Shown piece after piece: positions 1-35,065 of a DNA stretch of 35,065 nt. A program made the position numbers and the translations under genes. The stretch comes from a virus. Lineage: Duplodnaviria; Caudoviricetes. Where the stretch lies: IMG/VR virus record IMGVR_UViG_3300016665_000978, positions 1 through 35,065 of that record, one strand, 5' to 3'. Numbering within the stretch: position 1 is the first letter of the stretch; every line of letters starts with the position of its first letter. The notes beneath the pieces were generated by a model. That model saw nothing but the letters and a program-made list of their open reading frames with translations, ran no database searches and had not been told where the DNA came from.

Positions 1-798
1 CTACCATCTTGCGTTCTCCAGAAATCCTGCATCTTCCAATTCCTTTTGGCAATCAAACATCGCACGTTTGCCTTTTCCAGCATAGCGGTTGAAAATAGTT
101 TCAACTGTGCTCGGTAGTTTGGGAAAGAATTCAACTTTCTGTGCCAACAAACAACGCAGCAGTGGTAATGTGGGGCTGTAGGAGAGATATAAGGTTCCGT
201 GTACGGCTGGCAAACCTTCGAGTGAGGTGAGTTTGTTGTCGAAGCACCAGAAATGTCCAGCAACACTCTTGGGAGCATGTTCCAATGTAGTGAGATTGTT
301 GAAACTGCAATCGAAACTATCATTGACACTTTGGGGACAGTGTTCCAGTGAGGTGAGTTCATTTTTTCTGCAATTGAAATCACCACCAACACTCTGGGGC
401 GCATGTTTAAGGGAGGTAAGCTGGTTGTTGCTGCAATTAAAACTACCGGCAACACTCTGGGGTGCATGTTTAAGGGAGGTAAGTTTGTTGTGGCTACAAT
501 CAAAACGACCATCAACACTCTTGGGTGCATGTTCTAGTGAGGTGAGTTGATTGTCGTAGCAAGAGAAATCATCACCAACACTGTTGGGTGCTCCTGCAAG
601 GGTTTCCAGTTTGTTATGCCCGCCCCAGAAACCACCATCAACCCTGTCAAAAAACACTGGCAATCTCTTGTGCTTGTACCTTTCTTTTAGCGTTACATTG
701 CCCTTACAATTTACAAATCCGCGATCGTCAATGGTTATTTCCCCAGTTGTTTTGAAATACTTGTTCAATAACCGCAATATCTCTTGTTTGTCTACCAT
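1..798 (-). CDS. Leucine-rich-repeat-like phage protein (22-aa repeats)
   Basis: About 6 tandem 22-aa units of the type N-x-L-T-S-L-E-H-A-P-x-S-V-x-G-x-F-x-C. Likely start is ATG 798 (MVDKQ), overlapping the upstream stop. C-terminus FDCQKELEDAG..NARW is shared with the neighbour. Confidence 0.75.
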   Translation of the reverse strand: MVDKQEILRLLNKYFKTTGEITIDDRGFVNCKGNVTLKERYKHKRLPVFFDRVDGGFWGGHNKLETLAGAPNSVGDDFSCYDNQLTSLEHAPKSVDGRFDCSHNKLTSLKHAPQSVAGSFNCSNNQLTSLKHAPQSVGGDFNCRKNELTSLEHCPQSVNDSFDCSFNNLTTLEHAPKSVAGHFWCFDNKLTSLEGLPAVHGTLYLSYSPTLPLLRCLLAQKVEFFPKLPSTVETIFNRYAGKGKRAMFDCQKELEDAGFLENARW

Positions 799-1361
799 CT
801 TGCATGAGCCTCCAACCCAGCATCTTCCAACGCCTTTTGACAATCAAACAGGGCACGGCGTCCTTGCCCAATATAACTGTTCAATATGGTTTGTGCTTTC
901 CACAAATTCTTATCTTCTTCTGGGTCCACCTGAGTAGGCCCGAAAAAATGCACCCCCTCTTTGGCACTCAAAGCCCTCAACAAAGGCAAATCTGGTTTGT
1001 AGCGAATCATAAGTTTCTCGCCAATCTGGGAAGCCAATCCTTCCAATGAGGTTAAATTTTGATTGTGCAGTATGTAGTAAACGCCCTCTACAATTTGAGG
1101 ACCACCAACCAAATTGGAGCCAAGAAAAACACCCAAGCTAAAATGGCCCTTGACTTCTCTTGGACAGCCTTCCAAAGAAATCAACTTACCCAATTCCAGT
1201 TGCATATTGCCCTTCACTGAGTGAAACGCATAGGGCAATGTTTGCGCCATTCTCCGCAGTCTCACGTCTCCGGCTACACTGATTTTGCCAGAAACAGGAT
1301 CCTGGGACACAGGGCCAGACGCATGGAACCACTTTTCGAAATCTTCAATGGGCGCCTGCAT
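792..1361 (-). CDS. Paralog of the LRR-like protein with fewer repeats
   Basis: LISLEGCPREVKGHF and LTSLEGL repeats; C-terminus LPLLRAL...LFDCQKALEDAGLEAHARW matches 1..798. Confidence 0.7.
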   Translation of the reverse strand: MQAPIEDFEKWFHASGPVSQDPVSGKISVAGDVRLRRMAQTLPYAFHSVKGNMQLELGKLISLEGCPREVKGHFSLGVFLGSNLVGGPQIVEGVYYILHNQNLTSLEGLASQIGEKLMIRYKPDLPLLRALSAKEGVHFFGPTQVDPEEDKNLWKAQTILNSYIGQGRRALFDCQKALEDAGLEAHARW

Positions 1362-1681
1362 TACTTGCCCAGCTCACCAAGTGTGTCTAGATCCACAAAT
1401 GTTTTTTGTGTACCAAGGGTCACAATGCAAGTGAGGCTTTGGCTCTCACCTGGAACACTGTGGGTGTTGGTGACCATTATTTGTTTCTGGGGATTGATCC
1501 ACACTGACACCAAGATGGCTTGAAGTTGGCTCACAATAACAGGCTGATAACTTTCTTTCTTGAACATTTCAAAAGCTTGATTGGTGGTAGTGCAAAGCTT
1601 CTTGCCATCAACAGGTGTCCAGGCCATTGCAGCACTTGAGAGGCAGAGAAAACTGATGAGAGACAAAATGGGGAGACGCAT
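1361..1681 (-). CDS. Hypothetical exported protein
   Basis: ATG 1681 follows AAGGA and a TAAATA box (1705-1710, minus strand). N-terminus MRLPILSLISFLCLSSAAMA-W looks like a signal peptide. Confidence 0.65.
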   Translation of the reverse strand: MRLPILSLISFLCLSSAAMAWTPVDGKKLCTTTNQAFEMFKKESYQPVIVSQLQAILVSVWINPQKQIMVTNTHSVPGESQSLTCIVTLGTQKTFVDLDTLGELGK

Positions 1682-1777
1682 GAGAAGGTCCTTGAGATTT
1701 TCTCTATTTATCAAAGGCTAGAGACCTTGCGTCTGGGATTCAACAACATTTGGCTTTGGCGCCTTTAAATAGGAATT

Positions 1778-2770
1778 ATGACAATAAGACATTGGATCAA
1801 CATTGTTGAAGCTAAATTTCGGCAACCAGCCGTTATGTTTCATGGCACTACAACAGAATTCTTGCCCACAATACGGAAACAAGGCATTGTTCCCCATCCC
1901 AAGAAAAAAACTTGGCAATCTGACCCAGATCTCATCCAAGGCAGCTACAGCAGAGCCAGTTTGGAAGGCAGTTACTGGACTTCCAATCTCATGACAGCCA
2001 TCAGCAGTGCATCCACCACCCGAAAAAAGTTCGGCGGAAAAAGTTTGATAATTATAGCCCAGATAGCAGAACAAAGTGGTTATGCTGACGAAGACAGTGT
2101 GAACTCTTCCATGAGGTTTGCCTTGGAACAAACCAACAAAAGCATGCATCCAAGCATAAGGAGTGACTTTCTATTGCCCTTGGCCAGCACGCTTTGGCAA
2201 GACCCCCAGGGAGGGGATGCCCAAAAAGCCAAAAAACAGTTTGCGCAAAGTTTGCATCAGGCGCTGGCTAAAGATCCTTCAATGCACCCCTTGGATCAAA
2301 GGTTTACTGACCAACTCTTGAATGCATTGCTGTTGAGAGAAGTTGCCTGGGAAGCACAAAGCAGCCCTTCAAGACTCAGCTCGTGGCTAACAAACATTCC
2401 TGACCCCTTGCCCAGTGTTGAAGAGGCAGATGAGAGGTTGCAACAGTTGCGCGAAAGATTGACCAGAACCTATCGTAAAACAGCCACTGACAAAAGTCAG
2501 TTCAATCAAACATTGCGTTTGACGCAACCTGTGGGATTCAAAGGCGCAAACAAAATATTGGCAATGCTGGAAGAACAACCGTGGGAATGGCTGCCTGCGT
2601 CAGGTAGTGATGCCAAAAAACTACATGTTCCGCCTTTTGTGTTGCGATACGGATCTGTTGATAGTATCCCAAACGAGTTTTTCTCACAGTATGAAACCCG
2701 GATAGGCCGCTGGCCTGGCTTGGTGAGCAAGGATGGTCATGAGCTAATGCCCAGTGAGAGAAGAGGGTGA
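1778..2770 (+). CDS. ADP-ribosyltransferase-fold protein (HGT motif), putatively virion-packaged
   Basis: MFHGTT...IRKQGI.P and GSYWTS motifs of the Tpt1/ART-like fold. TAAATA at 1766 and AGGA upstream. Confidence 0.55.
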   Translation: MTIRHWINIVEAKFRQPAVMFHGTTTEFLPTIRKQGIVPHPKKKTWQSDPDLIQGSYSRASLEGSYWTSNLMTAISSASTTRKKFGGKSLIIIAQIAEQSGYADEDSVNSSMRFALEQTNKSMHPSIRSDFLLPLASTLWQDPQGGDAQKAKKQFAQSLHQALAKDPSMHPLDQRFTDQLLNALLLREVAWEAQSSPSRLSSWLTNIPDPLPSVEEADERLQQLRERLTRTYRKTATDKSQFNQTLRLTQPVGFKGANKILAMLEEQPWEWLPASGSDAKKLHVPPFVLRYGSVDSIPNEFFSQYETRIGRWPGLVSKDGHELMPSERRG

Positions 2771-2788
2771 AAACCAGCGGTTCTGTGG

Positions 2789-2817
2789 TTGACGGCTGGA
2801 CTTTTTCAGCGTATAAC
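2789..2817 (+). promoter_or_regulatory. sigma70-like promoter of the tRNA cluster
   Basis: TTGACG-N17-TATAAC about 60 nt upstream of tRNA-Leu. Confidence 0.6.
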
Positions 2818-2879
2818 AATGGTGTTGAAGCGCACTACACGGTGTGCAGCAAACAAAAGGAAACAACATACTACTGGAT

Positions 2880-3027
2880 GCCCTGTTGGTGGAATGGTAG
2901 ACACGACTGACTCACCGCCCGTGACAACTAAGAAATTGGTTGGGTCACAGCTAGTTCGACCCTAGCAGGCGAAACAAAATCAGTTCCCCGTGAGGGGGTG
3001 GGGGTTCAAGTCCCTCACAGGGCACCA
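2880..3027 (+). tRNA. tRNA-Leu(CAA) with a 62-nt insert in the anticodon loop
   Basis: Acceptor GCCCTGT/ACAGGGC, A73, CCA. Leu-type D arm GGTGGAATGGTAGACAC. Anticodon stem ACTGA/TCAGT, long variable arm, T loop TTCAAGT. Removing 2915-2976 restores the loop CTCAAAA (86 nt). Confidence 0.85.
2915..2976 (+). other. tRNA-mimic intron-like insert 1
   Basis: C-CGCC...GGCG-AAACA closing stem; GTGAC/GTCAC stem capped by AACTAA-GAAA-TTGGTT; T arm GCTAG-TTCGACC-CTAGC. Confidence 0.75.
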
Positions 3028-3048
3028 AAGCTTTGTAATTGACTTTGA

Positions 3049-3124
3049 TGGGGAGTAGCTCAATTGGTGGAGCATCCGACTTTGAATCGGAAGGCCGTGG
3101 GATCGTACCCCACCTCCCCTACCA
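3049..3124 (+). tRNA. tRNA-Gln(UUG)
   Basis: 76-nt cloverleaf with anticodon arm TCCGA-CTTTGAA-TCGGA and encoded CCA. U1:U72 mismatch and atypical T loop ATCGTAC. Confidence 0.88.
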
Positions 3125-3134
3125 ACAATACTGT

Positions 3135-3262
3135 GGCCGCATATCCCAATTGGCAGAGGAAGTGGACTTACGGACAAGAGCAGCTGGTGCTCATATCAGT
3201 TCAATCCTGATAGTCCAACAGAAATCCACAAAGTGTGAGTTCGAATCTCACTGCGGCTACCA
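3135..3262 (+). tRNA. tRNA, probably Leu(UAA) with short variable loop, with a 51-nt anticodon-loop insert
   Basis: Acceptor GGCCGCA/TGCGGCT, A73, CCA. Anticodon stem GTGGA/TCCAC, T arm GTGAG-TTCGAAT-CTCAC. Removing 3171-3221 gives CTTAAAA (77 nt); other registers would give UGA or AGA anticodons. Confidence 0.75.
3171..3221 (+). other. tRNA-mimic intron-like insert 2
   Basis: C-GGAC...GTCC-AACAG closing stem; hairpin GAGCA/TGCTC; T arm TATCAG-TTCAATC-CTGATA. Confidence 0.75.
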
Positions 3263-3313
3263 AATCCCTAGCATCTATTTTGTGTTCTTCAAAATGCCAA
3301 CTATACTCTAGGT

Positions 3314-4003
3314 ATGACCTACTTAGACATCCAGAAATATCAAAGCCCCAATCACAAACACCCTTTCAAGAATCTGTTGTTCACTTGGTTCACGGAAATA
3401 CAACACAAGGAAATCCTTCAGCCTGATTATTACTTGAAAATACCAGGCATGAGCGGCAAAAAATACAGATATCTTGTTAACAAACTTGCCAGCAGTTTGG
3501 AGGAAGTTCGCTATCTGGAAATTGGCAGTTGGAAAGGCAGCACGCTTTGCAGTGTGTTACATAATAATCAAGTGCAGGCCACAGCAATTGACAACTGGAG
3601 TCAGTTTGATGGACCCCGTGATGAATTTTTCTCAAATGTTCGCAAAACCCAACAACTGGGTACCAAACTCACAGTGTTGGAACAGGATTTTCGGGCAATT
3701 GACTACACTGGGTTAGGCAAGTTCAACATGTATTTGTTTGATGGTCCACACACTGCACAAGATCAGTATGATGGCCTTATGATGGCTCAACCTGCCCTTG
3801 ACCAAAACTACTTGCTAGTAGTGGATGACTGGAATTGGCCACCAGCACGAGAAGGAACTCAAAGAGCATTGAGTGAGCTGGGTGCAGAAGTCAGTTATAT
3901 CACAATCATGACAACCTCAGATGGTAGCCATCCCAACAATCATAGTGAAAACAGTGACTGGCACAATGGATATTTTCTTGCTGCGGTTTCCAAGAAGGCT
4001 TGA
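3314..4003 (+). CDS. Class I SAM-dependent methyltransferase (Methyltransf_24-like)
   Basis: YLEIGSWKGS motif I, IDNW, FDGPH and VVDD motifs. Confidence 0.75.
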   Translation: MTYLDIQKYQSPNHKHPFKNLLFTWFTEIQHKEILQPDYYLKIPGMSGKKYRYLVNKLASSLEEVRYLEIGSWKGSTLCSVLHNNQVQATAIDNWSQFDGPRDEFFSNVRKTQQLGTKLTVLEQDFRAIDYTGLGKFNMYLFDGPHTAQDQYDGLMMAQPALDQNYLLVVDDWNWPPAREGTQRALSELGAEVSYITIMTTSDGSHPNNHSENSDWHNGYFLAAVSKKA

Positions 4004-4028
4004 CACTGTTGATATGATAGTGTAATAT
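4000..4028 (+). promoter_or_regulatory. sigma70-like promoter of tRNA-Gly
   Basis: TTGACA-N17-TAATAT; the -35 box overlaps the upstream TGA stop. Confidence 0.55.
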
Positions 4029-4098
4029 TGGATTGTAGGCGGCGTAAGTGGCTTACAGAAGAAGCGGGCAGACAGGTGAAGTCAGCTGCGTTTTATAT

Positions 4099-4173
4099 GC
4101 GGGATTGGTGTAACCGATAGCATAGAAGATTTCCAATCTTTTGGTAGGAGTTTGAGCCTCCTATTCCGCTCCA
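4099..4173 (+). tRNA. tRNA-Gly(UCC)
   Basis: Acceptor GCGGGAT/ATTCCGC, U73, CCA; anticodon arm GAAGA-TTTCCAA-TCTTT. Confidence 0.88.
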
Positions 4174-4176
4174 TTT

Positions 4177-5040
4177 TCAACCTTGTTTTCTTTGTGGGAC
4201 ATGTGATATATGTCCCCGGAAGTAAGCGTGCCTCACAGCCCCTCTCCACAAGCTATGTTTAGCTTCAATCTCACTACTAGATAATCCTGCATCAATATCA
4301 GCCTGCAAGAATCGATAGTCTTTACGTTGTCGCCTGCCGTCATCCCAAACTTTCCTAACAGATTCAGATACCTTCTTTTTTGTCTCCTCAGAAACAACAG
4401 CTGGCTTATGAAGTCTTGCCTTGGCAGCTTGCTGTCTTCTTTGTTCGGTTATTTCAGTGCTGTGCGTTTTTCCCCGTTGGCTTTCGGATATTTTTTTCTT
4501 AGTTTCTTCACTTCTTGGTTTACCTTGCAGCCGTAATTTAGTTGCCGCGCCGATACGCTGTCGGCCCTCATCTGATAACGTACGTTTACGACCAGGATGA
4601 GATCTGCCGCGCAGTTTTGCGGAAATCTTTTGTTTCGCCTCCTCGGAGTGTTTTTTCCCGCGGAACTTGTTATCTTCTCTGTCATCAGAATTGACATGGT
4701 ACCATCCACCATTACCACCTAAGGTGAGATTATAGGTATCAACCCTGGCAATGAACTCTTCGGTGACCACTTGTGCTTCGGCCTTGTTCAATTCTTCAAA
4801 GGATGTGTATTCTTGTAGGATGGTTCTACAAAAGTTTTCTATTCCATATCGGCTAATCGCTTTTTTAAGTAGTTTACCACTACCTAGATAGCCATCATTT
4901 AAATTTTTGGTAACGTGTTTTCCTACATAGATCTTTTGATTGACCAAATTGGTTGTTTGGTATAAGATATAATAGGTTTTATCTTCAATTTGTGGAGTTA
5001 TTGACTCTTCAAAAAAAGTCGTGTAAATGTCATCAGACAT
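4177..5040 (-). mobile_element. Free-standing GIY-YIG homing endonuclease with NUMOD3-like repeats (Seg-like)
   Basis: ILYQTTNLVNQKIYVGKH...YLGSG, YNL..GG, and repeated GKKHSEEAKQKIS / SEETKKKIS. Lies antisense between two tRNA genes. Confidence 0.85.
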
Positions 5041-5108
5041 GTTTTGTTCTTTCCTAACAAAATGTGTTTAGAGACCAATGGATGTTCCACCATCCTTGGT
5101 CTCGCATA

Positions 5109-5116
5109 TATTTATA
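5109..5116 (-). promoter_or_regulatory. T4-type late promoter TATAAATA of the endonuclease gene
   Basis: Exact T4 late consensus about 70 nt upstream of the ATG, followed by a hairpin at 5071-5103. Confidence 0.6.
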
Positions 5117-5118
5117 GT

Positions 5119-5146
5119 TTGACGTTGCTGTAAATATCTATATAAT
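5119..5146 (+). promoter_or_regulatory. sigma70-like promoter of tRNA-Arg
   Basis: TTGACG-N16-TATAAT. Confidence 0.6.
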
Positions 5147-5165
5147 TAGCACATAAATTGAATTA

Positions 5166-5290
5166 CTCCCGATAGCTCAACCGGATAGAGCATCAGACTT
5201 CCGGTCCCATAGGTAGATACACAAGGTTCAATTCCTTGGGGACCGTCCCTAATCTGAAGGTTGACCGTTCGAGTCGGTCTCGGGAGGCCA
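5166..5290 (+). tRNA. tRNA-Arg(UCU) with a 48-nt insert in the anticodon loop
   Basis: Acceptor CTCCCGA/TCGGGAG, G73, CCA. D loop with GGA (A20, Arg identity). Stem TCAGA/TCTGA, T arm GACCG-TTCGAGT-CGGTC. Removing 5202-5249 gives CTTCTAA (77 nt). Confidence 0.85.
5202..5249 (+). other. tRNA-mimic intron-like insert 3
   Basis: 7-bp stem CGGTCCC/GGGACCG, 5-bp T arm CAAGG-TTCAATT-CCTTG and 4-nt tail TCCC, which is exact tRNA minihelix geometry. Confidence 0.8.
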
Positions 5291-5314
5291 ACTATTTCCC
5301 CACTAAATATGCTC

Positions 5315-5758
5315 ATGAGAATCCAGGATTTGGCACCAGTTTATTATCATGGTAGCTACACTTATCTTGCACCGGGAACAATTCTCTCTCCGAGAAATCA
5401 ACACTATGAACAAGACTGGCAACATACAGATTTCTACAATGTGTTGGAAAAATACAGACCCGCCAACAAACCAGCGCACAAAGACAGTGTGTTCATGGTT
5501 TCTGATCCTGATGATATTGATTTGGCAGGCGGAGGAACAGATTGGATCTTCACTCTACAACCTCTAGGCCCAGTCTCCAAGCACGACCTCAATTGGAGCA
5601 GTGAAATTAGCATGCTAAAAAGTGACGGCTTCGATAATGAGTCGCCCGAAGTGCAACAAGCCGCAAAAAATTATTGGATGGGTGTGCCACACCACAATGA
5701 AAGTGTGTGGGAATATCTTACACCCCGGGCCAAGATTTTGACTGTTGAAGAGTATTAA
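5315..5758 (+). CDS. Arr-like ADP-ribosyltransferase-fold protein
   Basis: VYYHGS...LAPG..L.P N-terminus and late EY. TAAATA at 5304; start placed at MRIQDL because the longer ORF overlaps the tRNA. Confidence 0.45.
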   Translation: MRIQDLAPVYYHGSYTYLAPGTILSPRNQHYEQDWQHTDFYNVLEKYRPANKPAHKDSVFMVSDPDDIDLAGGGTDWIFTLQPLGPVSKHDLNWSSEISMLKSDGFDNESPEVQQAAKNYWMGVPHHNESVWEYLTPRAKILTVEEY

Positions 5759-5805
5759 CTTTAAATTATACTAAAAAACAAACCTTACCAAAAGAACCCA
5801 ACCCA

Positions 5806-6597
5806 ATGCAATCACTCACCCCCCATCAAACCCAACGCATACAACACTTGTGGAACCAGGCTGAGGGCATCGTGATTCTTGCTGGAGCCGGCATGAGTGT
5901 GGACAGTGGCTTGCCTGATTTCCGGGGATCTACTGGAATGTGGACAGAAGCCAAGGAATCTTTTGTTGCCAAGGCCACCGCCAAAGGTTTTCTCACCAAT
6001 CCACTTGAGGCCTGGAACTTTTATATTGAACGAATGATCCAGTATCAAAACCATCAACCACATGAAGGTTACCAGATTCTCCTGGATGTTTTGAAAAAAC
6101 ACAACAAAAGCTATTTTGTGGTCACAAGCAATGTTGATGGACATTTTCTCAAGGCTGGATATGATCCACACAACATATATGAAATACATGGCAGCCTTCG
6201 GCACACCCAATGCACACAGCCTTGTTGCAGAAACTTAACGCCAATGCCCAAATTTATTTCACTATTGCTATCAGATAGTGAAATTCCACAGTGTCCTTAC
6301 TGCAAGAAAAATGCACGACCCAATGTGCTGATGTTCAGTGATCCCAATATTGTGTGGACGCAGATTGATCAAGGACAACAAAGTTTCAAGGATTGGGCTG
6401 CACCAAAATTGGCTATTTTGGGTATTGAAATTGGAGCAGGCACTGGCATTCCCAGCATACGATTGTTTGGTGAGGAACGCACTTGTGATCTCATCCGTAT
6501 CAATCCCCACGAACATGAAACCACTAGAGCAGGTGATGTGGGGTTGGCTATGACTGCCCTCGAAGGGATTCAACAATTGGCTCTGGCTGTAGGATAA
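5806..6597 (+). CDS. Sir2-family NAD-dependent deacylase
   Basis: GAGMSVDSGLPDFRG, TSNVDG, EIHGS, zinc-ribbon cysteines, RPNVLMF. Confidence 0.9.
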   Translation: MQSLTPHQTQRIQHLWNQAEGIVILAGAGMSVDSGLPDFRGSTGMWTEAKESFVAKATAKGFLTNPLEAWNFYIERMIQYQNHQPHEGYQILLDVLKKHNKSYFVVTSNVDGHFLKAGYDPHNIYEIHGSLRHTQCTQPCCRNLTPMPKFISLLLSDSEIPQCPYCKKNARPNVLMFSDPNIVWTQIDQGQQSFKDWAAPKLAILGIEIGAGTGIPSIRLFGEERTCDLIRINPHEHETTRAGDVGLAMTALEGIQQLALAVG

Positions 6598-6655
6598 AGC
6601 TTTGTAAGCTCCTGGATATAAATAAATAACTCAACAAGCTTACAAGGAAATTTCC

Positions 6656-6901
6656 ATGAGTGATGACATCAAAAAATATAGAGCAATTGTAGAGGGTTCT
6701 CATGCTCAAGCACGTAAAAAATCCAGCCTAACAGAGGGCACACAGCCAGCAGCTAAAATGCTGTTGGAAAGCATGGCTGGCAAAAAAATAACCACCAATC
6801 AACTTTTTGAGGCAATGATTAACCATCCTCAAATCCGTGGTGGTGATGCTGCTCTCCGTGTGCTGAAGGAAATGAAAGCTCAACTAAAAAAGAAAGTTTA
6901 A
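6656..6901 (+). CDS. Hypothetical late protein
   Basis: TATAAATA at 6617 and AAGGA SD; N-terminus IKKYRAIVEG. Confidence 0.65.
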   Translation: MSDDIKKYRAIVEGSHAQARKKSSLTEGTQPAAKMLLESMAGKKITTNQLFEAMINHPQIRGGDAALRVLKEMKAQLKKKV

Positions 6902-6929
6902 AAACTCTTGATTGGCTGAAAAACTTGTG

Positions 6930-6960
6930 CCCTGACTTACTCTGTTAAGTCAGGGTTCTC
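6930..6960 (+). terminator. Stem-loop, possible terminator
   Basis: CCCTGACTTA-ctctgt-TAAGTCAGGG followed by a pyrimidine run. Confidence 0.5.
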
Positions 6961-6995
6961 CTTCTGTTAAATAAGCAGTTGAGAGGACACCAAAG

Positions 6996-7943
6996 ATGAG
7001 AGTGGATCAAGTATTAGCACAAGAAAATCAAAACCTGAGTGAGGCTCTAGGCAAGTGGGGCACCCTAGGTGCATTGGGCTTGAGTGCAGCACTTGGAGCC
7101 TACAGTGGTTCAGCGCAAGGCAGTGCACTGGCTAGGAGTTTGTTGGGCAAGAGTGCACCTGGCCAAACCACTGTTGCTAGTCCGGCACCGCCCACACAGC
7201 CTGTTCCTCAAATCCCGGCAGATGCAGAAACTGCCAAAAAAACCTCTTTGCCTGTGCCCCCTATTCCCCCAAAAGAGGTACCTAAAGTCAAACCCAGCAG
7301 TCCTGAAACACATCCTAACTTTCCTGCTTCACTACAAGCACAATTGGATGCACTCCCCAAGGACAAAATCAACAGTTTTGTAAGAACTTTTTTGCCATCT
7401 ATACAGGACATAAATCAAGAAATATTGCGTGATAGAGCAATTTTGAAATCGGTTATGAACCGCCAAAATCTCTCACCTGCACAGCAAAATTGGCTGGAAA
7501 AGAAGTTGGAATCTTATAGAGCAAGCACAGTTCATGAACTGTGGCAAAAAATGGACATTGTTCCTCCCAGTTTGGTTTTGAGTCAAGCTGGCTTGGAAAG
7601 TGGTTGGGGCACATCAGACATTGCTCGCCAATTCAATGCATTTTTTGGCCAAAAAACTTGGGGCGACAAAAATGCTGTATTAGCTCCGGGCGGGGAACGG
7701 TATCAAACTTTTGACAATCCTCGAGAAAGCATACGCAGTTATATGCAAAATTTGAACAGTCATCCGGCTTATCAAGGCTTGCGGCAAACTAGGGCACAAT
7801 TGCGCAAAGCCAACAAACCAGTCACTGGTGATGTTTTGGCTACTGGTTTGGAAAAATACAGCACAAAAGGCAAAGATTATGTGCGTCAAGTTCAAAGCAT
7901 GATCCGTGCCAGAAAATGGACAGATTTGGATAAAAATCACTAG
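6996..7943 (+). CDS. GH73 glucosaminidase / Bax-like peptidoglycan hydrolase with Pro-rich linker
   Basis: PPSLVLSQAGLESGWGTS, NAFFG, Y..NLNSHPAY, YST. TAAATA upstream. Confidence 0.85.
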   Translation: MRVDQVLAQENQNLSEALGKWGTLGALGLSAALGAYSGSAQGSALARSLLGKSAPGQTTVASPAPPTQPVPQIPADAETAKKTSLPVPPIPPKEVPKVKPSSPETHPNFPASLQAQLDALPKDKINSFVRTFLPSIQDINQEILRDRAILKSVMNRQNLSPAQQNWLEKKLESYRASTVHELWQKMDIVPPSLVLSQAGLESGWGTSDIARQFNAFFGQKTWGDKNAVLAPGGERYQTFDNPRESIRSYMQNLNSHPAYQGLRQTRAQLRKANKPVTGDVLATGLEKYSTKGKDYVRQVQSMIRARKWTDLDKNH

Positions 7944-7978
7944 TTGTCTATACTCCAAAGAAAAATTGGAGAAAAAGG

Positions 7979-9361
7979 TTGAGCTACAAAGGTAAAATTG
8001 TCTTATTGGGATTCGGCAGCATTGGCAGTGGACTGCTGCCATTGTTACTCAAACATTTTCCAGCAGAGAAAATCCTAATACTTGGTGGCGACAATCGAAA
8101 TGTAAATGTTGCAGCCAAATATGGTGTGGCACATGTTATCGAACCCATTGTTCCCAGCAATTTGAATGCAGTTCTCACACGCTACTTGCAACCTGGCGAC
8201 TTTTTGGTAAACCTCAGTGTAAATGTCAGTACCCGTGAGTTGGTGAGCTGGTGCAGAACACGTGATGTGTTGTATCTGGACACTTGCATTGAGCCGTGGG
8301 AGGGATTCTACACCGACACCTCTGTGGCTCCAGAACGACGTAGCAATTACGCTCTCCGGCAGGAGATGTTGGACCTCAGAGCAGCTTGGCAGCAAGGAAG
8401 CGAACCAGGGCCAACCGCTTTGTTGGCACATGGAGCCAATCCTGGTTTGGTAAACCATTTTGTGAAGCGTGCACTGATGAACATTGCCCGCGATCAACGC
8501 CTCCAGTTTGTGGAACCCATCACACGAGAGGAGTGGATCACATTAGCCCAAACAGTGGGATTGCGTGTGATCCACATTGCTGAACGCGATACCCAAACTC
8601 CCCGAGTGCCAAAAAAGCGAGACGAGTTTGTAAACACTTGGAGTGTAGATGGATTTGTCAGTGAAGGGTTGCAGCCCAGTGAGTTGGGATGGGGCACACA
8701 TGAACGGGAATTGCCAAAGGATGCACACCGCTACAGTTGGGGATGCCAAAGCAGCATTTGGTTGGAACAACCAGGATGTGTCACACAAGTGAGGAGTTGG
8801 ACACCACTTGAAGGAGCTTATCGTGGATGGCTAGTGACTCACAATGAAAGCATCAGCATCTCAGACTATTTCAGCAACAGTGAATATCGTCCCACAGTGC
8901 ACTATGCCTATCACCCCTGTGACTCAGCAGTGCTGAGCATGCACGAGATGAGCGGCAAGAATTTTCAACAACAAACAGCACAACGCTTGATTGTAGATGA
9001 GGTGGAAAGTGGTGTTGACGAGTTGGGCGTGCTCCTAATGGGCAATTTTGGTGCCTATTGGTACGGCAGTCAACTCAGCATTGAAGAGGCCCGACTGTTG
9101 TGTCCACACAACAATGCCACCAGTTTGCAAGTGGTGGCTCCTGTTTTGGCTGGCATTCTGTGGTGCATTGAGCATTCTCAGAGAGGAGTAGTTGAGGCCG
9201 ATGAGCTGCCACATGAGGAAATCATGAAGATAACTGACCCCTATATGGGCAAGCTGTTGGGACAATACACCACATGGACTCCATTGCAGGATCGCGGCGT
9301 GTTGTTTCCTGAAAGTGTTGACCTTTCCGATCCTTGGCAGTTCAAAAACTTTAGAGTTTGA
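7979..9361 (+). CDS. hss: Homospermidine synthase
   Basis: GFGSIG, YLDTCIEPW, HGANPGLV, HIAERDTQ, FVNTWSVDGF, HNESISI, RPTVHYAYHPC, NATSLQV. TTG start. Confidence 0.93.
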   Translation: MSYKGKIVLLGFGSIGSGLLPLLLKHFPAEKILILGGDNRNVNVAAKYGVAHVIEPIVPSNLNAVLTRYLQPGDFLVNLSVNVSTRELVSWCRTRDVLYLDTCIEPWEGFYTDTSVAPERRSNYALRQEMLDLRAAWQQGSEPGPTALLAHGANPGLVNHFVKRALMNIARDQRLQFVEPITREEWITLAQTVGLRVIHIAERDTQTPRVPKKRDEFVNTWSVDGFVSEGLQPSELGWGTHERELPKDAHRYSWGCQSSIWLEQPGCVTQVRSWTPLEGAYRGWLVTHNESISISDYFSNSEYRPTVHYAYHPCDSAVLSMHEMSGKNFQQQTAQRLIVDEVESGVDELGVLLMGNFGAYWYGSQLSIEEARLLCPHNNATSLQVVAPVLAGILWCIEHSQRGVVEADELPHEEIMKITDPYMGKLLGQYTTWTPLQDRGVLFPESVDLSDPWQFKNFRV

Positions 9362-9391
9362 CATAGCAAAAGCCACTGTTAATGTAGGGGC

Positions 9392-9997
9392 ATGATTCAC
9401 TTGCTCTCAAAACTTCCCCGAGATTTGACAGTGGCCTGCTCTGGCGGCCTTGACAGCATGGCTGTGGTGGATTTTTTGCGGCGTGCTCACAATATCCGTT
9501 TGGCATTTTTTAACCATGGCACAGACGCCAGCAATGAGGCACATCAATTTTTGGCACAATGGGCTTGGGAAAACAACCTGGAACTGGTGGTGGATTTTTT
9601 GGTTGAAGCGAAACCTCAAAACAAAAGCCCTGAAGAGCATTGGCGAGACTCTCGCTACGCTTTCTTGCATCAGTTGAGTGGGGTAGTGGTTACTGCACAT
9701 CATCTTGATGACTGTGTGGAAACATATCTCTTCAACTGCCTACATGGGAAAAGCTATACTATTCCCTTGAACCGAAACAATGTGACCCGACCTTTTCTCA
9801 CCACGCCCAAAAAAGTGTTTGTTGATTGGTGCCAGAGACATGAGGTGCCATGGATCGAAGACTCAAGTAATCAAGATCTCAGCTACATGCGAAATCACAT
9901 TCGGCACAAGATTGTTCCAGAGGCATTGCGGGTAAATCCAGGATTGCCCAAGGTGGTGAAGAAAATTGTGTTGGGTCAGCTACAACAGGTAGATTGA
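9392..9997 (+). CDS. tilS: tRNA(Ile)-lysidine synthetase (minimal catalytic domain)
   Basis: PP-loop SGGLDS, RY, TAHHLDD..ET, RP, DSSN, RN.IRH. Immediately followed by a CAU tRNA. Confidence 0.9.
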   Translation: MIHLLSKLPRDLTVACSGGLDSMAVVDFLRRAHNIRLAFFNHGTDASNEAHQFLAQWAWENNLELVVDFLVEAKPQNKSPEEHWRDSRYAFLHQLSGVVVTAHHLDDCVETYLFNCLHGKSYTIPLNRNNVTRPFLTTPKKVFVDWCQRHEVPWIEDSSNQDLSYMRNHIRHKIVPEALRVNPGLPKVVKKIVLGQLQQVD

Positions 9998-10024
9998 CAC
10001 AAAATCAAAAGTTAAGTATATATT
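9994..10024 (+). promoter_or_regulatory. sigma70-like promoter of the CAU tRNA
   Basis: TTGACA-N17-TATATA(TT), overlapping the tilS stop. Confidence 0.5.
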
Positions 10025-10033
10025 GACTATGCG

Positions 10034-10121
10034 CCACGCATGAGCCGAATCGGTGAAGGCAGCGGTCTCATAAACCGTCGGGGAAACCCAATTGTAGGTT
10101 CAAGTCCTACTGCGTGGACCA
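10034..10121 (+). tRNA. tRNA(CAU), probably Ile2, with long variable arm
   Basis: Acceptor CCACGCA/TGCGTGG, A73, CCA. GCGGT-CTCATAA-ACCGT; variable hairpin GGG-GAAA-CCC; T arm GTAGG-TTCAAGT-CCTAC; 88 nt. Confidence 0.85.
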
Positions 10122-10189
10122 AATTTATTCTCGCACAATAAATTTGTTGTCAGCATTGACAATCTCCTCCAATTTCCGCAGCATAATGG

Positions 10190-10780
10190 ATGCAGCCACT
10201 ATTCTCTCTTGAGGTTTGTGACATACTCACAGCCCGTCAGCTTATACAAGCCAGCATTCCTACCAAAATCATCTCCTTGCTGAGTCCAGAACAAGCAACA
10301 GAGTTTGAGTTCACATCACAAGGAACAGATCACAAACTGTGGTTGATGGATGATGTGACATTTTCTGCTCCTGGCTCTCGTGCACCATCAGTCTCCCAAA
10401 TTCTGGAAATTTTAGACTTCAGCAAAACCTTCCAACCAAATGACAAGGCGCTGATCCACTGCTACGCCGGAGTCAGCCGAAGCACGTCCGTTGCCATTGG
10501 TGTGCTATGTCAACATGGCGTGCCCCCCTCGGACAGCATCTCTGTGGTGGAAAAACTCTGTGAGGGTATGGATCCAAATGAGTTGATCTTGAGGCATTTT
10601 GATGCAGCGTTAGGACTCAAACTCACACTCCTAGACGCTTACAAATGTTGGGCACAAACACAAAATGGTCGACTAATGAACACTGTTCCCAAACACAGTG
10701 GTGCAGAGTTGGAACGTAATGCTAGAGAGTATTATTCACAAATGAGTTTGCGAGTGCCTATCCATAATATGGATCAGTAA
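10190..10780 (+). CDS. Cys-dependent (CX5R) protein-tyrosine/dual-specificity phosphatase-like protein
   Basis: LIHCYAGVSRST, upstream DD and downstream PN. Confidence 0.8.
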   Translation: MQPLFSLEVCDILTARQLIQASIPTKIISLLSPEQATEFEFTSQGTDHKLWLMDDVTFSAPGSRAPSVSQILEILDFSKTFQPNDKALIHCYAGVSRSTSVAIGVLCQHGVPPSDSISVVEKLCEGMDPNELILRHFDAALGLKLTLLDAYKCWAQTQNGRLMNTVPKHSGAELERNAREYYSQMSLRVPIHNMDQ

Positions 10781-11336
10781 TGACCCATGTGCTGCCTCTG
10801 CGCATGATATTAGCTGGATGCAAGTCTAATCTGAGGCGTTTTTTTCTTATCTGTGCCACCATCAAATTTACTGCTTTTTCTGCATCAGCGCTCAAATTCT
10901 GGCATTCAACTGCACTCATGTTTGTTTTGATATAATGCGGCGGGCTTATGCGTAATTTAAGGCACAGCTCTTGGATGGCACAAAAGCATTCTGGCATTTC
11001 AACCAGTATATCATACTCTGTTATCTTGGCCAATTTTTCCATTCGAACGTAGCTGAAACGTGTACCTGGAATCTGTTTCATCACCTTACTGAACTTTGGA
11101 AAGTGGGGATTTGGATTTTGCTGAACTAGTTCAACAAATGTTGTGTATTGACTTTTAGTGGGCCAAATTTTCAACACGTATCCTTTTTCAGGATGTTCAG
11201 CAACAGCAGCTTCGCTACCTCGACCCAGCAACTTCCAGCCATGTGCATACACCACGTCTTGTAATTGGCTTCCAATCATGTTGTTGCCACGTATGTTTTT
11301 CAATCGCCGGGTAATCTCAAGTTCACTCAAATTCAT
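10758..11336 (-). CDS. Protein-kinase-fold enzyme
   Basis: LGRGSEAAV, VLKI, MEKL, DLHPANIM, ITDP. TAAATA at 11341-11346 directly before MNLSELE. Confidence 0.75.
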   Translation of the reverse strand: MNLSELEITRRLKNIRGNNMIGSQLQDVVYAHGWKLLGRGSEAAVAEHPEKGYVLKIWPTKSQYTTFVELVQQNPNPHFPKFSKVMKQIPGTRFSYVRMEKLAKITEYDILVEMPECFCAIQELCLKLRISPPHYIKTNMSAVECQNLSADAEKAVNLMVAQIRKKRLRLDLHPANIMRRGSTWVITDPYYG

Positions 11337-11403
11337 GCTGTATTTAAGCATAGGCTCTACAAGTTTTGCCCTTAAATAAACACAGCGGTTATAGAGGTGC
11401 CAT

Positions 11404-11847
11404 ATGATTTACACTATTACATCTTTGAGTGACAGTTTATGTGAGTTGGTGCGCCAAGATCCAGTAAGACCGCACATTCCATTGGAGAGCAGAATTGGAG
11501 ACAACAGTAACATCTGGGTTTGGCTAAACGAGCAAGATGAACCAGGAGCAGTAGTTTGTGTCAGCTGGCAAGATTTTGTTCCCACTAGTGAACAGGAGCT
11601 GTTTCAGTGCAAAAGCACAACACCATCTGTGGCGGTGTTTTACACCATATGGAGCATGAGTCCAGGTGCCGGGCAACGCTTGATCATCGAGGCTCAAAAA
11701 CATTTGAAAAGCCAGTATCCGCATATTCAGCGTGCAGTTACCTTAAGCCCTCCAACAGCTATGGCTCGCAAGTTCCATCTCAGAAATGGAGCATTCGAAT
11801 TACAAACAAATCCCACAACTGTGAATTTTGAATACAGTTTGGCTTGA
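11404..11847 (+). CDS. Hypothetical protein, possibly GNAT-like
   Basis: FYTIWS..PGAGQRLI and ARKFHLRNG resemble GNAT motifs A and B. GAGG SD. Confidence 0.5.
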   Translation: MIYTITSLSDSLCELVRQDPVRPHIPLESRIGDNSNIWVWLNEQDEPGAVVCVSWQDFVPTSEQELFQCKSTTPSVAVFYTIWSMSPGAGQRLIIEAQKHLKSQYPHIQRAVTLSPPTAMARKFHLRNGAFELQTNPTTVNFEYSLA

Positions 11848-11872
11848 CAGTTAATCTCCTGGCTCATATATT
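11844..11872 (+). promoter_or_regulatory. sigma70-like promoter of the CUA tRNA
   Basis: TTGACA-N17-TATATT ending 9 nt before the tRNA. Confidence 0.6.
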
Positions 11873-11881
11873 TGGTGTGTT

Positions 11882-11957
11882 GGTTCCATAAGACAACGGT
11901 TAGTCAGCTGGATTCTAAACCCATGCGGTGTGAGTTCAAATCTCACTGGGACCACCA
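11882..11957 (+). tRNA. tRNA with CUA anticodon (putative amber suppressor)
   Basis: 76 nt. Acceptor GGTTCCA/TGGGACC, A73, CCA; loop TT-CTA-AA; T arm GTGAG-TTCAAAT-CTCAC. The anticodon stem has two mismatches. Confidence 0.75.
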
Positions 11958-12024
11958 AACAGTTAGAGGATTTGAGAACAGCAACATGACATAGGTTGCA
12001 AACACATTAGGCTTTGATTCACCC

Positions 12025-12059
12025 ACCCGCAAAGGCATACCAGCCTTTGCGGGTTTTTT
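12025..12059 (+). terminator. Intrinsic terminator
   Basis: ACCCGCAAAGGC-atacca-GCCTTTGCGGGT followed by a T run. Confidence 0.85.
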
Positions 12060-12089
12060 CACATCAACTCAACCAACAAGGAACCCAAC

Positions 12090-12644
12090 ATGACAGAAAT
12101 CTTCTGTGACGAAATTGTATTTCACTTCAACAAAAAACATCTGGAAGATCCAGATGTGCCCATGTGGACGTTGAAAAGTCGTGGACAAACTCTCTATGTG
12201 AACCATGTCACATGCCAGTGCCCTTGGAGCACAAAAGAAACACCAGATAACTCACACACTAAAGGTTCACTAAAAGTGAAAAATGCGATGCTTTTCATCA
12301 ATGATTTCAATGAGGCAACATTGAAACCTGCTACTCAAGCGGACAAACAGCGTGCACGAGAGAAACAAGCCGTGCGGGTCGTGTGGACTGGCTCAAATCA
12401 CTCAGTTATGCAGGAGTTTTTGAGGAAGAACGAGATTGAAACTTCAGAATGGAAAAACATCAGAGGAGGGTGTGGCAGCAGCTACTGGATAACTGACGTG
12501 CTGAGCAACAGTGATGTGGTGCAAATGGAGTTGGCCATGTGGGGCAAGTTCAGAAGGCTACAGCCCAACGAACCATTATACAGGAGCTATGAAAATCCGG
12601 ATGCTTGGGACGATGATGAGGAAGGCGTTGAGGATGAACTCTAA
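12090..12644 (+). CDS. Hypothetical phage protein with acidic tail
   Basis: AAGGA SD; 184-aa ORF filling the space; no family recognised. Confidence 0.7.
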   Translation: MTEIFCDEIVFHFNKKHLEDPDVPMWTLKSRGQTLYVNHVTCQCPWSTKETPDNSHTKGSLKVKNAMLFINDFNEATLKPATQADKQRAREKQAVRVVWTGSNHSVMQEFLRKNEIETSEWKNIRGGCGSSYWITDVLSNSDVVQMELAMWGKFRRLQPNEPLYRSYENPDAWDDDEEGVEDEL

Positions 12645-12862
12645 AACCCCCAGGTGAGGATAAATTCTGTCAAAGTTTCCTGAGTAGCGAACATGAGCAC
12701 AAATCCTCCTCGATATCTACTGGCCTGAGCGCCATAGCGATCCCAGAGCCACCTATGGGCATCGGTCCAGTTGAAGAAACCATTGGAGTTCCACAAGTGT
12801 ATCCATTTGGGATCACCTGATTGAATCTCCAAACTCAGCTGTGGAAATCGATGTGTGTTCAT
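12641..12862 (-). CDS. Small protein, F-x-L-T-W/Y family
   Basis: Ends FATQETLTEFILTWGF; ATGA overlap with the upstream gene. Confidence 0.6.
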   Translation of the reverse strand: MNTHRFPQLSLEIQSGDPKWIHLWNSNGFFNWTDAHRWLWDRYGAQASRYRGGFVLMFATQETLTEFILTWGF

Positions 12863-13071
12863 GGGCTGACGTATGTGAGTTCGAATTGAACTTTGGTTTC
12901 CTCATCGGGAAAGCACAAAATCAACACAGTCGAATCCGACACAAGGGTGGCTTGGTATGTCAGCTGCAAGAACACTCTCAAGCACTCATAACTGTTGGCG
13001 TTGACAGTGAGTAAGAACTCTTTCCACCATGCGCTTCGAGGAGGAACAAACATCAAGGACCTTTGAGCCAT
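12859..13071 (-). CDS. Small protein, F-x-L-T-W/Y family
   Basis: Ends FPDEETKVQFELTYVSP. Confidence 0.6.
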   Translation of the reverse strand: MAQRSLMFVPPRSAWWKEFLLTVNANSYECLRVFLQLTYQATLVSDSTVLILCFPDEETKVQFELTYVSP

Positions 13072-13095
13072 AGGAGGAGATCTCTAAATACTTGC

Positions 13096-14061
13096 ATGCT
13101 TATACGTGAACTTTTGAGTGAGGTCAAGCAGCCTCTCACTATTGTGGATTTGAGATATGAAGAGCCCAGTGACCCCAAACGGGTGCTGAAACATTGGGGC
13201 AGCGAACCCAAGGAATATATCCGTCCAGAAGCGGGTTTCTTCTGGCATTGGAATGAAGGAAAACTCCTGCTCCACAGTGAGAAAAATGAAAATTACAGTT
13301 GGAAAATGGCACAACTGTTGGGCTTGAGAGATCAAAATGAAAAAACACAACCATTGGGTGAGTTGTGGAACCAACTCAACGGCAAAGTGGATTTCAAAAA
13401 TCAGACAGTAACAGTTTTGAAAGAGTTTGCTGACTCAAAAATGCGTCAACGAAGCATCAGCAATGTCAAAGAGTTACAAGACGCATTCAAAGTTTTGATG
13501 CGCTTTGGTTTACGTGAGGATTTCAAAGTAGTTGGCGTTCCAAGTCATGTGGGAAAGACTGTTGCACAAGTGTTCTCACAATCTGATCCCACAAGCAGTG
13601 TGTTGAAAGGTGAAGCTCCAGTATTTTATCATGGCACCAGTAGTGACAGATGGGAACAAATTCAACAAAAGGGCTTGCAACCAGGACAAACTGGTGAAGC
13701 GTATGTTGACTTGCGTCCAGGCTACAGCGAGCATAACGTATATTTGGCCACCAATCCCAAGGTGGCTGAATTCTATGCCAAGAGACAGGCAAAGAAAGAC
13801 GGCAGCTCATCAGGTGTGATTCTTAAAGTCACTGTTCCAGATCCAGCCAAATTATTGGCCGATGATGATTGGATACCTCCGGGAACTTGGAGTGATGAAG
13901 AACAGAGAGTGATTCCACTTAGCCCAAAAGCACAGTTGCAGAGAGCTGGTAGTCATATCGCTTTGAGTAAAAGTGGAAGGGAATTGGGAAGTTTTGCCTA
14001 TCGTGGTCGTATTCCCAGTTCACGTATTGAATTAGTGCGTAAGATAGCAGTCAAAACCTAG
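13096..14061 (+). CDS. Two-domain protein with C-terminal ADP-ribosyltransferase-fold (Tpt1-like HGT) domain
   Basis: VFYHGTS...IQQKGL.PG, VYLAT...A..YA, Y.GRIP..RI. TAAATA at 13085 before MLIRELLSE. Confidence 0.6.
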   Translation: MLIRELLSEVKQPLTIVDLRYEEPSDPKRVLKHWGSEPKEYIRPEAGFFWHWNEGKLLLHSEKNENYSWKMAQLLGLRDQNEKTQPLGELWNQLNGKVDFKNQTVTVLKEFADSKMRQRSISNVKELQDAFKVLMRFGLREDFKVVGVPSHVGKTVAQVFSQSDPTSSVLKGEAPVFYHGTSSDRWEQIQQKGLQPGQTGEAYVDLRPGYSEHNVYLATNPKVAEFYAKRQAKKDGSSSGVILKVTVPDPAKLLADDDWIPPGTWSDEEQRVIPLSPKAQLQRAGSHIALSKSGRELGSFAYRGRIPSSRIELVRKIAVKT

Positions 14062-14243
14062 AGATAAGTGAGGATGAAATGTGCCTTTTGTGTTTCATCT
14101 TCAAATCCTATCATCACACTGCCACTTCCAAAATATATGTGAGCCGAGTAGTGTTGTTCAATCTTCCACCCTAGATTTTGTGGGTGGCTCTGCAGGCACA
14201 TGTTGTGCCAATCGCGCCATGGGATTGAGATAAAATAATTCAT
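14058..14243 (-). CDS. Small protein, F-x-L-T-W/Y family
   Basis: Ends FEDETQKAHFILTYL. Confidence 0.6.
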   Translation of the reverse strand: MNYFISIPWRDWHNMCLQSHPQNLGWKIEQHYSAHIYFGSGSVMIGFEDETQKAHFILTYL

Positions 14244-14431
14244 AGCCAGGTGAGTGCAAATTGTGTTTTGAGGTCTTCGTCAGGAAACTCCAGTCGCACA
14301 TAACCGTTGTCAAAAAACACCGTTGCGTTATATCTAGTTTCGAGCATCCGCACGAAGCTGAAAGGATCCATCCTGGCATTCACAGCCAACACGTTCCATC
14401 TTGCCCATGCGAATCGGATACGTGAAGTCAT
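14240..14431 (-). CDS. Small protein, F-x-L-T-W/Y family
   Basis: Ends FPDEDLKTQFALTWL; ATGA overlaps on both sides. Confidence 0.6.
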   Translation of the reverse strand: MTSRIRFAWARWNVLAVNARMDPFSFVRMLETRYNATVFFDNGYVRLEFPDEDLKTQFALTWL

Positions 14432-14601
14432 AGCCAGGTGAGCACAAACTCTGTAAGGTGCTCCTCATGCTCAAACTCAATCACAAAAGTGTAGTGTTCA
14501 GTATACTCAAATCTGTTGAGAGGTACGCTCATCAACCAAGTGTACACATCTCCCCAGATAGGAACAAACTTACGTTCTGGCAGCTCAATCCTCTTGCTCA
14601 T
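14428..14601 (-). CDS. Small protein, F-x-L-T-W/Y family
   Basis: Likely start MSKRIE; ends FEHEEHLTEFVLTWL. Confidence 0.6.
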   Translation of the reverse strand: MSKRIELPERKFVPIWGDVYTWLMSVPLNRFEYTEHYTFVIEFEHEEHLTEFVLTWL

Positions 14602-14806
14602 TGTCCGCCCAAACCAAGCGAAAGGCAACTGCATCACTCTTGTGCCTAAAGTAGAAGTTGGCACCTGCCACTCGCCATGGGAGTTTATCTTGCACACCTG
14701 GATTGCCCAGCGTGCTCATGCACCATCTTACGGCCCCATACACGTTCCGCCTCACTCTTACCATGTGCGGTCGGTGAGGATCTTGCACCACCCTAGGTTT
14801 GTTCAC
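14585..14806 (-). CDS. Small protein related to the F-x-L-x-W family
   Basis: Near C-terminus FYFRHKSDAVAFRLVW; GTG start after GGAG. Confidence 0.55.
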   Translation of the reverse strand: MNKPRVVQDPHRPHMVRVRRNVYGAVRWCMSTLGNPGVQDKLPWRVAGANFYFRHKSDAVAFRLVWADNEQED

Positions 14807-15236
14807 CTGTTGTGCTCCAATTCATGTTGCTCATCAAGGGAAGGTCCCCTAGTGTGGGAGCCAGCAGGGATTTTGGACCGAGCGCCCAGCCACACACATC
14901 TACTGGCATGAGACAGAAGCCACGAGCTGTGGTGCTGGGATAGGTGGGATCATGCCAAACGCCTGCTGAGCAGCCTTGGTCCTTGAGCTTTTGTATCTCT
15001 GCCACACACCACTTCATGGTCTCTTCATCAGTTTCCAGCACGATGCAAACACCTGCGCCCTGGGTTTGGTTTTCCCAGGTGGCAAAATGTGCCTTCTGAG
15101 CACGATTTCCGTGATGACGTATCCACCAGCTGGTGACAGTGCCAGCATGGTGTGCGTGGGCTGCTGCCTTACCGGCCCCAAGACTCTTGAGATCATTCCG
15201 CATCAGCACGTATGCATAGACTTCATCGTTTTTCAT
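14793..15236 (-). CDS. Peptidyl-tRNA hydrolase type 2 (Pth2)-like protein
   Basis: YVLMRNDL...GKAAAHAHHA, W, IVL, D, GP...LGDLPLM match the Pth2 pattern. Start MKNDE. Confidence 0.7.
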   Translation of the reverse strand: MKNDEVYAYVLMRNDLKSLGAGKAAAHAHHAGTVTSWWIRHHGNRAQKAHFATWENQTQGAGVCIVLETDEETMKWCVAEIQKLKDQGCSAGVWHDPTYPSTTARGFCLMPVDVCGWALGPKSLLAPTLGDLPLMSNMNWSTTGEQT

Positions 15237-15306
15237 ATCCTGGGTATAGCATATTGCACACACAACCACAAGCAGCTCATTGAGCGCTTTCCCAGGAAAA
15301 AAGGTG

Positions 15307-15334
15307 TTGACACCAATTTTTTTGGCTGTATATT
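15307..15334 (+). promoter_or_regulatory. sigma70-like promoter
   Basis: TTGACA-N16-TATATT. Confidence 0.5.
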
Positions 15335-15368
15335 TTTGGGCATTGCTGCAACAGAAAGGAGTCAAACA

Positions 15369-15662
15369 ATGACTGACCGCGTTTTTACTTATGTTGGTAT
15401 CGCTACTATGAAAAACCGTACCAAGCTCAAGTATGCCAATGGCAATATTGATCTTCGAATCAAGAGCATGGAACGCCTGGGATTCACAAACATTGAATTT
15501 GTGAAGCTTCCTGGACCCATGAACAAGGAAGATGCAGTTAATGCCGAGGTTGTGCAAGAGCTGATGCTGAGGCACAATTTTCAAGCTGCAACCAAAGTCA
15601 AGCCAGCCTCTAACGCCAAGATTGCTGCCACAGCTACAGATGTTGAAGCCGAGCCTGCTTGA
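15369..15662 (+). CDS. Hypothetical phage protein
   Basis: Strong AAGGAG SD before ATG 15369 (MTDRVFTY). Confidence 0.7.
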   Translation: MTDRVFTYVGIATMKNRTKLKYANGNIDLRIKSMERLGFTNIEFVKLPGPMNKEDAVNAEVVQELMLRHNFQAATKVKPASNAKIAATATDVEAEPA

Positions 15663-15741
15663 CCCTGTGAAAAAAGTTTGTTGACACAAAAAAGTCCTCA
15701 AGTATGCTAGAAAGCAGTAAGCATACTTGAGGAGAAACTGC

Positions 15742-15969
15742 ATGCTAACACAAACCGAAAAGGTCTTCAACTATCTCGAAGCTGGTCGCACACTCACTGC
15801 GCCAGAGGCGCGCGCTCGCTTTGGTATCCAAAATCTTCGGGCGCGAGTACACGAGCTTCGTGTAGATGGGGTCAACATCACTACTGTTCCGTATGTTCGT
15901 AAGGATGGCCAGCGAGCTGTGAAGTACCAGCTGGTTCGGAACGTCAAGAAGACCTCTCGGCGAACTTGA
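15742..15969 (+). CDS. Small winged-helix DNA-binding protein
   Basis: VFNYL..G.TLT..EA..RFGI.NL.ARV.ELR..G. GAGGAG SD; promoter TTGACA(15681)-N16-TATGCT. Confidence 0.75.
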   Translation: MLTQTEKVFNYLEAGRTLTAPEARARFGIQNLRARVHELRVDGVNITTVPYVRKDGQRAVKYQLVRNVKKTSRRT

Positions 15970-16059
15970 GTTGGCTAAATAGTTTGTTGAAAACAACAGA
16001 CTATTTTATTATCTACTGGTGTCACTAACCCTGAACACCAGAAACTTTGATTAGGATAC

Positions 16060-16095
16060 AGTGGGTTGCAGCCAAAAGTTGCAACCCACTTTTTT
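16060..16095 (+). terminator. Intrinsic terminator
   Basis: AGTGGGTTGCAGC-caaaa-GTTGCAACCCACT followed by TTTTT. Confidence 0.85.
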
Positions 16096-16132
16096 GTTTG
16101 ACACTGCTCACAGTGTGTGTATATTAGGGAGT

Positions 16133-16552
16133 ATGACAATGCATCTTCTCCCGGCGTTCATCAACACCAATGGCAACACCAAGCGGAAGAAAACACCGCA
16201 GCAGGTGAAGGCACAAGCTGAGCATGAAAAATGGTTGAAGAAAAAGGGCGTACATCCTGAGCAGCTGGCCAGCAAAACGCAAACCAAAAGCCGCAAGCTG
16301 AAGCTGGATTTGGTGAGGGATCGAAATACGCCTGCATGCAGCAATGGGTTTGCGCCTGGTGGTGCCAAGCGAAGTGTTTTTGACAGCGAGTGGCAGAAAC
16401 AGTATGATGACCCTGCGATGATTGAGCGCGAAAAAGCTGCTCTTCGTGCGGCTGAGGCCAAGAAAAGCCAGGTAATGCCCCTTTATAATAAGGGGGGCTA
16501 TCAGTTCAGTGGCAATCTCAAGATGACAGAGCTGGGCAAGCGTCGTCCTTGA
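16133..16552 (+). CDS. Basic hypothetical phage protein (PLYNKGGYQ motif)
   Basis: Promoter TTGACA(16098)-N16-TATATT just upstream. The C-terminal YNKGGYQ motif recalls uncharacterised myophage proteins. Confidence 0.65.
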   Translation: MTMHLLPAFINTNGNTKRKKTPQQVKAQAEHEKWLKKKGVHPEQLASKTQTKSRKLKLDLVRDRNTPACSNGFAPGGAKRSVFDSEWQKQYDDPAMIEREKAALRAAEAKKSQVMPLYNKGGYQFSGNLKMTELGKRRP

Positions 16553-16556
16553 TTCT

Positions 16557-18164
<1,608 letters not shown>

Positions 18165-18241
18165 AAAGCTAGCCCTATTTATTGTTTTCGTGGAAGTTTG
18201 GATTTGAGTTGATAAATACTGATAACGAACTAGGCTCCAAA

Positions 18242-18445
18242 ATGCATATAATCTTTGAACTCAAACAAACGTTCTTGCAACAAAATTGGATCAAAAAGAT
18301 TTATGACTGTTGGCTTGTAATATGCTTCGTTTTGGCTATTTTTTTGTTTTTTGGCAAATTGTCAGAACAAGTGTTTTTTCAGCTGTTATGGCCCATAGTA
18401 GTTGTGGGATATTTTGTAAGAATAATAGTATATTTGAAAGGGTGA
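18242..18445 (+). CDS. Small two-TM membrane protein
   Basis: Two hydrophobic segments; TAAATA at 18213. Confidence 0.45.
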
Positions 18446-18519
18446 ATGATACTAAAAAGTTCACAATAGTAGACCGTGTTAGTAAGCCATAGTTAATTTT
18501 GAAAGATGAAAATCACACC

Positions 18520-19161
18520 ATGTCACATTTATGTCTTGAAGGCAACACTTTTGATGCCAACCCTTACTGGACTGTGCCCATTAACCAACCTGACCCACCT
18601 GCACTCGACACTGTTGAATTGTTTGACCAAAATGGTTATGACCTCAGCAAGCTGGAGTTGTTATACAGTGAAACCAACAATGGCTGGGCATCGGTTCACA
18701 GGAATCACCACCACATAGCACTGAGAAAAAGTTGGTTTTCACAGCCGCCATTGGATAGAGGTGCTGTATTGAACCACAGCCTCTTATTTGAAAGAAAAGG
18801 ATTCTCGGGAGATGCAAGACAACAACTGGAAAATTGGGCCAAAAATACACCTTTGTTTTGGAAAGTTGTTAAAATACGTCCCAAGTGGGGGTTTGACTTC
18901 AGTATAGACTGGGCTGATGAACAAGGCAATGTTTTTGAAATTCTCCATTATGAATTTGATGGATTCAGCTATGCAGAAGTAGATGAACAAAGGCAGTGGC
19001 ACGAAGAGAAATTTCAAAGCATCGATTGGCAGGATGCAGCGCAGCGAATGCTACAGCGCAAGGATGAATGGCATTCACTGGAATTTTTTGAACAAAGCAA
19101 TTGGAAATGCCAGTTTTTTGGCATTGGACAAGAACGTTTCAAAATGGTTTTGTGGGAATAG
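18520..19161 (+). CDS. Hypothetical phage protein
   Basis: Long aromatic-rich ORF (FDQNGYDL, PKWGFDFSID); start 18499 or 18520. Confidence 0.7.
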   Translation: MSHLCLEGNTFDANPYWTVPINQPDPPALDTVELFDQNGYDLSKLELLYSETNNGWASVHRNHHHIALRKSWFSQPPLDRGAVLNHSLLFERKGFSGDARQQLENWAKNTPLFWKVVKIRPKWGFDFSIDWADEQGNVFEILHYEFDGFSYAEVDEQRQWHEEKFQSIDWQDAAQRMLQRKDEWHSLEFFEQSNWKCQFFGIGQERFKMVLWE

Positions 19162-19182
19162 CACTGCTACATGCTCAAGACA

Positions 19183-19214
19183 AAGTGAACTCACACATGA
19201 TTGTGAGTTCACTT
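19183..19214. terminator. 13-bp hairpin between convergent genes
   Basis: AAGTGAACTCACA-catgat-TGTGAGTTCACTT. Confidence 0.55.
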
Positions 19215-19242
19215 ACACATGGTTATTGGTTAAAAATTTCAA

Positions 19243-19689
19243 TTATTCGCGGTTTTGTTTTGTTGAGGCACGCAAGAACCAACCATGTTTGGCGTGACTT
19301 TCCAGTCTCCCGCCTAGGAAATTGATCACGCCTTCATCATTCGCAATTTTAGCTTGTTCCACAGCTTTTTTGAGGCTAGCTATTACCTTATCGTTTGTTT
19401 CCAACAGCTTGCTGATCATTGCGCTACTAGTGGGAATCTTGCTGTCATCATCAACTGTAGCTAGCTCACTCAAACGCCCAAAATTGAAAGGCACATATTC
19501 ATCGAGTGCACGGATCTTTTCAGCAATGTCATCAACTGATGCCCAAAGCTCTTCGTAAATTTTTTGAAACAGCGTGTGATATTCGTAAAAATCGCGTCCT
19601 TCTACATTGAAGTGATACTTGTGCGTTATCATATACATGGTGAAAGTGTCTGCCAGTAATACTTTCATTGCGTTTCCTAGATCGCTCAT
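19243..19689 (-). CDS. dps: Dps-family ferritin-like DNA protection protein
   Basis: HKYHFNVEG..F...H..F...Y...D..AE.IR, H.K..W. TATAAATA at 19717-19724; alternative start 19707. Confidence 0.88.
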   Translation of the reverse strand: MSDLGNAMKVLLADTFTMYMITHKYHFNVEGRDFYEYHTLFQKIYEELWASVDDIAEKIRALDEYVPFNFGRLSELATVDDDSKIPTSSAMISKLLETNDKVIASLKKAVEQAKIANDEGVINFLGGRLESHAKHGWFLRASTKQNRE

Positions 19690-19699
19690 GGAGATTTCC

Positions 19700-20173
19700 T
19701 CAGTCATCGTTTTCTCTATTTATAACAGTTGTTTCATACTTGACGCCAGCTTCGTTTAACATGTTTTGACTCACTTGTATTTGTTCTTGCCATTTTTGAT
19801 AAAATGTGCCTGTGGGATCCAAACATGCCTCATCCACGATCAAACTCTTGATGCCACTTTGAATAATAGCTCGAGTGCAATCACAACAGGGCCAGTGTGT
19901 GACTACCAAGGTGCAGTTGTCACAACTGATGCCATTTCGTGCACATGCATATACTACGTTCCGTTCAGCATGCTCAAACAACCAATTCTTATGAGGTTTT
20001 TGCCACACTTGAGGATTGGTGTCAAGAATATTACGTGGTGGACCGTTGTAGCCAAAACCTCTTGGATTTCGATTTTGATCAAAAATCACAGCACCAACTT
20101 TGATCTCGTCCTTGCTCCAACTGGCTACTTCATGTGCCAGCCGTAACCACCTCTGATTCCATTTATGTGACAT
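19700..20173 (-). CDS. dCMP deaminase-family protein
   Basis: WSKD..KVGAVI, GYNG, HAE.N, PCCDC.RAIIQSGI. Confidence 0.88.
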   Translation of the reverse strand: MSHKWNQRWLRLAHEVASWSKDEIKVGAVIFDQNRNPRGFGYNGPPRNILDTNPQVWQKPHKNWLFEHAERNVVYACARNGISCDNCTLVVTHWPCCDCTRAIIQSGIKSLIVDEACLDPTGTFYQKWQEQIQVSQNMLNEAGVKYETTVINRENDD

Positions 20174-20238
20174 ATGAAATTTACCCCTGTAACATAGGAG
20201 CTTAACTTAAATATGGCTCTAGTGCAAGGTAACAAACG

Positions 20239-20730
20239 ATGACCAAAATAGTATTCTTGGATTTTGATGGTGTGCTATTGCCAGATCCTGATGCCAGAGC
20301 ACAAGCAGTGGAAGGACTGTCAACCTCCAATTACCTACAAAAAGTAATCTTCAATACCAATTGTGTGGCCAATTTGAATCAGCTGTTGAAGCAGAGTCAT
20401 GCTGAAATTGTTCTCAGTACAAGCTGGGCTGACGGAAACAGCATCAGTGCTCTAAGCAATTGTCTTTTGAGAAACGGTATTGATCCTTCCTGTATTTTTG
20501 AATACGACGACCCCAGTGAAGGAAATTACATGACTCCTAGACAGCAAGGGTCAAATCGGGGCCAAGAAGTTTTGAATTGGCTTTCTGATCATCCAGAAAT
20601 TAACACTTGGGTAGCAATAGATGACAACCCAGCCATCTTGTATTTGAAAACCAATTATGTGCGAACACATCCTGATCACGGACTTGATAAGGATGGTGTA
20701 TCCAAAGCTCTATCCTTCCTCCAAGGATAA
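20239..20730 (+). CDS. HAD-superfamily phosphatase (Swiss-Army-Knife RNA-repair-like HAD type)
   Basis: FLDFDGVL, IVLSTSW, RG.E...WL, WVAIDD, GL. Confidence 0.75.
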   Translation: MTKIVFLDFDGVLLPDPDARAQAVEGLSTSNYLQKVIFNTNCVANLNQLLKQSHAEIVLSTSWADGNSISALSNCLLRNGIDPSCIFEYDDPSEGNYMTPRQQGSNRGQEVLNWLSDHPEINTWVAIDDNPAILYLKTNYVRTHPDHGLDKDGVSKALSFLQG

Positions 20731-20768
20731 ACAGAGTAAATAATCCTATAACAAAGGACTGGTAAAAT

Positions 20769-21194
20769 ATGAACATTTTTGAACACTTCATCAAAAGTGA
20801 AACAGGAATTTATGCTGGCAAACACGTGATTGTGGATTTATGGGGTGTAGTAAACCACTCTCAAGAGAGTGAAATTGTTGAGTGTTTTTCTCAAGCTTGC
20901 GTTGATGCAGGTGCTACTGTTTTGTTCAAGCATTGTCATCATTTTGGTGAAGGTGCAGGAACCACAGGTGTAGTAGTTCTTAGCGAAAGTCATCTTTCTT
21001 GGCATGCTTGGCCGGAAGCATCGATGGTTGCTATTGACATCTTTATGTGTGGACAAGCCGATCCAGAAATGGCATTACCTCGTATCAAAGATTTCTGGAA
21101 ACCCAAAACCATAGACTTCTCCATTATGCAACGAGGTATTGTGAAGCCACACAAACTCCCCTTTGACATAACGCACTTTGTTGCCAAATCATAA
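20769..21194 (+). CDS. speD: S-adenosylmethionine decarboxylase proenzyme
   Basis: GKHVIVDL, GTTGVVVLSESHLSWHAWPE, DIFMCG, RG. Confidence 0.9.
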   Translation: MNIFEHFIKSETGIYAGKHVIVDLWGVVNHSQESEIVECFSQACVDAGATVLFKHCHHFGEGAGTTGVVVLSESHLSWHAWPEASMVAIDIFMCGQADPEMALPRIKDFWKPKTIDFSIMQRGIVKPHKLPFDITHFVAKS

Positions 21195-21196
21195 GT

Positions 21197-21508
21197 ATGT
21201 TTGATTCAATCACACTCTTGGAAATTTTCCAGATTAGGGATGAGAGAAGTGATAAACTTTGGGGGCGTTTCCGTCTCAACAATGACTCGTGGCACGTTTT
21301 TTGGTGTGCTTGGAACGGCAGCAGCAGTTTCAAAACTCATGGTGCAGGCTGGGAAGGTATGATAAGCACACAAAGAGGCAAGCAAGCCAAGATAAAAAAA
21401 GGATATAAGCAAGTTGTTTACCAAGATATAATACAAGAGTGGCCCAACTTTCCCACTATGATGCTTGAGAGATTCACTTGGCATATCTTGCAAACTGAGG
21501 GGGTTTAA
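21197..21508 (+). CDS. Hypothetical protein (WGR-like)
   Basis: SDKLWG...FW...KIKKGY pattern. Confidence 0.55.
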   Translation: MFDSITLLEIFQIRDERSDKLWGRFRLNNDSWHVFWCAWNGSSSFKTHGAGWEGMISTQRGKQAKIKKGYKQVVYQDIIQEWPNFPTMMLERFTWHILQTEGV

Positions 21509-21529
21509 ATAACTAAAAAGGATTCTTCC

Positions 21530-22076
21530 ATGAGCCTACGAGAGCATATCCACTTGGTGGAAGCTGCAAGCAAACTTGAGCCTATCAAAATCAGCCCACT
21601 GCCTTACAAAACAAAAGATCTTGAGCCTGCTATGAGTGAGCACAGTGTAGATGTGCATTACAACACATTGACAAAGAATTATTTCAAAAAATACAAGGCC
21701 ACTGGCGACTTGTTTCAAAAAGCAGGTGCACTGTTGCATAACGATTTCTTTTGGCCGTTGCTCAAGCCTTATTCAAAAAACAACAAGCCCAGTGCAGACC
21801 TCATGAGCAAGATCCACACTGCCCACAACAGCTTGGACTCATTTAAAAAAATCCATAGTTGAATCAGCCTTGAGCATTCAAGGCAATGGGTGGGTATTGA
21901 TAATGGAAGACCTTCAAATACAAACCATCCAGAATCACGTTTTGAAACCTGGTATTGCTATGGCTATTGATCTTTGGGAACACACCACAGTGGATTATGA
22001 TTTCAATAGAGAAAAGTTTTTTCAAGAGTTTTGGAACGTTGTAAATTGGGATAAGTTGGAAACATTATTGAAATGA
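21530..22076 (+). pseudogene. Fe/Mn superoxide dismutase-like gene split by a one-base frameshift
   Basis: LPY...LEP..S....HY and LHN.FFW in the first ORF; QGNGW, DLWEH, VNWD in the second. Removing one A from the A7 run at 21845-21851 fuses them. Confidence 0.75.
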
Positions 22077-22405
22077 AAAACGCAATTTCTTTGACCAGTG
22101 CTGCTGAGCAACATATAAATGAAATCTTGAAAAACAGCCAACAAAAGGTGTTTTTAGTAAGCATTGACAACAAAGGCTGCTCCGGGCATAGTTATGTTTA
22201 TGAGCTGTGTAATCAGGAACAACTGGGCAAGTTTGATGAAACAGTTGACCTGGAGGCCGGCTTGTTAGCAATCAAGGCCAGCAGTGTCATGAGATTACTG
22301 GGCAGCACTCTTGGAGTGGAAAACAACGAGTTTGGCCAACAATTTGTTTGGACCAATCCCCAGGTCTCAGGCACTTGTGGCTGTGGGAAAAGTGTGAGTT
22401 TTTAA
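22073..22405 (+). CDS. iscA: A-type Fe-S cluster carrier (IscA/HesB family)
   Basis: ISLT..A, GCSG..Y, NP....CGCGKS..F. Confidence 0.88.
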   Translation: MKNAISLTSAAEQHINEILKNSQQKVFLVSIDNKGCSGHSYVYELCNQEQLGKFDETVDLEAGLLAIKASSVMRLLGSTLGVENNEFGQQFVWTNPQVSGTCGCGKSVSF

Positions 22406-22410
22406 AATTT

Positions 22411-23016
22411 ATGATCAAAACAAACTATTCAAGCAAACTGTTTTTTGGAAAGTACTCTACCAAAATCACAGTATCTACCATTGTTGCAAGTAAAAAACGT
22501 TATACATATGGATACCCGAAGCCAGCTGAAGTTTTTGTTTTGCACAATTGGTGCAAAGACAACTTCCAAGATGCTTTTATTATCAAAGACCACTTCATAA
22601 GAACAAATAATGGTCTTGAATATCATCAGATGGTTTACACATCAAATGCTCAAGACAAAAACTCCCTAATTGCACAATTTTCTTCACAAGTGTTGGAAAT
22701 TACTCAGCCGCTGAATTCTGACCATGAAAAATCATTGGAAGTGCGCAATCTAGTGATTGTCAGAAAAAATCTATTGTTCAACAAATACAAATACAGTGTG
22801 TATTTCAAATACGATCCCACTCATGAAACATGGAATTGGCTCAAAACATTTTTCAAGGACGAAGAGGGTTACAAACTTGTTCCTGCCGCTAACGACCTCA
22901 CAGCATATCCTGTTTGGCCCAGGGTATATTTGGTGGACGACACACATCTTGTGACTTTGAAGCTGATGTGGCAAGAAAGAATTGATTACATCAAAACAGT
23001 GGAATTGCTGCCCTAG
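22411..23016 (+). CDS. Hypothetical phage protein
   Basis: ATG 22411 (MIKTNYSSKLFFGKY). LFFGKY/LLFNKY suggests an internal duplication. Confidence 0.65.
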   Translation: MIKTNYSSKLFFGKYSTKITVSTIVASKKRYTYGYPKPAEVFVLHNWCKDNFQDAFIIKDHFIRTNNGLEYHQMVYTSNAQDKNSLIAQFSSQVLEITQPLNSDHEKSLEVRNLVIVRKNLLFNKYKYSVYFKYDPTHETWNWLKTFFKDEEGYKLVPAANDLTAYPVWPRVYLVDDTHLVTLKLMWQERIDYIKTVELLP

Positions 23017-23069
23017 CCTTGTTTTTTCAATAGTCTTAAATATTGGTAATCAAACACAATGGATTACCA

Positions 23070-26000
23070 ATGACGTCTTATCCTTTTTGGGTTACAGCAG
23101 GTGAACTGCCAAGCAGAAGTGAAGGCTACAGCTACAGCAGTAACCCAGAAATTCTTTCTTACGGTGAAACAAACAATCTGCCGTGTACGGTAAGTATCCC
23201 TCCCATAAATGGAACCTTACCTCCTGGCACACGATTGGAATTGGTGGGTGCTCAAGTTCAAATCAAAGGGCAAATATCAGGAGTTGTGGGCTCAGAGACT
23301 TTTGGGTTTACATTACGACTCAACAATGGCACCTTTTCAGCCGATCGCACCTTTTATATAACTGTATCAAACAGCATTGATATTTTGGAATGGGAAACCA
23401 GCAACAACACAGTGCTGGGATATTACTACTCACTGGAACCACAAAAGTTTGTTGTCACAGCACAAAACACTCCTTTAAAATCCATAACCTACAGTTTTCC
23501 CTCCATTATTTCTTGGACCCAAGGTGTTTCCGTTGAAGCTGCAACTGGATTGGTTACTGTAGACTTGTCATGGAAACCCACTACCAATTACACAGTGTTG
23601 GACTACGTATTCAACAATGGATATTTGTATAAATGCAGTATTGCAGGCAAGAGCGGCATAGCCAACGGTCCATATGTGCAAGGAAGCAATATTGTTGACA
23701 GCATTGACCCTCCCTGGCAGCCAAACACCTATTATGTTGTAAACCAACTTGTATCCAACGATTCTGGCAAACTCTATGTTTGTATAACCAGCGGGTTCAG
23801 TGCACCAGCTGGAGGACCCACTGGTACAGGTGGCTCAATCCCTGATGGCTACCCAACTGTTTGGAAATATGTGGACCAAGCTGCTGTTTGGAACCAAGTA
23901 GCACCTGGCACCTCTGAAATCCTTAGTTTTACTGTACTGGCATCCACAAATACCAAGAACATTTCTCGAGTATTTCAAGTGGGTTTGATAAGTCCGCCAC
24001 ATGCACCCATTTGGACCACTCCTTCTGGTAGTTTGGGATCTGTAGTGCCTGGAACAGCCTTCAATTATGCATTGCAAGTTTTTGAACCAGACTTCCAAAG
24101 CATCAGCTTTAGTAGTGGCAATCTACCAGCCTGGCTGAATCTCAGTATTTTGGGAGAACTGTGGGGTGAAGCGCCAAATGTTCCCAGCACCACTGTTTAC
24201 TCTTTTTCAGTAGTTGCAAGCGACGGCACTAACTCAGTATCACAAAACTTTTTTGTAACAGTTGCCCGAGACGATCAACAGATAGTTTGGCAAACATCGC
24301 ATGATTTGGGGTCAATAAAAGACGGAGAATTCAGCAGCATACAATTTCAAGCCATTACCAATCGTCCTGGCGCAAGTATCCAGTATGGCTTAAGTGGTGG
24401 CAACATACCTCCTTATACAATCGTAGTTAGTTCCACAGGTATGCTAAGTGGCTTTGTGGAATATCATGCTGTGCCCAAAACCTATCTTTTTGAAGTCAGC
24501 GCCAGCGATGGTACAGATATTGTGGCCCGCTGGTTCAAGTTGACTGTAGAGAGCTTGAATCTTGAACATTACATGAGTATTCAAATTCCCATAACAGGTA
24601 CCAACAAACTGGACTTTATTATAAACAACAGCAGCAGCTTGATGCCTCCTGAATATTTGTTCCGTGAAGCAGATAAAAACTGGAGTCGTAACGACACTCC
24701 AGCAGTATCAGTGATAAATGGGTTGAATTATCAAAATGTTGCGTCTGTGCGAGATGCTATAAGCAACTATTTGACAGAATTCCATCTCAGTTATAGTAAT
24801 GTATATGTGAGCGAAGGCTCTGCACTTCCATACCAAACACTTTTTGTAGCTGTGAAAGACGCTAACAGTGTAAGATCCTGGAGTCCATTCTCAGTTTTCA
24901 GCCGCAATGAAAGAGTCAGCACAAGCAGCGGACTCCAACTAGTGGCCTCTGTTGGAGGTGTAAGCGGAGACTTTCCTGAGCCGCAACGATCTGGTGCTGA
25001 TGGATCTGTAGTTTGGCAGGTTGCAAGTGTTCCCAACAAGGTAACCAGTAGATTGTTGCCGCTGCCTTGGTATCCACAGCACAAGTATCAATCTCAGCAA
25101 ACCGTAGTGAATCAAGATTTGCTTTTGACTGCTCAAACAGCTGGATATAGTGCAGGCGGATTGGGGCCATCAGGTGGTCAAGGGCCGGTAGGACCAATAC
25201 CTATTCAAGACAATCAAGTGACTTGGCTAAAACAAAACAAACAAGGGCCAAATCAAGCGTTTCCTGCCAGCATATACAACATCCGACAAACAACTGCCAG
25301 CATGTTTGGATTTTCCAATGCCAAGGGCTCAGGAGCTCAAGCAACTGCTAGTGTAAATTTAAGTAGTGGTGAAATAACAGGTGTCACAGTAAATGCCACT
25401 GGCACTGGCTACTATAGCCAACCAACCGTTACCATAATTGGTGCTGGGTCAGGAGGTATAGTTGAAGCGCACCTGGGCCTAACAAGCGGCACTATTGCCA
25501 GCTCGACACCTGGATTTGTGGTGGGCCAAGAATTTGAAGTCACTAACGGCATAAGTGTGTCTAATCAATTTGGCAAACTACGGATATCCAGTGTCAGTAA
25601 CATTGGTGCTGTAACTGGGATTGAGATAATCTCAAATGGCTTGTTCTCACATTTCCCCAAAGGCAACCTCACTTTCTTCAATGGGTCCAAAAACTTCTCT
25701 GTTTTGTTTGATTTAGGAGTTACCCAGGTAAGTGTAGTCAGTCCTGGGCAAGGATACCAACAGGGTGCATTTTTAAGCTTTCAAGGTACAGAGCTGTTGC
25801 CCAGTTGGCAAAGCATGTGGGCTGATGGTTATGTGCTAAGTGTTCCGCTAGCTGAAGTAACTGACTCAGGTGCCAGTTGGTTCAAAAACAATCCTTTTCC
25901 TGTAAATCCCTATAATGGAACAGAGATTGAAGTAAAGCAACTGGAGTTAACAGTTCAAGGTATAGTCTGGACTGGCACAACAACTTTTGATCTGGATTGT

Positions 26001-26267
26001 ATGACGTGGGACGTGGATCAAACGCAGATGATAGAGTATGAGCCCGCAAGTGAAACAATTTTTGACGATAACGCAACATACTTTGACGAGTTCACTACGC
26101 AATTTGATTTTGTGGACAACAACAACATTCCGTTTGGTCAAGTAATATTTGATCAAAACCAAACCATATTTGATTATTACAGCACAGTATTCAACCAAAG
26201 ATCCTCAATAGTATCCAGTAGGTTCTCAAGAAGTTGGACTTTGAATTTTGGCAAACCATGGGCGTAG
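23070..26267 (+). CDS. Large virion structural protein (putative baseplate/tail) with Ig/cadherin-like repeats
   Basis: Repeated W.T..G.L, LP.....G...G and ASDG motifs; WQP/WKP...Y modules; G.GY segments; C-terminal T-x-F-D repeats. TAAATA at 23037. Confidence 0.7.
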   Translation: MTSYPFWVTAGELPSRSEGYSYSSNPEILSYGETNNLPCTVSIPPINGTLPPGTRLELVGAQVQIKGQISGVVGSETFGFTLRLNNGTFSADRTFYITVSNSIDILEWETSNNTVLGYYYSLEPQKFVVTAQNTPLKSITYSFPSIISWTQGVSVEAATGLVTVDLSWKPTTNYTVLDYVFNNGYLYKCSIAGKSGIANGPYVQGSNIVDSIDPPWQPNTYYVVNQLVSNDSGKLYVCITSGFSAPAGGPTGTGGSIPDGYPTVWKYVDQAAVWNQVAPGTSEILSFTVLASTNTKNISRVFQVGLISPPHAPIWTTPSGSLGSVVPGTAFNYALQVFEPDFQSISFSSGNLPAWLNLSILGELWGEAPNVPSTTVYSFSVVASDGTNSVSQNFFVTVARDDQQIVWQTSHDLGSIKDGEFSSIQFQAITNRPGASIQYGLSGGNIPPYTIVVSSTGMLSGFVEYHAVPKTYLFEVSASDGTDIVARWFKLTVESLNLEHYMSIQIPITGTNKLDFIINNSSSLMPPEYLFREADKNWSRNDTPAVSVINGLNYQNVASVRDAISNYLTEFHLSYSNVYVSEGSALPYQTLFVAVKDANSVRSWSPFSVFSRNERVSTSSGLQLVASVGGVSGDFPEPQRSGADGSVVWQVASVPNKVTSRLLPLPWYPQHKYQSQQTVVNQDLLLTAQTAGYSAGGLGPSGGQGPVGPIPIQDNQVTWLKQNKQGPNQAFPASIYNIRQTTASMFGFSNAKGSGAQATASVNLSSGEITGVTVNATGTGYYSQPTVTIIGAGSGGIVEAHLGLTSGTIASSTPGFVVGQEFEVTNGISVSNQFGKLRISSVSNIGAVTGIEIISNGLFSHFPKGNLTFFNGSKNFSVLFDLGVTQVSVVSPGQGYQQGAFLSFQGTELLPSWQSMWADGYVLSVPLAEVTDSGASWFKNNPFPVNPYNGTEIEVKQLELTVQGIVWTGTTTFDLDCMTWDVDQTQMIEYEPASETIFDDNATYFDEFTTQFDFVDNNNIPFGQVIFDQNQTIFDYYSTVFNQRSSIVSSRFSRSWTLNFGKPWA

Positions 26268-26305
26268 TAATCTGTTAAATAGCGCAGATATTTTTGTGAT
26301 GGCCC

Positions 26306-28536
<2,231 letters not shown>

Positions 28537-28537
<1 letters not shown>

Positions 28538-28962
28538 TGGCAGTCATCAGCAGAGTAAATCCCAATTTTCCAGTTCCTGGTATTGATCAAAGCTCAAAAG
28601 GTTTTCGAGACAATTTTGCCACAATCAAAACAGAGATAGAGAACCTGCAAGCCAAAGCAATTTTGCTGACAGGTGATGTAATCGCAGGACCAATTTTGTT
28701 GGATTCTGGAACAAGCCCTGTAATCATACCCACTGTAGGTTTGGTTTTTCGAAAAAGCTTTGTAGCGGCTGATTTGGTTGCAGGCACGCTTACGGTGCCA
28801 CATAACCTGGGTCAAAAAATTGTTCTGGTGCAAGTGAGCAATAATGTGAGTGAAGTAATATCACCTGATAGCATAACACTAACCAGCACCAGCAGTTGTT
28901 CAATTGTGTTAACAAGTTTCTTACCATTGGTAGGAACTTGGAATGTTATTGTGCGAGCTTAA
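28537..28962 (+). CDS. Small virion protein sharing the GFRDNF N-terminal module
   Basis: NPNFPVPGIDQSSKGFRDNFATIK; V.HNLG motif; TAATG overlap with the fibre gene. Confidence 0.7.
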
Positions 28963-29900
28963 CCTTCACTGGCAATTTGGCTGAGTTCAATAAGTGCTGC
29001 ACTAAAATTGATCTCAGGATCAGCACACATTGCATGATCGCGTAGACGATTAGCAATGATAACAATAGCAGCATTTTGTTGCCTGTCAGTCGAACCCCAC
29101 CAATTGAGATTTTGATACAGCAACCGATAAGCCTCCTCAAACTCAGCACCTTGTAGCTTGGGTGCCAGCAGCTTCCGGGCTTCGAGAATTTTCCCCTCCC
29201 GGAACAGCCCAACAGCTTGCACAACATAGTCACTAGTAGCACTGGCTGTACCTTCACCTGGCCGTGTAAGTGTTTGATTGATACAATTTTGTTGCAGCAT
29301 GTTGATACACTTGCGAAGATCAGGATAGCACGCACTTACATAATCATCCAGAATCTCAAAATTATGTTCTGTAAGATCAATGCCTTCACTCATGAGAACC
29401 GTTGCAATGCGCTCCACAAACTGATCGCGTTCAAGGCTTTGGATTTCAAATGTTTGGCACCTGCTTTTCAGCGCAGGAATGATTTTGTGCCCATAATTGG
29501 CAGTGAGAATAAATCGTGCCCCGTCACTGTAGGTTTCAACCATGTTACGTAAGCCGCTTTGAGCGGCTGCGGTTAGCCCGTCAGCCTCGTCAATAATCAC
29601 ATAACGAAACTCACCCATAGGCATTGTTGATACAAAGTTTTCCAGATCGCGAACAAAGTCAATACCGTTAGTCGTACTGCCGTTCACAAACTTGATATCT
29701 GAATTATCTACATTCAGTTCCTGCATCATCATCATGGCAAGGGCTGTTTTGCCAATACCTGGATGCCCAATTAGGAGCAAGTTGGGCAGATGCTTTTCCG
29801 CTACCCAAGATTCAACTTGAGCTTTTTGTGCACTATTGCTCCAAACATAGTCTTGGAGACTGCTTGGTCGATATTTTTGAACCCAAAGCTTCTTGCTCAT
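28959..29900 (-). CDS. Sliding-clamp loader AAA+ subunit (RFC small / T4 gp44-like)
   Basis: LWVQKYRP, Walker A GHPGIGKT, IIDEAD, FILTAN, SRC, DLRKCIN. Confidence 0.92.
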   Translation of the reverse strand: MSKKLWVQKYRPSSLQDYVWSNSAQKAQVESWVAEKHLPNLLLIGHPGIGKTALAMMMMQELNVDNSDIKFVNGSTTNGIDFVRDLENFVSTMPMGEFRYVIIDEADGLTAAAQSGLRNMVETYSDGARFILTANYGHKIIPALKSRCQTFEIQSLERDQFVERIATVLMSEGIDLTEHNFEILDDYVSACYPDLRKCINMLQQNCINQTLTRPGEGTASATSDYVVQAVGLFREGKILEARKLLAPKLQGAEFEEAYRLLYQNLNWWGSTDRQQNAAIVIIANRLRDHAMCADPEINFSAALIELSQIASEG

Positions 29901-29956
29901 CTAGTCCTCATGCAGTTGTTGATACTTGATGAGTTTGTTGGCTCAAGAAGGCTGTG

Positions 29957-30289
29957 TCAACAGTCCTCTACAAGGAGAATGCTTTCAGGTTCAACCATTC
30001 TCACAACAGTGATTTCACCATCTGGATGAGATACACTTACTCCACGACTCCAGCGGCCATGTGAAATCAAAACGCGATCGCCTTTTTTCACATCAGATAC
30101 TTCACTGCCCACACTATAAACTGTTGCCCAGCGAGGGCGCACACCCCTGTCTTTGCCGTCATCATCACCAATAATTAGGCCTGCTTTGGTGCGACGCTCG
30201 CCGTGTTCCATGTTGTGCACAAGCACACGAGAGGGCAGTGGTCGAATTTCGCCTTCAGTGTGCCAATCAAAAGGTTCCAAATTAGTCAT
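29957..30289 (-). CDS. groES: GroES-like co-chaperonin
   Basis: IRPL..RVLV, TKAGLII, V.SVG.....VKKGDRVL, ESIL. Start 30289 or 30298. Confidence 0.82.
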   Translation of the reverse strand: MTNLEPFDWHTEGEIRPLPSRVLVHNMEHGERRTKAGLIIGDDDGKDRGVRPRWATVYSVGSEVSDVKKGDRVLISHGRWSRGVSVSHPDGEITVVRMVEPESILLVEDC

Positions 30290-30665
30290 CTTTGTCAACT
30301 ATCTTTCTCTTGGGTGTTGGTGTAATCATGCCTGTTCCCACAAGCTCTTGAATTGTAGGAAACTCCACATCAGGAATAACAGCAGCCCGTGGTGCAGGCA
30401 TTGGAGGCGGAGCAGCACGTGACAAAGGTTCTTCGCTTTTGATATCAGTAGTGAAAGATTGCGTCATTGCCCTTGCAGCAGCCCATTCGGCTTCAACTTG
30501 CTCTTGTGTTTTCAAAACAATGCCTCTTTCCCCAATGATATCACCTTTGGCGTTCATCCGAGCATTGCCTAGCGCAATTTGATTTTGGTTTTGTAAGCTA
30601 AGTGCAGAAAAATCTATAATTTCTCCACGCATGCTTCTGTGTTGACGTCGAAAATGTCCGGCCAT
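30282..30665 (-). CDS. Hypothetical phage protein
   Basis: AAGGA SD before MAGHF; RSMRG..ID and GNARMNAKGD motifs; TAAATA upstream. Confidence 0.65.
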   Translation of the reverse strand: MAGHFRRQHRSMRGEIIDFSALSLQNQNQIALGNARMNAKGDIIGERGIVLKTQEQVEAEWAAARAMTQSFTTDIKSEEPLSRAAPPPMPAPRAAVIPDVEFPTIQELVGTGMITPTPKRKIVDKDD

Positions 30666-30684
30666 AATAGATTCCTTGTTGACT

Positions 30685-31197
30685 TCAAAATTCGTATTTA
30701 ATTTTGAAGAATTCTTGGTAGTCAAGATCATAGTCTAGTGGATTAATTTTATTGACGCCAATAAGGAACAAAACAAAGCAGCTTACAGAACTGCCTCTGC
30801 CCACGCCCCAAACCAATCCTTGACTTCGCCATGTGTCCACAAGATAGATTAGATGTTGGAAAATTGGTTCTGCTTGAAGCTTTGAAATAAGGTGTAGTTC
30901 CACAAGCGCCCGTTGTTCTTGGTCCTTATTGGTGCATCGTGTCAAACAATATGATTTCAAATCAATTTTTTTGTACTCTTCAGGAGTAAACCACTCTCTG
31001 TTTTGAGGGTCAATTTTGTGTTGTGGAATAGGCCAGCAATCCAATTGTTCACATTGTTGCAAGAAAGCCAGCTTGGCTGGAGAATCCTGCCACTCAAAAA
31101 TGTTGTCCAGTTTGTTTTGATAGGCCAATTCCACTATTCCCTGATTGCTCACAAAAGGAGTTCCGTCTTGGTCAAAAGTCACAAGATTGTCTGTCAT
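30685..31197 (-). CDS. Stand-alone fragment of DNA polymerase III alpha (DnaE)
   Basis: R...E..LI, WGVGRGSSVS..V.FLIG...INPL.Y.L. Ends before the catalytic aspartates. Confidence 0.75.
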   Translation of the reverse strand: MTDNLVTFDQDGTPFVSNQGIVELAYQNKLDNIFEWQDSPAKLAFLQQCEQLDCWPIPQHKIDPQNREWFTPEEYKKIDLKSYCLTRCTNKDQEQRALVELHLISKLQAEPIFQHLIYLVDTWRSQGLVWGVGRGSSVSCFVLFLIGVNKINPLDYDLDYQEFFKIKYEF

Positions 31198-31199
31198 AA

Positions 31200-31502
31200 T
31201 TAAAGTATAGTATACTGTTTTGGTCCGCGCTTTTGTTTTGCCAGATCGTCCAACTCTTCCTCAAGAGGATCAGTATTCACCATCACGTGTTTTCCCAGAT
31301 CTTTGGCACTGTCTTCTTTGAGCAAACGTTGTTCCATTTCCAGTTCCAAACTTTCAAGAATACTTTGAAACTGATCCCACATCAAGGAACTGGTTTGTCC
31401 CCAGCTTCTTAAGCGTTGCATTCGGCCCAAAATGTTGCTTTTGCGCTTTTCCAGCTCTTCAAAACTCACTGTGCTGAGGTCATTTATTAGAGGGTGTGTC
31501 AT
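31200..31502 (-). CDS. Hypothetical helical protein
   Basis: Likely start MTHPLINDLS; fits the operon. Confidence 0.6.
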   Translation of the reverse strand: MTHPLINDLSTVSFEELEKRKSNILGRMQRLRSWGQTSSLMWDQFQSILESLELEMEQRLLKEDSAKDLGKHVMVNTDPLEEELDDLAKQKRGPKQYTIL

Positions 31503-31767
31503 AATTTTTTGCTTTGTTGTCTTTGTCAATACCGTTTGAGAACAATTTGTTTGTTACTTTCCAACCTGCGCCACACTTGTTGCAATAAAACTGCAAGTTA
31601 CGAAAAATGATATTGTTAAAAGAAAAACTTGTTTGAGTATGGCACGAAGGGCAGGTGAAGTCAATTTTTTTAACTGGTATGTAACCCGTGGGCTCAATTT
31701 GTTCAACTGCGAACTGCTGGTTGATTTTGGTGGATCTATTATTAGGAAATGGTATTATCTCACACAT
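31480..31767 (-). CDS. Zinc-ribbon protein
   Basis: CPSC...CNKC. Confidence 0.6.
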   Translation of the reverse strand: MCEIIPFPNNRSTKINQQFAVEQIEPTGYIPVKKIDFTCPSCHTQTSFSFNNIIFRNLQFYCNKCGAGWKVTNKLFSNGIDKDNKAKNYDTPSNK

Positions 31768-31805
31768 TTGACAATAACAAAGTGGACCCTACCATACTGC
31801 ACAGA

Positions 31806-32135
31806 TTACGGGCTAAATTCAATTCCAGTGGCAGTAAAACTTAGATTGCCATTAGCACTTTTGACAAAAATACTATCACCAGAGTCTAAACCAATACCTG
31901 TCACTGCAAATATACCGTTACCAATCAAAGGAGTATCAAAAGCAATATATCTTGCTGTAGTCAAGCTTTGACCATCAGGTACCAAAGCTATCCTAAAAAA
32001 TTCACTTGCTCCACCTTGATTTGCCACAAAAAGGGTTACCTGTGCCTGTCGTTGTGCTGGTACATTGTATAACTGTACTGGTGTAACAGAGACTGGGCGT
32101 AATTGGTTGAATATTTTTGGAGAGGTGTTTGCCAT
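31806..32135 (-). CDS. Small beta-rich putative virion protein
   Basis: LY.VP, VANQ, L..GD.I.V, F...G.E pattern. TAAATA at 32168-32173. Confidence 0.6.
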   Translation of the reverse strand: MANTSPKIFNQLRPVSVTPVQLYNVPAQRQAQVTLFVANQGGASEFFRIALVPDGQSLTTARYIAFDTPLIGNGIFAVTGIGLDSGDSIFVKSANGNLSFTATGIEFSP

Positions 32136-32193
32136 TGACTCATGTTCCTAAGATAAAACTTCTCCGATATTTATCCTTGGTTGACTGTAATAG

Positions 32194-32634
32194 CTACACC
32201 AGCGTCAAAACATGCTCCAAAACTGTCTTGGGATCTACCCAACAATCTGCTCTATATGGAATCATTTCCCACATCAAAAATTGATTGGGCGTCAAAAAAC
32301 TGCGATCCAAGAGAAGGTTGATGTTTTCTGTATGTCCATAAATCTTGGGATCGCTTTGGCCCCAAATCACAACACCTTTCTTGCCCAAACTCCAGGCATA
32401 GTGTTGAAAAAACGTATCAACCGATATCCAAGTTGTGCAACTTTGTATAAGTTGAGCTAAATCTCCCAAGCTTAAATTTTTCCGAAAGTCACTTACCAAT
32501 GCCTGCTCGCCCTCAACCCCTACTTGAACAACTGGGGCAGGCAAAAGTTTTACAAGCTCTTGCCAATGCGGATAATTTTTGGGATTGGGGTTGCCATTAC
32601 GTAATGCCTTGCTCCACGGCGCAATGAGAATCAT
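32194..32634 (-). CDS. GT9 (heptosyltransferase-like) C-terminal domain protein
   Basis: P......K.YPHW..L, SL.DLA.LI, ISVDT...H.A..LGK..VVIWG. Confidence 0.7.
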   Translation of the reverse strand: MILIAPWSKALRNGNPNPKNYPHWQELVKLLPAPVVQVGVEGEQALVSDFRKNLSLGDLAQLIQSCTTWISVDTFFQHYAWSLGKKGVVIWGQSDPKIYGHTENINLLLDRSFLTPNQFLMWEMIPYRADCWVDPKTVLEHVLTLV

Positions 32635-33602
32635 TTGTCAACTCCATATAGTTTGCGGTAGGCTTTTTCCAAACTGTCTTTCCACTCCCATTGTTCCATT
32701 TTTTGATACACATTGAAATAACTGATATCACCAAATAAATGCTGTGCTTCACCAATGCTGCGACCTGGCACAAGATCTGGGTAACAGGAAAACACTACTG
32801 GATTTTTTATCAATGGAAGAACTTTTTGAAAAACAACATGATCTCCCATACCGCAGTCAAGCACAACAATAGTATTGTCTCTGTAATGCAAGTGGTTTCG
32901 GAATATGGCATCATCTTTCTGATACATCAATTCCTGATGTTGCCTGATTCCACCAACCGGGTTTTTCAAATGCCAGGTCACAACATTGGGCACAATGAAG
33001 ATTTGATAACCCTTTTGTTTCAATCCCCATGTGAACAATGTTTCTTCTCTGAAGCCCACAGGACTCAACGCCAAATTGTAGTCATGAATTCCTGCTCTGT
33101 ATAAAAAACTGCAATGAAGATGGTCCACAGCTTTTTTCTCAGTAATGTAATCCCATTGAATACTTTGTTCTTCAACTTTGTCGATAAGGCCTGTGGCATT
33201 TGTATTTTTCAAAAATGGCGGTGTAAGCACACTACCGCCAACTGCCCCCACATCACTAGCCAAATGAGTTTTCAAGATTTTCAATGCATTGGCTTCAGCA
33301 ACAGTATCGTCATCCAAACGCCAGACCCATTCAAATCCCATCCTGTTGGCAATCTGGTGATTGTGATGTGGTCCTTGTTTTCTGCCAAAAATCACTTCCC
33401 AAGACAGTTTTTTTTCTTCCAGAATACACAGAACATGTCGTAATGTGGGTATTTCTCTAATGTCTTCAACAGGATCATTGTCGTCAAAGATAACCAAGTG
33501 ATCTGGCAATTCTGTTTGTGTTGCTACACTCATGATACTCATGGCAAGTGTGCTGTGATATCGCCCTTTGGTGGTAATGCTGCACAATACTCCTTGTTTC
33601 AT
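32631..33602 (-). CDS. GT2 glycosyltransferase with C-terminal GT9 N-terminal-like segment
   Basis: VIFDD, RLDDD, FREET, then VVLDCGMGD. Confidence 0.75.
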   Translation of the reverse strand: MKQGVLCSITTKGRYHSTLAMSIMSVATQTELPDHLVIFDDNDPVEDIREIPTLRHVLCILEEKKLSWEVIFGRKQGPHHNHQIANRMGFEWVWRLDDDTVAEANALKILKTHLASDVGAVGGSVLTPPFLKNTNATGLIDKVEEQSIQWDYITEKKAVDHLHCSFLYRAGIHDYNLALSPVGFREETLFTWGLKQKGYQIFIVPNVVTWHLKNPVGGIRQHQELMYQKDDAIFRNHLHYRDNTIVVLDCGMGDHVVFQKVLPLIKNPVVFSCYPDLVPGRSIGEAQHLFGDISYFNVYQKMEQWEWKDSLEKAYRKLYGVDK

Positions 33603-35065
33603 ACTGGTAATCTTTCGTATTTCTCATTCCATACTCCAGTTTGTGTTACTGTGCCATCTATGCCAAACCAAAGCAAGGGGATTTCAAATGTTTTTTTGAA
33701 ACCATTGTTTTCCAAATGGTCAGCAATTTTTTTGATATCCTGGAAACTGGGATTGGGGTTCATGTTGTTGTGTACTTCAACAAAAATTGTTTTGAATCTA
33801 TTCAAAACTGCCATTGGAGTATTCAACAACACATTGAACTCATGCCCCTCAATATCCAGCTTCAAAATCAAATCACTGCCTTGAACATTGTGTTGTGCCA
33901 ACAGTCTCTCCAAAGAAACTGTTTTTACTGATAGGTTTTTGGGATTATAAGGTTGAAGTTGACTGTTGACATCATCATTCAAAATGCTCACCAGTAAATC
34001 ATCTTGATCTGTTACTGCTGAGTTCACCAAGGTTATTTCTGGCAAACTGCCTGCTACACTTTTTAAGTGAGTGTCATACACTACTGGATTGGCCTCTACA
34101 GCCAACACACTCTTGGCACCATGAATTAGGCTGAAAACACTGAATGTGCCAATGTGTGCACCAATGTCCACAACTGTTGCACCCTCAAACTCGTTTTGAA
34201 CAACATTATAGCAATTGATTTTAAATATTTCCTCAAACAACACATTATTCTTGGTTTGCAGTTGGTTGATGGCTTTGTGAAACCTTGGCAATGTTTCTTG
34301 CACAAGTTGCCAAGGAAACTGTCCTTTATTGGTTTGAATCCATGAAGGATTGTATTTTTGGGCTACTTTCAGCATGTTCCGGGTGAAAATGTTGTTCCAG
34401 TCTGGCACCAATCTGGGATCATGAACTGTGCCTTCACCTTTGTGATACAACGGAAAATCACTTATCCACATTTTCAAATTATGATCCATAGTGTTTTCCG
34501 CCACTTCAATTACTTTGAATCCTGCATTTTCTGTTTCAATTGAGAATTCAATGTCTTCCCCACTGCCTACACCGTAGTCTTCATTCAGTAAACCAATCTT
34601 CTCAAAAACCTTTTTGTGAATCATAACGCAGAAAAAGATGGCAAACTCTCTGCCTGCATGCTCGCTATACATTTTGTTTGTACAGGAAATACCGCAATCT
34701 TTGTGAGTGTCAAAAGCTGCTGACAGTCTAGCCAACCAGGCTCCTTTGTTTTGGCTCAATAATGTAACATCATTACTGAACAAAACAATTAAATCGCATG
34801 TTGCTGCTTTAATCCCAGCATTGGTAGCTCGGGAAAACCCCAAAGGGGAATCACTCCATACGATTTTAAAATGATCTTCCATGCCCAAGGCATGGAAGTG
34901 GGTTTGTAATTCGTTCAAGTAGGATTTGGTGTTATCAACACATCCATTGGCAGAAATAATCAATTCAATATCCCGCATATGCGAGTATTTGAAAATTGAC
35001 TCTATGCAAGGTTTCAGCAGGTCGTCACAGTGATTGTAAGTGGGCACAACGATACTATATCTCAT
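33599..35065 (-). CDS. GT2 glycosyltransferase fused to FkbM-family methyltransferase
   Basis: SIVVPTYN, GF..A.N.G, ED..F; then VDIGAHIG, AVEAN, LKLDIEG.E, VEVH. Confidence 0.85.
   Translation of the reverse strand: MRYSIVVPTYNHCDDLLKPCIESIFKYSHMRDIELIISANGCVDNTKSYLNELQTHFHALGMEDHFKIVWSDSPLGFSRATNAGIKAATCDLIVLFSNDVTLLSQNKGAWLARLSAAFDTHKDCGISCTNKMYSEHAGREFAIFFCVMIHKKVFEKIGLLNEDYGVGSGEDIEFSIETENAGFKVIEVAENTMDHNLKMWISDFPLYHKGEGTVHDPRLVPDWNNIFTRNMLKVAQKYNPSWIQTNKGQFPWQLVQETLPRFHKAINQLQTKNNVLFEEIFKINCYNVVQNEFEGATVVDIGAHIGTFSVFSLIHGAKSVLAVEANPVVYDTHLKSVAGSLPEITLVNSAVTDQDDLLVSILNDDVNSQLQPYNPKNLSVKTVSLERLLAQHNVQGSDLILKLDIEGHEFNVLLNTPMAVLNRFKTIFVEVHNNMNPNPSFQDIKKIADHLENNGFKKTFEIPLLWFGIDGTVTQTGVWNEKYERLPV

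Follow-up and report, generated by a model that had tools for sequence, protein, structure and literature searches.

How does a tRNA gene whose anticodon loop is interrupted give rise to a usable tRNA in a bacterial virus? Protein-spliced tRNA introns are viewed as archaeal or eukaryal, and those of bacteria as ribozymes. The question is raised by three genes in a 35,065-nt stretch of DNA (the window), a 35-kb fragment of an uncultured freshwater jumbo phage that uses the standard genetic code. An earlier note, made from the sequence alone, had proposed that they carry tRNA-mimic introns.

Interrupted tRNA genes and their inserts in the window

ARAGORN in intron mode calls the three split genes that had been described, at 2880-3027, 3135-3262 and 5166-5290, with inserts of 62, 51 and 48 nt (Table 1), and the Rfam tRNA model matches the Leu(CAA) and Leu(UAA) genes across their inserts. 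ARAGORN also reports a false Leu at 5198-5290. Splicing in silico between positions 35 and 36 confirmed the proposed products, which ARAGORN passes as Leu(CAA), Leu(UAA) and Arg(UCU) at thresholds of 118, 114 and 120, and a loop-masked comparison of the window bodies with 1,544 intact tRNAs gave the same anticodons in the nearest of them. Full pairing, identity elements and the CCA are all retained in both halves. Sigma-70-like consensus sites such as the one upstream of the Arg gene number 7, against 4.7 expected.

Table 1. Features of the window and independent contigs spanning its inserts
Feature	Position	Strand	Basis
tRNA-Leu(CAA) 5' exon, positions 1-35	2880..2914	+	ARAGORN; masked-loop nearest tRNAs
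Insert 1, 62 nt	2915..2976	+	Structure rule, folding, L301 orthologue, empty alleles in L280/L316
tRNA-Leu(CAA) 3' exon, long variable arm, CCA encoded	2977..3027	+	ARAGORN
tRNA-Gln(UUG), uninterrupted, between both Leu genes	3049..3124	+	ARAGORN/Rfam-type tRNA calls; L280 copy identical
tRNA-Leu(UAA) 5' exon, body with short variable arm	3135..3170	+	ARAGORN; L280 empty allele
Insert 2, 51 nt	3171..3221	+	Structure rule, folding, homologues in five relatives
tRNA-Leu(UAA) 3' exon, CCA encoded	3222..3262	+	ARAGORN
tRNA-Gly(UCC), uninterrupted	4099..4173	+	tRNA calls
Free-standing GIY-YIG/NUMOD3 homing endonuclease gene, no tie to inserts	4177..5040	-	
Sigma-70-like promoter consensus, 11/12 match, upstream of Arg gene	5119..5146	+	Consensus match only
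tRNA-Arg(UCU) 5' exon	5166..5201	+	ARAGORN; L136 empty allele
Insert 3, 48 nt	5202..5249	+	Structure rule; L280 homologue
tRNA-Arg(UCU) 3' exon, CCA encoded	5250..5290	+	ARAGORN
Spanning contig, X4 record 17	2601-3335		
Spanning contig, X4 record 23	4998-5319		
Spanning contigs, X3 records 10 and 16			

Each insert resembles a truncated tRNA. Insert 1 comprises a C facing A at the 1:72 position, a 4-bp closing stem, a long hairpin, a T-arm with the 7-nt loop TTCGACC and the tail AACA. Insert 2 likewise has a C facing A and a 4-bp closing stem, followed by a 5-bp hairpin, a 6-bp T-arm with the loop TTCAATC and the tail ACAG, and insert 3 is built of a 7-bp closing stem, a 12-nt middle, a 5-bp T-arm with the loop TTCAATT and the tail TCCC. 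The distance from the T-loop to position 72 is 11, 11 and 12 nt, and the folding z-scores are -2.7, -2.7 and -3.6, respectively. The T-arm claimed for all three appears in the minimum-energy fold of inserts 1 and 2 and, for insert 3, in an alternative fold only, which is the best fold in its L280 homologue. When each insert was letter-shuffled 1,000 times, the closing-stem-plus-hairpin rule was passed by 14, 16 and 23 of the shuffles, and by none of them with a TTCRA loop. The 35/36 junction is the unique register for insert 2, whereas the junction of insert 1 can move leftward by up to two bases and that of insert 3 can shift by one base, with the product unchanged. A 4-nt 3' overhang, also part of the original description, does not apply to inserts 1 and 2, which have five free bases (the mismatched 1:72 position, then four).

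Uninterrupted alleles in syntenic relatives bear CAA, UAA and UCU, as in the window's spliced genes. An empty Leu(CAA) allele occupies the same locus in L280 and L316, an empty Leu(UAA) allele in L280 fixes the junction of that gene at 35/36, and an empty Arg(UCU) allele is found in L136. Identical or near-identical insert copies occur in L338 and L316. Other copies are an orthologue of insert 1 in L301 (56/62 identical), homologues of insert 2 in five relatives (43-49/51 identical; four of the five have a different Leu body) and a homologue of insert 3 in L280 (38/48 identical) that sits in a different Arg body. The inserts are more conserved than the tRNA bodies surrounding them, and the expected covariation is present among the insert 2 homologues, where 93.5% of cells are paired and three intron pairs are compensatory across seven sequences. 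GIY-YIG homing was rejected as the carrier of insert 3: the endonuclease in L136 adjoins an intact Arg gene, and its gene is absent from L316 and L280, both of which have the Arg insert.

The leaderless insert family and its junctions

Scans with tRNA patterns turned up 60 different inserts with the leaderless build, all in large phages, a count that includes one probably spurious member (L421). They come from 94 host-plus-insert genes detected at an ARAGORN threshold of 110 and reduced to 88 distinct loops, 28 of which fail the leaderless rule and comprise Lak-type leaders, plain hairpins (L307/L331), array chimeras and near-misses (L133, L322, L477). The 60 inserts are partly kin, with 29 residing in Leu(UAA), and their counts are not independent events. 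The structure rule was formulated after a first inspection of the inserts; 56 of 2,400 shuffled inserts pass it. In exon-only scans, which are blind to the insert, the insert passes in 13/15, 4/7 and 21/25 of the cases with a good spliced host.

Other searches delimit the family. Our first pattern scan returned mostly chance matches (5 of 121 yield a tRNA after removal, 4 of them with the build), and the estimate of ~1,600 stretches from a two-T-arm scan is not the family size, as a host-plus-insert gene was found in only 26 of 128 loci; in many of the others, a complete tRNA precedes a 3' tRNA fragment. None of 185,579 prokaryotic genomes had the leaderless build when searched with a Leu pattern with AGAC-type D arms only, six matches there being ordinary tRNAs with chance upstream matches. 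Blastn with four host-plus-insert queries and the stretch 2860-3280 found no insert in 50,697 phage records.

The family members share no conserved core except the T-loop, and their middle ranges from ~11 nt to whole arms. Eight inserts measure 71-77 nt, near the length of a whole tRNA, and the size series reaches down to ~43 nt. The T-loop lies 12 nt from position 72 in 48 of 58 inserts and 11 nt in 8 of 58. Four-base tails end in CCA in 38 of 56 cases and otherwise in the remaining 18, and three clear inserts end at the discriminator. The interrupted gene is often the sole one for its anticodon in the carrier.

Across the 60 inserts, the junctions coincide with the +1 position of the mimic and with its tRNA-like 3' end. 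After exclusion of 12 inserts whose isotype vote fell short of 4 of 5, a rule based on structure only restores a host-matching anticodon for 48/48 clear-vote inserts, compared with 24/48 when shifted by -1 and 10/48 when shifted by +1. Where only one register fits, the rule is correct in 20 of 20 cases (13 at 34/35 and 7 at 35/36). Two elements of the earlier note do not extend to the family: its fixed 35/36 site, since 25 of the 60 junctions lie at 34/35, 3 at 36/37 and a doubtful one at 37/38, and its obligatory C at +1, as 30 of the 60 have G and 28 have C, the latter number being inflated by two scan patterns that required C. The orthologues of inserts 1 and 2 in L301 and L136 have G at +1. 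Among ordinary phage tRNAs, 80 of 638 have C at this position.

The build was also found in cultured phages. We scanned the tRNA regions of 10 protein-level relatives (30 stretches, 277 intact tRNA calls) and detected it in two records, Atu_ph07 and SCTP-2, where it occupies the 'missing' tRNA-Asn; the T-loop of both Asn inserts lies 12 nt from position 72. In Atu_ph07 (MF403008.1), the Asn gene lies at about 323904-324023 on the minus strand with its 46-nt insert at 323943-323988, and in SCTP-2 (MF360958.1) it lies at about 298729-298850 with a 45-nt insert at 298765-298809; joining at 35/36 would give tRNA-Asn(GUU). The hosts of these two phages are bacteria, Agrobacterium tumefaciens C58 for Atu_ph07 and Salicola sp. 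PV4 for SCTP-2. According to the genome report, Atu_ph07 is without Asn and Thr tRNAs only (PMC6102473); interrupted genes were found for both, the second being a Thr-like gene at 335105-335213.

Known introns and the proposed route of splicing

Bacterial group I introns also interrupt anticodon loops with a patchy distribution, as in cyanobacterial Leu(UAA), Azoarcus Ile and Agrobacterium Arg tRNA genes. They share with the window inserts this site, including Leu(UAA), and the patchy presence. Group I introns are ribozymes of about 200 nt or more with a core of P3-P9, a U at the end of the 5' exon and a G as the last intron base, whereas the window inserts measure 48-62 nt, give no group I hit in Rfam up to E = 1, follow exons ending in A, A and C, and themselves end in A, G and C (at 35/36). 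Archaeal and eukaryal protein-spliced introns rely on a bulge-helix-bulge, EndA or TSEN, and RtcB or Trl1. They are short, nuclease-cut and ligase-sealed, as proposed here, but the signal in the window would be a tRNA mimic inside the intron, and none of 15 register/gene combinations forms a 4-bp helix that has flanking helices on both sides. The exclusion of both known intron types by the earlier note is thereby upheld. In tRNA punctuation and in mascRNA/MEN-beta, tRNA shape directs end cuts within a longer RNA. Such tRNA-like processing signals, including those of E. coli Pro tRNAs matured in one step by RNase E (PMC8860583), release their flanks, whereas here the flanks are tRNA halves that need in-frame re-joining. 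T4 Pnk/Rnl1 repair of anticodon-nuclease breaks and the RNA-repair kits of jumbo phages (PMC7824862) use the same joining site and the same ligase and healing families as are found in a close relative of the window and in the cultured carriers; T4-type repair mends a break made by host defence, whereas the break here would be programmed by the gene.

Inserts of this general kind, which the earlier note had put forward as a candidate undescribed class, have been reported before. Devoto et al. (2019) reported 'enigmatic' tRNA introns in Lak megaphages, including a Thr intron predicted to encode a tRNA (PMC6784885; 10.1101/356790), and a 2026 survey of alternatively coded jumbo phages found tRNA introns that 'could encode another tRNA' in 262 genomes (PMC13037316); the accessible parts of both offer no mechanism. 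Like the window inserts, the Lak introns interrupt phage tRNA genes within the anticodon loop and have present and absent alleles, and four of them in Table S6 end in a similar arrangement of a stem, a hairpin with a TTCG-type loop and a short tail. They are 79-114 nt or longer and, by our own reading of the sequences by eye, place a 5' hairpin and an A-rich linker before the mini-tRNA, whereas the inserts in our standard-code freshwater phage are 48-62 nt, leaderless and start at +1. Leader-bearing inserts (28-35 nt of unpaired region) are found in L360, L417, L435, L457 and L471. The window inserts are kin to the Lak introns, which add a leader. The 2026 survey deals with recoded phages only and its accessible part gives no structure rule; standard-code and cultured phages are added here. 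Our literature search, whose coverage left out most subscription papers and some supplements, returned no paper with a splice rule or mechanism, and the accessible parts of PMC7162821, 10.1101/2021.08.26.457843 and PMC8346664 added neither.

We favor, with moderate confidence, the interpretation that the inserts are introns which the chemistry of tRNA end processing cuts out of the RNA, with an ATP-dependent ligase then re-joining the halves. The proposal that a tRNA-mimic intron is removed as RNA is well supported by the empty alleles, the insert ends that follow tRNA ends from register to register and the compensatory pairs; the identity of the nuclease and of the ligase we only infer. Bacterial RNase P uses a 12-bp acceptor/T stack as a ruler and reads T-loop C56 and purines 57 and 58, together with G at +1 and a 3' RCCA. 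C56 and the two purines are present in all three window loops and in 56 of the 60 family inserts. G at +1 and RCCA are absent from the window inserts (C at +1; AACA, ACAG and TCCC), which lowers but does not abolish their likeness to RNase P substrates, as these elements are helpers and not strict needs. Host RNase P would bind the T-loop and the acceptor/T stack of the mimic, a stack read by human RNase P (PMC10424219), and cut before +1, leaving a 3'-OH on the 5' half.

In the second and weakest step, an endonuclease would cut four bases past pair 1:72, which lies behind the CCA in those inserts that have one; a small subgroup would be cut after the discriminator. The 3' half would then begin with a 5'-phosphate. 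Candidates are RNase E and RNase Z/BN-type enzymes: RNase E cuts E. coli Pro tRNAs in one step directly after CCA and needs C at +1 (PMC8860583), and some RNase Zs cut in one step after CCA, or after the discriminator of CCA-less substrates (PMC7479834). The latter cut in the window inserts would leave a 10-base loop. Arguing against the model, the window inserts are poor textbook substrates, with non-CCA tails and, in inserts 1 and 2, C-A at 1:72 and an 11-nt stack. Finally, a phage ATP-dependent RNA ligase of the Rnl1 or Rnl2 type would seal the halves, kept together by the host tRNA's own stems.

RNA ligases, whose co-occurrence the earlier note had suggested checking, are not clearly enriched in the carriers. 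The window fragment has no ligase gene. G001, a close freshwater relative, has genes for Rnl1, an Rnl2-type ligase, a kinase-phosphoesterase, RlaP and Thg1. Atu_ph07 and SCTP-2 encode both Rnl1 and Rnl2 types. Rnl1 or a strong Rnl2-type match is present in 9 of 13 complete carriers and in 6 of 12 complete comparison records, which were not insert-screened genome-wide; the other 4 of the 13 (G017, G020, G021, G025) have weak ligase matches only, on DNA-ligase-sized frames. An Rnl1 enrichment by Pfam (9/25 carriers and 4/21 comparison records) is not convincing. RtcB was not retained as the ligase, being found in 0/25 carriers, but this argument is weak, since only 1/21 comparison records has it. 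EndA, RNase Z, HARP and RNase P RNA are absent from the five carriers tested (the EndA search detected four archaeal controls), which points to host nucleases. Clusters shared among the compared carriers are homing endonucleases, PhoH, Thg1, Rnl1, ThyX and band 7.

Several alternatives were weighed against this interpretation. We consider it rather unlikely that splicing depends on a dedicated, unrecognized phage endonuclease which reads the mimic shape and cuts one or both sites by distance, making RNase P and RNase E/Z unneeded. It would suit a 3' junction that is constant in position and not in sequence, the A-rich non-CCA tails and 1:72 mismatch in the window lineage and the two cultured phages, and the many genes of these phages, most of them, that belong to no family. 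An all-against-all comparison of nine carriers and the window, however, found no unannotated protein common to G001 and the gut carriers, and the CCA kept in 38/56 tails is explained more easily by enzymes that read tRNA ends. We regard it as improbable that the genes are never spliced to a working tRNA and instead act as decoys, supply tRNA halves or mini-tRNAs, or are inactivated. Phage tRNA genes are often dispensable, four complete carriers are without a recognizable RNA ligase, and the spliced joints that had been predicted were not found in RNA: 16 pieces from four RNA runs (X17-X20, as contigs) contain no junction. One of these, of 151 nt (3025-3175), reaches five bases into insert 2, where precursor and DNA are indistinguishable, and contigs of X15, which are probably DNA, hold nothing on splicing. 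Against this stand the pairing, identity elements and CCA retained by the exons, the conservation of the inserts above that of the bodies around them, and the matching anticodon restored in 48/48 cases, which requires the joined tRNA to be under selection.

Slightly less probable again is splicing led by RNA, in which the 3'-OH freed by RNase P transesterifies the 3' junction, or in which the insert acts as a small ribozyme, and no protein ligase takes part. Carriers without a ligase and the loose 3' tails could be accounted for in this way, and Lak-type members have an additional 5' hairpin leader. Against it, nothing besides the T-loop is conserved as a core in the leaderless inserts, and a search of window positions 1-12000 found no ribozyme in Rfam up to E = 1. 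Assembly chimeras of adjacent tRNA genes are common, as the 26 of 128 two-T-arm loci with a host-plus-insert gene illustrate, and yet they can practically be dismissed as an explanation here. For the window they are refuted by contigs that span the inserts, with no gap inside them, in DNA runs of two other studies (Table 1) and by the copies in L338 and L316; in addition, homologues differ in their loops and retain their stems, and isolate genomes have the build.

Possible implications for tRNA supply in jumbo phages

Starting from the preferred interpretation, removal by tRNA end-processing and re-joining by a ligase, we tentatively extend it to a splicing route of their own in bacterial viruses, a reading that we put forward as possible. 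Here, tRNA shape would be the sole signal, host maturation nucleases and a phage ligase would do the work, and the inserts would be mobile, ligase-gated and descended from anticodon-nuclease cuts, in jumbo phages of gut, rumen, freshwater, saltern and plant bacteria. The original event may have been the sealing of mature tRNAs into breaks of the anticodon loop, followed by their return to DNA by copying, with the inserts later shrinking to the part read by nucleases; recombination at the conserved anticodon arm could have moved them between tRNA bodies.

Phage tRNA introns, 'enigmatic' since 2019, were previously known from uncultured phages only. The window presents their minimal, leaderless form, and the comparison fixes both junctions by an exact rule. 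The build also exists in two cultured phages whose hosts are available, making splicing directly testable. Annotation is corrected as well, because interrupted tRNA genes are missed or miscalled, as with the false Leu in the window and the Asn and Thr genes of Atu_ph07. If the reading as an independent route is true, a phage tRNA would mature only after the phage ligase has been made. Dependence on a ligase would constitute a natural switch that links tRNA supply to infection, and may offer a programmable splicing module.

Empty alleles and exchange of the inserts

Re-examination of the window bore out the three tRNA genes, arms and insert lengths described in the earlier note. Excision of the inserts in silico yielded well-scoring tRNA-Leu(CAA), tRNA-Leu(UAA) and tRNA-Arg(UCU), whose anticodons agree with the nearest intact tRNA bodies. 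All three inserts fold better than shuffled versions, the combination of a closing stem and a TTCRA hairpin occurred in 0 of 3,000 shuffled inserts, and the inserts are also spanned by DNA contigs of two further studies. Insert 3 has a complete 7+5 stack and a TCCC tail. Two of the three genes, Leu(CAA) and Arg(UCU), correspond to the commonest leucine and arginine codons of the window (UUG, 0.39; AGA, 0.28).

Features of the window and of related phages
Feature	Location	Strand
Insert 1, tRNA-Leu(CAA), 62 nt	window 2915-2976	
Insert 2, tRNA-Leu(UAA), 51 nt	window 3171-3221	
Insert 3, tRNA-Arg(UCU), 48 nt	window 5202-5249	
Leu(UAA) gene with swapped body	window 3135-3262	
330-aa frame	window 1778-2770	
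PP-loop gene	window 9392-9997	
CAU-anticodon tRNA	window 10034-10121	
CUA-anticodon tRNA	window 11882-11957	
Thr(UGU)-type gene, 87-nt insert	L477:9260-9422 (G001 29060-29222)	
tRNA-Asn with 46-nt insert	Atu_ph07 MF403008.1 ~323904-324023 (L612:6105-6224)	-
tRNA-Asn with 45-nt insert	SCTP-2 MF360958.1 ~298729-298850 (L623:4730-4851)	+
Thr(UGU)-like gene, 33-nt plain-hairpin insert at 35/36, lacking a T-arm	Atu_ph07 ~335105-335213 (L612:17306-17414)	-

The predicted spliced products are fixed by empty alleles at the same loci in three relatives: Leu(CAA) and Leu(UAA) are both uninterrupted in L280, as are Leu(CAA) in L316 and Arg(UCU) in L136. The 35/36 junction proposed earlier is the sole possibility for insert 2, but the family also uses 34/35 and 36/37. 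Orthologues start with C or G, so the first base is part of the intron and not a fixed signal.

Insert 2 is identical to its L316 counterpart at 49/51 positions, and the L316 Leu body, of the long-arm class, matches at 20/32 and 24/50; insert 3 matches L280 at 38/48 positions, and the L280 Arg body at only 15/32 and 21/38. The inserts are thus better conserved than their host tRNA bodies, so that inserts and bodies are exchanged independently. Among seven homologues of insert 2, both the closing stem and the T-stem show compensatory changes, and 93.5% of pairs are kept in this small alignment with one distant row. Whole tRNA bodies are also swapped between close strains (Leu(UAA), short-arm versus long-arm, compared with L316 and L136), with flanks staying ~97% identical in L316. 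The adjacent homing endonuclease was rejected as carrier of insert 3, its presence not tracking the insert.

The window, which is a complete virus record of 35,065 bases, is assigned to a jumbo T4-like phage on two grounds: it matches Pseudomonas phage PA5oct and Agrobacterium phage Atu_ph07 at 45-50% on the protein level, and it has a syntenic 310-kb relative (G001, 76% complete) with ~72-82% nucleotide identity over most of its length. Among its genes are those for a T4-like clamp loader, tail fibres, a Swiss-army-knife HAD phosphatase and a GIY-YIG endonuclease, and the sequencing runs containing it are mostly freshwater. A PP-loop gene (TilS-like, an inferred label) lies just ahead of a CAU tRNA with a long variable arm, the G001 equivalent of which has a short arm. 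The window, whose long frames use TAG, TGA and TAA as stops alike, has a tRNA with a CUA (amber) anticodon that is kept in G001. The 330-aa frame ahead of the tRNA cluster has no Pfam or PHROG match; the similarity of its ESM Atlas features to those of DUF4433/DarT-like ADP-ribosyltransferase clusters (0.91-0.92, ~125/256 features in common) is a lead only. G001 also encodes a heme oxygenase and bilin reductase, a sigma-70 factor, an ArfB/RF-1-domain gene, an L7/L12 domain, NAD salvage genes and an Acb1 anti-CBASS domain.

Scope of the family and its junction rule

We ran pattern scans on viral contigs (five), metagenomes (one) and prokaryotic genomes (one), and matches were screened by a script that removed the candidate insert and scored the resulting tRNA. 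Leaderless tRNA mimics, which begin at the mimic's +1, account for 60 of 88 distinct interrupted loops. They range from ~43 nt to whole-tRNA size and interrupt Leu, Ile, Arg, Gln, Thr, Pro, Lys, Asn and Glu genes, a single His call being doubtful. With insert-blind patterns, the build was present in 13/15, 4/7 and 21/25 loci with a good host, and 56 of 2,400 shuffled inserts passed the build rule. Among 185,579 prokaryotic genomes, the Leu pattern gave six matches, none of them real.

Our junction rule starts the intron at the mimic's +1 and ends it four bases beyond the 1:72 pair (one base in a discriminator-only subgroup). This yields an anticodon fitting the host body in 48/48 clear cases, a strong concordance to which we attach no p-value, since the rule was framed after the data were seen and the sequences are partly kin. 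The same holds in 20/20 cases with a unique register, and shifting the junction by one base lowers the fit to 24/48 or 10/48. Junctions fall at 34/35 in 25, 35/36 in 31 and 36/37 in 3 of the 60 inserts; tails end in CCA in 38/56, and in 48/58 the distance between T-loop and position 72 is 12 nt. Sequence comparison thus places the predicted cut sites by the intron's own tRNA geometry, not by host position. Nine of the 60, including inserts 1 and 2, form a subgroup with a mismatched 1:72 pair, an A-rich tail and mostly an 11-nt stack.

Other arrangements were also seen. Three metagenome loci (L307, L331, L311) hold Leu(UAA) with a 52-nt insert of two adjoining hairpins, lacking closing stem and T-loop, perhaps another insert type. 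The 87-nt insert of the G001 Thr(UGU)-type gene fails the leaderless rule; it has a short stem, two hairpins and a 5-bp hairpin whose 7-nt loop is unusual, and a 34/35 or 33/34 junction fits Thr. A two-T-arm scan returned many viral contigs with a whole tRNA directly abutting another tRNA's 3' part, which probably reflect chimeric assembly or the scars of deletions within tRNA arrays.

Probable excision and possible origin

The inserts are very probably removed at the RNA level as introns. For the route we lean, with modest confidence, towards RNase P, a second endonuclease and an ATP-dependent ligase: RNase P, reading the acceptor/T stack, would cut at the mimic's +1, the second enzyme would cut at its 3' end, and the ligase would seal the resulting 3'-OH and 5'-phosphate. 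Hydrolytic cuts by RNases P, E and Z leave such ends, which ATP-dependent ligases join. Bacterial RNase P reads acceptor/T stack determinants. The human enzyme is described as doing likewise (PMC10424219). RNase E is reported to cut E. coli Pro tRNAs directly after CCA if +1 is C, whatever comes next (PMC8860583), and some RNase Zs to cut after CCA or, where CCA is lacking, after the discriminator (PMC7479834); both tail types thus have precedents for a 3' cut. The repair genes of G001 include those for Rnl1, an Rnl2-type ligase, a kinase-phosphoesterase, RlaP and Thg1. All five carriers tested lack EndA, RNase Z, HARP and RNase P RNA.

Against this route, two window stacks (inserts 1 and 2) are one pair short, and none of the window's tails is CCA. 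The 3' cut here would therefore have to be placed by measuring distance, an ability not known from any host enzyme. The suggested co-occurrence with RNA ligases holds in 9/13 complete carriers, the other four showing none, but ligases are also found in 6/12 comparison records. No spliced read was seen in four RNA runs, available as contigs. A Thg1-like guanylyltransferase occurs in 14/25 carriers versus 3/21 comparison records, kinship not being controlled, and is also named in the Atu_ph07 paper (PMC6102473).

Ends equal to those of mature tRNAs, near-whole-tRNA inserts and sites spread across 34/35 to 36/37 suggest that the inserts may have arisen from mature tRNAs mis-ligated into anticodon breaks and then reverse-copied. 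For the phage, the inserts may serve to time tRNA supply or to shield the tRNA from anticodon nucleases, or may bring no gain.

Standing of the class and cultured carriers

The earlier suggestion of an undescribed class does not stand, phage tRNA introns being already in print: Devoto et al. 2019 call those of Lak phages enigmatic and state that one may encode a tRNA (PMC6784885), and a 2026 survey says the same for 262 recoded jumbo phages (PMC13037316). In our own reading of Table S6 of the former, Lak introns have an added 5' hairpin and linker, whereas the window inserts are leaderless; our scans contain five leader-bearing Lak-like loci. As the earlier note held, the window inserts are neither group I nor bulge-helix-bulge introns. 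A literature search of limited coverage found no splice rule or mechanism for such phage introns. The tRNA-mimic inserts are a real, widespread class, and those of the window a leaderless variant of a kind in print yet never defined.

Scanning the tRNA regions of ten isolated relatives revealed the build in two, Atu_ph07 and Salicola phage SCTP-2. Both inserts have one unpaired 5' base, a 6-bp stem, a TTC T-arm, a 12-nt stack and an A-rich tail, and a 35/36 junction gives GUU. The nearest intact body is Asn for both genes (with a mixed vote for Atu_ph07), a pattern search found no intact Asn loop in either genome, and the GenBank annotation of the stretches inspected lacks tRNA features. The Atu_ph07 paper reports tRNAs for every amino acid but Asn and Thr (PMC6102473); the predicted interrupted tRNA-Asn fills the Asn gap. 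The Thr(UGU)-like gene of Atu_ph07 has a single mismatch in the anticodon stem and another in the T stem, so it may be of another type or in decay; its isotype is less sure. Both phages encode Rnl1- and Rnl2-type ligases. With an exact junction rule and these two cultured carriers, the class is directly testable.
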